In this document: positions 1-64,000 of the stretch, piece after piece
Position numbering within the stretch: position 1 is the stretch's first letter
How the letters are laid out: each line of letters begins with the position of its first letter
Source of the DNA: Adineta vaga
Lineage: Eukaryota; Animalia; Rotifera
DNA length: 64,000 bases
Direction of reading: 5' to 3'
Assembly: GCA_021613535.1 (NCBI GenBank)
Contig: CP075496.1
Span: forward strand, 5,642,001-5,706,000
Notes under the pieces: model-generated
What the model saw: only the letters and a program-made list of their open reading frames with translations
Told to the model about the DNA's origin: nothing
Database searches by the model: none
Position numbers and translations under genes: made by a program

Positions 1-558
1 TTAGGTCCTTGTTGGACAGATGACATTGTGCCTTGGTTTGATGCTGACCGTGTTTGATTTCCTCCAGTTGTATTATTTGTTCCCACCGTAGAAGAACGAG
101 CATTCGAGGGATACATAGAAGACTAAAATCAAAATGAGAAAGATTATTGTAATGTTTTAATCGGAGAGAATCAAATTTACTTCAACAATAGCTGGATCGT
201 GTGTAATTGTACTTTGTGGAGGTTCTCGAACTTGTAAATCTTCAATGTCGGCACCGCGAAAAATAATATATTCAAAGATCTCATCACGAGCAGGTACAGG
301 TCGATCCGTTGGACGATCTTCTGTACCAAAAGAACGCACTACAAGTTCAATGAAAAGTAAAAATCAATATATTATATTTTCAAAATATTTACCTTTAGAA
401 AGTGCTACAGTTGATTCATTGGCATCAATTGTATATAAAATACCTTCATAACGAATTTTAGCTTTGGAAACAAGACTAATTTTTGAGCCCAAATAAGGTG
501 AATCAGTTGCTCCAGTTGCAGATGGTTTTTTTATAGATGAATTATTTGTTAAGCTCAT
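1..558 (-). CDS. LSM14: LSM14/Scd6/RAP55 P-body protein, 5' part (runs off window start)
   Basis: Spliced exons 558-393 and 338-~181 give [25 protein letters not shown]...[35 protein letters not shown], the diagnostic LSM14 N-terminal Sm-like domain; GT-AG introns. Confidence 0.95.
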
Positions 559-2253
559 TTTGATAGTTTCTGTGACTATGGAGGATGAAAAGTGAATAAT
601 AATATGGAAAGACTTTTTTTCTCTCTTTCTTTTTTTTCTGTTTATGTAACGAATTCGATCAGATAATAGCTATAAACAGATATCTCTTGGCCAAGAATAG
701 TCACATTCGGTGTAAACCAAAACAAAAAAGAGAAAAGAAGAAGAGGAAAACAAATATTGTTGGTCGTCTAGGGATTTTATATCTCTGTTCACTTGTTTAG
801 TTCGACTAACATGTGAAGCAATAAGATCGACGTTTCTAGAAATAGAAAGAATATGATGAATGTAGATTTTATTAATTCTAGGGCGTTATTTAGAAAGAAA
901 AATAAATATAGAAGAAGAAAAGAATAAGAACATGAGAAGAACACGAAGAAGACATCATGACGGTCAGTAAAGCGTCAAAGAGGAGGATCATTTCGTTTCT
1001 AAAAATAAATATCAATAAATCAAATAGAAATATCGATATGATGATGAAGACATAAATATATATATATATATATATCAAAAGTTTGACTTTTTTATGGAAA
1101 AGTTTTTGATATTTACAACGAATTATTTATCTAGAGGTCACTAATATACAACATTTAATTTGACTTCTAAGAATTTATAATGATGTTTTGAAGAAATTTG
1201 AAAACCAAATAATCGATAAAGTTAGTTTTAAACAATCGCTTAGATATGTATGTTTTAAGTAGTTACTAAAAAATTTTAATTGGTTTCTTTTCCTACTCCA
1301 ATAGTATTTATCATGATTCATTTTACAATATATAACTTATCTTCTCTCCTTTCGTTCGTTCTCGTTGTATAAATGAATGAACGTCGGTCAATCTCAATTT
1401 ACAATGCAAGATACGAACGAAGTAACTAGATTGTAACATAAATATTCGAAAATCAAGATTTGAATAGTTATAACTCGTACGAACTTCTCTTAATCCCAAC
1501 ATCGAACATATTTGTTGTATATTTAAAGAGAGAGAGAGAAAGAAAGAGAAAGTATATATTTAGTTAGATAAGAGTAAAAGCAAAAGCAAATACATATTAC
1601 TTTTTTTGTTAGTTCTATATGAAAATCAACGATTTAATTCATCTTAGTGTACATATGTCATCTTTTTCTTCTTCTTAACCGATCGTTTTTTTTCGCGAGA
1701 AATATATATCAAAAGGAAAAAAATGTCCCTGTCAAAATAACAACGTCATATTCTACTTTATACTAGTTGTCTTACTCATGTATATCGATTAGATAATTGA
1801 AAGAAACAATTCGAGTGTAGCCACCATCTTTGTTCTAATTACTCATCGAATTCAACGGCAAACATAATGTCTAGTTTGAAATCGACCATCAAAAGAGAAA
1901 GTATCTATTGATGTATTGTTTTAGTTCTAATATTGAATTCTCATCTACTGTTTTTCTCTTTCTCTCCTTATAAACCCTGAACATAATCAATTAAATTGAT
2001 TGCCTTGGCGATAGTCGTATATTTGAAATATTCTATGGTCCAATTATCATCCGAGAAAAATCTTTTCTTTTACTGAGTGTTATTTATTTGCTTATCGCTA
2101 GATAACACAAGAAAGAGTCACTTACATTTGCTTTTATCTATTTCTATATCTAAGGAAAAAAAAGGAAACTTATGCGCACAAATTGAGCAATTTGTATGTG
2201 TAAATTCTTTGATTCTACACTTCTAGATATCATTTCAATCAAAAATATCTTCG

Positions 2254-4819
2254 ATGAATAGACGTGGTCATGGTTTGTTTCATGAAATAGACTTTTATTT
2301 TTGAAATTATCTTTCTTTGTTTTTTTTCCTATTTTAGAACGATCAGCTAGTGCTGAATTTACTCGTGTCGATCGTACAGTTAAAATTCATAATTCCACTG
2401 AAGTAAAAGAATTATATTCTTTTAGGAAAAAAATCATCTTAATTTGTTTTCTTCATTATTCAGCGTCTTCGTTCAGAATTACTTAATTATATAACAAGTC
2501 GTTTCGAAGAATTTTCTTCTGAAATGAAACAAACAGCTAATATGCCATCGATTAATGAAATTATCGAACGACCAGTTATGTCCAATAGTGATTTATCATC
2601 CATTAATAAGATTGAAAATCAATTATCATCACAAACAATTGCATCGAAACAAAGCGTTGATATGAAAAGGTGATCATATTGTCTTACTTTTTCATCGAAA
2701 ATCCTTTGTCATTCAATAAATAGATCATCATCAGCATTTCCGACAAAAATTTTTCGTATGCGTGCATCAATCTTGACTGAATTACTTGAAGTATCACATA
2801 TACGCTCAATTCGACAAATATTTATTTCGATTCTTGTTCTACTGGTTCTACAAGTTGCTTTAACGGATTTATTTGAAAAGGGCACGTATGTAAAACTCTC
2901 TTAGGATACAATGTCATCTTAAGATTACGAATGAATCTGTTTGTAATTTAGAGTGGATTTTTTTGTATTTGATCTTATTCAATGGAATTTTTCAAATCTA
3001 TCACAATGTTTACGTGTTTGGCTTTGTATGTTTATGTCTACATGTGCCATTGTTTATTATAGTTTTCATTTTTGGACTTATAAACGATTGAATTTTATTT
3101 CCATCTATTCACCTGATTCAACAGAAACAGATAAACTTAAGAATAAATCAACAACATTACGTAAGAAGAATATGTTTTTTTACAAAAAAAAAGAATAGTT
3201 TTTAATCCTATTTTAATTATAGTAATTTTCGATTGGATATGGTTTGTGGCATATTGTTGTTATATTGGATTATTTTTATATATTCCAGTACAACATATTC
3301 TTGCAGAAAACTATCCGATTGTTACACGAATCATTATTCTTGCAGAACAGGTAGTTAGATATATAGCAAAAAGAGCTTGATTTAACTGTTATTTTTCTCT
3401 CTAGGTTCGATTTCTAATGAAATCGCATGCATTCGTACGAGAAAATACACCACGTGCTATACTCTATGGACAAATTTATTCAGAAGAGAGTATGTTTTTG
3501 TTCTATTTTTATTTCCAATGAATTATCATGTGTATTTGATTTCTTGTAGTCAAAACCGATGACATAATCAAAGACAATTTCAATAATTCATCAAATGAAC
3601 AAAAACCTTTTGCTATACCTCATACACCATGTCCAGAATTTTCAAAATTTCTCTATTTTCTATTTGCTCCAACGCTCATCTATCGTGATTCATATCCCCG
3701 AACATCGTCCATTCGATGGACATATGTGATTTCACAATTACTGCAATTTGCCACAACGAGTCTATTTGGTTATTATTTATTCTATCGTTTTTGTCTACCA
3801 GTTTTTCGACATTTTAATTCTGAACATGTGACATTGAAAATATTTGTTCTTTCAATACTTAATTGTACTTTGCCAGGCGCGCTATTTTTATTCTGTGGTA
3901 AGTTTATAAGAGATAAATTCTAGCTGCAATAATTAAACGATATGTTTTAAGCATTCTATGGTTTTCTACACTGTTGGCTCAATGCATTTGCTGAAATGCT
4001 TCGTTTTGCAGATCGACAATTTTATAGTGTATGTTTTTTTGTAGCTTCTCTGCCTTTCAACTTGTTTAGTTTTTTTTTATTATTTTAGGATTGGTGGACT
4101 GCTACATCATGGAGTAGTTATTATCGAACATGGAATATTGTAAGTTCAAAATTGCTATTATTATTATGTTCTTGAATTATTCTATAATTAGGTTGTTCAT
4201 GATTGGCTTTACACATATGTTTATCGTGATTGTCATAAAGTATTTAAATTTCGATTCGATTTATTGTCATTTTGATCATTTTATATTTCTAGTTACTCGG
4301 TGTAAAATATCGTTTGGTTTCTATGTATGCTGTTATTTTCTTAAGTGCATGTGTTCATGAATATATCATATCATTAGCATTTGGTTATTTCTATCCTATA
4401 CTCTTTATTCAATTTGCTGTACTTGGATGTATGTATTCTTACCTTTTGCATATTTAAAATGAAAAATTGATTTCTTTTCAAATACGATAGTTATTTCTAT
4501 GTTGATATTACCACAACGTACACAAAATAATGGATTTAATGTTTTCATATGGGCATCATTATTTGTTGGACTCGGAATGCAAATGTGTCTTTATTCAATT
4601 GAATGGTATGCACGACTGAATTGTCCTCGATATGTAGTAAGTAGTCAAATATTCTATATTTTATTTTATTGATTCAAACATTTTCATTGTAATTTTTAGA
4701 CTAGCCCATTGGATTATTTCATTCCTCGCTCATTATTCTGTCGTGATAGTGGTGATATCAAATCTTCCATATCTACCAATATTCCTAACCTTGTTCTTCA
4801 TCGTCAAACTGACCTATAA
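2254..4819 (+). CDS. SOAT1: Sterol O-acyltransferase (ACAT/SOAT, MBOAT family), multi-exon; true first exon may lie upstream (~1373-1421 or 1867-1900)
   Basis: Spliced motifs [62 protein letters not shown]...[25 protein letters not shown] (catalytic His); stop TAA 4817-4819. Confidence 0.93.
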
Positions 4820-5891
4820 TGCTTTCAACTGATAATTTTTTTCGTTCAATTTATCTTTTTTTTCAGTCATTCTATCATATGTGATACTTCTTCATAGATA
4901 ACAATTTATGAATGATATCGACAAAAAAAACAAATCTATAACTTTGTATTTATGATTTGGAGTTATTCTCTAGCTCTCGTGTCTTTTTTTGTAATTGTTT
5001 TTTGATGATTATTGTCAACACTGTTGAAATTTCGTGATGTCTGAGAATTTTATTCTAATGACAAAAAAATGATCGAAATTTCAAGGTCTTTTTTTCTTCT
5101 CTTCTCTATTCTGTAACATTAATCATTTGATGCTTATGTATAACAAAACTTAAATAAAATTGAACACAAAATAAATCTTCGATTGAGATAAAATAAAGAG
5201 AATTTTATTGATTATCTGTGTTGAAAAGAACAAGACAATATACATCCTATGGTTATATAGCTTTTGTTTATCATTGATAGATTTAACTGGCAGGAAAGAT
5301 TTGCATGAATTACGAACATCATATCAATCATTGTCTATATATCTATGATAATATAAATAGACTTCTTCTTATGATACAACGATATGAGAATGTTGAGGTC
5401 AACTAGACCCGGCGGGTTTATCCAATTTGGTTTTTTATACCACCACTTCATTATTGTTACTGATATTATTTGACAATCAACGGAGTTATATTTAGAGAAA
5501 GAGAACTCGAGACGTACTAGTCAAGGTCATTATATTTTTTCTTCTATTCCACTTGTTCATCTTTTGTCTACTCATATTCTTGCGTACACACCCTCACGTC
5601 TCTTTCCACATGTTTCGAGACATTGAGAATAAACTTGTTCTTTTCTTTATCGGATTTTTTTCTCTTTCTCTGTCTCTCTCTCCTTCAACACTGTCAAAAA
5701 ATGAGAAGATCAACAGCGAGCTGTTTCTTTCTCATTTACATTGTATTGGTTGTTGTTCAAGGAGAAACGCGAAGAAAACGAGTACAACTTATACGTTGAT
5801 GGTACCACATTGTGTTGAAGAAGCAGAAGAAGGAACAACGGAGAATATATAACATGTCTTATGTAAGAGAACACGCGATTCTCTATTTCTT

Positions 5892-5923
<32 letters not shown>

Positions 5924-6769
5924 CAGAATAAGAAAGAAAGAAAAAAAAAACTGCTTGTCGTATGTAAAGAACAAATCATCGGACTTGCACACATGCGTTT
6001 TGTCGATAGTAAAGAAAAAGAGAGAAAGAAAAAAAAAAGAGAAACAGACACCAAACTTCATTCATTCATTGATAGAAGAAAAAACCTAGATGCACGAGAA
6101 GAAAAAATCTCTCATTTTTTTTGCGGAATTTTAGGGTCATTTTTTTTCTTCTTCTTCTTTGCTTACGTACTTGTTTATTATATCCGTAATTTTCATCACC
6201 ATCATAAATGGCGTCCTTTCTTTTTCTCTGCTGAGCTACTCGCTTAGTCAACAGGGACGACATCACGAGTGATATTTAAAAATATTTCTTACACATATCC
6301 GAAGAATTGCTTATAGTTTAAATCTTTCTTTTAATAGTTAGTTAAGAATAAGTTGGGTAGAAAGAATCTGAGATTTTTTTATTGTTAAAAGTGGTCATTA
6401 ACCTTTGTCAATGTACGCATTCACCTTGACTTGAATCGTGTGAAACTTCTCAATTGCATATACTCTTTCTCTTCTTCACATTTTTTATACTGTTCAGATC
6501 GACACAAAATGCTTATCAATCGTCTACATGTTTGAAATTGGAGATTTTCATTCATATCGAATGCTCGACTACTAGGAAATTCTTTGTTCTCCAGTTTTTT
6601 TCTTCTTCTATATTTTAGATTAAAGTTTGGTATCTTCGTTGGCTTAAAGCTAGAAGGAGGAGGTGGAACGAAGAAAGAACGCGCAAGCGAGAGAGAGAAA
6701 GCGAGAGCTGGTTTTTAATATGATTTGTTCAATTTAATTTCAATTTCTTCGAAAAAAATCAGAGATATC

Positions 6770-9622
6770 ATGAATGAAACAAGCAATATGAACAGTAGTA
6801 ATACCGGTGGCATATGTTCATCATGCCTTAAAGAAATGCCAATTAATTCAGGCTCATCATCAAATCATCCTCTATCAAGATTCTGTTCCAATTGTATGAC
6901 AGAGTTTATTGATCAGCAACAGCAACCATTTTCCCTTTTTTCATCATCATCATCATCATCGCAAATATTACCCAATCCATCACAACAAACTCAATCGATA
7001 TTTTCATCACAATTTTCTTCATTACCTTCATCATCTGCATCTTCGACATCATCATCTATTTCATCATCGAATCGTCGTTTAAGTGCATTCGATGCATTTC
7101 TATCCGGTAATCCTTCTCAAAATCCTTTTCTTCATTTATCAACGGATTTAAATCATACATTTCCACCCTTACCATCAATAAATTTCCCTAATGATCTTGA
7201 ATCGACAACAAATATGACCAATGATTTCATGCGTTATTTTCTTAATGGAAATAATTCAACAAATAATGATCGAGATAGTCCAGCAAGTAGTATTCAAAGT
7301 ACAAATGATTTATCTCGCGCATTAATATCACATCAACCATCAACATTTTGTTGTTTTGCCAATAATTTACCGTATACTTACTGTATGGATTGTGATACAA
7401 CTCTTTGTGAAAAATGCGCACTAACACATCCTAAAATTCTTGGCTTTAAAGATCATCGACAACAATTGTGTTCATCTTCACAACTTAATAATAATAATAA
7501 TAATCGATCACTGATTGGACAACCATCCTTATCATCAAAGACTAGTTAGTGAACAAATTCTTTAGCAATTCTTTTTCTTCAAACATATCTACTTATATTT
7601 AGATCGTCTACCACAACAAACATCTGTTGATTTTCCATTGAATCGTACATCATCATCATCAAGTACAAATGATCCTTCTTCATTATATAGTTCATTTTTT
7701 TCTCAACTTTCATTGAATACATCGAACAATGAAAATTTACCTTTTCTGAATTCTTCTCTATCATTACCATCTACAATCTTTTGTCATGAGCATTCAGGTT
7801 ATAAAGCATCTTATTTTTGTGATATATGTTCACATGCTTATTGTCATGAATGTCAAATACATCATGCTCAAAAACATACCTTATCATCATTACAAGATAC
7901 GATTGATAATGCTCGACAATTAACGAAACAATTTTTAATTGAATCACAAACATTATTATATCATTTAGACGAATCATTAAAACAATCGACGCGTACAATT
8001 GAAAATCTTTCAATAAAAAGTTCAACAATTGAACATGAAATTCGTACAATGATTAAATATTTTCTTGATATACTTTCTCAACGACAAGATTTTCTTTTGA
8101 AAAATGTCGATAAAATACAAACAATGAAAACACAAACATTACAACGACAAATTACTGAAATTAATCAAGTTATCAAACAATTACATTTAACAATATTAGG
8201 TAAGTTAATATCTATTTACGAATGATTTTTATTTATTTCATTATTCAATTAGATTGTAATGAATGTTTAAAAAATGGTAATGATGCTGATTTAATACGAA
8301 CAAGAAATCGTCTTTGGAATGAAATTATTCAAATGAAACAAATTATGTTAGTAAATTTAAAACCATTAGAAGACGATTTTATTCAATTTCAAGGTTCAAC
8401 AACACCAGTTAATAAATCTTTAATTAATTATGGACAATTAGTAACATCAACGTATTCAGCACTATGTGAATTGTATGGTGATGCACTTTACAATACTATC
8501 CGTAATCGTTTAACGGTATTAAATCTTCAAACACGAAATCATTTGGGTGAATCACGTACAACGGGTGGTGATAATGTTCAATGTTGTTTAATTGATACAA
8601 GTACAAATCAAACAGTACCATGTGAAATTTATGATCGTCAAAATGGACAATATTTTCTTACCTATATTGCCCAAAGTGATCATTTACATATATTAAATGT
8701 TTATGTAAATAATTCTCCAATCAAAGATAATCCATTTCGTATTGAAATCAAACAAAATCGAAATTATATGACGATTGGTACGAAAATTGAATTTGAAATT
8801 GGTGGTGAAGGTGATCAAGATGGAAAGTTATGTCGACCATGGGGTATTTGTTGTGATAATCAATCGAATATTATCGTTGCTGATCGATCAAATAATCGTA
8901 TTCAAATATTTGACAAATATGGACAGTTTTTAAGAAAATTCGGTACACAAGGAAATCGATCTGGACAATTCGATCGACCAGCTGGTGTTGCATTCGATAA
9001 ACAATTAAATCGTATTGTTGTTACAGACAAAGATAATCATCGTATTCAAATATTTACATCTACAGGAGAATATATCTTTAAATTTGGTGAAAAAGGTACA
9101 AAACCCGGTCAATTTAATTATCCATGGGATGTTGCAATATCATCAACATCACAAATCTTAATATCCGATACACGTAATCATCGTATACAATTATTTACAA
9201 AAGATGGATTATTTCTACGAAAATATGGTTTTGATGGGCCTGTCTGGAAACAATTTGATTCACCTCGTGGCGTTGTTTTTACACATGCTGGTCATATAAT
9301 TGTCTCAGATTTTAATAATCATCGATTATTATTTCTTTCATCTGATTTTCAAAATGCACGATTTCTCGGTAGTGAAGGTTCAAATAATGGACAATTTCTT
9401 CGACCACAAGGTGTTGATATTGATAGTGAAGGAAATATATTTGTTGCTGATTCACGAAATTATCGTGTACAAGTTTTTTCATCTCAAGGTGTTTTTAAAA
9501 CAAAATTTGGTATACAAGGCTCAGGTCCTTTACATATGGACCGGCCAAGTGGAATATGTATTACACCTGAAGGTCTTGTTCTTGTTGTTGATTTTGGTAA
9601 TAATCGTATTCTAGCGTTTTAA
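6770..9622 (+). CDS. TRIM71: lin-41/TRIM71/wech-type TRIM-NHL protein (2 B-boxes, coiled coil, filamin, 6 NHL; no intact RING); exons 6770-7544, 7603-8199, 8253-9622
   Basis: B-boxes (YCMDCDTTLCEKCALTH; FCHEH...FCDICSHAYCHEC), filamin repeat (RTTGGDNV...DRQNGQY...IKDNPF), NHL repeats with lin-41-type LCRPWG, FDRPAG, FNYPWD, FDSPRG, FLRPQG, MDRPSG; intron phases join in frame. Confidence 0.92.
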
Positions 9623-10094
9623 TCATCCTATGACGAATTCATTTCTCCATAGCTTTCATTCAGGTATCTATCAATCGTTTTCTTAATACATATATTCACA
9701 TATTTTCATCCCGGTAGTTTATGCACAAAGAACAGTCTCTTTTCTTTTCTTTTTATCCTCTTACATATGTCGAAAAACGAGTTATCATTTATCATCATAT
9801 GCTTTCAGAAAAAAAGTTCATTCTTTATTTAGAACAGTAGTACGAAATATATCGAATTTATTCATATAAATGTATATACGTATATAATCAAGTATGTCCT
9901 TGTTGTTAGCGTTCATAATCGTTGTTCTTTCCTTTGATATTATGTTTAAGTTTTCTCATTTTTCAAGCACAGTGTGCTTCACTACAGAAAAAGAAACAAC
10001 ACAACTATCTTTCGTTTCGACAGCTTCAAGTTGCTAAAATTAATTATCATACACAGGGTCACATTTGAACAGACTTTATATATATATATATTCG

Positions 10095-10326
10095 CTCAGG
10101 ATTACGCTTCTCAGGATGAACAGTATCACCTATACAATTCCTCAGGATCTTTTCTTTTCTTTTTCTCATCTTAAATGCTACTGTTGATAAAAATTCAAAG
10201 AAGAAAAACTTCTCTTCTGATAACAAACTAATTAAAACGAACAGAGTTCTTTAATCCTTTCTTTTTTGTTGTTGTTGTTGTATTTATAAAATTAGCAGTA
10301 TGCAGATAAATTTTAGCACTCTCAGG
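10095..10326 (+). promoter_or_regulatory. Cluster of CTCAGG motifs in the TRIM71 3' UTR (candidate miR-125/lin-4-family sites)
   Basis: CTCAGGA 10095-10101, TCTCAGGA 10109-10116, CTCAGGA 10141-10147, TCTCAGG 10320-10326, upstream of AATAAA at 10579; CTCAGG is complementary to nt 3-8 of miR-125 (UCCCUGAG). Confidence 0.55.
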
Positions 10327-10990
10327 TTTTTAACCAACTATTTCATTTGAAAAATATAAATACAAAGAACTACACGAAGTGTGTTTTCTTTTTGACCGAC
10401 TGCTACAATTGAAAATTTTCCTATGAGCATTTGTTCTATTTTAAGCTTCGATTAATTCGCCTTTTTTTCTTTTACCTATATAAATGTGTGTATTGTTGCT
10501 TTCTTTTCTGTCATTTTCTCTCTCTTTCTCTTTTTTTTTGTAAAATAATCTTTTTGTTTTGAAATTCGAGTGCAAATCAATAAAAATAAAATAAAAGTCG
10601 ATTGATATTTATCGTTGGAAATTTCCTTCGATTCAGGGTCGATACTGACGAATAACTTCGTGTTTTGTTTCTCAAGGTTACATTTAAGTACTGTTTATAT
10701 CTATCGATGAAAATACATTTACTGTCTTCTTTCCGGATGCAAAACAAAGTTTGACATTGAGAAAAAAAAAGTTGTTTGTCTTTTTTTCCCGTTCTCTCTT
10801 TTATAACTATAATAATAGACAGATGACCTTGTCTGTCTTCCCGTCTAGCTAGTTATTACAATAGAATATGAGATGAAAAGGAAAAACTCTAAGGAAAATG
10901 TCGACATTTATTTGATGAACAACTTAGCCGATATTCTCATTCAAGGTCATTACATTTTGTAATGAATTTTCACTGAAATTGAAAGATTAT

Positions 10991-13900
10991 TCAAGAGATA
11001 CAGGAATTCAATTGAATACTTTGATCCGGACAGTAACAAGCATATGGTGGTTGACTAGCAGGATTGGAAAAACAATAACCTGGCGAACAGTTAATTGTGC
11101 AAGACGCTAAATAACAGAAATGTATAAATCGATTATTGAAGAAAAGGAAAAATGTTATTTTAAATTTACCTGGTCGAATATCTGTATCACATATTCTTCC
11201 AGTAAAACCGGGAGGACATGAGCAACTAAAACCGCCAGTACCAGCATTAGTACATGTACCGGAATTTAAACATGGATTACTATCACATGTTACTATTAAA
11301 AGAAGAAAAGAAAGAAAAAAGAAATCATTTTTAAAAATGAGAATACTATTGCCATTAGTACTTACAATAGTTCGTAGTTCCTGTTTCACATCTTTGTCCT
11401 TTGTATGGATATGGACATTTACAAGTATATGTTAGTAATCCTTCAACACATGTACCACCATTCCAACAAGGTTGCGACACACATCGTCCCGCTAGTTAAG
11501 AAAAACAAAGAATTGAATGCAAAATAATAATGATCGAACAAAAAAACTACAACATACATGAAAGTGTTTCACAAAATTGACCAGTATAACCATTCGTACA
11601 AGCACATTTATATGAATTTCCAGCTAGAGTACAACTTTGAACAATAAGAAAGAAAAGTAGAATCTTAAATTTTACTAAAAAATATCTTACACGCCACCAT
11701 TCAAACAAACCGAGGGATTATTAAAACAACTTGTTGCTAGAAAATAAATATAAATTCTCTCCAAATATAAAAACAAATAAAATATTCATGCTATTTTACC
11801 AGTTGCCATTGTTTCACAACTCAATCCTGTATATCCTGGCAAACAGTTACAAGTGAATGCATCTATTGCCACAGGTACACATCTAAAATCTTGGAGATTC
11901 ATATAATCTATTAAAACTAATAACTTTTCTTACGTTCCACCATTCTTGCATGCATTTGAAAGTGAACTGCAAATACCATTACCTACTCATATACAAGAAA
12001 TTTTCAATTTTTCAATCTTGAATATTGTTCGATTGTAACCTGAAATCAATTGTTCACAAGTTGATCCTGTATACGGCGGTGAACAGACACAAAATAGAGC
12101 ACGATTCAATAATATGCAACTGAAATAAATACATCAAAAATAAAGAATAGAAAAACGTGATATTATCCATTTATTTACGTTCCACCATTTTTGCAATAAT
12201 TTGGATTACCAGCGCATGTATTAGCAACTAGAAAACAAAAGGAAATTTACAAATTTTCTCCTAAGAATCAATTCATTATCTTTGACAAACTACCATTCAT
12301 GTTTGTTTCACATTGTCTTCCTGTATATGGATATGAACAAGAGCAAGCATGTGTTGATCCATCAAGATAACAACTAAATTCAATCGATCGATAGAAACAT
12401 TCTATACGGATTCATCTATATAACGTACGTGCCACCATTCAAACAAAAATTACTAATACTACAGGGAGCTATAATAACAGAAATACAATAATTAATAAGA
12501 TAGATGCATGAATAAGATTTCAATTACATGATGTGATTTTGTCGCAAAGTGGTCCTTCAGTTCCTGGTCTACAAATACATCGTATACTGGTTGCATTTGA
12601 AACACATCTTTGGAAGAAAAGTTCAATTAGAAAAGAATAACAATCTTCTGTTTATGAATAATCAATATATACGTGCTTCCTTGTTTACATAAACCAGGAT
12701 TCAAATTACAGAGTGAATTTGATGATGAAACTATATAGAAATCAAATACAATGGTGAAGATCGATTGAATCTTGAAAAAATCTATATTACTTTGTTGTTC
12801 ACATCGAACTCCGGTAAAATCAGGTTGGCATGAACATTGTAATGAAGTACCAGTTGATACACAACTATAAATGTGTGAACATCTTCAAAATAGATTTTAA
12901 TCAGTTAAAAAACTTACGCTCCACCATTTAGACATGGAACGGCAAGACAATTTCCTGTAAATATATTACTTTTCTCAGAGGAAATTGAAACCGATAATCA
13001 AAATTTACATACCACTTACAACATTTGCACAAGTTTGTCCTTGAAATCCGAATGAACAGTGACATTCAAAACTATTTCCAACATTCATACAACTAAACGC
13101 GATAACACCCAAAATACTTCTAGAAAAAAATTCTTCTTCTATACGTACGTGCCACCATTTTGACATGGTGATGATGAACAAGGTGTTACTAAAACAAGAA
13201 TATAAAATCTCTTGCTCTTGAACTAACTTCTGCTTCATTCATTTCATACTATTCGAAGAAAACTGACATTGAGTACCAGAAAATTGTTGTTTACAATGGC
13301 ATAAAAACGATGCTCCGGCTGGTGTACAACTGCCATTGTTATGACAAGGAAAACTTGCACAGGCATTTGATTGACCTTCAAATAGCAGAAAACGAAGTTT
13401 ACCTATGCTAAATATCTATTGATATCTTACCAATAGGTATTTCACAATATTGACCGGAAAATGTACCTGGACAAGCACATCTTAATCGATTTAATGAATA
13501 ATCAAATGTGCATTGTCCATTATTTTTACAATAATCGACTGGACAAGTTGTTACCATTGTCGCTAAAACAAGATTTTATTTTCTTGTTACGAAAACATGA
13601 TCTAATAAACTTTTTTTTTAATTTATAACATACTACATGACGGGTCTGTATATTCGAGTGGACATTGACAATAATAATTTGCATTATTATTATAAGATAT
13701 GCATGTTGCACCATTTTTACACGGCATTGTTGAACAAATTGCTAATCAAAATGTTTAAAAGTAAAAAATAATGATTAAAATAGTGATTAAATATACTTGA
13801 CATTTGACTTAAAGTTTCGCAATATATTCCACTATATGACGATGAACATTGACATCGAAAAGCACCACTAACACCTGGAATACAAGTACCACCATTTCGA

Positions 13901-14494
13901 CAAACTTCTGCTTGATAATAACATCGATTTGCATCTAACAAAAGAGATAAAAACAGTTTTTTTTTCAAGAAGGAAAAATTGAAAAGTTCTCTTATCTTAC
14001 GTTCACATCGTGTTCCGTAATACATTGAACTACATGAACATGTATATGTGTTCGAAAATTGTGAAACAGTACATATACCATTATTCATGCATGGATTTGA
14101 TGCACATGGTGATGGTGTCATTGTAATAGCTATTTAATGAAAATTTGTGTATTAAGAATAGATAAAAGTAAAACATTTTTTTAAACAAACATGGTGATGT
14201 TGTTGTTGATATAGTTAATTGATCACATCTTTTCCCACCAACTGGAAGATGAGATGGACATATGCAATAAAAGTCTGTATTGCCAGAAAGTGCAAGGCAT
14301 TGTCCACCATTCACACACGGATTTGGAGAACAAACTAGATACGAATAAATAAATGAGTAGTTTCTTGATTTGATTGTTTCAATTTCTGACAAAAATATAG
14401 ACTATTCAAATGATTACATACTATTTTGCTGTCCAACAACGACAGATGCTATCCCAAAGATAGCGAAAGCAAGTAGCAGAAATTTGTACTTCAT
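10991..14494 (-). CDS. Secreted protein made of ~15-16 tandem EGF-like repeats (many small exons)
   Basis: ATG 14494 with signal peptide [20 protein letters not shown]; repeated C-x-x-x-P-C-x-N-G-G-x-C...C-x-C-x-x-x-Y/F-x-G-x-x-C units; ends ...[10 protein letters not shown] with no TM segment seen. Confidence 0.88.
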
Positions 14495-16666
14495 ATTAGG
14501 ATGTAATCAAATGTAAATTCTATTCAAACACTGCTTATATTCCTACTGAATATACTGAAAGGCAGCAAAGATTAATTATTGACTATTGTTAGAAAGAAAA
14601 ATATACTTTTCTGATGAGAAATAGTCAGATTAGCTTTGTTTTTATTGAAGAATGAATCAAATTTCAAAACATTGACAAAGGTATAAAACAGAAATGCCAA
14701 TCATATTTATCAAAACATTACGATAGTCAATCTTTTTGCAAATAGAAATCCATCGAAGGTGAAAAAGAACAAAAGATAACTCATTATTTATCGTTCCACA
14801 TATCATATATTGAAATAAACAGCTTCGTTGTTCTAATGATCTAGGGCATACGATTAGTACATATACACTGGATCATTAGTTGAGAATAACAATAGATAAA
14901 ACAATCAACGATAAACTTTCACATACGATTTTCTTCGACATATCCTTTATTTATTGATAAAAATTATTTTCTTATAGATATTTATAATAATCACAAATAA
15001 GATCGTGTCATAATCCATCAAAATTTTTAATCAACCTGTCACATAGAAATAAATATTGCTTTTTAATCTTTACACATAAGTCTATGAATAATAACTTTTT
15101 TTCTTTTCTTTTGCTTTTAATTCTTGTCTTTTCAAATCGAACGAACATCAGATATAGTCGACAAAAAAATGTATGAATAACAATCAACAACAACCTTCAA
15201 TATGCTTTCTCATCGCTTTCGTCATTGTCTAGATCATTTTCTCTTTTTTCCACTTGCTGCAATGCATATGCGGCACTCGCATATTAGAGATGTCTATCTC
15301 TTTCTCTCTCGCTCTCTCTCTATATATATATGTGTGTGTGTCTATGTATGTGCACAGGGGGTGTCGACACGTCGTCAGTAAAATGATCGATCGATGTATT
15401 GCTCACCACCGTGTGAGAGTACTGTTCACTTCAGTGATTATAGTTAGTGTGCGCAATGGGTTTACTCGTATATATGTATGCGCTTCTTCTTTTTCTCTTT
15501 GAATCTCAAGAGACTCACAAATATGTGCATTGCAAAAAGAAAAAAGAAAAGAAGTCGAGCAATCCGATCGTGATTTTGTTCTCTCTGGTCACAAATCACT
15601 GACTGTCCTGATGATAGGAGAGAAGAAAAATTGACTCGTGTGCCGACAGGATATGAAAATTAAAATAAAAAAGAATCATCAGAGAATAATACTATTCATG
15701 TCGGTATATTTATTTTATTTTTATTGATTCAAAAAAATGCCCTCATGAGTAGAAAGACATGTTAATGCATATATCAAAAATAGAATTTATTTCCTTTGAA
15801 AATACAAAACGAACTTATCTACCATATTAATTTACTGTCAAATGTCGAACAGAAACTTCATATCACTCGCCGCAGTTATTATCTCTAGGAAACTTTCCTA
15901 ATGACTTGTAAACTATCTTAAGATGATTCTTTATTACTCAATATTCTTAACGATTAACACATACTTAATATCCGCTATCGTTTCGCATCGCTGCGTGATA
16001 TTATCGATATGTTTTTTTTTGTATTCGAATTCTGTATCATAGAAATACATAACAGGAAGAACGAGCTTGATGACACCCTCAAAAAAATGAAGAAAAAATA
16101 AATAGTCGAATTTCTCTTTTTTTCTCTCTTCTTTTTTCGTGTTTCACTCCTACATATACACGTATCAATGTATGAAATAATCTCATTCGTCGTTGATCTC
16201 AAGCAATTTGGATCAATAGGAATTTTTTGCGCATTAGTATTCGAGAATGTTGACCAACACCATGTCAAGAAGCGAGCAAAGGAAGGAAGAGAAAAGAAAA
16301 AAAACGCCTATCTAAATAGAACAACGAACGAGAAGAAGGCACCATAACCCTTTCTGATCAAGCTCATATTTCACAATAAATGCAAGAAAAATCTCTTATT
16401 TCTATATTTTGCTTCGTTTTTTTTTATCTTAGAAGAAGAAGAAGAAGAAGGAAAAGAAAACATGTCTCTATACATATTTTCGGTTCTTTTTTTTGTTTTA
16501 TTTAGATTGATGAATCTATTGAATTAAATCCGACACATCTTGTAAGACGCACTTGGTCATTTAGTCAATTCATTATCATTTTGAAAAAAGAACGAAAAAA
16601 AGAAAGAAAGAAGAAGGAGAACATCTACAGAAGAAAAAAACACATCAATCTCCATCATCATCTATC

Positions 16667-18280
16667 ATGATGAATCGATACCAACACCAACATTTACAAA
16701 CACATAATTCGAGTACAACTCTCCCATCAAGCCATCACTTTCACCTAAGTAGTAGTAGTAGTACAACAACAACTACAACAACTGTTCTTCAAACTCCACT
16801 TGATACTTATTCATCGAACAACAATACAATTGTTGATCTACATCAACCCAATCATTACAATTTACTTGATGATAATTATGTTTATCCTCCACCTTCATCC
16901 TATTGTACAAAACATCATCAGATATATCGATCTCCCACGATTTGTACATTAGATTCTCAACCAACTGTTTATGAAACATATACATCTCCTTCATCAACGA
17001 CAACAAATATTCCAGTAAATACCTATGAACAATTTTGTATTGATAACTCTCAAACATCTCCATCAGCGCCATGGATAACAACAACAAGTGAAAGTTCAAT
17101 ATATCATCCAATCCAATCATTTGATCAATGTAATATTTATTTAAATAATTCTCAATTATCTGAACAAAACTATCGAGATTATTCATCGATTCCATTATCT
17201 AATAATGAAACATCGTCATCTTCTACATCATCGACATCTTCGTTTCATACTCCTATTCAACCACCAGCAACACAACAACATCAATCACAATATCGTCAAC
17301 ATGAACAGTCAACAATTACATCTTTAGATGAAAAACCGATAGCAATTGTTGCCAATGAAGCTAAATATAAATGGATGCAAATCAAACGTACACCAGCCAA
17401 AACAGCCGGTAAATGATTATTTTCGAACATATGTGTTTGAATTTTAATCTTGATAAACAAAAAAAGCGAAGGCACAAAAATTTTCTTCTTTTTCATCTCG
17501 ATAAAAAATCATCTTCTCTCATGCTCGTCCTGAAATGTATTCCATCAGATATAAAGATAAATATTGTTTGTTTTTCCTTCGATACAGGTGTCCAACAAAT
17601 AGACATGAGGAAGATTCGTTTTTTGTTTCTGTTTCTATACTCTTCAATTCATCAGTTACACTATCTAGCAATTGTCTAACATCATGTCACGAAAGATGAT
17701 CGATATAGTCCGAAAGAAGAATCGATCATCTCTTGATTAAAAATGATGCCATTTAGTCGAAAAAGAAGAGAAGATCAAAATAATATCTATCATCAGATGA
17801 ATTTGCGTTTTTCTTCGCTCTCTCTCTTTCTTCAGTGATGTTGTAATATTGACTGATAAGCAAATACATATGTTTATTTGAAGGTAAACCGACTGATTAT
17901 AACTATAATAATGGTACATCACTAATGAATGGTTCATCAGCAAATTCAATGATCAATTCTAATGCAGCAAATGCTGGTCGGACGAATTTTACTAATAAAC
18001 AATTAACTGTAAGATCAAAGAAGATGATTGGTTAACAAAGAATATCATCTGTTTTTTATGCATTTTAGGAATTGGAAAAAGAATTTCATTTTAGTCGTTA
18101 TTTAACTCGAGCAAGACGAATTGAAATTGCAGCTTCACTTCAATTAAATGAAACACAAGTAAAAGTAAGTTGTGTGAGACTACTTTTGTTTGATACAAGT
18201 TCTTATATAAAACTTTTCATTAGATTTGGTTTCAAAATCGACGTATGAAAGCTAAGAAAAAACAACGTGAACGTAATTAA
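16667..18280 (+). CDS. lab: Labial/Hox paralog group 1 homeobox protein; exons 16667-17408, 17884-18008, 18069-18164, 18224-18280
   Basis: Hexapeptide YKWMQIKR; spliced homeodomain [57 protein letters not shown] with PG1-diagnostic [23 protein letters not shown] and LNETQVKIW. Confidence 0.95.
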
Positions 18281-19631
18281 CTACTTCTTTTTTTTTAATC
18301 AAATTTGATGTCTATTTCCACTTTTTTTTGTAGCCGATCTTCTCACATTTGATTCCATGTGAATTTATTCATGTACAAAAAGACAGTATTCTATCATCAT
18401 CATCATCATCATCATCGGTGTGTTGTTGTCTTAAAAATATCTTTTCTTTTTTTGCCTCTCATTCTCTTGTTTGTTGTCATTATGATTGTTGTTGCTGTTG
18501 TTGTTGTTGGTTTCTTTGATAATTGTATTAAAAATCTCTCAGCAAGACTTGTTTAATTCGTTTCGCATCAGTAATCATTCAATTTTCTGTAGTGTTGGAT
18601 ATTCTTGATTGGTTGAAATGCCTCGAGGAGAAAAAGAGAGATGATCAACAAGGTGTGGTAGATCACTCAATAGTTTCGACAAAAACATGTCGATAAGATT
18701 GAATAGGGGATATTGACGAGAAAGACGAAAAAATCACAAGTTTTGAATTGAATTGAATCAACTTGCACGACATCACAACGTTGATTGAAGCGAATATTCT
18801 CATCAAAACATAAGAAAAATGACAAAAGTTAATTCGATTACGTTGGATGATGTCGGCTATGGTTAGTTGATCACGTTTTTTTCTTCTCTTCGATCTTTTG
18901 GGAGAGATCGATTAAACTTATTGTTATTTTATATGTAAATTTCGAAAGAGAAACCGCACAAGGGAATGCATAGAAGCAACAATGTGTGAAATTGAGTGAA
19001 TCGGATGGACAAGCGAAAAGAGAAAAGGGAGGAGAATGAAAAGAAGAAAAAGATCAAACAATATTGTGAGACAAGTCAACAAAACAAAAGGAAGTCAAGA
19101 ATCATCTTTAAACTATTCAGTTAAGATGAACATTAGCAGACATGCTAGCACGGATGTACTTCACTTCCGGATAAGATAACATCAATCAATTCAGAGAAAT
19201 TTCTCAGACCAGAGAATAATAATTTAGACAAGAAAACAACAACTGAGAGATATGAAAATGAATCGTCATTTGAAAAAAGAAGAACGATCATTTAAACGTA
19301 CAATATTTATCGATTCGTAATCTGCATTTGGGGACAGATGGAAAAGGTGTATTTATCTTTAGGGTAAAGATTGAGGTGAAAAGATCATCGCATGATATTG
19401 AATAAACAGTTTATGTTATATTTGCACTGCCTCCGTCTATTAGAAATTTCATTAAAACTATATGTGTAGAAATACTAATAATAATGACATGAGATTTAAA
19501 TATAAACAGACATAATATAATGACCTGCAAAACTTTTATTTAACCGGAATTATCGACCTTATTTGAAGATCATTATCAACTATAACACGATACAGAATTC
19601 AATAAAAGAAAGCTAGATGTTACACTGTAAA

Positions 19632-20226
19632 AACATTGGTGTCTTACCGAACCTTAAAGGTTTTCTATGTGGTTCACGATATCGTTGATAGTTCTGTGAC
19701 ATGTCTACAGAACTATCAGCGGTTTCGCAGTCTGACTTAACTAAATCCTATATTTTCGACTGTTTAGAATCAATGTCAATGGATTTAGTGGAATGGCCGA
19801 CACTCGCCGTCACTCACACCCTCAACAATATTTGTGAGAGTGTGAGGGAACCTTCGAAACAAATCTTTGAAGAATGTGCTATAGAGTGCCTGAATACGGA
19901 GCCTGTAATATATATGATTAAAAAAGAGTGTTTCACTAAACTAAAAAAGGATCGTCCAGTGTTCCGACGGAAAGATCCTTTTTTGGTTCGGTGAAACCCT
20001 CTTTTTTACAGTGTTGTCTTACGTTTATTTGATAAAATTGATGGAAATGCATTACAATTAGATTCAAAATCTGTTCAAGATCTTGATACACTAGAGCATG
20101 ATTTTTGAACTGAAATTCCTGATAGAGATTCAGATCATTTCGTGACATCTCGTCATGTAATTCGATATTTATGTCACAAATATGATATTTATGAACATTT
20201 GGAACCGGTCTCAGCCGGAAAATAAT
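19632..20226 (+). pseudogene. Degraded coding fragment of unknown family
   Basis: The 19701 ORF frame continues as protein-like sequence past in-frame TGA stops (19992, ~20107) to ...SRHVIRYLCHKYDIYEHLEPVSAGK*; no family recognised. Confidence 0.3.
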
Positions 20227-20387
20227 ACATGAAAGAAGCAAAAGCAGCAGTTAAACGAGCACATCATTATTAAAATGAACACTTTCTTTGGTTTTTTTCT
20301 CCCGTATAGATTTTATTCATAAACTATCCTGTTTTCTTTTTCACAAGAAAAAATTTTATTATTTGAAAGAAATTTTTCCAGTTTTAG

Positions 20388-20969
20388 ATGGAACAATCAT
20401 CGGAAAATACTGTACAAAAATAATATGATCTTGCAGCATTGTGGGACAAGCATTGCGAATATGAATTTAGTATACGTGATGTTGCTGCAACTATGGCTTC
20501 AGATCCTTATGTTAATAATATTCCAACAATGACTGGTGGTGTTGGTGTTGAAGAATTGACACGTTTTTATAAACATCATTTTATTAATAGTAATCCAGAA
20601 GATACACAACCTATTCGAATTTCAAGTGTAGATGGTACCGATCGTACAGTCGATGAAATATTGTTCTGTTTTACTCATGATCGTGAAATCGATTGGATGT
20701 TACGTGGTATTGCACCAGGTGGTAAACCTGTAAAAATTCCATTTGTTGCTATCGTTACATTTCGTGATGGTAAACTTTGTCATGGACGTATTTATTGGGA
20801 TCAAGCTTCGGTATTAATACAAATTGGTCTATTGGATGGTACGAACTTACCGATTGCTGGAATTGAAACAGCTAACAAATTACTCGATAAAAATTTTCTG
20901 TCGAATACTTTAATGAAACGTTGTACTGAAAGTGCAAATAGAAGCCAAATAAAAGATCATACATTTTAA
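20388..20969 (+). pseudogene. SnoaL-like ester cyclase / dienelactone-hydrolase C-terminal domain, bacterial/fungal type, intronless, disrupted
   Basis: DLAALWDKHCEYEF..RDV, PYVNNIPTMTGGVG, FTHDREIDWML, IYWDQASVLIQIGLLD motifs; ATG 20388 is followed by in-frame TAA at 20421-20423; conserved HEHIY reads HGRIY and ATMATM is shortened to ATM. Confidence 0.75.
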
Positions 20970-21124
20970 TCAAATCTTTTTCAGGCATCAATCGAATTTA
21001 CTTTTTTTAATTGTTATTTTACAAAAGAACTTATTTATTAAAATCTTTTTATGATAATAAAATCTAATCTAATCTACAGACAAACTTTAGAAGAAAGAAA
21101 AACGAAAGTTCAGATTCAGTTAAT

Positions 21125-22787
21125 TCAATCGATGTTGAATCTTTGAACTCGATGATTGCCATGTTCAACAACATAGAAATTGCCGTATCGATCGAAAGAT
21201 AAACCAACAGGACGATGTAATCGTTTCAATTCATTGCCTGTATTGTTTCCACCAACAACCACATTTCCATGTGTTTCTCCTTTGCGCCATTGCATAACTC
21301 GATGATTCCATTGATCTACCACATAAACCGTGCCGGATTGATCAACGACGACACCTTCGGGATATGATAATTGTCTCGAACTATTCCCTTCACCTTGACC
21401 ACCAGCTACAATTATACCTTCTTTAGCGCCTAATATCCATTCCATCACACGATGATTCTTCCAATCTGATACGTAAATAGAATAATTTTGATCGATGTAT
21501 ATGTATCTTGGTTCATTAAATTGATCAAGACGATCACCTTTTCCATTGACACCAGCTACCACAGTCGTTTGCACATCACCTATTTGCCATCGTTGAATAT
21601 TATTTCGTACTTGATCAGTAACATAGAGAAATCCACGATCATCCATTGTTAATCCTATGTAACCACCATTTGAGAGGAGAATTCGTCCAATTGTACCTTT
21701 ATGCAGATCCCATCGAACTACTCGTTGGTTGCCATAGTCGCAGATGATGATACTATTACTTTTTTCGTCAACAATAACATCAGTTGGGCTATTCAATTGA
21801 TCTAATCGGTCTCCAGCTCCATTTCCACCAGCGACTACTCGACCATTTCTAGCACCATAATCCCATGCAATTATACGATGATTCTGATTATCAGCAATAT
21901 AAATAGTTTGGTTATTATCAACGAATAAACCGTATGGATAGTAGATTTGATTCATTGAATCACCTGCATAATTTCCACCACCTACGATTGTACCTTGTTG
22001 TGACCAAACTGTATCAGCACTAATGAAAGCGCTACGAAGTGGTGCTACAATGAAATAAAAATCCATAATAACTATTGAACTCAAATCAATCTAATTGAAA
22101 CTATACCTCGCTCGATTTTCATGATATTTGTACAAGGACAAGGATATTCCCGTCGTATCATGATGAATGTAAAAATAGATAGAGATAAAATAAATGCAAT
22201 TAAGATCATTTCACGAGTATTCCATGATTTCTTGAAAACTGAAGCCAAACATGAATATCGACAAGACGATTTCTTGGTGTTGTTAGTTAATGTTTCACGT
22301 TCAATATCAACATTTTTTAAATTAGCGGAAAAAAACGAAAGCGATGTTGGATTAATTGTTTCAGGATATGTTTCTGAAATGCTTCAAAAGTTAAAAAGAA
22401 ACATGAATTTATACATTTTGACATACTAGATATTGTAAAAAGATCACTTTTCTCATTGACTTGTTGATGTTCTATAAAGATAAAGATAAATTTGCATTGA
22501 TTTGATATTGTATTTGAAATAAATTTACCTAGAAGTTTTCTTGCAACATCATGACAGCCTATTTTTTTTATTAGTTCAATAAGATAAGAATAATTTTGAT
22601 CAGTAATAATTGCTTTGTTGAAAAGAAATTCGATCAAATAAAATGTTCCAAGTGGTGTAGGATCATCCCATAAATATTTCGGAACATCTTGGACAAGAAG
22701 ATTAGCAAGTTGTTGTCGATCGTCTTTCGAAAGATGATGCATAATTTTGACCAATTCATGTCGAAAAATATATTGTTGGTAATTCAT
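21125..22787 (-). CDS. Death-effector-domain / transmembrane / NHL beta-propeller protein (~496 aa); exons 22787-22529, 22471-22427, 22373-22107, 22044-21125
   Basis: DED-like N-terminus (FRHELVKIMHHLSKDDRQQLANLL...IITDQNYSYLIELIKKIGCHDVARKL), hydrophobic MILIAFILSLSIFTFIMI, six NHL repeats (YYPYGLFVD, LNSPTDVIVD, FNEPRYIYID, LSYPEGVVVD, LHRPVGLSFD); three phase-1 GT-AG introns give one open frame of 1491 nt. Confidence 0.85.
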
Positions 22788-23244
22788 ATTGATGATTTTC
22801 GGTAATCAAACAAATGTATATGCTTTTCTATTAACGTGCATAATTTATATACGAGACATTGATGATTTTATTCCCGCATATAAGAAGACAGAAAATGTTC
22901 ATGTATAAAACATAATAGGTCATGTGACTCATGCAATTGAATAAATCTATAGAACGGGACAAAAAAAATTTCCCATCGTATGTGATGGGATATTTCGAAT
23001 TGGACCTATCTCTCACTTTTTTTTATCGTTTAAAGAAAACAACTATTTCTGACTTTTTGTCATTGTTCAGACATATCGTATTTTGAAGTTTTTCTATGTG
23101 GTCGATCCATTCATTACGTTTGCTTTTTTTTACTATCTAATCCTTCGCCGAATACAAAAAACGAGAGAAAAGTTATTCAATAAGATCATTGTTAATTGTC
23201 TAATTATTTGTGGGAAAGTTTGAAGAAGTTAAGTTGCTGGTTTC

Positions 23245-23324
23245 CACGGGTGCAGAATATGCCCTTCTGCGCCAATGTGCGTTAGGGGAAATTTTTCATC
23301 TTTACGGCAAATTCTGCACCCCTG
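23245..23324. mobile_element. 80-bp MITE-like remnant with hAT-like terminal inverted repeats
   Basis: Left CACGGGTGCAGAATATGCC vs reverse complement of right end CAGGGGTGCAGAATTTGCC (17/19); no clear target-site duplication. Confidence 0.55.
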
Positions 23325-24991
23325 CCTGAACAATACATTGCTGACAGTCAGAGAACGCGTTATATTGCTCATACAGCTATTACCTACACTTTCACTCTCA
23401 TACTGACCCTCGTTCATTATTTTTTGTTCAACGTTTCAAAATAAAGTTTTTCTTGTTCTATTAGCCTTTAATTATTTGTGATCTATCACCAGAAGATTCC
23501 TGATAAGATTAGAATAAATTTCAATTAAGTATAGAATTTTCTTCGCATGACAAGACTATAATAAGAAATATTGGTTCTTTCTATACATTCGATGATAACG
23601 ATTTAAACAAAGTATTGATTAGTTTGTCTTAATTGTGTTTCAAAAACGAATGGTTTTGATAATTTATATGTAATGGAACGTAATGATCTTTTTTTTCTTA
23701 AATAAAAAACGTAATTTCCTTTTGAAATCACACGGCATTTTATTGTTTCTAGTTTAGAACATTTTTTAACCTTTCTATCTATTTATTTTAATTATTATTT
23801 CAATTATCAAATATCTTACAAGTGTGGAATAACAAACGTAAGAATATACCAACAAAAATCAAAGAAACAAGGAAACAAAGTCATCATAAGAATCATGTTT
23901 TTATTGCAGCTATTGTACAATATTTTTCTAAAAGAAATTTTCAATCATTAATAACAATAAAGAAATGATTTACTTTTCATATATAGATTCAATGTCAATG
24001 CTATCAAACTAACTAAGAAGAATAATCAAAAAGAACGTCCGATTATCTACACTGCGTAGATATTGTTCAAAACTACCTCTGTCATTAATTTTACACTAAT
24101 CTTCTTTCAGAAGTCTTTTATGAATCATGTAAAAAAATAGAAGCATAATATAGTAAAATTCTTGTCTTCTATTATTCAACGGAAGATTTCTGTATAATAC
24201 GAGATTAATATGCTTTCTTTTTCAATAATACGATATGATGCTCTGCCTATTCGGAATCTATTTCTAATGAAGAAAACTAATTATATGAGAAACCATGTAT
24301 CTTGTGTATATATACCAAGCAATGCTATTTCCTTAAGCCAAGTCTTTTGAAGACAAAACTATTTGTTTATAATTCTGTTACAGATATATATATATCTGAG
24401 ATGTCGAAATTAAGAAAACAAATAAATCTGAATACCAACTAGTTCAAGATCTTTAAAAGTTTACCTCATCTTCTCATGAAATCATTCGATGGATTCTTCT
24501 TTCCTTGATCAGCATTCTAAATCATACATACGCTAATTATTAAATACATCTATACGAATATGGATGTTTAAGACAAAACAAATCGTTTATTAAAGTATTG
24601 ATTTTTCTACTCAATATACTGTATTATTTTAAAAGATTTAAAATGAACTCACAATATGTACACGTTCATAAATATCATATCAATAATGAATCATCTATAC
24701 TTATACTTTAATCGGAGTCCTTGAAATTTTTCAACTGCATTCTTTTTATCAATGAAAAATTGAGATTTACTAAAATATTCATAATGTAATGTATATACAA
24801 TACCAAAGGATATACTTACGCTTGAATGACTGATGTATCTACGTCATTATCGATATTGTAATCTAATTCAACAAGTTTCGAACAATCATCCAATACCACT
24901 AAAAAATAGATATTAGTTCGATAATCCTCAAGCATTCGTATACCTACATTCATAATTCTGTAGTTTGAACAAGCATTTAATTCTATAAATA

Positions 24992-25256
24992 CCCAGGTCA
25001 AACAATACGGGCCGGTTCTGGTGGGAAAGTGCCGGAAATCGCTGGAACATGAAAGCAGTATTCCGAGCGGAGATTTTCGGATTTTTTTCCGATAAGTTCC
25101 GGTCAGTTCCCACTGGAAAGCACAGGAAATTGATTGGAATTCACGGGAAAAAAAGCCGAAAATTTCCGTTCGTAATACTGCTCCCATGTTCCAGCGATTT
25201 CCGGTGCTTTCCTGTAGGTTCCCGCGGGATCCAGACATCGGAACGTTCGACATGGG
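24992..25256. mobile_element. Palindromic GC-rich MITE flanked by TA
   Basis: Ends TA|CCCAGGTCAAAC ... GTTCGACATGGG|TA; long internal inverted repeat (CCGGAAATCGCTGGAACATG...TTTTCGG vs CCGAAAA...CATGTTCCAGCGATTTCCGG); much higher GC than flanks. Confidence 0.85.
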
Positions 25257-25996
25257 TAGAAATTATCAAATATTTTCCAAACATTAATTAATCTAGATAT
25301 ACTTGAATTCCACGATCAAAATTTCCACCAAGCATAGCTTCTAAATAATCACACAAGATAGCTGTACTTGCAGCGTTCATGATATCTACAAGCAAAAGTA
25401 AATCAAACCAATTCGATAAATGAAAGGAGATAAACTGAAAATGGAATGGGGCAACGCCTCTTATATATCATCGGTTGATATACATATATAATGGAGTCTG
25501 ATAGCAAAGGTCACAATGAATCGTCCAACGATTACGATCTTTATTCATTCAATAAAAGTCAACCTAATAAGTTATGGACAAATTCACTTGCATCATCGTT
25601 AACATTGTTCGTTCGAAAAGATTTGGTTGGTGACGAATATGTGTGAAAGAACAAAAAGAATCAATATTCGTCAAATAATTCGTTTCATTACTCACTATTA
25701 TTGGGATCAATAAAGAATTAAAGATATATAGAGGGTATCAGAACCGAATGAAAATTCTCGCACAGTATAATTTATATTCCATCACAATACCTAAACAAGA
25801 TGATGATGACGAAGTACCTTCTGAAACGACTGAAGCTACAGTCGATGAACCGCGTGTTGAATCAAATGAACAGGATGCTGATAAAGAACCAAATAATGAC
25901 GCAACCAAAGGTATGATGATAATAAAGAAACCCGTTGTGATACTGAATTTTCATTTTTACCTCACAATTTCATAGATGTACAACTCGAAAAGACGT

Positions 25997-26121
25997 TTCG
26001 AGTATTAAACTTTTAAACTTTTAAAATTCAGAAGGGTGTCGGTGAGGGTGTTGGATAAGGTAAAGTGTAAAGTGTGGAGATTGAATAGTTTAAAACTCGA
26101 AGTAGAAGTTTAATACTCGAA
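25997..26121. repeat. Short inverted-repeat element (MITE remnant)
   Basis: TTCGAGTATTAAACTTTTA (25997-26015) vs TAGAAGTTTAATACTCGAA (26103-26121), 18/19 complementary. Confidence 0.55.
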
Positions 26122-26587
26122 TCGAGTTAACGATTTCTACACTACTCTAACAGACTAAAATCTATTCCTTTGAGAATTTGTATTCTTGTACATGTAAATA
26201 TGCATTCTTCAGCGATCACAACAATGATTATCTATCTATTCAAAGAACAAATTGTTCCAATGACTCTACTCATAGTTTTGTTAATAATAAAATAGATTGA
26301 TAATGTAAATTAATTAGATTAATAAGTTACTATAATTCAACAAGATACGTACCGAGTCAATAAGAAATTTGACTTTGTCATTATTTCTGATAGACTTATA
26401 TACTTATCGTTTATCACGTGATAACTGTTTTACAATATTATCTTTTAGAATGGTCGATCTTCACATAATGATAAATACCGATTGATGATCATAATGAAGA
26501 TGACGATGAAGATCCATTTAATTGAAACTTTGGTATCCATTGATCAATTTTCCAGTTTTAAAAAGAAAAAGTAAATCCATCACTATT

Positions 26588-27324
26588 CAATAATCGCCGA
26601 TCTTGTCCTATTCTTTCCAGGTTCTTGTTTTTCTTATCATTCTTTGATTCTTTTTTCGTGCCTGATTGTGATGATGTTATGATTTTAAAAGCCTCGTCCA
26701 GTTACTATTACTATCTTTTGATATAATTCTTTTAGAGCTTTTGTATATTATGCACAAAAAGAATAAAATTACAGTTATAAAAAACAATTATTTTTTTTAA
26801 ATATCATCATTGCTGTATATATTTAAAATTTTGATCGTCCAGTAAACGAAGAACTTTACTATGGAATGGAAGAAAAACCTAAAAATATTGAAATAATGTG
26901 ATAATTACAACTTATCTTTAAAAAATTATGTCAAAAGTTATTACGCACTGCGTTCTATTTTCTATCGTAAATAAGATCTTTACTTTTTAAGAAAAGTAGA
27001 TATTCGAAGTGAACTTTACTAGCAGTTGAATTGACAATGAAGAAATAACGTTCAGACATCACTTTGTATACATAATCGTACAAAAACAATATTACGTGAA
27101 ATTCATCTTGAAAAGCTGACAAGAATCTTTTTATTTTCTGTTATAAGAATCTGATTTGAATACTAAGAATTTAAAAATATCTTGTGTTTTTTTTCAGTTC
27201 CTTTTTCTTGATGAAATTCAGACAAGATTCTTTCTAGAAAGAAAGAAAGAAAGAAAAAGACTCTTGCCTGAATATTAAGAAAAACGAGAACCTGGAAAGA
27301 AAAGGACAAGATCGTCGATTAGTG
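26588..27324. repeat. Pair of ~55-bp inverted repeat copies (transposon termini or two copies of one element)
   Basis: 26588-26642 CAATAATCGCCGATCTTGTCCTATTCTTTCCAGGTTCTTGTTTTTCTTA matches the reverse complement of 27270-27324 (CACTAATCGACGATCTTGTCCTTTTCTTTCCAGGTTCTCGTTTTTCTTA). Confidence 0.7.
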
Positions 27325-28029
27325 ATGACGCTGAGCAATTTAACGAAACTCTACAAATAGTTGCTAACGGTCATGTTATTGAACTTCATTTAGAATATTT
27401 AAATGAAAGAGTAAGTCAGAAAAGAATAAATAGAATAATTATGAATGATTTTTTTTCAGGACTCAACAAAATAATTCGACATGTTTTCTGTCGATAACAT
27501 ATATTTAAGTATTGATTGAATATAAGAAAAGATTACACAACTAATATAAACTAATTCATATGCAAGTTTTCCGATGATATTTTCGAGGCACCGATAGTTA
27601 CATAAAACAGTCGATGAGATAAATCGTAGTTTGATTTTCTTTTCTGATTAAAGTCTATTGTAATTCCTTGGTGACAGAAGACATCTAATTATATCTATAT
27701 ATGATCGATTTGAATTTAGAGATATGTTTTCCATTGCGAGAAGAGTAAAACATTATTCGAATGTCGGGGATGAATCAACTCATATCTCAAATATAAATGA
27801 AAGTTTCTAATTTAAAACAACTATGATGTTAAATATGATTGTAATCTGTCTCATGTATCACTTTATAACTTTTTGCCATGTTTCTGTAACGATTTGATTG
27901 TTTCAAATTTAAGTTTTCAAAAAGTCAATATTCTTATGATATGAAAAAATAATCATTGAATATTGTAAAGATTATTACAAAACTTTTGTATTATTTTACA
28001 CAAATACATCGACAATATCAAATCAGATC

Positions 28030-28486
28030 CAATTAAGAAATATAAATGCATCGTCATAGTCATACGGACTCTTGATACATCACCAAGTTTTTCATCTCTT
28101 ATAATAGTTGAGAGATTTTCGTCATTGTTCACGAAAATACTTCAATTTGAAACATGTACATCTCTTATTAAGTGGAAGATATGACAATCCGAAACGTTAT
28201 TTTAATATTCATCGATTACATGAATTAGTACCTCATCTACATCTACTCGAAACAAGCGATTCAGTTATAATGCGGAATGAAGATCTTGTTGAAGTTATTT
28301 TGAAAATTAGTCATCAATTTAATCAATTGGTACAGTTAGTATTAAACAAAAGCTGTTGTTATCGATGTAAAAATGAAAAAAGCTTTTGTTTAGAGACAAA
28401 TTAATTGCATTTACTCATGATCAACAATTTCATGGTTACAAATTTCATTTTCAATTTCATGTAGATGATGAATTACGTATTTGATT
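28030..28486 (+). pseudogene. Frameshifted 3' fragment of an F-box/LRR-like gene
   Basis: LRR-like YFNLKHVHLLL, LVPHLHLLET and FNQLVQLVLN segments; no upstream intact exons; frame breaks near 28380. Confidence 0.35.
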
Positions 28487-28879
28487 CTAATGTTATTATA
28501 GAAAATATCGAGTCATACTAATGCAATCTTTACAAAAATATCCGAGTACATCATACTATCGTGCCAGATATAATTTATCGATTGCTATAATGAGAAGATA
28601 TTTGTTGACAATCTTCTATGTATCACATCGAACACTCTCTAACTTCTAAATTTTTACATTATCAAGTCTATTTTTTCGTCGTGATCCCATTCATTTATTA
28701 AAGGTCTACAGCGATTGAATTATAACCACATAACTTTGATAGATAATGTTTTTTTTAATAATTCTACGAACTTTTACATTATAAACTTTGTGACATCAAA
28801 GTTGTGCAATTACATGTCATTGCACAATAGCTTCATTTGATTGTCACATTACTTCTGATATAGTAGCAATCATCATCTC

Positions 28880-28887
28880 TATATAAA
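28880..28887 (+). promoter_or_regulatory. TATA box candidate for the 28970 ORF
   Basis: TATATAAA ~85 nt upstream of ATG 28970. Confidence 0.4.
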
Positions 28888-28969
28888 TGTTCGTTTTTCT
28901 CTTCGTTGCAATAAAACTCATTCTATCAATAGACTATCCAGACTCTTTATTCTATTTTACTATCGCACA

Positions 28970-29953
28970 ATGGTTGCTTTCACTCGAGCCAGATTATTGC
29001 GACAACTACAATCATCAAATAAAACTACGAAATCACGTTCTATAAGAAACAAGATTACTAAAAAGAAGATAAGAACAGTTAAACAAAGAACAGCACCATC
29101 ATCATCTACTGCTATTACCACTGATAATAGTACAACTGCTTCTGTCTCAGTACAAGCTTACAATGAAGTTGTAGGCAAAAGTAACATTACTGATGCTTTG
29201 GCATATGATTGTCATTGGAATCCAGTTGGAAGAGAATATGATTTGGGACGCGATGGAGCATTTATGGGATTTAGTATTTTAATCGGACAATTATATAGTG
29301 ATTGTCAATTCAATGATGTTGCCATGCAAAAGTCCATTGATGAACTAAAAATGAAAGGTTTTCAAGTGAAACACGTCAAAAGTGAAGATGAATGTATCAA
29401 AGAACTCGCTTCAAATCAGTATCAAGTTACATGGATTGTAAGTAGCAGTTATGTCAAAAACCGAGATATCATTTCATCTTTAAAAACTTTTCATTCCAAT
29501 GGTGGTGGAATATTTCTCTTTGCGGATAATCCACCATATACTTGTCATGCAAATGAATTTCTTAATAAAAAATTTGGTATTACTGTCGATGGATGTTATT
29601 ATGGTACAAATACGATGACTTATGCAGAGAATTGTCATGAAGGAAAAGGACATTTTGGTCAACATGACATCTTTACTGGAATCAAAAACTTATATGAAGG
29701 TCACACAATCTGTCATCCAGAGTATTCGACAGAAGCAAGTCGCAAAGTATTTGTTCCTATTGCAACTGCTAGTGATGGTAATACATGTATTGCTGTATAT
29801 GATCCATCATCAAGTTCAACATCGAATGAAGGTCGAATATGTTTAGATTGTGGATTTACGAAGTTATATATCGATTGGGATTCAGCAGGAACAGCTCGAT
29901 ATATAGTCAATGCGAGTTGTTGGTTATTACGAATCGAAAATCGTTTTACATAG
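28970..29953 (+). CDS. Intronless 327-aa uncharacterised protein; basic N-terminus plus a class-I glutamine-amidotransferase-like/ThuA-like fold candidate
   Basis: Single uninterrupted ORF with TATA upstream and AATAAA at ~30001; motifs YDLGRDGAF, FHSNGGGIFLFADNPPY, HDIFTGIKNLYEGHTI, GRICLDCGFTKLY..WDSAGTARYIVNASCWL. The fold assignment is tentative. Confidence 0.8.
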   Translation: MVAFTRARLLRQLQSSNKTTKSRSIRNKITKKKIRTVKQRTAPSSSTAITTDNSTTASVSVQAYNEVVGKSNITDALAYDCHWNPVGREYDLGRDGAFMGFSILIGQLYSDCQFNDVAMQKSIDELKMKGFQVKHVKSEDECIKELASNQYQVTWIVSSSYVKNRDIISSLKTFHSNGGGIFLFADNPPYTCHANEFLNKKFGITVDGCYYGTNTMTYAENCHEGKGHFGQHDIFTGIKNLYEGHTICHPEYSTEASRKVFVPIATASDGNTCIAVYDPSSSSTSNEGRICLDCGFTKLYIDWDSAGTARYIVNASCWLLRIENRFT

Positions 29954-30699
29954 AGTAGAACGATATAAATGATTTTGTTTTTTTCTGTTCATAAAAATGA
30001 AATAAAACCTTTTTTTTAGTATTGTGTACATTTTCATTTTTTAATTTCCTACTCTAAAGAACTCGGTTATTAACTATGCAAATTACTTGAATCAATGTTA
30101 AATTTTTGAACTTGATGGTTGCCATATTAATCAAAGGATAAACTAACAGAACGATGTATTTGTTTCGATTCATCGTTCATGTTATTTTCATCACTAACGA
30201 TACTTTCTGTGTGCTTCGCATACTTTGGAAGATTTCAATAATAGTATTGTTATTTTGTTCTTAATTATTATTGAACAAACTGAGCTTTTGAAAAATGAAG
30301 GATATATGAACATGGTTATCATCTTTTCCCATTTGATTTTGTGTTGTAATATGATTACAATTAAATCTTTGAAGATGTTATATTTTGAACAATGAAAGTT
30401 CGTTTATTTTAGTTGTGTTATCATAGTTTACCGAATCAATGATAACTTTTAGAAAAGATGTTAAAATAGATTGGGTGAAAAGGAAAAAAGGTTTCATTAT
30501 TTCGAATTTTGTTTATCACAAAAGCTACACAACAGATAAAACTAGGGAAATTTCGAATTAGACGAAAATAGAGAGAATATTTTCGACAGAAATTCTGCTT
30601 TCAGTATTTGTGTAAGCTTCTATTTCGAAGTTCAGTCAGAAAGGGATGTATAAATCAAAATATTTTCTCATAAAGTATTCGGAAATATTTTATATCAAA

Positions 30700-32281
30700 T
30701 TCAGCTTATAAACCATTTCTTCAAAAATTATGTTTAGAAGAAGAAAACTTAGGAGTGTTCCATGGAAAATGGTTTGTCAATGGAGAGGTTTATTTTGAAT
30801 CTTGAATACAATTTGAAACAAAAAAAGAAAAATCAATTTGCTAGGTGATTGATTCAATCAGTCCAGCAACAAATGAACCAATTACTCGTGTTCATCAAGA
30901 TACCATTGATGATTACAATCGAATTGTTGAATCATCTTTGAAAGCATATGAAATGTGGAAGAATATTCCAGCACCAAAACGTGGTGATATTGTTCGACAA
31001 ATTGAAGATGAATCAAGAAAAAATCTTCTGTCACTTGGAAAATTAGTTTAGTTCTGCTTTCATTTGTGTTTCAATTCTCTATGGTTATTTTATCTAGATC
31101 TCAATGGAAATGGGTAAAATTCTTCCAGAACATGTTGGTGAAGTTCAAGAATTTACAAATAAATTGATTGATTTCTATTCGAAAGTAATGTTATTTTAGG
31201 GCCTGGACATATTCTCATGGAACAACGGAATCTGCTAGGAATTCTTGGAGTCATTTCAACATTTAATTTTCAATGCGCTGTTTTGGGATGGAATCAAGCT
31301 TTTGCACTTGCTTGTGGAAATGTGACACTTCGGTATAATTTTATTATCGATCAAAGTTAAATATCTTTTTTATTTATGACTATAGGAAAGGTGCTCCAAC
31401 AACACCATTGACAAGTATTGCAACGGCAAAGATAATTGAACGTGTTCTAACACGAAATTCATTACCCGGTGGTTTATCATCAATGATATGTGGTGGAAAC
31501 AATTCTATTATTATTATGGATGATGCTAATCTTTCACTTGCTATTAAGAGAAGGAACATGTTTACTATTTAGACCTTTTATTAGATTGTTCAAAAAGGTA
31601 TTTATGATGAAGTTCTATCAGGTCTTCGTCGTGTTTATGAACAAATTGAATCTCGAATTGGTGAACCATTTGAAGAGAGCGTTCTCTATAGAGGAAGTGT
31701 TTATACAGAACGCAAAGGAAATTATGTTCAACCAAGAATTGTTACTGATCTTAAACATGACTCATCGACTGTTCATCAAGAAACATTTGCATCTATTCTT
31801 TATGTTCTTAAATGCAAAGTATGATAAATCATTATTTCATAACAAAATAAACTTTTCTTTCTTTTCTCTTGTCTTTTCCTTTTAGTAGTCATTTGAAGAA
31901 GCTGATCAAGGTTTATCAAGTTCAATATTTACAACGAATCCTGAATTCTTATTCAAATGGATTGGTCCAAATGGATCTGATTGTACAATTGTAATTTTCT
32001 GTTTTTCTCATATGACTTTTATGTTTCTTTTGTCTTCGAAGGTTAATGTTAATATTCCAACAAGTGGTGCTGAAATTGGTGGAGCTTTTGGAGGTGAAAA
32101 ACATAAGGGTGGAGGAAGAGAATCTGGTTCAGATTCATGGAAACAGTATATGAGACGATCGACATGGCTTGTTCGATTTTATTTTTTATTTTTCTTCTTC
32201 AAAACTCGTTGGTTTTCTTTCTTTAGTACAAGCAACTATTCAAAAAAACTTCCACTCGCTCAAGGTATTAAATTTGCTTAG
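30700..32281 (+). pseudogene. ALDH7A1: Antiquitin (alpha-aminoadipic semialdehyde dehydrogenase) pseudogene with introns and internal deletions
   Basis: [81 protein letters not shown]. The FTGS..LELGG (catalytic Glu) block and the GQRC catalytic Cys block are absent; conserved residues are mutated (WNP to RNL, NFP to NFQ). Confidence 0.9.
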
Positions 32282-32407
32282 AAAAAGATCTTAATAGTTC
32301 TTTAAATCATTTTAAAAAGGTTTGTTTTTTCCTTTGATCTGATTTTCAGAAAAGGTTGAAACTTTATTGTAGATGTTAAACCAGATTAGAATAGAAAATA
32401 TTGATTT

Positions 32408-32832
32408 TATGAATATATTCATGGGAATGTTTATAATGATCGTGATTCATGTGAACATCTATTTGATGAATAACAACTGATTTTATTAGCTAAATTTATT
32501 TCCAAATATTCTCACTTTCTCATTACAAATTCCTCATCTTTGTCAATAAATAAAAAGTCAACAACTTGTGAACATCTTCTCAAAGAATTCACACAATCCA
32601 TTGTAATTTAAAGTAGAGGAAAGAAGTGAATGATATTTATCTTTTGATTTAGGATGTTGTCAATGAATCTCGAAAAGAAAGAACATTTATTGGTAAATAT
32701 ATAAAACAAATCTCAGGTGGTGTTGCAAAAGTTTCATCACAAACTGAACAAGAAGTATTATTTCAAGGAGTCAAAGCATTAGAATTTTACTATGAACGAG
32801 CATTATGGCATGCTGATCATGCACTTAAATAA
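32408..32832 (+). pseudogene. 3' fragment of an unidentified spliced gene
   Basis: Two in-phase exons (YEYIHGNVYNDRDSCEHLFDE*QLIL...EFTQSI | DVVNESRKERTFIGK...LEFYYERALWHADHALK*) with premature TAA at 32471 and no 5' exons. Confidence 0.45.
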
Positions 32833-33434
32833 AGTTTTTTGTTATTATAAACATTATTATGTTGTTGTTTTTTTGTTGTTTATTTAAAATTAGACTATTC
32901 TTATTTTAAAATGAGATCAGATGAAATAAAGATATTATCGAACATGATCAATAGCTGTAATATCAGAAGAGGAGCTTTTTACGTAATTAGGATATCGTAG
33001 CTCCCGCTTCGCTAATGAGAACTTTCCAAGTAGAACTCAACAAACTCTACAAATTTGTAGTGATGATGTTTTCTGTCAGAACCCTTCTTCTCCTCTCAAA
33101 ATGCCAAAAACCGCCAGAATACATGTGAATATCAATTGATTCTCATTCGATTCGCTCAAGAGTTTGTTCCAGTAAAATAAACATTGGTTACAGACCGATC
33201 TTGATTATCACTTTCGATTTCACATGTTAGTTTTTAATTTCGACGATATTATCTTAGTTACATAAATATTCAGCCCTGTCATACATTGCCTTGTATGTAT
33301 CTATCAATAGAAATAGAAGAATCAAAGAAGGCATATTTTTCCAGAAAATTTATCGTTGCAAAGTATTGTAATTATGCTTATTGACAAAAAATTCTTTTAG
33401 TTTAAATATTCGGTTTAATAGCAGTAGAGAACAG

Positions 33435-33856
33435 CAATGGCGGGCCAGCATAGAACTTGCACGTGTGGCAACAAAAAGTTTTGCCAGTAGAAGTGTTCCG
33501 ACATCGAAAATATCGAAGGGAACTGTTGATAATTTTCCCAAGCTTCAGAAGAATTCCAAAAACTAAGAAGCAAAGGAAATGGAACTTTTAATTATTGAGA
33601 GAAACATTAAGAATTTTTCGAAAATGTTTTTAAATCTTTAGAAAATTTCGAAAATTCATGAGCAAACATGTAAATTCTCAGATTATCTGGAGCAAGGAAT
33701 GGTCCTAAGCCTTATTTTACTCCTCTCTGGCTACTGAGATACTCCTCTTGGTCTGTATGAATAAATAACTTTTGACTGGCTCTTTATCAATTTCCAAAAT
33801 TTCTATTGCAAATTTGTTTTCAGGTGTGACAATTGCCTCGTGGTGGCCCGCCGTTG
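33435..33856. mobile_element. Non-autonomous DNA transposon (~420 bp) with GC-rich TIRs
   Basis: Left CAATGGCGGGCCAGCA vs reverse complement of right end CAACGGCGGGCCACCA (14/16); TSD not cleanly resolved. Confidence 0.65.
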
Positions 33857-36021
33857 AGTCAGATAAATATTATCATATATGTATTTGAAAGACTAGAAAT
33901 TGTTGATGCTGTTCCTCAAACATATACTAATGCATGTAAATGAAAATAAAACCTTGAGAATAACTTTCCGATGAGAAAACACATGATATTCTTGACATTT
34001 GGCAATAATTAGAAACGGTTAGCAAGGTTCGCTCAATACTAATTTCTTCAGTTAGTTGTAATTACATCCGGTTAATCTCACTCATATTAAATTGTTGTAT
34101 TTGGAGTAAATATCCTGGTTGAAACCGATGCAGTTTTATTAAAAAAAGCCCAATAGTCAGATGACGTTTTTACGTTCATCAAATAATTGTTTGCTGAAAA
34201 CTATTTTCAATAACAGATGTAGACCATAATTGTCATTCTTTCAACACAGAGTTATTTAAAGCGTCACAAATGATCCAACATGTAATCTTCAAGCAAACTA
34301 TTACTTTCATCAGTTTTGAAATATCATGAAAAATTTCAAAGTGATTCTATAAAGATAGAATAGATAAATATAAGTCTAAATTATAGAATCGAATCATTTG
34401 TATTCTTTTCCTCCATACAAATACTCATACATGTACAGAATAAACTTAATTTCAGATCAAGAAAATATATTTTGCACTGCAAAAGAGCAATTTTAATCTA
34501 ATGCATTGCACTTCACTACATTTACGTCGTTATGATTTAGTGGCGAAGTAAAAATAAAAAGATGAACAACTTTTTCTTTTTATTACGTACATTTGAACAT
34601 AAAAAAAGACTGTGAACTTTTTACTCTCGCAACTAATAGCTTTTACCGAGTGAAACCTGGAACACTGTAGTTATTTACTTATGAAGATTACTTTTTTATA
34701 CTTTTTAGCATTAAATTTCTCTATGTTGACATCTATATCCAGATTTAAAACAAGAACGACCCATAGTACTCATATTGATTATCACAGCAGGGTGGTAATC
34801 TATTCAGAAAAGGAATGGGACGATTTCCTACTTCTGGAAAGTCATGATCTTTTATCAAATTCATAGAAGACATCAATTATTATGGTTTTTTTTCTTTTCT
34901 TTTTGAATACCATTTATGTAAAAAGAAAAGGAATGACACATGCATCAAGTTGTCAAATTTTGTCAATGTTGAAGTGAAAATTCATCTTGTTTCCTCCATC
35001 TGTTTTCTCTTTCAAACATCAGATTTTGACAGCGCTTGTGCTTATAAAAAGAATACCAATAACAATGCCATGTTCTAGTCCTCGATTCTTTACTGTTATT
35101 TATCAAGGCATAAAGAAATTTATAATTAATTCTTTGTTTCCAAGGACAGATGAGAATAGTTCTATTACGTCGTTTTCTTCCAAAACAACATAAAGCAATT
35201 AAAACCATCGTTAAAAGACTTGAAATCTCTATTTCTTCATGTTAAAGTTTCTATTCTTTGAATATAAAAGAATGAAAGATGTTCAGAGAAAAAGTTTCGT
35301 TATGTAATTGCACAGATGATTTATTTATGTCATGAAAAACAACCATCGAATGGATTTTATTTGTTGTCAAAATTAAATTCTACGCAGAGAAAACCCCCTA
35401 AAAGATTCATCGAAGTGATCATAATAGATTCAGAATAGATTTACGTCGTTGTTTTATTAATTAAAATAGAAAAGGAATGGAAGTGAATTTAACTGGCAAG
35501 TTATTTTGAATATGCTTGTATTATATTCTAGTCCTTAAAGAAAAGAAAATAACAAGTTTTCTAAGTGTTTTAAGGAAGACATTTGGATGATATTAAGCCT
35601 GAAAATGAGAAAAGAAAGAAAAGAAAAAAAAAGATGAGGAAGAACGGTCTGCCAGTTTTCTTCTTTTCTCAAACAACCGGCGTCGAATTGTTAGATTTTC
35701 TTTCGCACTTTTTTCCTCTTACTTTTCCTTCTTTACTCTTTTATCCTACGTAAATTAAAAAAAAAGCAACACAATTACAAAAGGTTCATTTCTTACATCT
35801 TCTTCCTACGCCTCCAAACTCACATATCAGCCGTCAGAACAATCTCGACATCTATTCTTACCTGCCTGTCAGTTCTTTTTCTTCTTTTTCTTCGATAATC
35901 TTCTTGTTTCTTCTTAAGAGACAAACAAAAAGAAAGAAGAAGGAAAAAAAACAAAGGTTAATTTGAAAATGTATTCTCAACATAAACAGTAATATTAATT
36001 ATATAATCATTTCATCAAAGA

Positions 36022-39000
36022 ATGACTCTATTATTCGACAATACGAACTATGGTGCAGCAATCAACATCTCATCAGATGGTCTTAGTGCACGACGAACAA
36101 ATGGATTTGCTAATGGCATTGTTTTTACTAATCGTTCAATAAATATCTTTGAGAAAATCACATTCGAATTACAACAACAACAACCATCGCCAATCTGGCA
36201 AGGTTCATTACGTATAGGTTTATATATAGATCAACAAATACCTCTCGGTGATTTACCATTATCTACGATGGAAGCAAATTTAAGTTCATCCTATAAAATG
36301 ATTTCTTTGGAGAAATATGAAAATCTATATAATGAAATGCGTGTTACCGTTTGGTTAACACAAAATAATTCTTTAAATTATGCAATTAATAATGTTTTAC
36401 GTGGAACATTAATTGAAAATCTAACATTCGATGAAAATAATAATAATGAACTTCTTCCACCTCGATTAATTTTTGATCTATATGGTAACACAACTAGAGT
36501 TCAATTGATTCGAGATGGTAAAATCAATGAAAATTATGTCTTCTAATCGTGTTGCATTGTTTTTCTATTGTAATATAGGTGATATAGTTCCATATGAAAT
36601 TAAAGCTCGAGGACTTGATGCTATACGACACTTTCAGACAGCATGTGATACGGGTACAACATTGGTTCGTCGAACTTTGCTTTTATTGATTGGACCTAAA
36701 TTATGTGGAAAAAGTTCTCTAAAACAAATTCTTGTATCTAATCATGATTCAAATGACAAGTAAAACACATCAAATTTCCTTTTCTCTCATTGTTTTCTGT
36801 GCTTTTTCTTTTTTGCCATCCTTTAGTGATAATTTATCTTCGGATCTTTCATCCTCTTGTTCGATTAATATTGATCAAACACATACATGGTCATTATCAA
36901 AAGCGAATTATAATCATCATCATCATCATCATCATCGACAATCAACTCATGATTCATTAAAAACAATGATTCAAGATTTTGGTAGATATACAAATATTAA
37001 AAAATGATGATTTTATTTTTTAATTAATTTAGATGAAAATGAGTCATCAAAATCAATTACTCAACAACGTGAATATGAATCTCAATTAGTTCATAATATA
37101 ATTCTAAATTTATTAAAACGACGTTATGAATTACATACCGTTCATGAAAAGAAAGATAGAGTTTGTTGAATTACACTTTTTTTCTGAAAACAAAATATAA
37201 TTAATATGTATCTTTGTATAGAATTGGAAAGAAACTTTATTAGATGACTTGAAATTAGTTTATCCAAGTCCGATGGTTCCTTTATCAATCCGTTCATTAG
37301 TCGAAAAACAATTAGCACAAACGAAATCGATAGATCCACATGCTGTACTGACAAATTTAATGTCTACTACAGGAAAAGCGAAAGAAGACAAACCACAAGA
37401 GTATGAACGTCTGCGTCTTGATCTTTGGGACATGCCAGGATCAACATCATCATGTGGAATAACACATCAAGTTTGATTAAATGAAAATCTTTTTCTTTTT
37501 TTGGTTTATTTCATTTCTTAATAGATCTTTTTATCATCACGAGCAATTTACTTACTCGTATTTGACTTAACAAAAGACCTTGATCAACCCTGTGAATGGA
37601 ATAAGGTAATTACTTTCAACATATGAAATTCAAATCTTGATTTAATAATCTTTGGGTAAAAACTAAAAATAACTGAGAAAATGCCAGTCAAGGTTATATA
37701 TCGAGATAGTAGAAGTCTTTTTCTATTCGCTTCATTTGTATATTATCTAGTGAAACGTGAAATAACTCTTTTACCTTTGGTAATTCTAAATGACAGATGT
37801 ATTTTCGTTTTTGTATTTAGGAAATAACGAACCTCGATCATTTAAGTTATATAATGCATTCTATTTACTGTTATTCGGCAAGTATTAATCAAGGACGAAC
37901 AAATGATGAAGAAGTAGATATTCCTCGTTTATCACCACCAATTCTTCTTGTTGGTACACATCGAAATTTATTACCAAACTCAACTAAAAAAGCAATGGTT
38001 AGTTTCTCTAATACTTTCCTTACGAAACAAGAAAAAAATTCCTTGATATTTTATAGATTGAAAACAAAATGGCTACAATTCGTGCAATGATCGCTACAAA
38101 ACCCTATTTTAAACATGTCATTGAGCCATATTTTACCATCGATACACTTCGACCCGATGCTGCTGATATTGAACAAGTAATAGAAAACAAAATGACTTCA
38201 TCAATAATCACATTTCTACTTTCAGATTGATCATTTGAAACAAACTATTGAAGAACTTGCTTTAGCTGAACCTTATATTTGTGAACAAATTCCAACACGA
38301 TGGCTTCATTTTGAAAATGATCTTAATCGATTGAAAAAACAACAAGATAATTTCTATGCTTCACTCGATCAAGTAAATCATATTTATTTCGATGAAATTT
38401 TCCTAAACTATTTTTCTTTTCTTTTTCTTTTTTTGTAGGTTTGTGAAATTGCTCGTACGCAAGATATTTGCTCTTCCGATGAATTAAAAACTTTGTTAGA
38501 TTTTTATCATGATCTTGGCGTGATTGTTTATTTTGGTAATACACAAGATATGTTTCTAAAAAATACACTTATCCTTCGTCCACAAAAACTTATTCAACTT
38601 ATCAAACGTCTTGTTTGTAATAATAATAGTGAGAACGAAAATGATGATGGAATTATTGATGAACGAACATTTGAAAATCTTTGTCAACCATTTATTGAGC
38701 AAAAACAAAGTTTATTAGCATTATTAAAAAAATTTGATCTTCTTTGCGAATTCACACCATCGACATCATCATCGACAGCGGCGACAACCTCTTGTAAACA
38801 ATACTATGTACCTGGTTGTATTCGAAGAGTTTATAATGAAAAAATTCCAATAGAAAAAGACGAACAATCCGTGATGTTTTACTATTTATTTGATAGATAT
38901 TTTCCAGGTAAATTTTAAATTGATGTGCATTTGTATTTCATATAAAAGTAATTTTTTTGTTTATAGAAAGTCTTTTCCATCAAATACTTGTTCGAACAAT

Positions 39001-40989
39001 TAAATGGACACAATTAAATCATGTTTCAACACCAAAACTCTATTATCGTCGTGGAAAATTTATTCTAGATGATCAACATTTACTGATTTTAACTGCATCT
39101 ACAATGAAATATTCACGAATGAAAGTACAAATTATTCGTACGAATCCAAATACAATGACAAATAACAGTACAACAACTCCAAATATAACTACTATTGCAA
39201 GTAATAGTACTAAGAATCAAGATGAAGTTAATCCTCAATTAGCTGATCCTGTTATTGTAGCAAAAGTAAGTTTTCTTTTTTGATTCTTGCAAAGAGTTTT
39301 CATTGAATTCTAATTTAGGTTCGAAAATTTCTTGAATCATTGTTAAATGATATTAAATCCACATGGATACGTCGTCTAGCATTTCAATGTATGGTTATAT
39401 GTCCGTGTGGAAAAATTTGTGATTTACATAAAACTCCTTATTGTTCAAATAATATATGTCTACATTTTTTGAATCTTGATCATTGTCTTTCAAATCCAGT
39501 AAGTTCTCGTTTGTTTTTATTTCAATTATCTTTTCTTCATTATTTTACCAAATATGTTTTTAAAAGATTGTTGAATGTTCATTTCGTCGTGTACCAACAA
39601 ATCAATATCGAAATTGGTTTCCGAAATTAACCACAACACGTGCTGTACCAGTTATTGATATATTGTACGATCAAAAATCAATGAATCATTTTTTTGAAGA
39701 TTCAAATCTTCCCGGTTGGATACGTTCAACTGCAAAACTTCTTTCGACAGCAGTTGTTAATATAAATCTTAATAAGTCTTCGAGTGAAAATCGTACATGG
39801 GTTATTTTAGCAAAGAAACTTGGTTACCAACAATCTGTTATCGATCAATTTGCTCTTAGTCGAAATCCAAGTTTACAATTAATTACTGACTGGATTGTTC
39901 GAAGTGGTAATTCATCATTAGCTGTTGACATGTTACTTGCAACAATGAAACAAATTGGACGTGATGATTTGGTGGATATTATATCACGAGAACGAGAAGC
40001 ACAAAATTCTCTACCATCAGTTTTTATTAGTTATCAATGGGATATACAAGAGGAAGTAAAAGAATTACGAAGTTTTTTAGAATTGGTTGGTTTTACTTGC
40101 TGGATGGATATGGGACAAATTGGTGGTGGAGAACTTTTATATGAAAAAATTGATCATGGAATACGAAATGCTAAAGTAAAATATAAGAAACTATTTTAAT
40201 AAGATTTTGTAATACAATGATTTGTCTCGATTAGGTCATTATATCTTGTATAACACCAATGTATATTGTTTCAAATATGTGTCGACGTGAATTGATTCTC
40301 GCTGATATGTTGAAAAAACCGATTGTACCAGTGATGTTTGAATTAACACCATGGCCACCATTGGGCGCAGCAAGTTTAATCCTTACACAATTAGCTTATG
40401 TCGATTTGAAAGGTAAAATTGCTTTTTGTTTTCTCTTATCATTGATATCATTTGAATTCATTTAATTCTATCAGGTGCTGGTGGACATGGTGGTAGTGGT
40501 AAAGCTGCTGATTTACAAGCACGTTATAATGAAATTGCATCCATGGTATCTCGACATACAACATCATCATCGCCGAGCACATTTCGTCGATTAGTACATT
40601 CATCTTCACTTGATAAACGTGGTACTAGTCATCCTTCATCTAATTTAGCAGCATTGACTACTGCACGACATACGAAACAAACACGAAATCATCAACGTCG
40701 TAATACGACTTCACTCAATTCAAATGAAAGTTCGAATAGTAGTATGAGTGAAGATGAATATGACTATGATTATAATGAAACTGATGGTAGTGATCAGCAT
40801 GCTCGGCCAATTGAGCCCATATTAACTGCATCTAATATTGGTCCACCTGTTGCTGCATCTCTAAATCAACCATTTCAAATTCGTAGTTCTGTTCATTTAG
40901 AACATCGTCTTGGTCCAATGACAAATAATTATTCTCCACCAAATGTTAACAATTCTGTTGCTAGTTGTGCTGTTTGTAGCATTCTGTGA
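36022..40989 (+). CDS. Roco-family protein: Neuralized(NHR)-Roc GTPase-COR-Cys-rich-Death-TIR, ending in a CaaX box
   Basis: NHR (YGAAINISSDGLSARRTNGFANGIVFTNR...WQGSLRIG), P-loop GPKLCGKSS, G3 LWDMPG, IFLSSRAIYLLVFDL, G4 LVGTHRN, COR (EQIPTRWLHFE; FYHDLGVIVYF; ILRPQKL), death domain (WVILAKKLGY...LITDW...IGRDDLVDII), TIR (VFISYQWD...CWMDMGQIGGG...CRRELILA...PIVPV), terminal CAVCSIL*. Confidence 0.9.
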
Positions 40990-41740
40990 TGAATTTATTT
41001 TATTCTGTTGTTGTTTATTCGAAAAATATTTATATTGTGTTCAATGATGCTGAAAATGATGAATTTTTGAATAAAGAACAGAGATTAATAAAACATCTTT
41101 GAGTATCTAATGGAATAAGATGACATTTTCCTTTTACTAATTATCTTTCCTTTTTCTTTTTTTATCAAAATTGCTGACAAAAACATGTTTCCTATCATTT
41201 ATAGAATCTCACTAATTAAGTTTCAAAGAATATTCTCGTCATTGAATGATTTTACTTCTGACGTCAAAGAATATTTTTGTAAACCATCAACTCATTATGA
41301 TGTCGTTTTATTTCATCCGAATGATTATAGCTAACGGGACGAATCAAAACAAAATGAGATTAATAGATTAGACGTTGACATGATTCAAATCGCAATGTAT
41401 TAATGAAAAAAGATAGAATTTCCACAGATGCGTGGTATATGATAAGAATAGAAATAAATAGGAAACGACCTCGAAAAAAGCATCTTTAATGAAATATATC
41501 TTGTTACATTCGATGCTCTTTTGAATCATACACATGTATTCAATGAAACTTAATTTTCCTAAGAATCAGATTTCAAGCAAATAATATACTTTTGTATGAA
41601 TGAGTCAGAAAGCTCGTGACACCTATTGTTGTTGTTGTTGTTTTTCTTTTCTTTTATAATGTTAATGTACGTAACAGTGTTGCACAACAACGTTGCAATA
41701 TCATCATATCATCTTTATTTTGTATTTATTTCTCATCAAC

Positions 41741-42820
41741 ATGATGCAAATAGTAGGTGCATCAGACAAACTACCGGATATTGGAGATGATTTCTATCAT
41801 GATGATAATCAATCGACTTTATCCTTTTCAACTCAAGAACAAATATTAAGTGAAGATTTACCGCCATTGGAAATTGTTCGTGAAATGATTAAATATGAAA
41901 CAACTTTACGTTTATCAGAACCCATTCAAGATCTTTTTGATCTATATCATCAAGATGATAAAGCTATAACGTAAGTTTGTACTGACTATATAAATAAGAA
42001 ATTCTCTCTTTTGACAATCAATAGAATGGTGCTGGACTTCGTACAAAAACATGTTGTAGAACATTTTGGTTATAAACATGTCAATGCTTTACGTACAGCT
42101 GTCTCGCGTTTTCCTGATGATCCAGTGATTAAAGAAGCTTTCTATAGTAACTAGAAAAGTAACTACTAGTCAAAATATAACGAAATAAATTTTATATTTT
42201 AGTCAAACATAATAAGATAACTCAAGGTCTTGTCAATCAAGGTCAATGTGTACAAGATGTCAATTTATTTACTGTAGATGGACAACCAACTACGCTTTTC
42301 TCTCAAATTAGTCCTGGTCAACCCTTAGTTCTCTTGGCCGGTTCAACTACATGACCTCCATTTCTGGCGGCTGTCGAGCGAATAAAGTAATCTATTGACT
42401 TCTTGCTTTCTTTTATTTAACTACATAGTTAATTATTTATTAAGTGCATTATTCCGCTCACATTCGCCAGTTATGCGTCTTTTGACAATTTATATTGCCG
42501 AGGCGCATGCACGTGATCAATGGCCAGCTGGAAAAATTATTTCATGTCATGATCAACCAAAAACATTAGAACAACGTTTGACAAATGCTCGAAACTTTCA
42601 AAAAAAATATAAATTCGAAATGCCAATGCTTGTAGATAGTATAGATAATACATTTCACACAACATATGGATCATGGCCATTTCGTTTCTATGTAATTAAC
42701 GATGGAAAATTAGTATATAAAGCTGAACCAGGTGAAACAACCTATGCTTATGAAATGGATGAATTAGATCAATGGATCGAGAACTTCTATCGAGAAAAAG
42801 GAATTGAACAAAAATCTTAA
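41741..42820 (+). CDS. Iodothyronine-deiodinase-like selenoprotein (Sec at TGA 42352-42354); exons 41741-41970, 42025-42146, 42203-42386, 42445-42820
   Basis: Spliced frame reads ...PGQPLVLLAGSTT-U-PPFLAAVERINALF...TIYIAEAHARDQWP...QPKTLEQRL...LVDSIDN...YGSWPFRFYVI, matching deiodinase PLVxxxGSxTUPPF, YIxEAHxxDxW and YGAxPxR motifs. Confidence 0.92.
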
Positions 42821-42907
42821 GCAAGAAAGAAAAAGCAAATGTCAGTTTTATTCGTAATTAATGTAACATTATCTAAATTCATTTTGTGTTTTGTTTCTTA
42901 ATGTTTC

Positions 42908-43010
42908 GAAATTTGTTTCAGAGATATCTATGATTATTGTGTAACGAAAAAACACTACGAGTGTTTGTACACAATTTGAGAAACGATTTATTATTCTCTC
43001 GAACAGATTC
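42908..43010 (+). promoter_or_regulatory. Type II SECIS element
   Basis: ATGAT at 42930; helix II ATTGTGTA/TACACAAT; unpaired AAA 12 nt from the core; apical mini-stem AAACAC-TACGA-GTGTTT; 3' core TGAG at 42977-42980; lower helix ATTTGTTTCAGAGA/TCTCTCGAACAGAT; ~110 nt after the stop codon. Confidence 0.9.
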
Positions 43011-45637
43011 AAATCAATAGAATATCAAGAATCAAATATAAATATGAATTTAGTAGATGTTAAGATATTTTATGTTATATTTCGTTGAATTTGATTTGAA
43101 TTGAAGTCTTATGTTAGACAGGAAAGAAAAACTTCATATTTATCTGTATTCTATCTTGAATCAAGTTTTTCCATTCTTGCTAATATTTATCCATTAATCT
43201 GCTCACATTATTAACCTGTTGCATGTGAAGGATGTTCTCTAATCGTTAATTCTTGTCCAGATTGTCTTTATTTACATATCATGTACGATATGTTTGCCAT
43301 TTCTAATATTAACAATGACATGCATAGAATAACAATGATAGAAATAATAAGAGTACACTCAGATTGTCTATCCATAATATTAGATAAGGCTAGAGAAATA
43401 AAGACGGCAAAAAAATCTCGAAGAGTACTGTCGAAAAAGAATTTGCAATGAATCAAATCAATCAGGTTCATTAAACGATAAAATGTGCATATTTCATAAA
43501 TAGATTCTCTTACGATCTGATAAGAACAACTTTTTCAAGCAGTGCATGTTAAGCAATACAAATGATATTAGTCTGCATATATTATCAATCCATCAGCTGA
43601 TGAACATACTCTGTCTCTCTCTCTCTCAAATTAACGAACAGAACCGATCTCAAGAAGATCATGTCAGTGTGTAGATAACATTGTCGACTCGATGAGAAAT
43701 TCTGTCAATATATCTATTCTATAAAAACGATTTATTTTTCTGGTAATCGTATGTATATCATAAAGATGTTTGATTATAAGATATCCTTATATAACTGAAT
43801 ATGTCAATATAATCTTTCAAAATTGACATTTTTCTAATAATAATCAGATTAGATTTTTCTCTGCTCTCTTGTCGTATTTTGTGAATATTATATTGTTTTA
43901 GTTGTTATTGAAGTGTTCAATACTTCAATAGAATAATGATCAGTTGAACAAAAGAGAAAGGATTTCATTAGAATGAGTTTTCTATTGATTCTCTAGACAA
44001 TCTGATTTTTAATAATATATTTAATATCGTTTGCTTTCAATGAAAAGTTTATTGAAGTAATTCGATATGATTCAATCGTGTTCGAAAAAGTAGAATTGAC
44101 AAGATAAGCTTTTTCTTTCTTCATTTTGTACATGTGATAAAGACATTTTATTTCATGTTAGATCATCACTCAACATTTGTTCATACGAACCAGTTATAAC
44201 TTTTTGACTCGACACAAATATGGACTTTTTTCTTCTTCTTCTTTTGTCTATTCCATCAATTAGTTATCGTGCACAAAAGTCCACAACTTATTCAATTGAT
44301 CAATTCATAGTTCTTTTAATCATATTAGTACAATTGAGACCAGAACGGAACCATCTTTAATGCTCTATATCTCCTCCTACTTTTTCATTCATTCACTTCC
44401 TTACACAATTTTCTGCCCTTCGATGTCTTACTGATCATTATTGATTGAATGGAAAAAGGTCAAAATCACAACTGAGTTCCGCATTCTTTCTCTCTCTTCT
44501 GCACTATATTAATCACTATCTTACATACATACATATATACATACATACGTATATATATATATATATGTGTGTGTGTATTTCAGGTATCGTACACTATGCT
44601 GTCCTACTTCACTGATGATTACATAAGAGAAAAAAAACCCTGCTCGACGAAGAAAAAGACCAGAAGAATAAAAATAAACAACATATACATGTGCAGCAGG
44701 ATCGTTTCATTCATTTTTTTCTCCATTCTGAAGAAACAAGTGAAAAAAGGATCAAAATATCGTGTATATCGCGGGAAATTCAAGGCCATTTATACAATAT
44801 CAATAACGATTGAGACACTCGTCAATTACACACAGAACGAAAAGTAGGAAGTCAAAAGCAAGTTTTGAGATATTCTAATTAACAAAACATGAAGACATGC
44901 GTCAGTTTCAAGTTAACTACATCGAAAAACAATATCCTGTGTATGTATTTATGTTATTTTGTCATTATTTATTCACTGACAAAACTAATAATTGTTAGTG
45001 TCAATGTAATGACAGTAACAAAAAAAGAATTTCAAAGAATCATTGTTCTTTTCATTCGGCTTGCTTTCTTTTTTTCTCTCTTTCTCGTTTTTTTTTCTTC
45101 ATCCTCATCTTCGTCTTCGTCATCTCATCGAGAGCAAAATGAGCCGCTCAATTTTCGACTAGTTTCATCGGAAGGAAATTTCAAAGGCGCAACGATAACA
45201 TAAAAATCAAATTCTCTTTTGTAGTGCAACCAGCTATCAAATTTCTCGTTCGGATTTTTCTTTGACATTAATCGATAGGAAAAAAAGTACTCTGTTAGTC
45301 GGTCACAGAGATGAATGAATCCAGCTTGTTTCTCTATTTTATTGTATCGATCCTGTTTTTAATCGGAATCCATTAAACCTCTCTCCTGTCCCTCTCTCCG
45401 ATTCGTCAGAGAAAGGCTTCTTGAATGAAAAGAGGCACCTCCAACCGAGTTATACTATTTAGATTCTGCCTTTTTTGCAGCGAAAATAATCAGAATTATA
45501 TAAAATCCGATTTTTTCAATACGATGAGTGGGAGAAACATTACAATCACATAAGGTCAATATAAACGCCTAGTAAAAAATTTTTATGTTTCATTTTAGAT
45601 TAATATAATATGATTATCTAACTATTGTCTAACATCG

Positions 45638-47914
45638 ATGGTTGAAACCTCGGTGTGGTTTATTTTGATTTGGTTACTTAATTTACAAAATATACAATCA
45701 ATCGATAATATCAAGTAAATTTATTTTGAAAGAGAAAAATTTGTAGTTAAAACTGAATATTTTCTTTGATAAACATCTAGTTATTTGAATGGCTTGAAAA
45801 ACGAAATACATCTAAATACAACATCAGGACTGTTTCAAGGTAAACAAGTCACGATTCAAAATGTTTCAATTCGACAATTTTTCGGTATTTCATACGGTGA
45901 AAAACCAGTGCGATTTGAACGATCTACTTTACGACGATATAATTCACAATCAATTATTCATGCCATAAAACAACCACCTGCATGTCCACAAATATCGGAT
46001 GATCATTCATATGGTCCATTTCAATTATCTAATCGTTTTGATGAAGATTGTTTAACATTAAATATATTTATACCAGAACCGAGATCATCATCGATACCAA
46101 AAGCGATTATGGTTTTCTCTTATAGTTCGTTGAATCAAATTGGTTCAGCATCTTTAGTTGATGGAAGTGTACTTGCTGCTCTTGGTGATGTAATTGTGAT
46201 TACTATTAATCATCGTTTGAATATCTTTGGTTTTCTTTCATCGAATATGCCAGGAAATTATGGATTATATGATCAATTATTAGCATTGAAATGGATATCA
46301 TTAAATGCCAAACAATTCAACGGAGATTCAAAACGAATAACATATGTAGGTCATTCAACTGGTGCTGTAAATGCTCTTCTACTTGCAATGTCGAATTATT
46401 CAGATGGATTATTAACACGAGTTATTGCTCAAAGTGGTTGTCCATTAAATCGATGGTATATATTATAATTTAGGCTTATTTTTATCTGATAAGATTCTTT
46501 ATAGGGCAATTGATCGACAGCCAAAAGTTCGTTTCAATAATGTCATGAAACAAAATAATATGAATGTTAAAAAAAAATTCATAAAATCGAGTATGGATCG
46601 ATTGAAAACGATGCCAATAGAAGAGTTTCATTATATGTATCGTGATGAATTATCAGAATTGCCAGATTATCCGTAAGAAATCGAACTATTTAATTTCATA
46701 TTTGACTAAATTTCGTGTGTGTGTGTGTGTCTTTCTTCAATGTTAGATTTCCAGTTGTTGATGATGATCTAATATTTCATGATTTTGAATATGTGATTCG
46801 TACTGGTTCATTGAGGAATATTGATATTTTAATCGGTGTGACAGCGGATGAATCGTTATCTACAGCTGAAGAACATATATTTTATCATTATTTACCGAAA
46901 AATGGCCGTCCAACAGATTTACATTCGTCAATATCGAAAAATATTCGAACATCTTCAACAAGACGATCTTTGACTGTAAATGAACAAGCACACGGATTTT
47001 CCTATTTTCGAAAAAATAATTATATTAAAAAGTATTTACAAACAAATCATCCAGAATATCTTTGTTTCTATGATGAAATACGAACACGATATACTCCAAT
47101 GAAAAATCATCAACATAATGTAACTGAGACCACTCGTCTCTACACGGATCTAGTCAGGTAAACAAATTACATTAATATCAATCAGTATCATTCCTTTGTA
47201 TCTCTAGTGATTTGATGATTTATTATGATTTAATTCATTTTCTTCATGAACGTTTATATTCAAAATCTCTTGCATCAACTTATGTATATTATTATACGAA
47301 TCCACCGCTTTACAAACGCGAAAATTCTCTACACCATAACTCTCATATGGTCGGACATTTTGCTGAACTTGACCTTCTATTGGGCCTTCCATTTCTTAAT
47401 CGATCAGATATAGAAAGAATTACAAAGATGAATTTATCTTATACATCCAATGAAATCGAACTCAGTCATCAAATGATTCGATACTGGACAAATTTTGCTA
47501 AAACAGGTAATCAATTTCTTCTCTTATTTCACCACATATTATTGTTTCGGTTTTTTTGTCTTTCTCTCTAAAGGAAATCCAAATTCACCTGATAATGTTT
47601 CTATTTATTGGCCTTTATATGAATCCATTGAAAAATCATACATTAATTTCCATGGCAATCAAATTCGTGTAGAAAATCAATTTCTAGAGGAACGTTTTCG
47701 ATTTTGGGATATGATATCACATCGTCAAGTATGTTTACCATTTCATTGGTATCATACATTTTTACTTATTAGTATATTAATATTTACCATTCTCTTAATT
47801 GTAATTTATATTTTTTATAATACAAAACGTTCACGACGAAATATCAAACCAACTGAATTATTAACTGCAAATGTTATAACAACTTATGATTTTTTACCAA
47901 GTGCTGCTCCTTAA
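45638..47914 (+). CDS. Neuroligin-like / type-B carboxylesterase-fold single-pass membrane protein
   Basis: Signal-like exon MVETSVWFILIWLL; PPACPQ, EDCLTLNIF, DGSVLAALGDVIVITINHRLNIFGFLS, PGNYGLYDQLLALKWI, GHSTG, IAQSG, YWTNFAKTGNPN; C-terminal TM FLLISILIFTILLIVIYIFY and a short tail. Confidence 0.88.
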
Positions 47915-48636
47915 TTTCCATATCTATTTCTTTCTCTGTCTTCTTTTGTCTATTATGTGCCTGTTTAATTCTAATTAGTTTAACTTATGTCAATAAATCA
48001 GTTCTTCTTTTTTTATTTATCACATAAAAAGAAAGTCTATCAAAAAAAGAGAAAAAGACTGTCATAAATTGAGTTGAAGCACTAGCGAACGAATATTGTG
48101 CCATTTCTCTCCTCTTGCTATACATGTGAATCTATTCAACAACTTCATAAACATTGAATATGAATATATATATATATATATTAGATCTAATTTTACCAGT
48201 ATATTCAATCTATAAAGTATGAATAGGTTTGTGTTATATGCTTATCTGATTGATGAACAATCGCTCATGTTTCTTCTCTCTATCAGCGGTGAATTGATGA
48301 AGAACGCAAAATGTCGACAATGGTAACGCTGGTCGAATGAAATTTTCTTTCGTCTGTTCCGTTTTTTTATGTCCTTTCTCGTCAGTGGGTTGAAATGTGA
48401 AGAAAAAAAGAAACCAAGAGGTAGAAGCAATGTAAAGGAAGAGAAAAGAAAAAGAGAAACTCATGCAGACAGGTATGATTCATTCATATACGTGTTGACC
48501 GACGTTGAAGCAGTGGACATAGTGAGCGCGCGTGTATATGTACAGTTGTGTCCTTTGCTTGAACGCGACATTTTCAAGGTTGTATGAATAATCCCTATTG
48601 CTTAGAAAGAAGATTCAATCAACGTAAAAACTAGAA

Positions 48637-51600
48637 ATGGTAAGAATTAAATGACTATCAAAATGACAACCTTGAAAAGTTCACGATCGTATTTTTTTAC
48701 TTTTTCTTCTACTAGAATGGTGGTTATGCAAATGGAGGCGGTGGTAATGATCGAAATGATTCGACTCGAATTGTATCTTATCGATCAGCAGTTAGCCGAG
48801 ATCATTCCCGAACAACTCATCGAAGCAAACGAAAACGTGTTGGTAATGATATTGATTTAAATGATATTAATGCTGATTTAGTTTATGTAAGTTTTTATTT
48901 GTTATTTGTATTCTTTCTTTCGATACGATTTTTTATTCAATTTAGGATGAACATCAAATTTCCATTGAAGAACTTGTACATCGATTTGATACAGATCTAA
49001 GAACAGTAATTAACAGTTGATATTTTAATTTAATACTTGTTAATTTATTTATTAGGGTTTAACAAATATACAAGCTCGACAACGATTAATTGATGAAGGT
49101 CGAAATCATGTTGAACCACCACATGTCAGTATTTCTAAATCATGTGAACGTTTTTGGCTTCAACCATATATATTCTTCATTGCCATTTTATCTTTATTGG
49201 CTATTTTATGTTTCGTTGCTTTTGCTATTCAATTAAATACAAGACAAGAAATAACATATGAAAATGTAATCAAACGATATTTTTCGAAAATGAACTATTA
49301 ATTTGAATATTTTTCTCTAATATTTAGCTTTATATGCTCATTGTTTTGATTATCTTCATTCTTTTACCAAGTATATTTACATTTGCTGTTAGTCATATAA
49401 GTGCCAACAAGTTACAATATTTACGATATCAAATAAAACAAGTAAGAAAACGATGAACAAGAAGAAGAAAAATCTCATTTGAGTTATTTCGTGTACATAA
49501 TAAGACACAAAAAAAGATCAGTAGACATGTAACAAAACGGAAGCCCTCCGATTATCGTCAGAGGACGAAAGTGTGTTTAAGAGAAGATGAAGAAGAAAAA
49601 CGAAAGGTGTGTATTCATGTTCGTCCTTCTCATAAACATCACATCACATCATAATATAAGATTGTGAATGATGAAGATGATCCTTCAAAAATCGATAGAC
49701 ACATACACAACACAATGATGACATTTTTCAATATTCTGACATATTATTATTGTATATTTCAAACGTACTCGCGTCATTTTTTTTAATCCAATAAGTCTCG
49801 ACTTGATGTTTATTACTGTTCTAATCGTTATTGAATAAGAAAAAAAACCGAGTAAGTTTTCAAACAATATCGATAACAACAATGATATTATCTACGGTAT
49901 TCATATATTTATCAATTTATTTTACAATAATTATTGGGCAAGAAATGCCATGTGAACCAAAAGATTCATGGTCATGGACACCATGGTTTAATTTTCATAC
50001 GCCATCAATTAAAGGGGAATATGAATTACATGCAGCTATTCGAAGTCGTCATCCAACAATCGTTTGTGCTGAACCACGTGGTGTATCAGCTGTCAATCAA
50101 GCCGGCGTTGATATGAATCAAACACTTGATATGATTTTATTACGTACGAATGATGTTTTCTGTTTAAATAGTTATGATCCGAAATATCAACGAAAAATGT
50201 GTGATGACTATAGTGTACGATATTGTTGCCCAAATTTCCTACCTCCATCCTCACCTTCACACCCACCACCACCACCGCCGCCGCCACCTCCACCACCATC
50301 ACCACCACAAACGATTAGAAATCAAATACGCGACATGTTTATTGGAAATACTACACATACAACAGCTTTAATAGATAATCAATCACGATTTGTTCAATCT
50401 ACATGTGGTCGAATAGCACGTTCGACAACATTTCATTCAAATACTCGTACAGGATTTTTTTCAAATCTATTTCATTCCATGCTTTCAAAAATTATTAATG
50501 GTGTTGAATCACGTCCGAATGGTTGGCCTTGGCTAGTATCAATTGGTGTGCGATATCGTGGCCCATCTGGTTTATGGCAAAATCGCACACATATCTGTGG
50601 TGGAACATTAATTGAACCATCACATGTTCTTACAGCTGCTCATTGCCTTGAACAGAAAATTGATGATCGTTATGTTCCATTTACATCAACAAATCCTACA
50701 TTGGAATCGTTTTTTATTCTACGTATTGGTATTCATGATATTCGTACAACACGTGCTGATGAAATCTATGGAGCACGACGTATATTTGTTCATGAAAGAT
50801 TCATTGCTAGTACATTTGAAAATGATATTGCAATCATTCGACTTGATCGACCTGTTGTCACTACTGAACATAGAGCACCAATTTGTTTACCATCGAGTAA
50901 TGTCTCACCAGGTACACAAGTAACAGTAGCTGGTTGGGGTACAGTTGCTGAAACTTCACGTGTTCATTCGAATGTACTTCGACAAGCAAATGTGAATATT
51001 TTACCAGCAACGAATTGTCGTGTGTATATGGATGTTCATTATGATACATCAAAACAATTATGTGCAGCTGCTTTAGATTGGTCAAAAGATACATGGTATG
51101 AATTTTTGATTCTGCTAGTTTTGTTTGATTAGCAATGAAATGGTGAACTTTTGGTTTTAGTGCTGGTGATAGTGGTGGACCATTGATGCATCAAGAAAAT
51201 GGTGAATGGTCAATAGGTGGTATTACCTCATATGGGTATGGTTGTTCTAAACGTGGATTTCCTGGTGTCTACGTTCGTACAGTGCCATATTTGACATGGA
51301 TTAAACAAAAAATGTTGAGCACTTATTAGAATTTGCTTCTTCTTCATTTTCATCATCATCATCATCATCATCTCGTTTTGTTTTATTTTACACATATTAA
51401 TAAATGACTCTAAGCAAAAAAAAGCAACAAAAAAAATATACGCGAATAAATAGAGATGTTTTTTTTTTGTTATTGTTGTTTGGGAATTTGTTTTTCATAT
51501 TAACTTTTATTTTTCATTGTTTTAGCACGTCAATGTTAAACGGGAAGGTGAATGGCAACGTGTTAATTCGGAAGATCTCGTTCGCGGTGATATTATACAT

Positions 51601-54600
51601 GTTCGAAGTGGTGATCGTGTTGCAGCTGATATTCGAATTATTCATACATCGGCTCTTCTTGTTGATAATTCAATCATTACAAGAGATTCAGATCCTGTAC
51701 CTCGATCAGGCGATTATACAAATACAAATCCATTGGAAACGAATAATTTATTATTAAGTGGAACAAGTGTAAGTGATTTTGATTTAATACGTAGACAAAT
51801 ACTGAATTACAATATGCTTCTTTCTTGCTTTTAGGTAACTCATGGATCGGCAATTGGTATCGTTGTTAAAACAGCAGAACATACCCTTTTGGGTAAAATG
51901 TGCAATACAACTGAAAGTAATACAAGAGTAAAGAAAAGATCTTTTATGAAATATCATTCTAATATCTAGGTTTGGATCCAAAAAGAACTATATATGCACG
52001 TACTATTCGTACAATGTTTCTACTTCTTACGGTCGTTGGTTTGGCATTGGGCGTGATTTTTTTCATTATTCTATATGCAACTGGTTATTATTGGTTATAT
52101 GCAATTCAAATAATGATTTCAGTTTACATTGCTTGCATTCCAGAAATTCTTCCTGCTATAATTCATGTAATGAACAAAGAATATTGTTTTCAATAGGAAT
52201 AGAAATATAATACTGTGTTTGTTTTTCAGTTATGTTTAACACGTACAGCACAACATATGGCTACTCGAAATTGTCTTGTCAAAGTTATTGATGCTTTATA
52301 CGATTTAGCTTGTACGACAATATTATTTGTTGATAAATCTGTGTTAACAAGTAATAAAATGACTGCAAGTCAAATATGGATACCAGCGAATCAAGAACGT
52401 ATTCTCACAGCAGCACCATCTGAAGATCCAAATGGTAAGTATTTTTATAAAATTCTTTTGAAAGAAAACGAATCTTTTTCTCTTTTAATTATAGTCGTAG
52501 AAGAATGTATGCATATGCCCGGATGGCAATCATTAATTCGTACAGCAGTTCTCTGTAGTCGAGCAGAATATTTTACGGATCAACATCAATCAAGTCGGCA
52601 AATGCCATTAGGAGAATGGTTTGTTCAGAAATTATTTTTCTTGATTTTCTTTTTACAAAATTGGATATCTCAATTTTAGGGATGGTGATGCACGTGAAAT
52701 AGCGATTATACAATATGCTGAGTATGCCAATTTGGATATCGCACAGATTCGTCAACGATATCCTCGACGTGATGTTCATCATTTCACACCAGAAAATAAA
52801 CGAATTGTTCGTTATTTGACAAGATTTTGTTTTCAAAATTTGAATTTTTATTTGTATTTAAGGAATCATTTCATCTTAATAATGAAGCTAATATGGAAGG
52901 AATGCATCTGGATTGTATGATGGGTGCACCAGAACGTGTTTTTCATCGATGTTCAACAGTTATCATAGATGATGATGAAGTACCAACGGATGGTAATATT
53001 ATTTTAGAAAGAATGTTTAATGAAAGTTTAATACAAATGGGTTCGTTGGGTGATACTGTTCTTGGTAAAATAAATATATAAATTTACTTCGAATTCAATA
53101 TATATATATATATATCAATTGATATTTGAAAAGGTTTTGCTGAACGACAATATCATCGAGATGATGGTCCACAAGAAAATTGGCGTTTTCTTGGTCTTAT
53201 GTCATTTAGTGATCCAATTCAAGAAAATGCCGTTACAGCTATTGAAAAATGTCGATTAGCTGGAGTTAAAGTAAATCTTACGTTTGTCAATATAATAGAG
53301 AAAATCAAGATCTTTTTCTCTATTCTAGGTTATTTTGATTTCTGGTGATCATCCTGTTACAACATGTGCACTAGCAAGACGTCTGACGATTTTTTCACCC
53401 GAATCAGAAACGGTCGAAGATGTTGCTATTAGACTTGGTGTTCCAGTTGATCGTGTTGGACCACGGTATGATTAAAATGAATGAGAAAGAAATAACTATA
53501 GACAGATCGTATTCCAATTGTCACATAAATCAGTGCGATACCAAAATGATAAATTCGATGTTTAGAGATGGAGAAAGACTAATGAGCGAAAGTCATAAAA
53601 AAACTTTATGTTTCGTACTTATTTTGTTTCATTTCCTAGACAAGCAACAGCAGTTGTTATTCATGGTCGTGATTTACATAACATATCTCAAATTGATCTG
53701 GCTGATACAATAATCAATGCTCCTGAAGTTGCTTTTGCTCGTACAACACTTCGACAAAAACAAAAAATTGTTGAATGTGCTCAATTAGGTAAAGCTGTGG
53801 TCACATGTTTTTGTCAATCATCGGATGATCGTGGTGCTATACGAAAAGCTGATGTTAGTGTAGCAATGTTGAATGGTAGTAGTGAAGCATCACGACAAGA
53901 AACAGATCTTGTTTTACTTGATAATGATTTAAATACGCTTGTTGGTGCTATTGAAGAAGGTCGTTATCTTTGGGAAAATATAAAAAAATGTTTAGCTTAT
54001 TGTCTTGTTGTTAATGCAACACAACTTCTTCCATTTTTGATGTTTATTATATTTCAAATACCTTTAACACTTGGGCCAATTACATTATTACTTGTCGATT
54101 TAATTACACAATTATTGCCAACCATTTCTTTAGCTTACGAAAGACCAGAATCGGATATAATGACGCGAGGGCCTATCGATAAATTTCGCGATCGATTAAT
54201 TAATCGAAGGTAGAATTAATCTCTTGAATGAAGAGTAAGATTTATTTGTTTTTTATTTATAGACTTTTATTACTTTGTTGGGGTCAAATTGGTTTAATAG
54301 AACTCACAGCTGGATTTTTCACATGGGTTGTTGTTATGGCTGAAAATGGATTTTGGCCATCACGTTTAGTTGGTATTCGAAAAGCGTGGGATGCAGCAGC
54401 TATAAATGATTTAGAGGATTCTTATGGTCAAGAATGGGTACGAAAAAAAAGAAAAGAAAAATTTTTTGAGGAAATTATATTATATATCATTTAGACTTTT
54501 CGACAAAGAAAAATTCTTGAATATATGGGTTATGCAGCATTTTTAGCGGCTATTATTGTTGTACAAATGGCTAATTTACTCATATGTAAAACGCGTCGTT

Positions 54601-54961
54601 TATCTTTATTTCAACAAGGTTTACGAACGTATGTAATCGATTTAAAGTGGAATTTTACCTGATGTTCTTTTTCTGTTCTTTTTTAGAAATATGTTTGTGA
54701 ATATATGTTTAATATTAATGCCAGTTGTAGCTGTACTATTAATCTATATTCCAGGACTTAATCGTGCTATTTTTCTCGAACGATTACAGTAAGATTTCTT
54801 CTGTTTTACTGATATTTTTATAATTTCACGTTATTTTTAGACCTTTATGGTGGTTATGTCCTATTCCATTTGCCTTAATGATCTTTGGTTATGATGAAAT
54901 ACGTAAATTTTTCATTCGAAAATATCCCGAAGGTTGGGTATCAAAAGAGACGTATCATTGA
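48637..54961 (+). CDS. Na+/K+-ATPase alpha-like (P2C) protein with degenerate catalytic motifs; many short introns plus one 2.1-kb intron (49442-51525)
   Basis: [126 protein letters not shown]. The start (ATG micro-exon at 48637) is inferred. Confidence 0.92.
49882..51329 (+). CDS. Secreted trypsin-like serine protease with WxxW (Mucin2/CILP-type) domain and poly-Pro linker, nested in the ATPase-like gene intron; exons 49882-51095, 51161-51329
   Basis: Signal peptide [19 protein letters not shown]; WTPWFN...GEYE...CLN...[10 protein letters not shown]; activation site K|IINGVES; LTAAHC, ENDIAII, KDTCAGDSGGP (S1 Asp present), PGVYVR; AATAAA at 51399. Confidence 0.93.
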
Positions 54962-55458
54962 TTCGAAATGAATCTCAATTTGTTTTTGTTTTTTTCATAT
55001 ATTCTTTTTCACACGATTTTTTGTGCTCTGTCTGTCTCTCTCTTTCTTTATTGGCTAACTTCTTCATGTACACATTCCATTGTCATTTTCTTTTTCATTT
55101 CTCATGCAATGATTATGTATTCATTTATATCATAAAAATAAACTCTTTTTCACATTAGTAAATCTCCAATTATTTCATCACAGGATGTCATCGAAAGAAT
55201 CCTTTTTTCAAATTATATCCAAAGCTATCTTTTACTTTACACAATAAAATCAATGCTACTCGATGTTTATCATAGATGATATTCTGCTCGAGGATATTTA
55301 TTTCATTTCTGCGAGAATAATTCCTTTAGGAAATATATTAACCTATACAAAAGTCTGTCCTATGGAGACTTTGCGATCGCGAAAACATATATTACGATTT
55401 GTTTTTAGAATCTGAACATAACTTTTGAAATTTATCTATTCTGTCAGACTGAAAAATG

Positions 55459-56064
55459 TTCGGTGCATTTTTCTCACGATATTCTATAAAGAGAGAAAAT
55501 TCTCTCTCATTATAATACATTATACTGTAAACTCAAATGGTTGAAACATTTATTAATACTTTTTGTTGCAAATTCATTCCTTATATTTAATGAGAAGATT
55601 GTCGATAAGCTTTAAAACAATGTAAGTAATTAGAAAATGATAGTAGAAGTTAGTGAGAACTGTGTTTTACCGGTTTCTTTTAAACCAAAATCTACAATAA
55701 ACTTGTTCGTTAGTGTGAAAGTGAATTTATAATCAGTTACAGCGATCCATACGATAATCTGTGGCTTCAGTAAGAATCAAATTACTTCAGAAAAAGTGAT
55801 TTTTCGTATTAGATCGAGTATCATTTATTTTGATGGTTGTTTTTCTTCAGCAGTCGATACGATTCTTGTTCTGTTTTTAATCAATGTCAATAGAACTTGA
55901 GTAAACATTGAATTCCCGAGATATAAATCACAGAAAACAGAAAACATGAAAACAAACTTTAAAGATTAGTATTCTTCAGTATATATCATTAATTAATTTT
56001 TAAATCAGTTGATCCATCAATTTATTTTATATTCTTTTCATACTAATCCGAAAAATGCACCGAA
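55459..56064. repeat. 15-bp perfect inverted repeat pair, possible decayed transposon
   Basis: TTCGGTGCATTTTTC (55459-55473) vs GAAAAATGCACCGAA (56050-56064). Confidence 0.35.
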
Positions 56065-59000
56065 ATATTCTCTTAATCTATAATCATATTTCAAACTAAA
56101 GATAGACCTCTCATGAAGATATTATTTCTGTTGCTTGTCATTAAAAGAACACATAAATGTTTAAGTATGCATCTTAACCTGTAACAATCTAGTAAAGTAT
56201 CCAAAAAAAAATGAAATTCTTAGCACAAATATCGTAAACAGAGATGTCCTTAAGTTATCTTCATTCATATCTATCTTTTCTTAATAAAGATGACCTTGTT
56301 TATGTGCATATTATTATATTACACTATGATATACTGATGAAAACTGTACCTAGAATTAAATAGGTAGTCAATAATTGATGATGATATTGTTATTTTTGTT
56401 ATTAAAATCTATTGTCTTTGATTATTCTTGAGAAATAGTCATATGGCCTTGAGTAAGACAAGTGACAAAGAAAGCAAACGACGAACATGCGGGTAATTGG
56501 AATCTGTGTTTTTTCTCTTCCCTTCATTCTCGAGGTCCTTCCAAGCATGACACAATATATATATATATATAGAGAGAGAGAGATATAGTTATAGATATAT
56601 AGATATAGTGCTGTTCTTTGTCTTTATATATCTGTCAGATTCGACGAGTCTAAAAAAAACAGAACATAGAAGTGAACCCTCGATTTCGAGGCATCAATGA
56701 GAATGATTGTTGTTGTTTACAACCGAAGGTCATTTTTCTCTCATCATCTTTCCTTTTTCTTTTTCTTTTTTTGTGACGTGTCGCCGACAACAAACGAACG
56801 ATGAACACTTAAAATCATCGGGAATGATGACCAATTATAGACGTTTAGTTCTAATTCAAGGTTATTGTTACAATAAATCGAGATCATTTATTATTATAAA
56901 AGAAGAAAATCTTATTCAAACTTTTAGTTTGTTTCTTATTTATGATTGTAAAAACTTATATATCTATATATGCAGATAACAATATAAGAAAATAACTACA
57001 ATGATCAGTTCTATGTGAGAATAAACGAAATCGTTATGATACAAATATAGTGTCTTTATCCATTTCTTTTTTTTGTTTTTGTTCTATTCTTTTATGATTT
57101 AAAGGATACGAGCCGAGAAATGAGAGAAAAAAGGAACAAAACACAAGTAACAAGTAGAAAATACTTTATAAAATCCAGGGTTCTGTTTATATCGAGGATG
57201 AATTGTTACTTGTAAATGTGTCTCGTTGAGTAGCGCATTCGTGAGGCAAGATACAGAAGTGTATAAGAGAAAAGAATGAAAAAAAGAACTTGCATAAAAG
57301 GAAGAAGTAAGCAAAAGAACCAGCGATAGTGGGTAACAACGGCAAGTTAGTAAGAGAAAGAAAAAGACGAGTAAGCATCGATCTTGCATGTGTGTGCGCG
57401 TGTTCTTGCACAGTAGCAAGAAATAAAACACCGTCGTATTGTCAAAACATTCGAGACACTATTGGTTTAATACAAAAAAAGAAAGAAAAGGAGAATGAAG
57501 ATGTTCTCGTTGTTTATTCTGTCAACATTATTGATATGTTTCCTATAAATGGTTATTTTTCTATCTCTTTATTATTCATCAATCCGTGACTACTCATTAG
57601 GATTATTATCAAAGCAACGTGTATAGAAATTATTTTTGCTAGACAATATTATTTCGTGGTATGTTTGTTTTTTCTTTTCCTCTTTTGTACATTCGACTCA
57701 GCTTGAAATCTTATTATGATAATTATTAATCAATTTTTTTCCAAGGAAGAAAATCGACATGAAAATAAGAATATTCGCAGACGATGTATTAAGTTTCAAA
57801 ACATAAAAAACTTCTTCCCAATATTTATAGTCAAGATTAGAATCGATCATTAGTCGTTATTTTTTTCTTATCGAGGTTAGTAGAGATGCATTACTTTTTC
57901 CTTTTTTCATGGAAATTTTCATTGATTTTTTTCACAGTATAGCAACGAAAAATTATCCGTCTGGAAAGTAAAACAGTACACTTTATTTAGTTATTCATAT
58001 GTTTGTTTCATTCAAGTTTTGTTCATCTTAATTGAGAATTGAAAAAAAACACTTTATTGATATTAATGTTTGATTAGGATTATAAACCATAAGATACTTA
58101 CTTTAAAGTTTAAATTAAAGTGTAACGATGATATCTAATTCTTCTTATGTTGTAGTCATGCACTTTGTTTTGTTATGAAAACGTTTTGCATAAGATCTGC
58201 AGATATGATATTTTAAATTTAGTTTTGCAAGACAAGAAAAATTGACTAACATAAATGTAATATTAGAATTGTCTCTTCACTTTTCACATGAGCATGTCAC
58301 TCTTCCATTTCACTCATGAATTACGTCTTTTTCGTCGTTGAAAACTTTCATTGCAGTGATATTTTTGAATTCATAAGTTAATTTTCGAATTAAGCCTCAG
58401 GGATCATTTAGAATATCATGGAAGATTCTTTCGGTTCGTACTTATTCGCTTCAGTTGTTATATTAGACTGTAAGAAAAAGATGACTTGAGTTAATATTAT
58501 TATAATGTTATAGAATGATTTTATCATAAGATCGATGATTACAAACGATCATATACACATGTATGTATATATATGCACAAGAATTGGGAATTTAATCATA
58601 CCGTAGCAGAACCAATTTGAATTGTGACAAAGTCTTTTAGATTATTTGATTGATTTTAAATAGTATTCTATTAGATTTATCTTTTCTTTCTATTATTGAT
58701 ACTTGAAAAACTAGGTTTTCTATGGAACAGTAGTCATTGTGAATATATCTATCGGAGGATATTAGAAAGTTATCATGACCTAATATGTTTAGTACCTTAT
58801 AGAAATTTCATGATTAATATAGAAATTTTAATTAATTTAGCTTTGAACATATTATTTGAAAATAGAAGTTTTCTTCGTTTCTTCCTTCAGGATAATCAAT
58901 GGTAAAAGGTTCAACGAAATAACTACGAATCCACTTTTCTCTACCAACGGTATGTTCAATATTGATAAGTGTTCTTTGAGAGTACAGATACTCATTTTCT

Positions 59001-60313
59001 ATAATTTACAAGTGAAATAATTCATTGACTTATAATCTTAATAGATCTTCTATCCTTCCTTTAGGTGTTGTATTAATTTAACGCATAAAAGGATTATTTA
59101 GTTTAGCTTAAATAGGAAATAATAATCTGATATTCGATTAACGAATCGATGGTTAATTCATCTATTAAAAGTTATCTGAATTGTCAAACTGACATTGTCA
59201 CATTGAATTATTCATCTTTTCATCTCTCTCTCTCTCTCTCTCTCTCTCGTCCAACATAATAAAACATGGCAGTTGCTTAGATCGAAAATATCTTTAGTTA
59301 ATAAGAAACTCATAAACCAATACATACAGAATCGCAAGATTATTTATCATATTTAAATACATTAGTAAAGGGCAGCGAGTAGTCAATGTTTGATTTCTAA
59401 GTAAATAAGAATACGATCAAGATTCATTAGATAAAAGAGAAGAAGGTTCGTTGCTTGTCATATTTTTGATGGAGGAAATCGATGATATGGAAAATCAAAA
59501 TAATCAAGATTTTTTTTAAAAAGAATTTTCTCTTATTTTCATTCGACATTAAGTGTGTGCATGTTTCTTTGTGGATTGTACTTCAACTAGTGATGGTCAA
59601 AACTAAACGAAGAAGAAAAGAAGGAGTTTTTCAAGATTTCCCTTCTTCATTTATATTACTTGATGATTGTAGCGCGTGTGAAAGAACGATGTCGTTATAA
59701 TGCATTCATGTAAGGAAAACATTTCATGGCTATGACGACCAAAATGTGTGTAATCAAACGACATATAGATTGTTAAAACGTTAGTTTTTCTTATAGAAAG
59801 AAAAAGAAAAACGTATCTAAAATGCATGATAACATATCAATAAATGGAATGAATGATCGAAAGTAGGTTTTCTTTTTTGTTTTATACATATAAACATCTG
59901 ATTGATAGTCATTGATCATGATGATTATTAATCGATGCATTTAAGATAAATGATATCGAACGGTGTAGTAATAATAGAGCGAATGTTTATTACATCGATA
60001 AGATAATAAAAGAAAAAGAAAAACATGCCGAATTAGCTATATCTGGCTAGAAAAGGACTTCATTTCGATGTTATTTTCTTCTTATTTTCATGTTTATCAA
60101 CGCCTTAGTATCTAGTGGGTGGAAAATTCGACATGATGAGTAATCAATCGATTACTTGTCATTGATGATAGGAGATTGATTCATCAATCGCTGTTCTTCT
60201 TCTTCTTCTTTTATAAAAGTCTTTTTACTCTTCTTTTTTTTCTATCATTTCGACAATAGTTATCTTGATGTGAATAAGAATATTTGTTACATCTTTGTGT
60301 TTCTAGATCAAAC

Positions 60314-63300
60314 ATGAATCCAGCCAAACCATCAAAAGAAAAAGAATCTCCAGGAGCAAGTTCTTCCAGTCAAGTTACTTTTGTAAGAGAAACCGCCATC
60401 AAATTATTAATGAAGGTTGATCTGCTCTCGTTTCTAGGCTGGGATTAAATCTGCAACTAAGAAAGAACTACGTGGCGGTCGAATTCGAGCTGAAGTGGTA
60501 TGTAGATATATATGAACAGCAATATTCTCTAGATTTTCATATTGTTTTTGTTTGTCGCATATATTTTCTTTGAAAATGATGGAATGAGATTCAGTGAAGA
60601 AGTGAAATATCACGCATGAGAATATATTTTCAATATAATCTTCCTTTTCTCTCCTTTTGATCTCTTAGTAAAATGCAAATATACAAAAAAAGAATCTTCA
60701 TTATGCAGTCTCCTTTTCTTTTCTTCCGGCTTTTTGAATAAACACACTACATGCTTTGTGAAATCTCTGTTGATTAGATTCAAATATTTTCTGCATGAGG
60801 TGTCATGTGCGTGTTTTGAACTAGAGATATATTCGAGCACAACAAGAAAATAATAATAGTAATCATAATAATAATAATAAGAGAACCAGTCTATGACGCA
60901 CATATCGAAATAGATTCTATCTGTCATCGCTTCATCCTATATCCAAGCTAGAGAGAGAGAGAGAGAGAGAGAAGAAGAAATGCAAAGGCAAGAATAACAA
61001 CAGGGAAAGAACAACTTTTATCTTCTGCAGTTTTTTTCTCTGAACGATACGAACAACTGACTTTTTTTCTCTACACATCTCTTCTTTCTCGTTGTTTCCT
61101 TTGCCATTTGCTTTTACTTCAGTTGTCTGCTTTCTTATTCTTTCTAACCCTTCATCTATCTGTATTATCTATCTATCTGTCAGCAAAGTAGAAAGACACT
61201 AGAGAAGAAAAGGTTGTTGTTTATGTTACGAGCGTTGATCTATCGAGTAGTCATCAACGATTAAGTACGTTGCGAGGTCATTTGCTAAGAAGATATCTTC
61301 ATTATTTAATGAATTAATTTTTTCTATTATCGAAATAAAAACGAAAAGAAGGAAGAAACGATGTTACGAGATATTCATCCATTCAAATCATTAACATCTC
61401 GCATAGCTGCAAACGCTAAACAAACCGTAAGTTGATCTTTTATGTATATTTATCTAGAAGTTCGATCTTAAACAAAAGGTTAGAATTCAATGTGATGATG
61501 TCTTCAGATTTGTTGATAATTAATCCCAATTAAAATAAATAAATCATCTTCTTGTCTTTCTTAGGATATCAATCGAGAAATTCAAAATTGTCGTGATGAA
61601 CAAAGTGAAAGATTTGATTTAAGTAAAAGTAGTGTGACAATTCTACCAAATACAATCAAAGATGTATGTAAAACAATTTCGAAAGAGAATGATATCAAAA
61701 TTCATATTGATTTATTCTATAGTTAATTCATGTTCGAGAATTATATTTGTATAGTAATCGAATACAACAATTACCACCTGAAATAGGCAATCTAGTCAAT
61801 TTAAAAGTCTTAGCTTTAAGTGAAAATTCATTAACAACACTACCTGATACAATGGATCGTTTAGTACAATTGAAAGTCTTAGATTTACGACATAACAAAT
61901 TCAATGATGTAAGAATTTCTGTTGATTTTCTAAACGATCATCTATTCAAATCTTTCTTTTCAAGATTCCTGAAGTTATTTATCGTATAACAAGTTTAACA
62001 ACACTTTATTTACGTTTCAATCGAATAAAAGAAGTTTCGGATATGATCAAAAATTTGGTTGTAAGTAAACAAATTTTTTTGAAGATTAAATGTGAAATAT
62101 ATATCTTTTTTTAGAATTTACAAATGTTAAGTTTAAGAGAAAATCGTATTCGTTTATTACCAGTCACTGTTGGAAATCTTGTACAGTTATTAACATTGGA
62201 TGTTGCACATAATCATTTAGAACATTTACCAAATGAAATCGGTTTGAATTTTTTCTATCAAATTTCTAAATCAATATTTCTTGGTTGTTAGGAAATTGTG
62301 CTCAATTAACAACATTAGATTTAACACATAATGAACTTATGGATTTACCTGATTTAATTGGCAATCTAAAAAATCTTAGTCGATTATTAATTAGATATAA
62401 TCGTCTTTCGGCCATTCCATCTTCGTTAGCTAATTGTTCAAAACTTGATGAATTTAATATTGAAGGAAATAATGTTTCACAATTACCAGTTTGTTCAATT
62501 CATTTGAATTTCGTGCTAATGAATTGATTTAAATTCTTTCTAGGAAGGTTTATTATCAAGTTTAATTCATTTAAATACAATCTCCTTAGCACGAAATAAT
62601 TTCAATTCATTTCCGTTGGGTGGTCCAACGCAATTTACATCCGTTCATTCGATTAATATGGAATGTAACACAATTGATAAAATTCCATTTTCAATATTTT
62701 CTTTAGCAAAATATTTATCAAAATTAAATATGAGAGAAAACTCGCTGACATCTTTACCATTAGGTATGATGAATAGTTCTAATTAACTTGACTAGATAAT
62801 TTAAAAATAGAATGAAATAGATAGTCCTAATTATATGTGATTAAATATTCCAATGTAGCAGTGATAGATAGAAATGCTATGTTTGAGAATTAATTAATAT
62901 TTCCTAAAGGAAGTATCTGACATCAGGTTTTTTTTTCCTTCTTTTCTTAATTAAAATACTATCGAAAACAGAAAGATTATGTAAATACCAACTTAATATT
63001 ATTTTGTTTTCATTCACAGATCTTCGAGAATGAAAGTCAGGGGATTATAAATGTGATCGTTGGTCGTCTTTTTTTCTCAAAAGAAAACCTTGTCAACAAA
63101 ATTCCCGAGAGATAAACAGAAAAATTATCCTTCTGCTAGCTAATCATCTTGTGAACAGAAGATGTTAATTTGTAATATGTCAGAGAACATGCTGAGAACG
63201 GCAAGAAGAGAAGCATCGAAATTCTTTCGATTACAGATTGTGACATATAGAATTATCTTGGCTAATAAAGAAGGACAAGTGTCTAACGATATAAGATTTA

Positions 63301-64000
63301 ATAATTAGATATGAAAAAAAATGTTATTATCTTCCTTTTAGATATTGGCTCTTGGACAGCATTAGTAGAACTTAATCTTGCAACAAATCAATTAACTATT
63401 GTACCCGAAGATATTAAGAATTTACAAAATCTTGAAGTTTTAATTATGTCAAATAATCAATTAAAAGTAAGGATGACAATATCTTCATGAGTTAATTATC
63501 TTAAAAGCCTTTACATGTATCGAGGGATTAATTCGTTAGTGTTTATACGAAAGAAAAAATATTTGTCTATTTCTTTTTTTAGAGAATTCCTCCATCATTA
63601 GGTCAATTACGGAAATTACGACATTTGGATCTAGAAGAAAATAAACTCGATTCATTACCTCAGGAAATAGGTAAATGAGCTTTTTTTCTTTAGAAATTGT
63701 GAGAAATACTTGATCAAACTTTTCCTTAGGATATTTACGTGAGCTAACACGATTAATTGTTGCATCCAATCAATTAACACAATTACCACGTTCAATTGGG
63801 TAAAAATTTTCATTTCTCTATAAAAAGAAAATGAATAAGTGTTTTTTTTCTCTTCAAAGATCTTTAACTAATCTAACACATTTAAATGTGGGAGAAAATA
63901 GTTTAACTGCATTACCAGAAGATGTTGGTCAACTGGAAAAACTTGAGCAACTTTATATAAATGATAATCCTAATCTAGATGTTTTACCATATGAATTAGC
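60314..64000 (+). CDS. SHOC2: Leucine-rich repeat protein SHOC2/Sur-8 (runs off window end)
   Basis: RIRAEV|[121 protein letters not shown] - the SHOC2 LRR series. Confidence 0.95.

Follow-up and report, generated by a model that had tools for sequence, protein, structure and literature searches.

An intact spliced gene encoding a DED, a linker, a transmembrane (TM) helix, and six NHL blades lies on the minus strand of the Adineta vaga window, by which we mean the whole 64,000-nucleotide stretch of contig CP075496.1 that was analysed (C4:5642001-5706000). The best explanation of this locus, to which we assign a probability of about 0.6, is that it encodes a DED-TM-NHL membrane protein of type II topology, which is a divergent copy within a bdelloid family that swaps its head domains. 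The genome comprises 100.8 Mb in six contigs, with a GC content of ~30%. Three-frame translation of positions 22787-21125 yields one frame-consistent gene of four exons. The exons were analysed singly in searches and in folding, and the length of the product, ~496 amino acids, was obtained by arithmetic from the exon lengths. The features of the gene are:

22787-22529, minus strand: exon 1, 259 nt; start codon at 22787; DED-like domain, residues 1-86 and the first base of codon 87
22528-22472, minus strand: intron 1, 57 nt; GT..AG, phase 1; placed by frame analysis and by an intron of the paralogue P0154 at the same position
22471-22427, minus strand: exon 2, 45 nt; part of the linker; positions 22427-22455 are in the spliced X4 contig; equivalent present within the A. 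ricciae protein P0001
22426-22374, minus strand: intron 2, 53 nt; GT..AG, phase 1; skipped exactly by the X4 contig
22373-22107, minus strand: exon 3, 267 nt; linker, TM helix at 22209-22156 (residues ~157-174), and juxtamembrane CPC (residues ~180-182)
22106-22045, minus strand: intron 3, 62 nt; GT..AG, phase 1; homologous position and phase in P0154 and in A. ricciae P0001
22044-21125, minus strand: exon 4, 920 nt including the stop codon (21127-21125); six-bladed NHL β-propeller
21031-21124, minus strand: probable 3' UTR; AATAAA at 21039-21034; the X3 contig spans 21031-21185 across the stop codon

The preliminary description of this DNA had joined separate open reading frames and two short exons into a single gene by hand splicing. 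This gene model holds, as the frames are consistent, the introns have GT..AG ends, and the second junction is found spliced. The X4 contig aligns to positions 22226-22373 and 22427-22455 and joins 22373 to 22427, leaving out a segment whose ends read CT..AC on the plus strand. The contig skips exactly intron 2, which shows that the locus is transcribed and that splicing joins exon 2 with the TM exon; X3 and X4 are Logan contigs of runs whose RNA status is a guess. Among the contigs of the runs examined at the locus, no read covers junctions 1 and 3. Of the three junctions proposed earlier, the second is therefore confirmed in a transcript contig, and the first and third draw their support from comparison with the paralogue P0154 and with an A. 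ricciae locus.

The A. vaga paralogue P0154 (UJR16632.1) matches locus L032 at every residue and is annotated with the same plan of four exons, which encode a DED (85 aa), a segment of 31 aa, a TM segment (~90 aa), and an NHL domain (307 aa). Introns of 48-64 nt separate these exons at homologous positions, and those that follow the DED exon or precede the NHL exon are in phase 1. The best match of the NHL exon, with 73% identity, is A. ricciae P0001, a predicted protein that joins the equivalents of exon 2, the TM exon, and the NHL exon. The corresponding A. ricciae locus (L031) has counterparts of all four exons (DED, exon 2, TM, and NHL), likewise ordered, and its DED exon is intact. Its DED exon has the same start codon and is 51% identical to that of the window gene, and most of it is spliced out in the annotation. 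A comparison of the flanks of the two loci found no collinear neighbours, so their orthology rests on mutual best similarity. A word-based protein search with the NHL exon did not find an A. vaga entry for the window gene.

The fusion could be an artefact of hand splicing, with the DED/TM part and the NHL part forming separate transcription units, or the locus could be a decaying pseudogene. We consider this highly improbable. The lack of reads at junctions 1 and 3, the removal of most of the DED exon in the A. ricciae annotation, and the nearly neutral evolution of the DED described below would fit such a reading, as would an in-frame ATG within intron 3, which could in principle start an NHL-only product. 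Against it, all four exons are open and their phases are compatible, junction 2 is spliced, the exon plan is annotated in P0154, and the NHL exon has no other upstream exon of its own. Furthermore, five species have predicted proteins that combine a DED and an NHL domain in a single chain, and 11 more A. vaga loci have the DED, TM, NHL order.

The N-terminal domain has a death fold that is nearest to DEDs in both sequence and structure. Exon 1 matches the Pfam DED profile PF01335 with an E-value of 1.1e-5 and 25.5-26 bits over profile positions 1-77 of 82, which falls short of the gathering score (35.9 bits). Seven DED exons genome-wide score above the gathering threshold, and four of these belong to the list of 47 exons that constitute the family. 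Translated DED exons from the window, A. ricciae, and 42 A. vaga paralogues aligned readily (44 sequences). PF01335 is matched by 40 of the 44 at E <= 0.01, with a best E-value of 9.4e-12, and no other Pfam family recurs. A profile of the family searched against the PDB has caspase-8 DED1 as its top match (E 2.9e-4), followed by other DED chains.

The AF2 model of the DED, calculated from the 44-sequence alignment, is composed of six helices (residues 3-16, 21-30, 37-40, 45-57, 67-75, and 79-85) and has a pLDDT of 90.1. In Foldseek searches with this model, DEDs of FADD, caspase-8, cFLIP, vFLIP, and PEA-15 make up nearly all of the top 25 matches, with TM-scores of 0.6-0.77 and rmsd of ~2-3 Å; the FADD DED 9l5w has TM-scores of 0.73/0.77. 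Pyrin and death domains rank below the DEDs. The death fold assigned to the N-terminal domain in the preliminary description is thus borne out by profile search and structure prediction alike. The family does not match the E/D-RxDL charge triad in helix 6 and reads C-x-D-A/V instead. Cys78, present in 40/44 family DEDs, aligns to the arginine of the caspase-8 RLD motif, and Asp80 is present in 32/44. A complex prediction of the window DED with a canonical family DED (L056), run without controls, gave a score of 0.00, which speaks neither for nor against binding.

Exon 4 encodes a propeller. It matches six repeats of the Pfam NHL profile PF01436 with an E-value of 1.9e-32, and its AF2 model has a pLDDT of 93.7 and contains 24 strands, which corresponds to six blades. 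Foldseek matches of the model include Pizza6, the NHL domains of Thin, TRIM2, and TRIM71, and the extracellular NHL domain of PknD, with E-values down to 6e-20. Thin, TRIM2, and TRIM71 are the top natural matches, and a teneurin-like protein was also found. The six-bladed NHL propeller described earlier is thereby confirmed. An NHL propeller can act as an ectodomain, because that of the PknD sensor (1rwi) is extracellular.

The TM helix of exon 3, MILIAFILSLSIFTFIMI, is encoded at 22209-22156 and is followed by RREYPCPC. It has a Kyte-Doolittle mean over 19 residues of 2.45 and is flanked by KKSWNTRE on the N-terminal and RREYPCPC on the C-terminal side. The N-terminus of the protein (MNYQQYIFRHELVK...) is not hydrophobic, which indicates that a signal peptide is absent. 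Both the position of the helix and the missing signal peptide agree with what had been noted before. The CPC motif next to the membrane had been described as a stalk that could mediate disulphide oligomerisation. We reject the motif as a family feature and consider a stalk function unsupported, since A. ricciae has PGTYAYK at this position and CPC is absent from the juxtamembrane flank of every paralogue.

A type II topology, with a cytosolic N-terminal DED and an exoplasmic propeller, is plausible. A long folded N-terminal domain that lacks a signal peptide favors a cytosolic N-terminus, and the lectin domains that form the heads of many paralogues favor an exoplasmic head. The charges flanking the TM segment in 40 family members point in the same direction: the 15 residues on the N-terminal side are more positive than the 12 residues on the C-terminal side in 28 members, equally charged in four, and less positive in eight. 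The mean difference in the family is +1.75, and the window gene has +2 on the N-side and +1 on the C-side. Counts of sequons and cysteines in the propellers do not differ between TM-linked and B-box-linked bdelloid propellers; the window propeller has four sequons. The type II receptor put forward earlier is accordingly retained in part: the missing signal peptide, the flanking charges, and the lectin heads speak for it, while the sequon and cysteine counts do not discriminate and the TPR heads of some paralogues speak against it.

Two side observations run counter to a simple topology. Heads of the TPR type, uncommon outside the cytosol, are present in ten paralogues. The window propeller is 55-58% identical to bdelloid propellers attached to B-box and coiled-coil regions, in TRIM-like proteins that are presumably cytosolic.

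The window DED exon has 47 matches in the A. vaga genome at E <= 0.01. We surveyed 4 kb around each of the 46 other DED-exon loci. A TM-like segment begins 260-700 nt past the DED start in 39/46 paralogues, as compared with 3-8/46 at control offsets and 10/46 on the antisense strand. The next long open frame defines the type of head. It encodes NHL repeats at 11 A. vaga loci in addition to the window gene, all 11 in the order DED, TM, NHL; TPR repeats at ten loci; a jacalin-like lectin at nine; DM9 at three; and a mannanase galactose-binding-like domain at one. At one further locus (L064), the DED is followed by a ResIII/DEAD helicase with no TM segment. The window gene follows the plan of the family, in which a DED, a short linker, a TM segment, and head exons lie on one strand within ~1.7 kb and are separated by phase-1 introns. 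DED-TM-NHL paralogues, whose existence the earlier reading implied, are hence present in number among the 47 DED exons.

A search of the family profile against 1.84 billion representative proteins gave 268 matches at E <= 0.001. Twenty clusters were looked up, and every named one is bdelloid (Adineta vaga, A. ricciae, A. steineri, Rotaria species, and Didymodactylos carnosus). Most of the database members are labelled 'unnamed protein product' or 'DED domain-containing protein'. Their architectures, found in Adineta, Rotaria, and Didymodactylos, combine the DED with NHL, jacalin, RicinB and jacalin together, DM9, GH16, or TPR domains, and the five species mentioned above have the DED and NHL in one predicted chain. 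Among the 53 database proteins with a length of 200 aa or more, 33 have one TM-like segment, located at residues ~120-235. Caspase (Peptidase_C14), DD, CARD, TIR, and kinase domains are absent from all 66 longer database members.

The DED-TM-head architecture is real and old within Bdelloidea, because the same layouts occur in database proteins of Adineta, Rotaria, and Didymodactylos. The family is present in public databases but uncharacterised, and represents a new architecture among candidate death-fold receptors. We found no paper in the open-access literature that names Adineta together with a DED or describes a DED-TM-NHL protein. Rotifers are stated to be without a DED-containing caspase-8 (PMC12066828). 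Elsewhere in the genome, one caspase exon pair is positioned just downstream of a DED-TM-TPR gene. Tandem DED exons at C5:14943583-14944284 and a further DED at C2:2299804, listed by coordinates alone, are candidate partners.

The DED and the propeller of the window gene differ in how they evolve. Relative to A. ricciae, dN/dS is 0.81 in the DED exon (78 codons), 0.81 in the linker/TM exon, and 0.21 in the propeller (304 codons); the DED value exceeds that of the propeller significantly (Fisher p 5e-4). By these ratios, the window DED evolves almost neutrally against its A. ricciae relative, and the propeller is constrained by purifying selection. A diversifying propeller, as anticipated in the preliminary description, does not agree with the value of 0.21; the fast-changing parts are the DED and the linker. 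The broader proposal of a receptor-like family fares better, since the family is expanded, with 47 DED exons and swapped heads.

It is also possible that the family acts on internal membranes or outside immunity, as a sensor of glycans or cargo in the ER, Golgi, or endosome, or as a cell-contact or developmental receptor. We regard such a role as quite improbable. Purifying rather than diversifying selection on the window propeller would be in line with it. TPR heads fit lumenal proteins, such as those with SEL1L-type repeats, better than surface sensors. A preprint reporting RNA-seq of A. vaga and A. ricciae upon Rotiferophthora infection (bioRxiv 10.1101/2021.09.04.458992) does not contain the words 'NHL' or 'lectin', and where it treats immune candidates it omits the family. 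Many of the heads, on the other hand, are classic recognition modules of invertebrates (jacalin, DM9, ricin-B, and GH16/glucan-binding domains), and the family shows the large size, tandem clustering, and lineage specificity that are usual for immune receptor families.

The window DED carries N29 in helix 2, at a column that is occupied by phenylalanine in 41/44 family members. The column aligns with the phenylalanine of the KF motif in both caspase-8 DED1 and DED2, including the alanine of an F122A mutant chain. Since it aligns with caspase-8 F122, the column corresponds to the hydrophobic patch of FADD F25. According to a review, the helix-2 patch of FADD F25 is a critical surface of DED-DED contact (PMC4558505). 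The A. ricciae relative retains the patch phenylalanine (YF), so the loss is recent and specific to A. vaga. The window DED and that of its A. ricciae relative belong to the most divergent sequences in the alignment of 44, with mean identities of 0.36 and 0.32 as compared with a median of 0.50. Residues of the fold core are retained in the window DED (L19, R24, G47, L55, I61, L69, I70, I76, and C78). As the core is kept and the reading frame is open in both species, the changes look like fast evolution of the surface rather than decay.

Because asparagine replaces the patch phenylalanine, the window copy may signal differently, weakly, or as a modulator. Direct recruitment of DED partners, which the preliminary description had attributed to this protein, is doubtful for this copy, given the substitution in the patch, the lack of a DED-caspase among the 66 longer database members of the family, and the reported absence of DED-containing caspase-8 from rotifers (PMC12066828). 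The window copy could even have ceased to signal or have become a modulator, for instance a decoy, an inhibitor, or a filament capper, with a propeller kept for ligand binding and a DED that has lost its normal homotypic interface. We consider this reading rather unlikely. The asparagine at a position equivalent to the critical F25 of FADD (PMC4558505) would be expected of such a variant, together with the dN/dS of ~0.81 in the DED and linker/TM exons next to 0.21 in the propeller, and the outlying position of the window and A. ricciae DEDs in the alignment. However, the A. ricciae relative retains the phenylalanine, which makes the loss recent and limited to A. vaga, the fold-core residues are kept in a confidently modelled DED, and the 86-codon frame has remained open in both species despite the 30% GC content of the genome. 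Binding of partners would still be possible via other surfaces of the DED.

The preferred reading, a head-swapping membrane protein with a DED at its N-terminus, can be compared with several known systems. The DEDs of FADD, caspase-8, cFLIP, and PEA-15 (PF01335) share the six-helix death fold with the bdelloid family, most members of which keep the phenylalanine patch of helix 2. FADD, caspase-8, cFLIP, and PEA-15 are soluble adaptors, proteases, and regulators, whereas the bdelloid DED forms the tail of a membrane protein. The family further differs from known DEDs by the replacement of the arginine of E/D-RxDL by cysteine (40/44), and the window copy by the exchange of the patch phenylalanine for asparagine. 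Unlike in caspase-8, no caspase domain is attached to the DED in the 66 database members inspected.

The death receptors Fas, TNFR1, and DR4/5 are single-pass proteins in which clustering drives the assembly of cytosolic death folds, as is proposed here; the likeness is one of principle only. These receptors have type I topology, a signal peptide, a cysteine-rich ectodomain, and a DD that reaches DED proteins via FADD. The window protein has no signal peptide, an NHL head, and its own N-terminal DED, and Pfam detects neither a TNFR nor a Death domain in any of the exons of the window gene. The closest layout is that of Mycobacterium tuberculosis PknD (1rwi), which likewise has a cytosolic N-terminal signalling domain, a TM segment, and an extracellular six-bladed NHL propeller. 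In PknD, a bacterial protein, a Ser/Thr kinase takes the place of the death fold, and we do not imply a common descent of the whole architecture.

The TRIM-NHL proteins (Brat, Thin, TRIM2/3/71, and LIN-41) and the bdelloid NHL proteins with B-box and coiled-coil regions have the same type of propeller. Upstream of the window NHL exon there is no RING, B-box, or coiled coil, and Pfam finds only the DED. Because a DED and a TM segment take the place of these domains, the window propeller is unlikely to be cytosolic or to bind RNA. A lineage-specific grafting of DEDs onto recognition modules has likewise been described in Lingula, whose RIG-I-like receptors have an N-terminal DED (PMC8998645). 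RIG-I-like receptors are soluble and cytosolic, whereas in the bdelloid family a TM helix separates the DED from the head. The DED-helicase gene of A. vaga (L064) is a DED graft comparable to the Lingula case. The expansions of death-fold proteins in amphioxus are said to be another invertebrate example of swapped death-fold sensors.

We propose that the window gene encodes a single-pass protein of ~496 aa, in which the DED, most likely cytosolic, would be connected by a linker of ~70 residues to the TM helix, and the propeller would most likely be exoplasmic. Most of the ~47 A. vaga DED exons share a cassette composed of the DED, short, and TM exons, fused to interchangeable heads that are predicted to bind ligands: NHL propeller, jacalin, DM9, ricin-B, GH16, galactose-binding-like, and TPR. 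The head would bind an extracellular or lumenal ligand. Clustering of the receptors would gather the cytosolic DEDs and initiate signalling through homotypic death-fold contacts. The family members would thus be candidate pattern-recognition or death-fold receptors that would not need a separate FADD-like adaptor. The window copy is a fast-evolving outlier that has kept the fold core and exchanged the patch phenylalanine for asparagine. We also entertain, as an improbable extension of this proposal, a caspase-8-independent death-fold signalling system of bdelloids in which ~50 type II receptors, upon binding their ligands, would nucleate DED assemblies directly and without an adaptor of the FADD type. 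Divergent copies that have lost the patch phenylalanine and kept the propeller, such as the window copy, would cap or tune these assemblies in the manner of vertebrate cFLIP.

If the proposal is true, a DED placed right behind the membrane would constitute a wiring other than the known path from a DD receptor through the FADD adaptor to a DED-caspase. The DED is here combined with heads of the lectin and propeller types, in an animal for which the absence of DED-caspase-8 has been reported. As a natural variant with an altered DED interface, the window copy could reveal which surface of the domain matters. For bdelloid rotifers, which have long been asexual, the ~47 lineage-specific candidate receptors would provide concrete genes with which to study defence against pathogens.

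The DED-helicase gene L064 of the A. vaga genome (G000) is composed of a DED exon directly followed by a 443-residue open frame with ResIII/DEAD helicase domains, with no TM segment between the two. The gene looks like a RIG-I-like receptor in which a DED replaces the CARDs. Receptors of this kind have been reported for Lingula (PMC8998645). Three additional DED exons, outside the list of the TM family, score above the Pfam cut-off; they may encode soluble DED adaptors or partners. Two of them form a tandem pair just upstream of L064. Caspase exons are located about 1.5 kb downstream of the DED-TM-TPR gene L043, on the same strand, and may belong either to that gene or to a neighbour.

L064:301-2086 = G000:C5:14947760-14949545, + strand, DED-helicase gene
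G000:C5:14943583-14943840, + strand, DED exon
G000:C5:14944051-14944284, + strand, DED exon
G000:C2:2299804-2300055, - strand, DED exon
G000:C3:3843317-3844029, - strand, Peptidase_C14 (caspase) exons

Additional heads occur among the database proteins P0125 (A. steineri), P0245 (Didymodactylos carnosus), and P0241 (A. ricciae), in the arrangements DED-TM-GH16, with a glucan-recognition-like GH16 head, and DED with RicinB and jacalin. The same set includes a 1565-residue model containing DED, NHL, ADP-ribosyltransferase, and TPR domains, which probably merges adjacent genes.

Two other open frames were identified in the window.

20439-20969, + strand, SnoaL-like polyketide cyclase, single 176-residue open frame (E 1.2e-6)
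13717-14121, - strand, EGF-like repeats (E 1e-11)

The SnoaL-like frame immediately adjoins the 3' end of the DED-TM-NHL gene. Since the SnoaL-like domain is characteristic of bacteria and fungi, it is possible that the frame was acquired horizontally. The EGF-like frame is presumably one exon of a larger gene.

Several members of the DED-TM-head family form tandem clusters on three contigs, which suggests local duplication.

G000:C4:11113022-11128738, four members within 16 kb
G000:C2:15160987-15163386, two members in tandem
G000:C3:4531927-4535263, two members in tandem

The closest A. ricciae locus, L031, has an intact DED exon.

L031:4001-4300 (A. ricciae CAJNOJ010000596.1), region of the intact DED exon

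The public model of its protein, P0001, begins at the DED start codon, yet most of the exon is removed as an intron, and therefore the database protein lacks the DED. Other members of the family may be hidden by similar mis-models.

Follow-up and report, generated by a model that had tools for sequence, protein, structure and literature searches.

A single-copy Adineta vaga gene joining NHR, Roc-COR, Death and TIR domains belongs to a kinase-less Roco family of bilaterian animals

Results

A single gene of 15 exons

The window (the whole 64,000-nucleotide stretch that was analysed) carries on its forward strand a gene of 15 exons, whose features are collected in Table 1. All 14 introns are of the GT-AG type; 13 of them measure 49–68 bp and the remaining one 215 bp. 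Splicing of the exons gives one reading frame of 3984 nt, and its product is identical (1327/1327 residues) to the GenBank entry "hypothetical protein I4U23_018830 [Adineta vaga]". The gene copy number in the 100.8-Mb A. vaga assembly is one. The neighbouring downstream gene starts at about position 41741.

It was considered whether two adjacent genes, one encoding the NHR-Roco part and the other the Death-TIR part, had been artefactually fused in the gene model. Against this, the independent GenBank annotation gives the identical model, the splice phases run continuously with neither a stop nor a start signal between exons 12 and 13, and at least 57 orthologs have the same architecture end to end. 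Moreover, in other species the complete protein is encoded by an uninterrupted ORF (1238–1305 aa) on contigs of 4.2–6.3 kb. A fusion artefact is thus very improbable, and the sequences bear out the preliminary description in treating the locus as one gene rather than two transcripts.

Table 1. Positions of the gene and of the features of its product in the window
Feature	Positions	Strand	Basis or remark
Whole coding region, 15 exons	36022-40989	+	encodes 1327 aa; matches GenBank I4U23_018830 / P0278
Exons 1-8	36022-36517, 36579-36759, 36827-36981, 37033-37160, 37222-37470, 37525-37605, 37821-37997, 38057-38176	+	
Exons 9-15	38226-38372, 38439-38907, 38967-39265, 39319-39498, 39567-40175, 40235-40412, 40475-40989	+	
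NHR (Neuralized homology repeat, SPRY-like), residues 9-163, extreme N-terminus	36046-36510	+	Pfam PF07177
Roc GTPase domain, residues ~196-529, exons 2-8	36668-38176	+	Pfam Roc
Roc P-loop GPKLCGKS	36692-36715	+	
Roc insert between switch I and G3, ~135 residues	36885-37401	+	poorly conserved
Roc G3 DMPG	37429-37440	+	
Roc G4 THRN	37956-37967	+	
COR-A, residues 552-687	38292-38765	+	Pfam PF16095
COR-B, residues ~700-905, including Cys/His cluster	38802-39599	+	fold match of ortholog AF2 model
Cys/His cluster CPCGKICDLHKTPYCSNNICLHFLNLDHC...C, residues 862-898	39400-39578	+	within COR-B (predicted)
Death domain, residues 943-1038 (Pfam core 969-1035)	39711-39998	+	Pfam PF00531
TIR domain, residues 1044-1185	40014-40560	+	Pfam TIR_2 (1046-1157)
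TIR BB loop GQIGGGEL	40113-40136	+	
Met at position of WxxxE Trp	40277-40279	+	AbTir alignment
Glu1116 (in CRREL)	40289-40291	+	AbTir alignment
TIR EE loop GGHGGSG	40480-40500	+	
Low-complexity tether, residues ~1191-1319	40576-40962	+	non-conserved; 6% mean identity to non-rotifer orthologs
C-terminal CAVCSIL, then stop	40966-40989	+	CaaL box CSIL, second Cys three residues upstream
Two AATAAA polyadenylation signals	41070-41092	+	pattern search; ~80-100 bp 3' of stop codon

Domains of the protein

The domains that had been proposed to lie together in this protein were recovered by Pfam as Neuralized/NHR, Roc, COR-A, Death and TIR_2. For the NHR domain the PF07177 match scored 64.6 bits (1.5e-19 for the exon by itself, 1.2e-17 for the full protein P0278), and its sequence matched the Drosophila Neuralized NHR1 structures 2yue and 4kg0 (E ~3e-6). 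Its mean identity across the family alignment of 57 orthologs is 23%, the bdelloid NHR being divergent.

The Roc domain was missed when Pfam was run exon by exon, since it is split over seven small exons, and emerged once the full protein P0278 was searched (31.5 bits, cutoff 27). The nearest solved sequences are M. barkeri Roco 4wnr and the Roc domain of LRRK2. Motifs G1, G3 and G4 are all present; the last residue of the rotifer G4 is N, not D, and most family members likewise have THxN instead of THxD. All 57 orthologs keep the G and K of the P-loop and the DxxG motif unchanged. In bdelloids the switch-I Thr has become Asn, the Gln after DxxG has become Ser, and the Roc insert is a His-rich, low-complexity segment. 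Because of the two losses and the THxN motif, the nucleotide specificity and hydrolysis of this Roc domain may be atypical, and the altered G4 might favour a nucleotide other than a guanine one.

COR-A directly follows Roc (66.2 bits for PF16095, cutoff 35.3). The Pfam match for COR-B was below threshold (15.5 bits), and a sequence profile built from COR-B and the Cys/His cluster found no solved structure; the match came from a fold search. An AF2 model made for the orthologous region (pLDDT 85.8) aligned, over about 200 columns, with the COR domain of C. tepidum Roco (3dpt, E 2e-5) and with LRRK1 and LRRK2. By this predicted fold, COR-B would complete the Roc-COR-A-COR-B order of Roco proteins.

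The Cys/His cluster lies where it had been described and proves to be a conserved signature: the motif occurs in most family members, and its residues C, C, C, H, C, C, H, C and C are invariant in 14 orthologs. An independent zinc-finger domain was considered for it and rejected, because about 200 columns of the ortholog model align to the COR domains of Roco proteins, which would place the cluster within the COR-B fold. This insertion in COR-B is probably zinc-binding.

The Death domain was matched by PF00531 with 37.4 bits (3.8e-10). Among solved sequences it is nearest to p75NTR and NRADD (~7e-7), and next to RIPK1 and MyD88 (~0.01). The protein had been called kinase-less, and indeed no protein kinase domain was found in it by Pfam, either exon-wise or on the full protein P0278. 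It may be noted that the UniRef name of the orthologs, "non-specific serine/threonine protein kinase", is unsupported by any kinase domain.

At the C-terminus, the CaaL end proposed earlier (CSIL, then stop) is real and conserved in orthologs, and is predicted to be a prenylation box. Nearly all complete orthologs end in CxxCxx[LIVM]. As the CxxCxxL end was a selection criterion for the 57 orthologs, its presence there is not independent. A CaaL end is also found in a Death-TIR-TIR sister family.

The TIR domain

The TIR domain (TIR_2, 70.9 bits on the full protein P0278) is the best-conserved part: the rotifer sequence is 54% identical to those of non-rotifers, and the mean column identity is 67% (alignment A1). 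Its BB loop (GQxGGG) and its EE loop (GGHGG, including the His; GGHGGSG) are invariant in the 57 orthologs. Among solved structures, the family TIR profile is nearest to Cat1, AbTir, PdTIR and SARM1; TLR TIRs scored much worse, and the MyD88 TIR was absent among the matches at E <= 1. The AF2 model of the TIR (pLDDT 83.8) was nearest to the SARM1 and SPARTA TIR domains. In its affinity, this TIR is of the enzyme type, closest to the NADase-type TIRs.

When aligned directly with AbTir, the rotifer sequence places Met under W204 and Glu1116 under E208. The Glu that had been pointed out earlier is therefore at the position claimed, and it is invariant in 57 orthologs, so that the putative catalytic Glu of helix alpha-C is present by sequence. 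Conservation extends to the Gly that corresponds, in the BB loop, to G174 of AbTir. However, the Trp of WxxxE, the partner of this Glu, is absent in 57/57 orthologs; the position is variable (L, H, N, M, S or V), with Met in A. vaga. This Trp is required for cyclase activity, its mutation lowers the NADase activity of SARM1 and abolishes the activity of L6 and ROQ1, and all cyclase-active TIRs tested have an aromatic residue there. To take the Glu as a marker of NADase was hence an overstatement, and NADase activity of this TIR is possible.

An ancient family

The same layout recurs in more than 100 colinear proteins, from bdelloids, nemerteans, annelids, molluscs, a priapulid, a centipede, ticks, echinoderms, hemichordates ("neuralized PATS1") and amphioxus. 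Examples are Saccoglossus kowalevskii "neuralized PATS1", Strigamia T1IR33, Octopus LOC106875913 and Branchiostoma LOC109482588. The observed architecture is far beyond chance, because the 57 full-length orthologs, which represent about ten phyla, are colinear over their whole length. Full-length identity among family members is 37–53%. The rotifer protein is colinear with them over its full length, with identical domain order, Cys/His cluster, TIR motifs (including the GGHGGSG loop) and CxxCxxL end; bdelloid copies differ from the rest of the family in the NHR, the two Roc residues and the Roc insert described above. The rotifer gene is thus the A. vaga ortholog of an ancient bilaterian kinase-less Roco family, and its architecture is not new.

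The preliminary description had known of no characterised protein with this architecture. The layout is in fact widespread and had been noted in silico, in Strigamia and Crassostrea (PMC5094078) and in Aplysia (PMC9334734); in the literature searched, we found no functional study of any family member, and to that extent the statement holds. Paralogs of coiled-coil-Death-TIR-TIR-CaaX layout, with the same type of TIR, occur alongside it in the same phyla and also in the A. vaga genome. A lineage-specific immune expansion was considered and rejected, because the gene is single-copy in A. vaga.

Discussion

A proposed mechanism

With moderate confidence, we favour a geranylgeranyl-anchored Roc-COR switch that has Death/TIR assembly as its output. 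Geranylgeranylation at the CaaL Cys, perhaps with palmitoylation at the upstream Cys, would attach the protein to a membrane through the tether of about 130 residues, and the SPRY-like NHR at the N-terminus would bind a peptide ligand. Roc-COR, as G-protein switch and dimeriser, would couple the ligand or nucleotide state to exposure or clustering of Death and TIR. TIR-TIR interfaces join the BB loop to the EE-side surface; the output would be a higher-order assembly of Death-Death and such head-to-tail TIR-TIR contacts, which may take in the coiled-coil-Death-TIR-TIR-CaaX paralogs. What we infer is, in short, GTPase-gated oligomerisation at the membrane. Chances are about even that the assembled TIR hydrolyses NAD+, and if it does, a non-cyclic product would be more likely. 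Because of the strong conservation, the single copy and the absence of expansion, the role may be a conserved endogenous signalling or cell-death function, as for SARM1, rather than that of a fast-evolving pathogen receptor.

Alternative readings

If Death and TIR were only homotypic scaffolds, the protein would be a non-enzymatic, MyD88-like adaptor that recruits kinases or TIR/DD proteins to the membrane. The order Death then TIR, the weak match of the Death domain to MyD88 and RIPK1 and the missing catalytic-site Trp are all consistent with it, and the Death-TIR-TIR-CaaX paralogs in the same phyla and genome are possible partners. An adaptor sits less well with sequence neighbours that are enzymes, not MyD88, MAL or TLR, and with the invariance of the Glu and its neighbouring Cys and the high conservation of the surface loops for more than 500 My, which are more typical of an active site; we put it at somewhat short of an even chance. 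Alternatively, the TIR may be a SARM1-type NADase, with NAD+ depletion or an NAD-derived signal as the main output of GTPase-gated oligomerisation. The invariant Glu1116, the conserved G174-equivalent Gly, the NADases that are its nearest solved relatives (TLR TIRs being far worse) and the predicted fold point to this. Yet the WxxxE Trp is replaced in every ortholog by residues that are not even conserved, at a position where substitution impairs or abolishes the activity of other TIRs and where cyclase-active ones are aromatic, and, to our knowledge, TLR TIRs keep the same Glu with no known NADase activity. We regard an NADase as the main output as rather doubtful.

That the protein is an innate immune receptor of the NLR kind, its NHR recognising pathogen molecules directly, is suggested by the layout of sensor, NTPase switch and effector, which parallels that of NLRs and of the bacterial Roco/AP-GTPase conflict systems that carry TIR effectors (PMC8195603); SPRY-like domains of TRIMs are known to recognise viral proteins (PMC8195603). 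This appears improbable against the single copy in A. vaga, the roughly one locus per species across phyla (an impression from species names, not a count) and the colinearity of each domain, including the NHR with its mean identity of 23%, across about ten phyla, with no sign of expansion. A wider proposal, itself unlikely in our estimate, sees in this pan-bilaterian family a TIR enzyme that is tethered to a membrane and gated by a G protein, and whose active site is atypical in having the Glu but not the WxxxE Trp, together with invariant BB and EE loops rich in Gly. Animals would in that case have, beside SARM1, another lineage of regulated TIR executioners that consume NAD(P) or produce nucleotide signals, and it would have been overlooked because vertebrates, insects and nematodes lost it.

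Taken alone, the rotifer gene is unremarkable: it was already annotated as a hypothetical protein, and its family was already visible in databases. The family, however, is a conserved and apparently single-copy combination of a GTPase switch with the two domains that typify innate-immune and cell-death signalling, and it has a predicted lipid anchor. As handles for initial functional work in a tractable invertebrate, it offers the CaaL end, the Cys/His insertion in COR-B, the Glu without its Trp, the invariant BB and EE loops, the THxN form of G4 and the co-occurring Death-TIR-TIR-CaaX sister family.

Comparison with known systems

Like LRRK1/LRRK2, DAPK1 and MFHAS1, the rotifer protein has a Roc-COR-A-COR-B tandem and a THx[D/N] G4, the COR-B fold match (predicted) being shared with LRRK1/2, and DAPK1 also combines Roc-COR with a death domain. 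Unlike them, it lacks kinase, LRR and ankyrin domains and has a large Roc insert, a Cys/His insertion in COR-B and TIR and CaaX outputs. The MBT-EF-hand-Roc-COR-TIR-TIR-CaaX Roco proteins (Aplysia LOC101848126 and LOC101845043; PMC9334734) are similarly kinase-less and invertebrate-wide, and share the TIR output and the CaaX terminus, but they differ in their N-terminal sensor domains, have their TIRs in tandem and lack a death domain. Neuralized E3 ligases have NHR repeats and a C-terminal RING, whereas the rotifer protein has one NHR, and Pfam found no RING in the full protein P0278.

The Death and TIR domains had been likened to the MyD88 pairing. The likeness holds for domain order, the death domain directly preceding the TIR in both, but not for the domains themselves: the rotifer TIR is of the TIR_2 type, SARM1- and bacterial-like, with a GQIGGGE BB loop and without a MyD88-like box 2 (RDxxPG), and the death domain is nearer to those of p75NTR and NRADD. 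The rotifer protein is also about four times larger, with a GTPase switch.

With SARM1 and the bacterial TIR NADases (AbTir, Cat1, PdTIR and SPARTA TIR-APAZ), the family shares the aligned catalytic Glu and BB-loop Gly and an oligomerisation module upstream of the TIR. It differs from them in lacking the WxxxE Trp and in its Gly-rich BB and EE loops, which are unique to it. The regulator is Roc-COR in the rotifer's family and ARM-SAM in SARM1, and the former has a predicted lipid anchor where SARM1 has a mitochondrial targeting sequence.

Gene model and domain composition

The window is AT-rich (~30% GC), eukaryotic DNA with very short introns. On the forward strand, 36022-40989 contains open segments in alternating frames, which are joined by removal of 14 GT-AG introns into a single 3984-nt frame of 15 exons. 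Thirteen of these introns measure 49-68 bp and one 215 bp. The long one, intron 6, is 3-4 times the length of the others, and no coding content was recognised in it. The spliced model was identical (1327/1327 residues) to GenBank "hypothetical protein I4U23_018830 [Adineta vaga]" (P0278), which surfaced in a search with a rotifer ortholog as query. In other species, an uninterrupted ORF of 1238-1305 aa encodes the full protein, and the contigs that carry it span only 4.2-6.3 kb; these are probably transcript assemblies. The identical independent annotation, the end-to-end colinear orthologs of other phyla and these uninterrupted ORFs argue for a single gene running from NHR to TIR, as the preliminary description had proposed.

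Pfam was run exon by exon and afterwards on full P0278, where it found no kinase domain. The Cys/His cluster, the Glu of CRREL and the CSIL end described earlier were all present. The death domain was nearest to those of p75NTR and NRADD (~7e-7), followed by RIPK1 and MyD88 (~0.01), and the NHR matched both solved Drosophila Neuralized NHR1 structures.

Features of the A. vaga Roco gene and of the Death-TIR-TIR genes. Pfam matches are on P0278, with E-values from the exon scan; identity is the mean of A. vaga vs non-rotifers in the 57-ortholog comparison; G000 coordinates refer to the A. vaga genome, and L002 is a locus in it.
Feature	Location	Strand	Remark	Mean identity
Neuralized (NHR)	residues 9-163	+	Pfam; exon scan 1.5e-19	23%
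Roc	 	+	Pfam, 31.5 bits vs cutoff 27	core (two segments) and COR-A, 32-37%; insert, 12%
Roc switch regions	window 36692-37443	 	 	 
Intron 6	window 37606-37820	 	 	 
G4 motif, THRN	window 37956-37967	 	 	 
COR-A	residues 552-687	+	Pfam; exon scan 8.7e-15	see Roc
COR-B	 	+	Pfam, weak match	 
Cys/His cluster	window 39400-39578	 	 	45% (Cys/His part of COR-B)
Death	residues 969-1035	+	Pfam; exon scan 3.8e-10	39%
TIR_2	residues 1046-1157	+	Pfam; exon scan 1.8e-8 and 1.1e-4, on two exons	54%
Glu of CRREL	window 40289-40291	 	 	 
C-terminal tail	 	 	 	6%
CSIL end	window 40975-40989	 	with stop	last 12 residues, 47%
AATAAA polyadenylation signals	window 41070 and 41087	+	3' of stop codon	 
Coiled-coil-Death-TIR_2-TIR_2-CaaX gene	L002:433-2088 = G000:C4 ~7.675 Mb	-	intron-poor	 
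Coiled-coil-Death-TIR_2-TIR_2-CaaX gene	G000:C4 ~7.683 Mb	 	 	 
Coiled-coil-Death-TIR_2-TIR_2-CaaX gene	G000:C1 ~10.657 Mb	 	 	 

The family and its distribution

With exon 13 as query, HMMER found 449 matches among 1.8 billion representatives, and Neuralized-Roc-COR-A-Death-TIR_2 was present in all eight long matches scanned. The full-length search gave >100 relatives. Source names place the family in bdelloid rotifers (Adineta, Rotaria, Didymodactylos), nemerteans, annelids, many molluscs, Priapulus, the centipede Strigamia, ticks, echinoderms, hemichordates and amphioxus; an entry from the hemichordate Saccoglossus bears the name "neuralized PATS1". Vertebrates, insects and nematodes were not represented among these source names, which does not by itself prove absence.

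The architecture is thus spread over many invertebrate phyla. It had also been noticed in silico: a sea anemone paper reported the combination of neuralized, Roc/COR, Death and TIR_2 in Strigamia and Crassostrea (PMC5094078), and a figure of TIR-/COR-containing proteins in an Aplysia immunome paper shows NHR, ROC, COR, Death and TIR (PMC9334734). That it is uncharacterised still holds, as no functional study of the NHR-Roc-COR-Death-TIR architecture was found in the literature. The A. vaga gene, single-copy in the 100.8-Mb assembly, adds a new member, from a rotifer, to a known but uncharacterised family.

UniRef has given many of the orthologs the automatic name "non-specific serine/threonine protein kinase". 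A kinase domain is absent from all of them, and the name seems to be a rule-based mis-annotation propagated from LRRK-type Roco proteins. P0038, a flatworm protein of 1845 aa (Macrostomum lignano), carries the Cys/His cluster, Death and TIR_2 close to its N-terminus; ~1400 more residues follow, and there is no CaaX end. Either this is a relative with a rearranged layout, or its gene model was wrongly assembled.

Roc-COR and the Cys/His cluster

The G and K of the P-loop and the D and G of DxxG were invariant in the 57 full-length colinear orthologs, which had been picked with the help of the CxxCxxL end. The G4 motif was THxN in 36 and THxD in 14. In classical GTPases, an Asp to Asn change in this guanine-specificity motif (NKxD/THxD) shifts the preference toward xanthine nucleotides, and the nucleotide preference of the family may be unusual. 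The switch-I Thr was found in 49/57 orthologs and the Gln after DxxG in 34/57; bdelloids carry Asn (Asn228) and Ser (Ser394), respectively. Both losses fall within the Roc switch regions, at residues kept by most other phyla. Between switch I and G3 lies a long, poorly conserved insert, which in A. vaga includes a run of seven His.

A model of an ortholog from COR-B through the Cys/His cluster (pLDDT 85.8) matched the COR of Chlorobium tepidum Roco, LRRK1 and LRRK2 over ~200 columns. The cluster is therefore an elaboration within the C-terminal part of COR-B. A separate domain was rejected, as the modelled COR-B fold includes it. Nine Cys/His positions of this putative zinc site were invariant in 14 orthologs, and a reduced version (CPC...C-H-L-L) occurs in related echinoderm Roco proteins.

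The TIR domain

When a profile of nine ortholog TIRs was compared with solved structures, the nearest match was the CRISPR-associated NADase Cat1 (8e-9). The bacterial TIR NADases AbTir, PdTIR and TcpB were also near, SARM1 scored ~4e-6, TLR TIRs scored far worse, and no MyD88 TIR was among the matches at E <= 1. An AF2 model of an orthologous TIR (pLDDT 83.8) had the canonical five-strand, five-helix order, with SARM1 and SPARTA TIRs as its nearest folds.

The Cys-x-x-Glu (Glu1116) and the His of GGHGGSG, a loop ahead of helix alpha-E in this model, were invariant in the 57 orthologs. In a direct alignment with AbTir, Glu1116 of A. vaga pairs with E208, the BB-loop Gly with G174 and Met1112 with W204, the Trp of the WxxxE motif (bioRxiv 10.1101/2022.05.07.491051). 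Mutation of this Trp reduced the NADase activity of SARM1 and abolished the activity of L6 and ROQ1; it is needed for ADPR cyclisation, and the position is aromatic in all cyclase-active TIRs surveyed, less consistently so in non-cyclising or inactive ones (bioRxiv 10.1101/2022.05.07.491051). Family members have L, H, N, M, S or V there, with no aromatic residue and no conservation. Since the nearest TIRs are NADases and the Trp is absent, the domain belongs to the enzyme-like clade and has kept the Glu, but is short of a second hallmark. The SARM1-type NADase proposed earlier is supported by the former and weakened by the latter, leaving NADase activity a prediction at roughly even odds; the product of an active domain would more likely be non-cyclic.

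The BB and EE loops were both invariant across the family. In head-to-tail TIR assemblies, the interface joins a BB loop to an EE-side surface, and scaffold TIR filaments also use it. The invariance of both loops is taken as a sign of such an assembly here.

The C-terminus and possible partners

Almost all complete orthologs have C-x-x-C-x-[IVL]-[LIVM] as their C-terminal residues. That the extreme C-terminus is conserved beside an unconserved tether of ~130 residues strongly favours use of the CaaL box, as a predicted lipid anchor.

A sister family, found in the same phyla, has a variable N-terminal region, then Death-TIR-TIR and a C-terminal CaaX box, usually after K/S-rich residues. Its three A. 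vaga copies are intron-poor, with open frames of 551-554 aa, an N-terminal coiled-coil, the end CSIM and TIRs of the same signature (FxSYQW...CWMDxGxMGGGD...CxRE). Hemichordates, echinoderms, nemerteans and molluscs have longer relatives with this Death-TIR-TIR-CaaX end. The Roco protein may partner with the Death-TIR-TIR-CaaX proteins.

Discussion

The observation made in the preliminary description is confirmed, and its interpretation is supported in part only. We infer that the Roco protein would be a switch tethered to the membrane, in which the NHR would bind a peptide ligand and Roc-COR would couple ligand binding and nucleotide state to clustering of Death and TIR. Output would pass through Death and TIR assemblies, possibly with the Death-TIR-TIR-CaaX paralogs, and with or without NAD+ cleavage. 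Since the gene is single-copy and strongly conserved, an endogenous signalling role like that of SARM1 fits it better than a role as a diversifying pathogen receptor.

Follow-up and report, generated by a model that had tools for sequence, protein, structure and literature searches.

Expanded Sec-encoding deiodinase-like families are known from several invertebrates, comprising 11 genes in Trichoplax, 4 in Lottia, 12 in Capitella, and 9 in amphioxus (PMC3473315). Such families have also been described in molluscs, annelids, sponges, and sea anemones, with cDNAs from scallop and oyster (PMC8143656). In non-chordate invertebrates, the families are multi-copy and often clustered, carry a UGA codon together with a SECIS element, and are regularly mis-annotated. 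No new principle is introduced by the gene described here: recoding of UGA via a SECIS is well documented, as are the deiodinase-like families of invertebrates. In the literature searched, no report of rotifer members was found; with the present gene, Rotifera join the groups from which deiodinase-like selenoproteins are known.

The window (the whole 64-kb stretch of DNA analysed), from the bdelloid rotifer Adineta vaga, contains at 41741-42820 (+) one gene with four exons, which belongs to a set of nine deiodinase-like paralogs with a Sec codon in this genome. It is very probably a deiodinase-family selenoprotein gene in which the UGA at 42352-54 is recoded as selenocysteine. The features of the locus are listed in Table 1.

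Gene structure, transcripts, and SECIS element

The reading frame is continuous across the four exons once the TGA is read through, giving the local motif AGSTT*PPFLAAVERI; nowhere else in the gene does TGA serve as a sense codon. The three modelled introns are removed exactly in spliced contigs assembled from runs of three studies that are presumed to be RNA. The lack of introns in these contigs, with GT..AG joints, across the three studies speaks for RNA. One spliced contig of 1219 nt spans 41709-43095 and takes in the 5' UTR, the complete coding sequence with the TGA unchanged, and the SECIS, so that both recoding signals are carried by the same contig, again from runs presumed to be RNA. 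No further upstream exon was present in the transcript contig. The gene is real and expressed, and its product of ~303 residues is predicted to be soluble. The initial annotation had joined two ORF fragments into one four-exon gene with a type II SECIS in its 3' UTR. The spliced contigs confirm the former, and the coordinates, covariation, and held-out matches described below bear out the latter; the opposing case it had named, removal of the TGA by splicing, is contradicted by the retention of this codon in the transcript contig.

Table 1. Features of the deiodinase-like gene and its SECIS element in the window.
Feature	Position	Strand	Details
5' UTR	41709..41740	+	start at least 41709 (longest transcript contig, X1 record 1); first ATG at 41741
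Exon 1, coding part	41741..41970	+	acidic, poorly conserved N-terminus, then start of conserved helical N-domain (PPLEIVREMIKYETTLRLSEPIQ...)
Intron 1	41971..42024	+	GT..AG, 54 nt; joint 41970>42025 in X1, X6, X7
Exon 2	42025..42146	+	second half of conserved helical N-terminal domain
Intron 2	42147..42202	+	GT..AG, 56 nt; joint in X1, X6, X7
Exon 3	42203..42386	+	deiodinase/peroxiredoxin-like fold begins; active-site loop AGSTT-U-PPF (U predicted)
In-frame TGA, putative selenocysteine codon	42352..42354	+	residue 168 of 303-residue product, by exon arithmetic
Intron 3	42387..42444	+	GT..AG, 58 nt; joint in X1, X6, X7
Exon 4, coding part	42445..42820	+	remaining deiodinase domain including IYIAEAHARDQW; stop TAA 42818-20
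3' UTR	42821..43136	+	at least to the transcript contig ends: 43095 (X1), 43136 (X5)
Type II SECIS	42915..42984	+	110 nt 3' of stop, within transcript
SECIS helix 1	42915-19 with 42980-84	+	
SECIS ATGA core	42930-33	+	
SECIS U.U pairs	42934-35 with 42976-77	+	
SECIS helix 2	42936-43 with 42968-75	+	perfect, 8 bp
SECIS A-run	42947-52	+	
SECIS mini-stem	42951-56 with 42960-65	+	
SECIS TGAG	42977-80	+	quartet GA = 42978-79

The anatomy of the SECIS (ATGA/GA quartet, helix 2, unpaired AA, and mini-stem) was recognized from the sequence and its fold; the folding energy of the hairpin alone is unexceptional (z = -1.2). The ATGA, AA, and GA are invariant across the paralog elements, and compensatory changes were observed in 9 of the 11 helix pairs among the nine A. 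vaga paralogs, alignment A2 being left out of the pair counts owing to a register-breaking gap. The proportion of paired alignment cells was 82%, compared with 35-50% when the partner was slid, and was reached by none of 500 shuffles. A covariance model (R1) built from the SECIS elements of the nine paralogs recognized held-out elements from three further genera of bdelloids, at 30-39 bits. In the window, R1 retrieved this SECIS alone (45.8 bits; next best, 17.4 bits), and genome-wide it returned the nine training elements alone among the 150 candidates scored of ~246,000. No match to the Rfam SECIS families was obtained at E <= 10 in the 3' UTR of the window gene and at eight paralog loci. 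Given the support for this SECIS from covariation and from detection of held-out elements, the Rfam result was attributed to low sensitivity of the models for AT-rich elements. A crude pattern scan yielded many false positives and served to locate candidates only; it missed the window element because the U.U pairs were counted as mismatches.

Conservation of the UGA codon and selenocysteine machinery

A TGA occupies the same site in all nine deiodinase-like paralogs of A. vaga, which are 24-67% identical, and each has a type II SECIS 3' of its stop codon, the other eight matching the window gene in both features. Four exons and the helical N-domain characterize a separate subfamily made up of the five closest A. 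vaga paralogs. Both TGA and SECIS are kept in the syntenic ortholog of A. steineri and in Rotaria and Didymodactylos; in the homolog P0226, the position aligns with Cys. Compared with A. steineri, exon 3 beyond the TGA shows four synonymous and no nonsynonymous differences, and exon 4 has a dN/dS of 0.33. Judged from these substitution patterns, purifying selection persists 3' of the TGA. The paralogs, the other genera, and the dN/dS thus uphold the placement of the TGA at the catalytic position of GSTT-U-PPF with conservation on both sides, as proposed in the initial annotation, and run counter to the adverse case of a non-conserved TGA.

Gene predictors routinely break Sec-encoding deiodinase-like genes, and public entries for these bdelloid genes consist of fragments of 110-160 aa or of models that skip the Sec exon. 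The syntenic locus of A. steineri is annotated as two products (161 aa and 111 aa), and two A. vaga paralogs are annotated only as C-terminal fragments of 113 and 126 aa. The paralog loci L009 and L010 code without deviation for the A. vaga proteins I4U23_015281 and I4U23_024609. A Trichoplax model named 'Type I iodothyronine deiodinase' likewise has no Sec exon. Splitting or truncation by automated annotation had been foreseen, and some models also skip exons. The annotation can now be corrected for nine or more genes of A. vaga as well as for the orthologs in Adineta, Rotaria, and Didymodactylos. The split models, like the Rfam result, would fit a UGA that simply terminates translation, leaving a truncated 167-residue product, two separate products, or a pseudogene. 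We regard this as very improbable: a stop here would cut the thioredoxin fold in the middle of the active-site loop, and yet selection continues beyond it, both halves lie on one transcript contig, and a co-varying SECIS follows every copy. Moreover, neither TAA nor TAG takes the place of the TGA in any of the nine paralogs or across 3-4 genera, and the Sec machinery of the genome, in which SPS2 itself uses a TGA, also speaks against termination.

This machinery, whose presence the initial annotation had proposed as a check, was found with all five components named there. The A. vaga genome encodes a tRNA-Sec (anticodon TCA, 66.7 bits), SepSecS (300 bits), two copies of SPS2, each with its own TGA at DLKG*GCK, a multi-exon eEFSec on C6 (matches to PF21208 and PF21131; PDB 5IZK at E 3e-31), and SBP2 (match to 7ZJW_B at E 4e-47). 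When the bacterial SelB model TIGR00475 was used as a probe for eEFSec, the top matches were an EF-Tu-like frame with an internal TAG, eEF1A-like genes, and a LepA/GUF1-like gene, all of which were rejected; the true eEFSec, confirmed separately, is a weaker match to this model. Together with the window gene, these components indicate that bdelloid rotifers use selenocysteine; no paper stating such use via deiodinase-like genes was found in the literature searched.

The UGA might also be read through without selenium, by a near-cognate Trp or Cys tRNA or under a variant code, to yield a Trp or Cys enzyme, and the database homologs P0098 and P0168 do show W at the Sec position. These residues most likely derive from gene callers that translated TGA as Trp in short contigs of unknown origin. 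Such decoding is hardly credible, since it would leave the conserved SECIS without a role, Trp is unable to replace a catalytic nucleophile, the gene has no other TGA sense codon, and a dedicated tRNA-Sec, SepSecS, eEFSec, and SBP2 are kept in the genome. 

In the favoured reading, selenocysteine recoding, the UGA stays in the mature mRNA and would be decoded via the type II SECIS at 42915-84, which SBP2 would bind and thereby recruit eEFSec carrying Sec-tRNA(Sec). Residue 168 would then be the catalytic selenocysteine of a peroxiredoxin-like thioredoxin fold.

Deiodinase fold and active site

The window gene was searched exon by exon, so the following scores refer to single exons: exon 4 matched PF00837 at E 9e-16 (58.3 bits; Pfam gathering score, 27), and its best solved relatives were mouse Dio3 (4TR3, E 1e-9) and mouse Dio2 (9H48, E 4e-5). 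Exons 1-3 alone gave no match to PF00837. Along full-length homologs, the exons align in colinear order; these homologs match positions 72-235 of this family with E values of 1e-24 to 1e-30, and AhpC-TSA and Redoxin also give scores with them. The structural match was obtained for the homolog P0098, ~49% identical over exon 4 and modelled with a pLDDT of 86: the top hits were Dio2 (E 1.5e-14, TM 0.80) and Dio3 (E 3e-13), compared with ~1e-8 for generic thioredoxin-fold proteins. The deiodinase-like character suggested in the initial annotation is therefore borne out by the PF00837 and 4TR3 matches.

The window gene contains the active-site loop GSTT*PPF and the motif IYIAEAHARDQW, and by sequence alignment its loop-D insertion has the length of that in Dio2 and Dio3. 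The roles of deiodinase active-site residues, including the relay His and the substrate clamp, have been reported (PMC11592359). In the window protein, the relay His (Dio3 His219/Dio2 His182) aligns with Pro in D-Q-P-K-T-L-E-Q-R, and the carboxylate clamp (Dio3 Arg275/Dio2 Lys241) aligns with Pro in K-A-E-P-G-E, the alignment of this loop being gapped and its exact register uncertain. Dio3 Cys239 is replaced by Met and Dio3 Cys168 by Thr. No N-terminal membrane anchor was detected, the maximal 19-residue Kyte-Doolittle mean being 0.72 in any exon. The paralog L016 (C5:4270339-4270773), with FGSCT*PPF and EAHASDGW, is the sole one to keep the relay His.

Possible functions and comparison with known deiodinases

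The missing anchor and the two Pro substitutions tell against the reductive dehalogenation or thyroid-hormone-like chemistry that had been proposed for this gene. It is quite conceivable, if short of probable, that the same gene with the same Sec recoding encodes no dehalogenase, its product being a soluble peroxiredoxin-like peroxidase, a thiol-selenol oxidoreductase, or a non-thyronine enzyme, as in a divergent subfamily recruited to another redox task. The peroxiredoxin-like nature of the deiodinase fold, reflected in the AhpC-TSA and Redoxin scores of the homologs, agrees with this, as do the loss of relay and clamp and the replacement of a membrane anchor by a conserved four-helix N-domain absent from the vertebrate enzymes. 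Relatives also occur in organisms devoid of thyroid signalling, namely fungi such as Rhizophagus and Gonapodya, and the far more canonical C5 paralog (4.27 Mb) could hold the classical role. Against it, equivalents of the Ser, Thr, Sec, Tyr, Glu, His202, and Trp207 are kept along with the loop-D insertion of equal length, Dio2 and Dio3 rank first by both sequence and structure, well above peroxiredoxins and ResA-type proteins, and no resolving Cys for a peroxiredoxin cycle is evident.

A wider reading is that bdelloids possess their own subfamily of soluble deiodinase-fold selenoenzymes, marked by the helical N-domain, the change of relay His to Pro, and the lack of the clamp, which would have been expanded and retained for substrates other than thyroid hormones. 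We consider this rather unlikely. The substrates might possibly be other halogenated or oxidised small molecules, with a possible tie to the biology of oxidative and desiccation stress. The one C5 paralog that resembles the vertebrate enzymes would keep the canonical role of the hormone type.

For the deiodinase-family selenoprotein favoured here, the selenolate of G-S-T-T-U-P-P-F would carry out a deiodinase-type reduction that depends on Sec. A small aromatic substrate may be attacked by the selenium at a halogen or another electrophile, and thiols would then resolve the Se-X intermediate. True deiodination of iodothyronine or iodophenol by the window protein is doubtful, although far from fanciful. 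As a membrane-free natural variant, the protein offers a way to ask what such enzymes do in animals that have no thyroid.

Compared with vertebrate Dio1/2/3 (4TR3 and 9H48), the window protein belongs to the same PF00837 domain family and has the same fold. The vertebrate enzymes carry Sec in a G-S-x-T-U-P-P-F loop, as predicted for the window protein, and share with it the Tyr, Glu, His202, and Trp207 equivalents of Y-I-x-E-A-H-x-x-D-x-W; their UGA is recoded via a SECIS in the 3' UTR, which is probably also the case for the window gene. However, identity to the vertebrate deiodinases is only ~25-30%, and the transmembrane helix of the latter is replaced by a conserved helical domain of ~80 residues. 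Paralog L016, ~25% identical to the window gene, lies nearer to the vertebrate enzymes than the window gene does.

Gene structure and transcripts

The window gene was assembled from four open segments sharing one frame and separated by three short GT..AG introns (see the table). Exon arithmetic gives a product of 303 residues; the sole frame interruption is a TGA within AGSTT*PPFLAAVERI, at codon 168. Sequence searches were made with each exon separately. Contigs from four public runs were aligned to positions 41500-43300; that these runs are RNA is a guess, but contigs that lack introns and show canonical joints have few other plausible explanations. In three runs from three studies, the joints were located exactly at 41970>42025, 42146>42203, and 42386>42445, so that all three introns modelled for the single four-exon gene of the initial annotation are matched by spliced contigs. 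A single 1219-nt contig spans 41709-43095, with the three introns removed, the TGA unaltered, and the entire SECIS hairpin included; a second contig reaches 43136. The TGA is therefore neither spliced out, an outcome considered in the initial annotation, nor edited. The contigs differ from the assembly at only three positions, all T>C, which are probably allelic or strain variants: 41772, 41896, and 42697 (the last present in three runs). As the frame is read, the first would exchange Leu for Pro in the N-terminus, which is not conserved, and the other two are synonymous. A short (TGT)n/T-rich tract lies at 41628-41645, just upstream of the transcript start.

Features of the window gene and its SECIS element
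Feature	Position	Strand	Remark
Exon 1	41741-41970	+	Open segment, followed by GT..AG intron
Exon 2	42025-42146	+	Open segment, flanked by GT..AG introns
Exon 3	42203-42386	+	Open segment, contains TGA 42352-54
Exon 4	42445-42820	+	Open segment, stop TAA 42818-20
Lower helix	42915-19 with 42980-84	+	
ATGA	42930-33	+	SECIS core
Two U.U pairs		+	SECIS, adjoining ATGA
Perfect 8-bp helix	42936-43 with 42968-75	+	
A-run	42947-52	+	
6-bp mini-stem	42951-56 with 42960-65	+	
TGAG	42977-80	+	

SECIS element and selenocysteine machinery

All parts of the type II SECIS described initially were recovered in place, starting 110 nt past the stop codon. Taken alone, the hairpin is weak evidence: its folding z-score is -1.2, and the Rfam scan of the 3' UTR gave no SECIS match at E <= 10. 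Since Rfam also matched none of the eight other paralog elements, the missing match is a property of its models rather than of this sequence. A comparable hairpin was found 60-130 nt past the stop in each of nine deiodinase-like loci, and three features are invariant across the aligned elements: the ATGA, one A in the AA motif, and the GA. In the 11-pair helix, both-side changes were observed in 9/11 pairs and 82% of cells were paired, versus 35-50% in a slid-partner control; shuffles reached the observed values in 0/500 cases. A covariance model trained on the nine A. vaga elements detected untrained elements in three genera (A. steineri, 39.4 bits; Rotaria, 36.4 bits; Didymodactylos, 30 bits), and within the 64-kb window it identified this site only (45.8 bits; next best 17.4 bits). 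The comparative support for the element is strong.

The A. vaga genome encodes five components of the machinery for selenocysteine (Sec) insertion: tRNA-Sec with anticodon TCA (66.7 bits, ARAGORN concurring), SepSecS (300 bits), eEFSec (carrying PF21208 and PF21131, domains specific to the eukaryotic factor, and matching human 5IZK at E 3e-31), SBP2 (match to human SECISBP2 in 7ZJW, E 4e-47), and SPS2/SelD. The last is present as two genes (C6:5391560-5392538 (-) and C3:10490262-10491202 (+)), which would be selenoproteins themselves, as each carries an in-frame TGA at DLKG*GCKVPR. The best hit to bacterial SelB, an EF-Tu-like open frame with an internal TAG at C3:15663895-15664704 (+), is not eEFSec. 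Its P-loop region is unusual (..GQQGHGKSTL..); a pseudogene, an intron artefact, and foreign origin are all conceivable explanations.

Family membership, conservation, and public annotation

Exon 4 alone matched Pfam T4_deiodinase (PF00837; E 9e-16, 58.3 bits, cut-off 27), and its closest solved structures were mouse Dio3 (4TR3, E 1e-9), then Dio2 (9H48). The HMMER search of 1.84 billion representatives gave 1679 relatives, mostly 100-130-residue fragments, the signature of a family with genes cut at the UGA. The window exons tile colinearly along the few full-length relatives, which match PF00837 at positions 72-235 (E 1e-24 to 1e-30): exons 1-2 span an N-terminal stretch that is conserved (..E-N/T-x-L-R-L-S.. 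and ..Q-x-x-V-x-E-x-F-G-[FY]..D-P..), exon 3 the first strands and active-site loop, and exon 4 the remainder. The residue aligned to Sec is Cys in the homolog P0226 and W in P0098 and P0168, both from short contigs, where gene calling with a TGA=Trp table is the most likely cause. For structural comparison, P0098 stood in for the window protein. Its AlphaFold model (pLDDT 86) places four helices at the N-terminus, ahead of the catalytic fold; the top Foldseek matches of that model were Dio2 (E 1.5e-14, TM 0.80) and Dio3 (E 3e-13), with generic thioredoxin-fold proteins at about 1e-8. Relatives with the deiodinase domain also occur in two fungi, Rhizophagus irregularis and Gonapodya sp. (P0192 and P0236). 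The Rhizophagus models, with the domain fused to ubiquitin repeats (726 aa), may be gene-model fusions across another UGA.

The search of the A. vaga genome (100.8 Mb in six contigs) revealed nine deiodinase-like loci. The TGA is conserved at the same position in 9/9 of them, in A. steineri (AGSTT*PPFLAAVERIK, with a SECIS), and in Didymodactylos and Rotaria. The A. steineri locus has the same upstream Neuralized-Roc-COR-Death-TIR gene (L038:1-991) as the window (36022-40989), so gene order is conserved between the two Adineta species. Compared with A. steineri, the ten exon 3 codons past the TGA contain four synonymous and zero nonsynonymous differences, and exon 4 has a dN/dS of 0.33, indicating that the post-UGA sequence is translated. 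Two near-identical Sec-deiodinase paralogs, C3:4161527-4162191 (+) and C3:4181661-4182291 (-), lie inverted about 20 kb apart, an arrangement suggestive of a palindrome or of recent inverted duplication.

The splitting or truncation by automated annotation that had been predicted was borne out. The A. steineri locus is annotated as two separate models (161 aa and 111 aa), A. vaga paralogs as C-terminal fragments (113 aa and 126 aa), and the Rotaria socialis model (295 aa) omits the Sec exon; paralog loci L009 and L010 encode the A. vaga GenBank proteins I4U23_015281 and I4U23_024609 without a mismatch. In a search limited to proteins of 68-217 aa, 94/94 close relatives were 93-177 aa long, and none of the proteins retrieved came from the locus in the window itself. 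Several relatives are labelled 'Iodothyronine deiodinase' in UniRef; the family is thus recognised automatically, with the Sec codon missed.

Predicted chemistry and comparison with known deiodinases

SECIS-dependent recoding of UGA 168, which would yield a deiodinase-fold selenoprotein, is strongly supported. Most of the residues listed as conserved in all deiodinases (PMC11592359) are kept in the window protein, namely the Ser and Thr that precede Sec, the Tyr-x-x-Glu-x-His motif, and the Trp following that motif. Its loop-D insertion has the vertebrate length. With mouse Dio3 numbers mapped from the chain alignment (anchor His202), Pro aligns both with the second relay His (Dio3 His219/Dio2 His182) and with the basic residue that clamps the substrate carboxylate (Dio3 Arg275/Dio2 Lys241), and Met aligns with Dio3 Cys239. 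Vertebrate deiodinases are membrane-anchored dimers (PMC8143656), whereas no hydrophobic segment was found in the window protein. Among the nine paralogs, L016 (C5:4270339-4270773 (-)) looks the most vertebrate-like and far more canonical than the window gene, having FGSCT*PPF, EAHASDGW, the relay His, and Y-Q-G-Q-N-G-P-T-G-Y, which resembles vertebrate Y-Q-G-G-R-G-P-D-G-Y; judged by its sequence, it is a candidate for the canonical A. vaga deiodinase. Given the altered relay and clamp residues, the missing hydrophobic segment, and the more canonical L016, it is rather doubtful that the window enzyme performs true iodothyronine or iodophenol deiodination; the initial proposal was reductive dehalogenation or thyroid-hormone-like chemistry. 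A different Sec-dependent redox role is slightly more likely, though still short of probable.

No report on deiodinase-like Sec genes, or selenoproteins generally, in bdelloid rotifers was found in the searched literature. The initial finding is correct and useful for annotation. Multi-copy, clustered Sec-containing deiodinase-like families are known from Trichoplax (11 genes), Lottia (4), Capitella (12), and amphioxus (9) (PMC3473315), and further ones are on record for molluscs, annelids, sponges, and sea anemones (PMC8143656). The window gene is of this kind already documented in other invertebrates. Only two of its traits are mildly unusual: the protein is soluble and bears a conserved helical N-domain, and its relay and clamp residues are altered.

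Follow-up and report, generated by a model that had tools for sequence, protein, structure and literature searches.

Within the window, that is, the whole 64,000-nucleotide stretch of the Adineta vaga genome analysed here, a Na/K-ATPase alpha-like gene of chromosome 4 occupies positions 48637-54961 of the forward strand. We have rebuilt its coding part from the DNA and obtained 3114 bases (1037 codons plus the stop) spread over 19 exons, with no internal stop or frameshift (Table 1). All 18 introns are of the GT..AG type; 16 of them measure 50-76 nt, one 174 nt and one 2084 nt. A previous sequence-only reading had traced exons that join in frame to a KETYH end, and the 19-exon model bears this out, the coordinates given for the ATG, TRDS, DKSVLT and the closing TGA being exact. 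One nuance is that the traced exons are parted after exon 5 by the 2084-nt intron, which houses a complete trypsin-like gene on the same strand. This nested arrangement is also kept in two related lineages, L012 and L022.

Table 1. Exons, motif sites and nested gene of the alpha-like locus (positions in the window).
Feature	Position	Strand	Content	Support or comparison
Exon 1, coding part	48637..48639	+	ATG alone; exon extends upstream as 5' UTR	Joint 48639>48716 in 4 transcript runs; GTAAGA donor abuts the ATG; in-frame TAA upstream at 48625-48627
Exon 2	48716..48886	+	N-terminal tail, low-complexity	Joints in transcripts; 67-77% identity in L012, L022
Exon 3	48946..49005	+	Conserved N-terminal segment begins	Joints in transcripts; alignable to canonical paralogues
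Exon 4	49056..49265	+	Cation_ATPase_N segment, M1	PF00690 E 2.6e-4; joints in transcripts
Exon 5	49328..49441	+	M2	Protein 100% identical in L012, L022; joints in transcripts
Intron 5	49442..51525	+	2084 nt, GT..AG	Skip present in full-length contigs of X1, X17, X19
Nested gene	about 49831-51329	+	Complete trypsin + Mucin2_WxxW gene, same strand	Pfam Trypsin E 1e-33
Exon 6	51526..51768	+	A domain; TRDS (51679-51690) for TGES	PF00122 E 1.2e-16
Exon 7	51835..51916	+	A domain end	Joints in transcripts
Exon 8	51970..52166	+	M3-M4; PEIL (52140-52151) for PEGL, glutamate retained	Joints in transcripts
Exon 9	52230..52434	+	Phosphorylation-site segment; DKSVLT (52332-52349) for DKTGTLT, shorter by one residue	
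Exon 10	52495..52618	+	N domain	Acceptor 52495 backed by transcript joint; 62-80% identity among lineages
Exon 11	52680..52806	+	N domain; FTPENK (52783-52800), adenine-pocket F and K retained	PF13246 E 4.3e-6
Exon 12	52863..53064	+	N domain; MGAPE (52920-52934) for KGAPE, GDTV (53049-53060) for GERV	
Exon 13	53134..53270	+	P domain; DPIQ (53211-53222) for DPPR	DPIR in L023, L024
Exon 14	53329..53465	+	P domain; SGDHP (53341-53355) for TGDHP	
Exon 15	53640..54209	+	P domain end, M5-M6	PDB alignment to Na/K-ATPase alpha-1 E 4e-45; TIGR01106 184 bits
Exon 15 site	53752-53766	+	K691 equivalent retained	
Exon 15 site	53812-53829	+	CQSSDD for GDGVND	
Exon 15 site	54010-54024	+	VNATQ for SNIPE	
Exon 15 site	54097-54111	+	DLITQ for DLGTD	
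Exon 16	54263..54437	+	M7, extracellular M7-M8 loop; 10-residue beta-subunit contact (54408-54437)	
Exon 17	54495..54628	+	M8; QMAN (54564-54575) for QWAD, CKTRR (54585-54599) retained	
Exon 18	54687..54788	+	M9, without the acidic pair of canonical M9	
Exon 19	54841..54961	+	M10, C-terminus; KETYH (54944-54958), then TGA	

Transcripts of the gene are found in four studies. Three of them hold single spliced full-length contigs (3340, 3364 and 3247 nt in X1, X17 and X19, respectively), and the fourth (X5) holds pieces, so that the expression on which the earlier proposal of a functional gene depended has been observed. The contigs bear 14 of the 16 joints on the examined stretch, including those at the ATG-only exon 1 and across intron 5, and contig pieces agree with a fifteenth. 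This comparison covered the first 16 joints, the final two (around exon 18) lying beyond it; these fit the X1 contig, whose 567 nt 3' of exon 15 would consist of 532 exonic nt and about 35 nt of UTR. Beyond the gene's own locus, the genome search has returned no high-identity place, so a retrocopy is not the source of the spliced form; nor has the search returned a homoeologous second copy on chromosome 1.

In an exon-by-exon profile search, hits to PF00690, PF00122, PF13246 and PF00689 reproduce the domain order of the P-type ATPase fold. TIGR01106 is the best model for every scoring exon, and its matches follow one another in order between model positions 36 and 997. Its exon scores sum to roughly 600 bits versus a cut-off of 946.1, though such an exon-wise sum underestimates the score of the whole protein. 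Among PDB chains, Na/K-ATPase alpha-1 to alpha-4 match best (E 4e-45, versus 2e-20 for SERCA). In the tree, the rotifer family forms one clade (support 100) inside the metazoan alpha clade (support 99), and its stem measures 0.8 changes per site, versus 0.03-0.06 for the tips.

We have compared the motif states with solved Na/K-ATPase chains and with the four further alpha-type genes of A. vaga. All four paralogues carry canonical catalytic motifs, and only the gene studied here has lost them. TGES is the dephosphorylation motif of these enzymes and DKTGT the phosphorylation motif, the first aspartate of GDGVND (D710) binds Mg2+, and K501 and R544 are ligands of the ATP phosphates. The rewritten motifs reported earlier (TRDS, DKS-VLT, MGAPE, GDTV, DPIQ, SGD, CQSSDD, PEIL, VNATQ, DLITQ and QMAN) are all found. 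The TGES glutamate is replaced by aspartate and the adjoining glycine by R or K, giving TRDS in A. vaga, TKDS in five of the other lineages and NKDP in one. DKTGT is replaced by DKSVLT in six of seven lineages and by DKSILT in one, with D and K retained, and TGDGVND, which is present in 127 of the 150 nearest representatives drawn from 1.8 billion proteins, reads FCQSSDD, its first D changed to Q, its last D retained and a new aspartate beside it. The K501 and R544 equivalents are M and T, while TGD has become SGD, a conservative change that leaves the aspartate in place. The claim of nearly complete catalytic rewriting thus holds for the motifs as such, but not for every residue in them, since the family still has the phospho-aspartate and the next lysine, K691, the aspartate of TGD and the final one of GDGVND, as well as F and K of the adenine pocket.

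The replacements are kept across the family with few lineage exceptions, as T[RK]DS, DKS-VLT, MGAPE, G[DE]TV, SGDHP, CQSS[DE]D, VNxTQ, DLITQ and QxAN. That is, the degenerate motifs are shared by the orthologues, while the four other A. vaga paralogues are canonical. Some of the remnants vary from lineage to lineage (NKDP, VNVAE, DPIR, GQSADD), which fits the loss of the old role and says nothing on any new one.

The cation-coordinating residues, which from established structures we take to be E327, S775, N776, E779, D804, D808 and D926 (pig alpha-1 numbering), had been described as neutralised. This applies to part of them: S775 is V, E779 and D808 are Q and D926 is N, so at least three of the five acidic ligands examined are amides, whereas the E327, N776 and D804 equivalents are retained. 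The E779 position reverts to E in one lineage (VNVAE). One cation could still bind, E327, D804 and N776 being kept. The SYGQEW beta-contact loop between M7 and M8 matches that of the canonical paralogues exactly and does not vary within the family, and together with CKTRR it is conserved as had been stated. Beta-subunit genes (PF00287) lie at at least five places in the A. vaga genome, and from this one conserved loop the protein probably pairs with a beta subunit. The C-terminus reads ETYH in six of seven lineages and ETNH in one, the canonical YY thus being YH.

The same gene is present in seven other environmental (Adineta-like) lineages, at 86-92% protein identity. The dN/dS values are 0.02-0.15 between the A. 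vaga gene and these lineages, and 0.02-0.30 when every pair is included; dS ranges from 0.16 up to saturation. For a pair with unsaturated synonymous sites, the bootstrap 95% confidence interval of dN/dS is 0.10-0.16, and further intervals are 0.12-0.19 and 0.07-0.11. No domain exceeds an ω of 0.22. The lowest values belong to the phosphorylation-site segment of exon 9 (0.01-0.04), the membrane domains show 0.02-0.12, and the cytoplasmic domains are equally constrained; 608 of 843 codons (72%) are invariant across lineages. Strong purifying selection acts on every domain of the gene, in at least eight lineages, in agreement with the earlier suggestion of a selected paralogue and against neutral evolution.

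Loss of catalytic residues together with purifying selection and expression is the state expected of a pseudoenzyme, and the residue states strongly suggest that ATPase activity has been lost. In such a protein, the ATP-driven cycle of phosphorylation and dephosphorylation could not run and 3 Na+ / 2 K+ could not be bound, because the phosphorylation loop is short, D710 is Q, the TGES glutamate is D beside R or K, K501 is M, R544 is T and E779, D808 and D926 are amides. The 10-helix P-type ATPase fold would persist, and so would pairing with the beta subunit via the unchanged SYGQ loop, M7 and M8. We therefore consider it likely that the gene encodes a selected, non-pumping pseudoenzyme whose role would be that of a scaffold in the membrane, a junction partner or a regulator of the beta subunit or of the pump; a job without pumping is the most probable one because the catalytic and ion residues are largely replaced and purifying selection is nevertheless strong. 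Sequence narrows the candidate roles (scaffold, beta partner, sensor, pore) little, and it does not separate a scaffold from a regulator. As the phosphorylation-site segment and the adenine-pocket residues are under very tight constraint, the cytoplasmic headpiece may well still be in use, perhaps to bind a ligand (nucleotide) or to contact other proteins, and not for catalysis. Given the retained residues, residual nucleotide binding or even slow phosphorylation is possible.

This tight constraint is also what a P-type ATPase still working with unusual chemistry or cargo might show, with the kept aspartate, S for T and a new DD pair for GDGVND. In the HAD superfamily, either S or T is tolerated in motif II, and a DD pair can form motif IV; DKS, SGD, K691 and the DD ending CQSSDD are conserved, the phospho-aspartate segment being the most conserved part of all. 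We regard this as quite improbable. The phosphorylation loop has a one-residue deletion, the Mg2+ ligand D710 is Q, the glycine beside the TGES glutamate is R or K, and K501 and R544 have gone; in mutagenesis studies of Na/K- or Ca-ATPases, each such change alone is reported to strongly impair or abolish phosphorylation. Besides, what is left of TGES and GDGVND differs from one lineage to another (NKDP, GQSADD), in a manner untypical of catalytic residues, and the rough TIGR01106 sum, itself an underestimate, stays below the cut-off. Far more improbable still, to the point of being negligible, is the reading of the locus as a mere pseudogene in decay or an artefact of annotation. The lost motifs and the missing homoeologous copy on chromosome 1 would accord with it, but neither frame disruption, nor neutral evolution, nor lack of transcript is found: the 1037-codon frame is intact, full-length spliced mRNA occurs in several studies, dN/dS is far below 1 in eight lineages with synonymous sites up to saturated, and 72% of codons are invariant. 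We have rejected it.

A protein that is not catalytic could still conduct. The pump scaffold would then have turned into a passive route for cations, or into a sensor of voltage or ions; in place of the charged ion sites it would have a cavity that is polar but for the most part uncharged, and both Na+ site III and the C-terminal plug would be dismantled. The residues that replace E779, D808 and D926 are isosteric amides (Q, Q, N), conserved and not random, next to the retained E327, D804 and N776 equivalents; ω is low in the membrane domains; and the terminal YY is YH, or NH in one lineage. According to PMC2812498, loss or mutation of the C-terminal tyrosines in the real pump leads to hyperpolarisation-activated inward leak currents, which would favour conduction. 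Even so, it appears unlikely, as the leak of mutant pumps relies on the conformations of an active enzyme, constraint on the cytoplasmic domains equal to that on the membrane part would be superfluous in a simple pore, and E is back at the E779 position in one lineage.

For the preferred non-pumping role, the favoured functional models would be ATPalpha/Nervana in the septate junctions of Drosophila (PMC12125057, citing Paul et al. 2007) and CATP-1 of C. elegans (PMC11631496, which cites Ruaud and Bessereau 2007), for both of which transport-independent functions have been proposed. Both proteins keep all catalytic motifs and also pump, and the pump-independent role is reported to have been shown by engineered dead mutants; in the rotifer gene, by contrast, the catalytic residues were removed by evolution, with intact paralogues in the genome. 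Canonical alpha subunits (human, pig and shark alpha-1; A. vaga C3:11.51 Mb, C6:3.49 Mb and C6:1.47 Mb) share with it the 10-helix layout with A, N and P domains, 44-45% identity in exon 15, the SYGQEW loop, CKTRR and a similar C-terminus. The gene studied here differs from them in its altered TGES, DKTGT, KGAPE, GERV, DPPR and GDGVND, the three amides, V at S775, H for Y as the last residue, its very long stem branch and its TIGR01106 sum, a rough underestimate, below the cut-off.

Partial motif decay is also seen in arachnid alpha-like proteins, namely Cordylochernes scorpioides 'ATP1A1' (UYV71252.1) and Stegodyphus dumicola XP_035207125/6, in which TGES reads TGKC or TGNS, DKTGT reads DMTGTLT or DKTGIIT, and GDGVND reads GQAAGD or GDSLED. 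Far fewer motifs are lost in these single gene predictions: KGAPE, GERV and TGDHP/TGDHD are kept, and the pseudoscorpion keeps the ion sites. The tree shows no specific grouping of these proteins with the rotifer family, and their decay is apparently independent; a literature search has found no publication on them. Within A. vaga, the P2C gene at C4:0.717 Mb shares with the gene studied here a lineage-specific alpha-type diversification and altered ion-site residues (SKIPE, QWTV; ETSY end). Unlike the latter, it keeps TGES, DKTGTLT, KGAPE, DPPR, TGDHP and TGDGVND, and such remodelled P2C pumps of A. vaga are most likely active, with a different cargo.

The pump-like gene is real, transcribed and under strong selection. 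We have built its model from three-frame translations, after which each junction was inspected on the DNA. The coding length is 3114 bases, i.e., 1037 codons with no internal stop, and all of the 18 introns show GT..AG ends; their lengths are 50-76 nt in 16 cases, with one of 174 nt and one of 2084 nt. Coding exon 1 consists of the ATG alone and is preceded, at a distance of 12 nt, by an in-frame TAA. The genome comprises 100.8 Mb in six contigs, where the window (G+C ~30%) is placed at C4:5642001-5706000. In the AV20 haploid assembly of A. vaga, chromosomes 1-3 are homoeologous to chromosomes 4-6 (PMC8494291). A genome search has found no homoeologous copy of the pump-like gene on chromosome 1.

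Coordinates of the pump-like gene and neighbouring features in the window
Feature	Position	Strand	Description and basis
Carboxylesterase-like ORFs	~47212-47914	+	upstream of the pump-like gene; resemble the 3' end of a carboxylesterase-type gene
Pump-like gene	ATG 48637 to TGA 54959-54961	+	19 exons; manual model and frame check
Intron 5 of the pump-like gene	49442-51525	+	2084 nt; harbours a complete same-strand gene
Nested gene	49831-51329	+	Mucin2_WxxW and trypsin-like serine protease with proline-rich linker; Pfam; inside intron 5
ORF overlapping exon 6	51404-51757		out of frame; no Pfam match
TRDS motif	51679-51690		exact by coordinate mapping
DKS motif	52332		exact by coordinate mapping

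The nested trypsin gene is partly covered by contigs of run X17. It is also present in the corresponding intron of L012 and L022, two loci from environmental contigs, despite near-saturated synonymous sites. In addition, L012 carries COesterase-family ORFs at the upstream position equivalent to that of the carboxylesterase-like ORFs, which indicates that the local gene order has been kept.

As transcript evidence, Logan contigs were aligned to 48610-54609; they show the spliced form and give no expression levels, and the run type (RNA) is only guessed. One contig each from the runs X1 (3340 nt), X17 (3364 nt) and X19 (3247 nt), belonging to three studies, contains exons only; of the 16 joints that the model places in this range, these contigs show 14, among them the skips of 76 nt directly behind the ATG and of 2084 nt across the nested gene. 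These 14 include the exon 7-8 joint; at the exon 12-13 joint the contig pieces are consistent with the model, as are the pieces from a fourth study (run X5). Beyond 54609, the last two junctions (exon 17-18 and the one after it) are supported by the X1 contig, since its 567 nt 3' of exon 15 are accounted for by the 532 nt of exons 16-19 and a short UTR. Since no second copy of high identity exists in the genome, the spliced form must derive from transcripts. Across runs, the transcript contigs repeatedly differ from the assembly by one base, at 51738 (A>G in three runs), 53231, 53982, 53997 and elsewhere. Most simply these would be allelic or strain variation.

The protein belongs with the Na/K-ATPase alpha subunits. 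All homology searches were run per exon, and the exons were joined solely for the frame check and the coordinate mapping. Against solved chains, exon 15 matches Na/K-ATPase alpha with an E value of 4e-45 and SERCA with 2e-20. The Pfam families of the N-terminal, E1-E2, N-domain and C-terminal regions are all matched, and the best NCBIfam model of every scoring exon is TIGR01106 (Na,H/K P-type ATPase alpha), in collinear order; the scores sum to ~600 bits, which is not a whole-protein score, with the family cut-off at 946. Beta-subunit genes are present in the A. vaga genome, together with four more genes of alpha type, which are 38-45% identical to the pump-like gene. These four paralogues are all canonical in the exon-wise alignment, with TGES, DKTGTLT, KGAPE, TGDHP, TGDGVND and S[NK]IPE, and with DPPR where covered; DLGTD is found in three, the fourth (L020) being not cleanly aligned there. 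This L020 gene, near C4:717 kb within C4:712500-722499 and thus on the same chromosome as the pump-like gene, has intact catalytic motifs with altered ion sites and C-terminus (SKIPE, QWTV, ETSY). Its last exon is found twice (L020 4562-4449 and 1446-1333), which points to a partial duplication in tandem or to a second, adjacent gene.

Compared with the solved chains and these paralogues, the rewriting of catalytic motifs claimed by the sequence-only reading is borne out, and its positions for TRDS, DKS and the gene end are exact. Residue numbers are those of pig alpha-1, after the published structures and mutagenesis; the residue roles are those of the Na/K- and Ca-ATPase literature. TGES is replaced by TRDS, DKTGTLT by DKS-VLT (one residue fewer), KGAPE by MGAPE (position K501), GERV by GDTV (R544), DPPR by DPIQ, and TGDGVND by FCQSSDD (D710 to Q, N713 to D). 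At the ion sites, SNIPE has become VNATQ (S775 to V, E779 to Q), DLGTD has become DLITQ (D808 to Q) and QWAD has become QMAN (D926 to N), while the C-terminal YY reads YH. On the other hand, D369, K370, the D of TGD (with T to S), K691 and D714 are retained, as are the adenine-pocket residues F475 and K480 (FTPENK), E446, the SYGQ loop and CKTRR. The same earlier reading had called the ion sites neutralised. S775, E779, D808 and D926 are indeed changed, but as a whole the statement goes too far, for E327 (PEIL), N776 and D804 remain. Overall, non-canonical residues occupy four of the seven ion-site positions and nearly all catalytic motifs, and they are conserved in the family.

In metagenomes and run assemblies, a word search with exon 15, in the range of proteins of 110-350 aa, gave seven ORF-sized proteins that are 88-95% identical. 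From their contigs, plus a metagenome scan with family-specific patterns that found only copies 90-98% identical, we derived the environmental loci L011-L016 and L021-L029. When the exons of the pump-like gene were projected on them, all were intact, giving seven further lineages. Protein identity to the pump-like gene is 86-92%, while that of third codon positions is just 46-89%. The environmental lineages could be species of Adineta, or partly homoeologues. One family lineage, seen in the proteins P0159/P0169 (374 aa, on a 31.7-kb metagenome contig), has exons 13-14 and 15-16 contiguous with the introns absent; its intron 14 is open in frame, so that the ORF caller read through, and it shows DPIR where the window gene has DPIQ.

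We have calculated dN/dS (or omega) by NG86 with bootstraps, where dS above ~1 is saturated and gives only lower-bound indications. The values are 0.02-0.15 against the window gene and 0.02-0.30 over all pairs, compared with 0.065-0.25 for canonical paralogue pairs in the A. vaga genome; the bootstrap 95% intervals are 0.10-0.16, 0.12-0.19 and 0.07-0.11 for L024, L023 and L022, respectively. By domain, omega is lowest in the phosphorylation-site segment (0.01-0.04), followed by the membrane parts (0.02-0.12), the second half of the P domain (0.04-0.08), the A domain (0.07-0.12), the N domain (0.09-0.19) and the N-terminal tail (0.2). Coverage in five or more lineages is given for 843 codons, of which 608 (~72%) are invariant. 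DKS[VI]LT, MGAPE, SGDHP, PEIL, DLITQ and SYGQEW show little or no variation, whereas other remnants drift: T[RK]DS or NKDP, G[DE]TV (EDTV in one lineage), DP[IM][QR], [CG]QS[SA][DE]D, [VI]NxTQ or VNVAE, and Q[MAI]AN. In pairwise comparisons of L011-L025 and the window gene, dN stays at 0.05-0.09 while dS spans from 0.16 to saturation, with an omega of 0.30 for L023-L024, the two closest loci. There would thus seem to be a small set of quickly changing sites beside the unchanging codons.

For the origin of the family, a tree of 728 columns was made from the seven family lineages that span these columns (thus without L016), together with the four paralogues of the A. vaga genome and 31 full-length representatives. 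In it, the family forms a single clade with support 100, nested in a clade (support 99) of rotifer canonical genes and arthropod alpha subunits, within which its sister is not resolved. Its stem measures 0.8 changes per site, against 0.03-0.06 for the terminal branches; that is, a burst of change was followed by stasis. Among 1.84 billion representatives no match exceeds 45% identity to the family, the best being 44-45% identical, and TGDGVND is kept in 127 of the 150 nearest. Since the family's own cluster is likewise missing from these matches, its representative perhaps having been withheld or merged in that set, the search cannot settle presence in other bdelloid genera or rotifers.

In studied pumps, several of the residues replaced here are each needed for phosphorylation, Mg2+ binding, dephosphorylation or ion occlusion. 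Because of these individual requirements, we infer that the pump-like protein should be unable to finish the Post-Albers cycle or to transport 3 Na+ / 2 K+, which also bears against a still-active enzyme with unusual chemistry, a rival that may be considered. Judging from the retained parts, the protein should keep the fold and probably still pairs with a beta subunit. A bare membrane anchor would hardly explain why the cytoplasmic headpiece is so tightly constrained, above all in the phosphorylation-site segment and the adenine-pocket residues; more likely, the surface of the headpiece is still in use and binds either a ligand or a partner. The best reading of the sequence is thus a non-pumping pseudoenzyme that would act as scaffold, junction partner or regulator; for real pumps, precedents of functions that need no pumping are cited in PMC12125057 and PMC11631496. 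A pseudogene is refuted, and a retrocopy rejected with it, by the intact frame, the spliced transcripts, the low dN/dS and the lack of a second high-identity copy.

Alternatively, the protein could be a passive pathway or sensor, in favour of which the amide substitutions are isosteric and the C-terminus is altered; leak currents of C-terminal pump mutants are described in PMC2812498. A more specific version, which we consider quite improbable, would see the family as a conformationally locked pump scaffold turned new membrane device. The conserved basic residue next to the aspartate of T[RK]DS would pair with the retained, unphosphorylatable DKS aspartate, and this pairing would mimic E2P, so that the extracellular gate of an ion pathway stripped of charge is fixed in a single state. 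Such an alpha-beta complex would be a cation leak or sensor, either constitutive or modulated by nucleotide, not a pump or mere scaffold, with the conserved adenine pocket as regulatory site.

The non-pumping jobs of the sodium pump, i.e., junction formation, scaffolding and signalling, have been debated for two decades, and most evidence for them has been gained with mutants engineered to be dead, in a protein whose pumping is itself essential. If the non-pumping pseudoenzyme reading is right, pumping and non-pumping roles have here been separated by evolution itself: an alpha-type protein without the catalytic and most ion-binding residues has stayed nearly unchanged across lineages with saturated synonymous sites, and it coexists with intact pump genes in one genome. 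The retained parts (beta-contact loop, membrane helices, phosphorylation-site segment and adenine pocket) would then list what a pump-independent function may need. An incomplete literature search found no natural, conserved 'dead' P2C ATPase and no natural inactive P-type or Na/K-ATPase, which leaves novelty unproven.

Partial motif decay is also shown by proteins of two arachnid species, annotated as Na/K-ATPase alpha or alpha-like. UYV71252.1 (P0037) of Cordylochernes scorpioides has TGKC, DMTGTLT, CPPR and TGQAAGD, and XP_035207126/5 (P0057/P0176) of Stegodyphus dumicola has TGNS, DKTGIIT, TGDSLED, ANISE, DIGIN and QCFS. In the tree they are not specifically grouped with the rotifer family. 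Judged by their motifs, they may be independent non-pumping paralogues, which hints that such proteins may form a recurrent, overlooked class.
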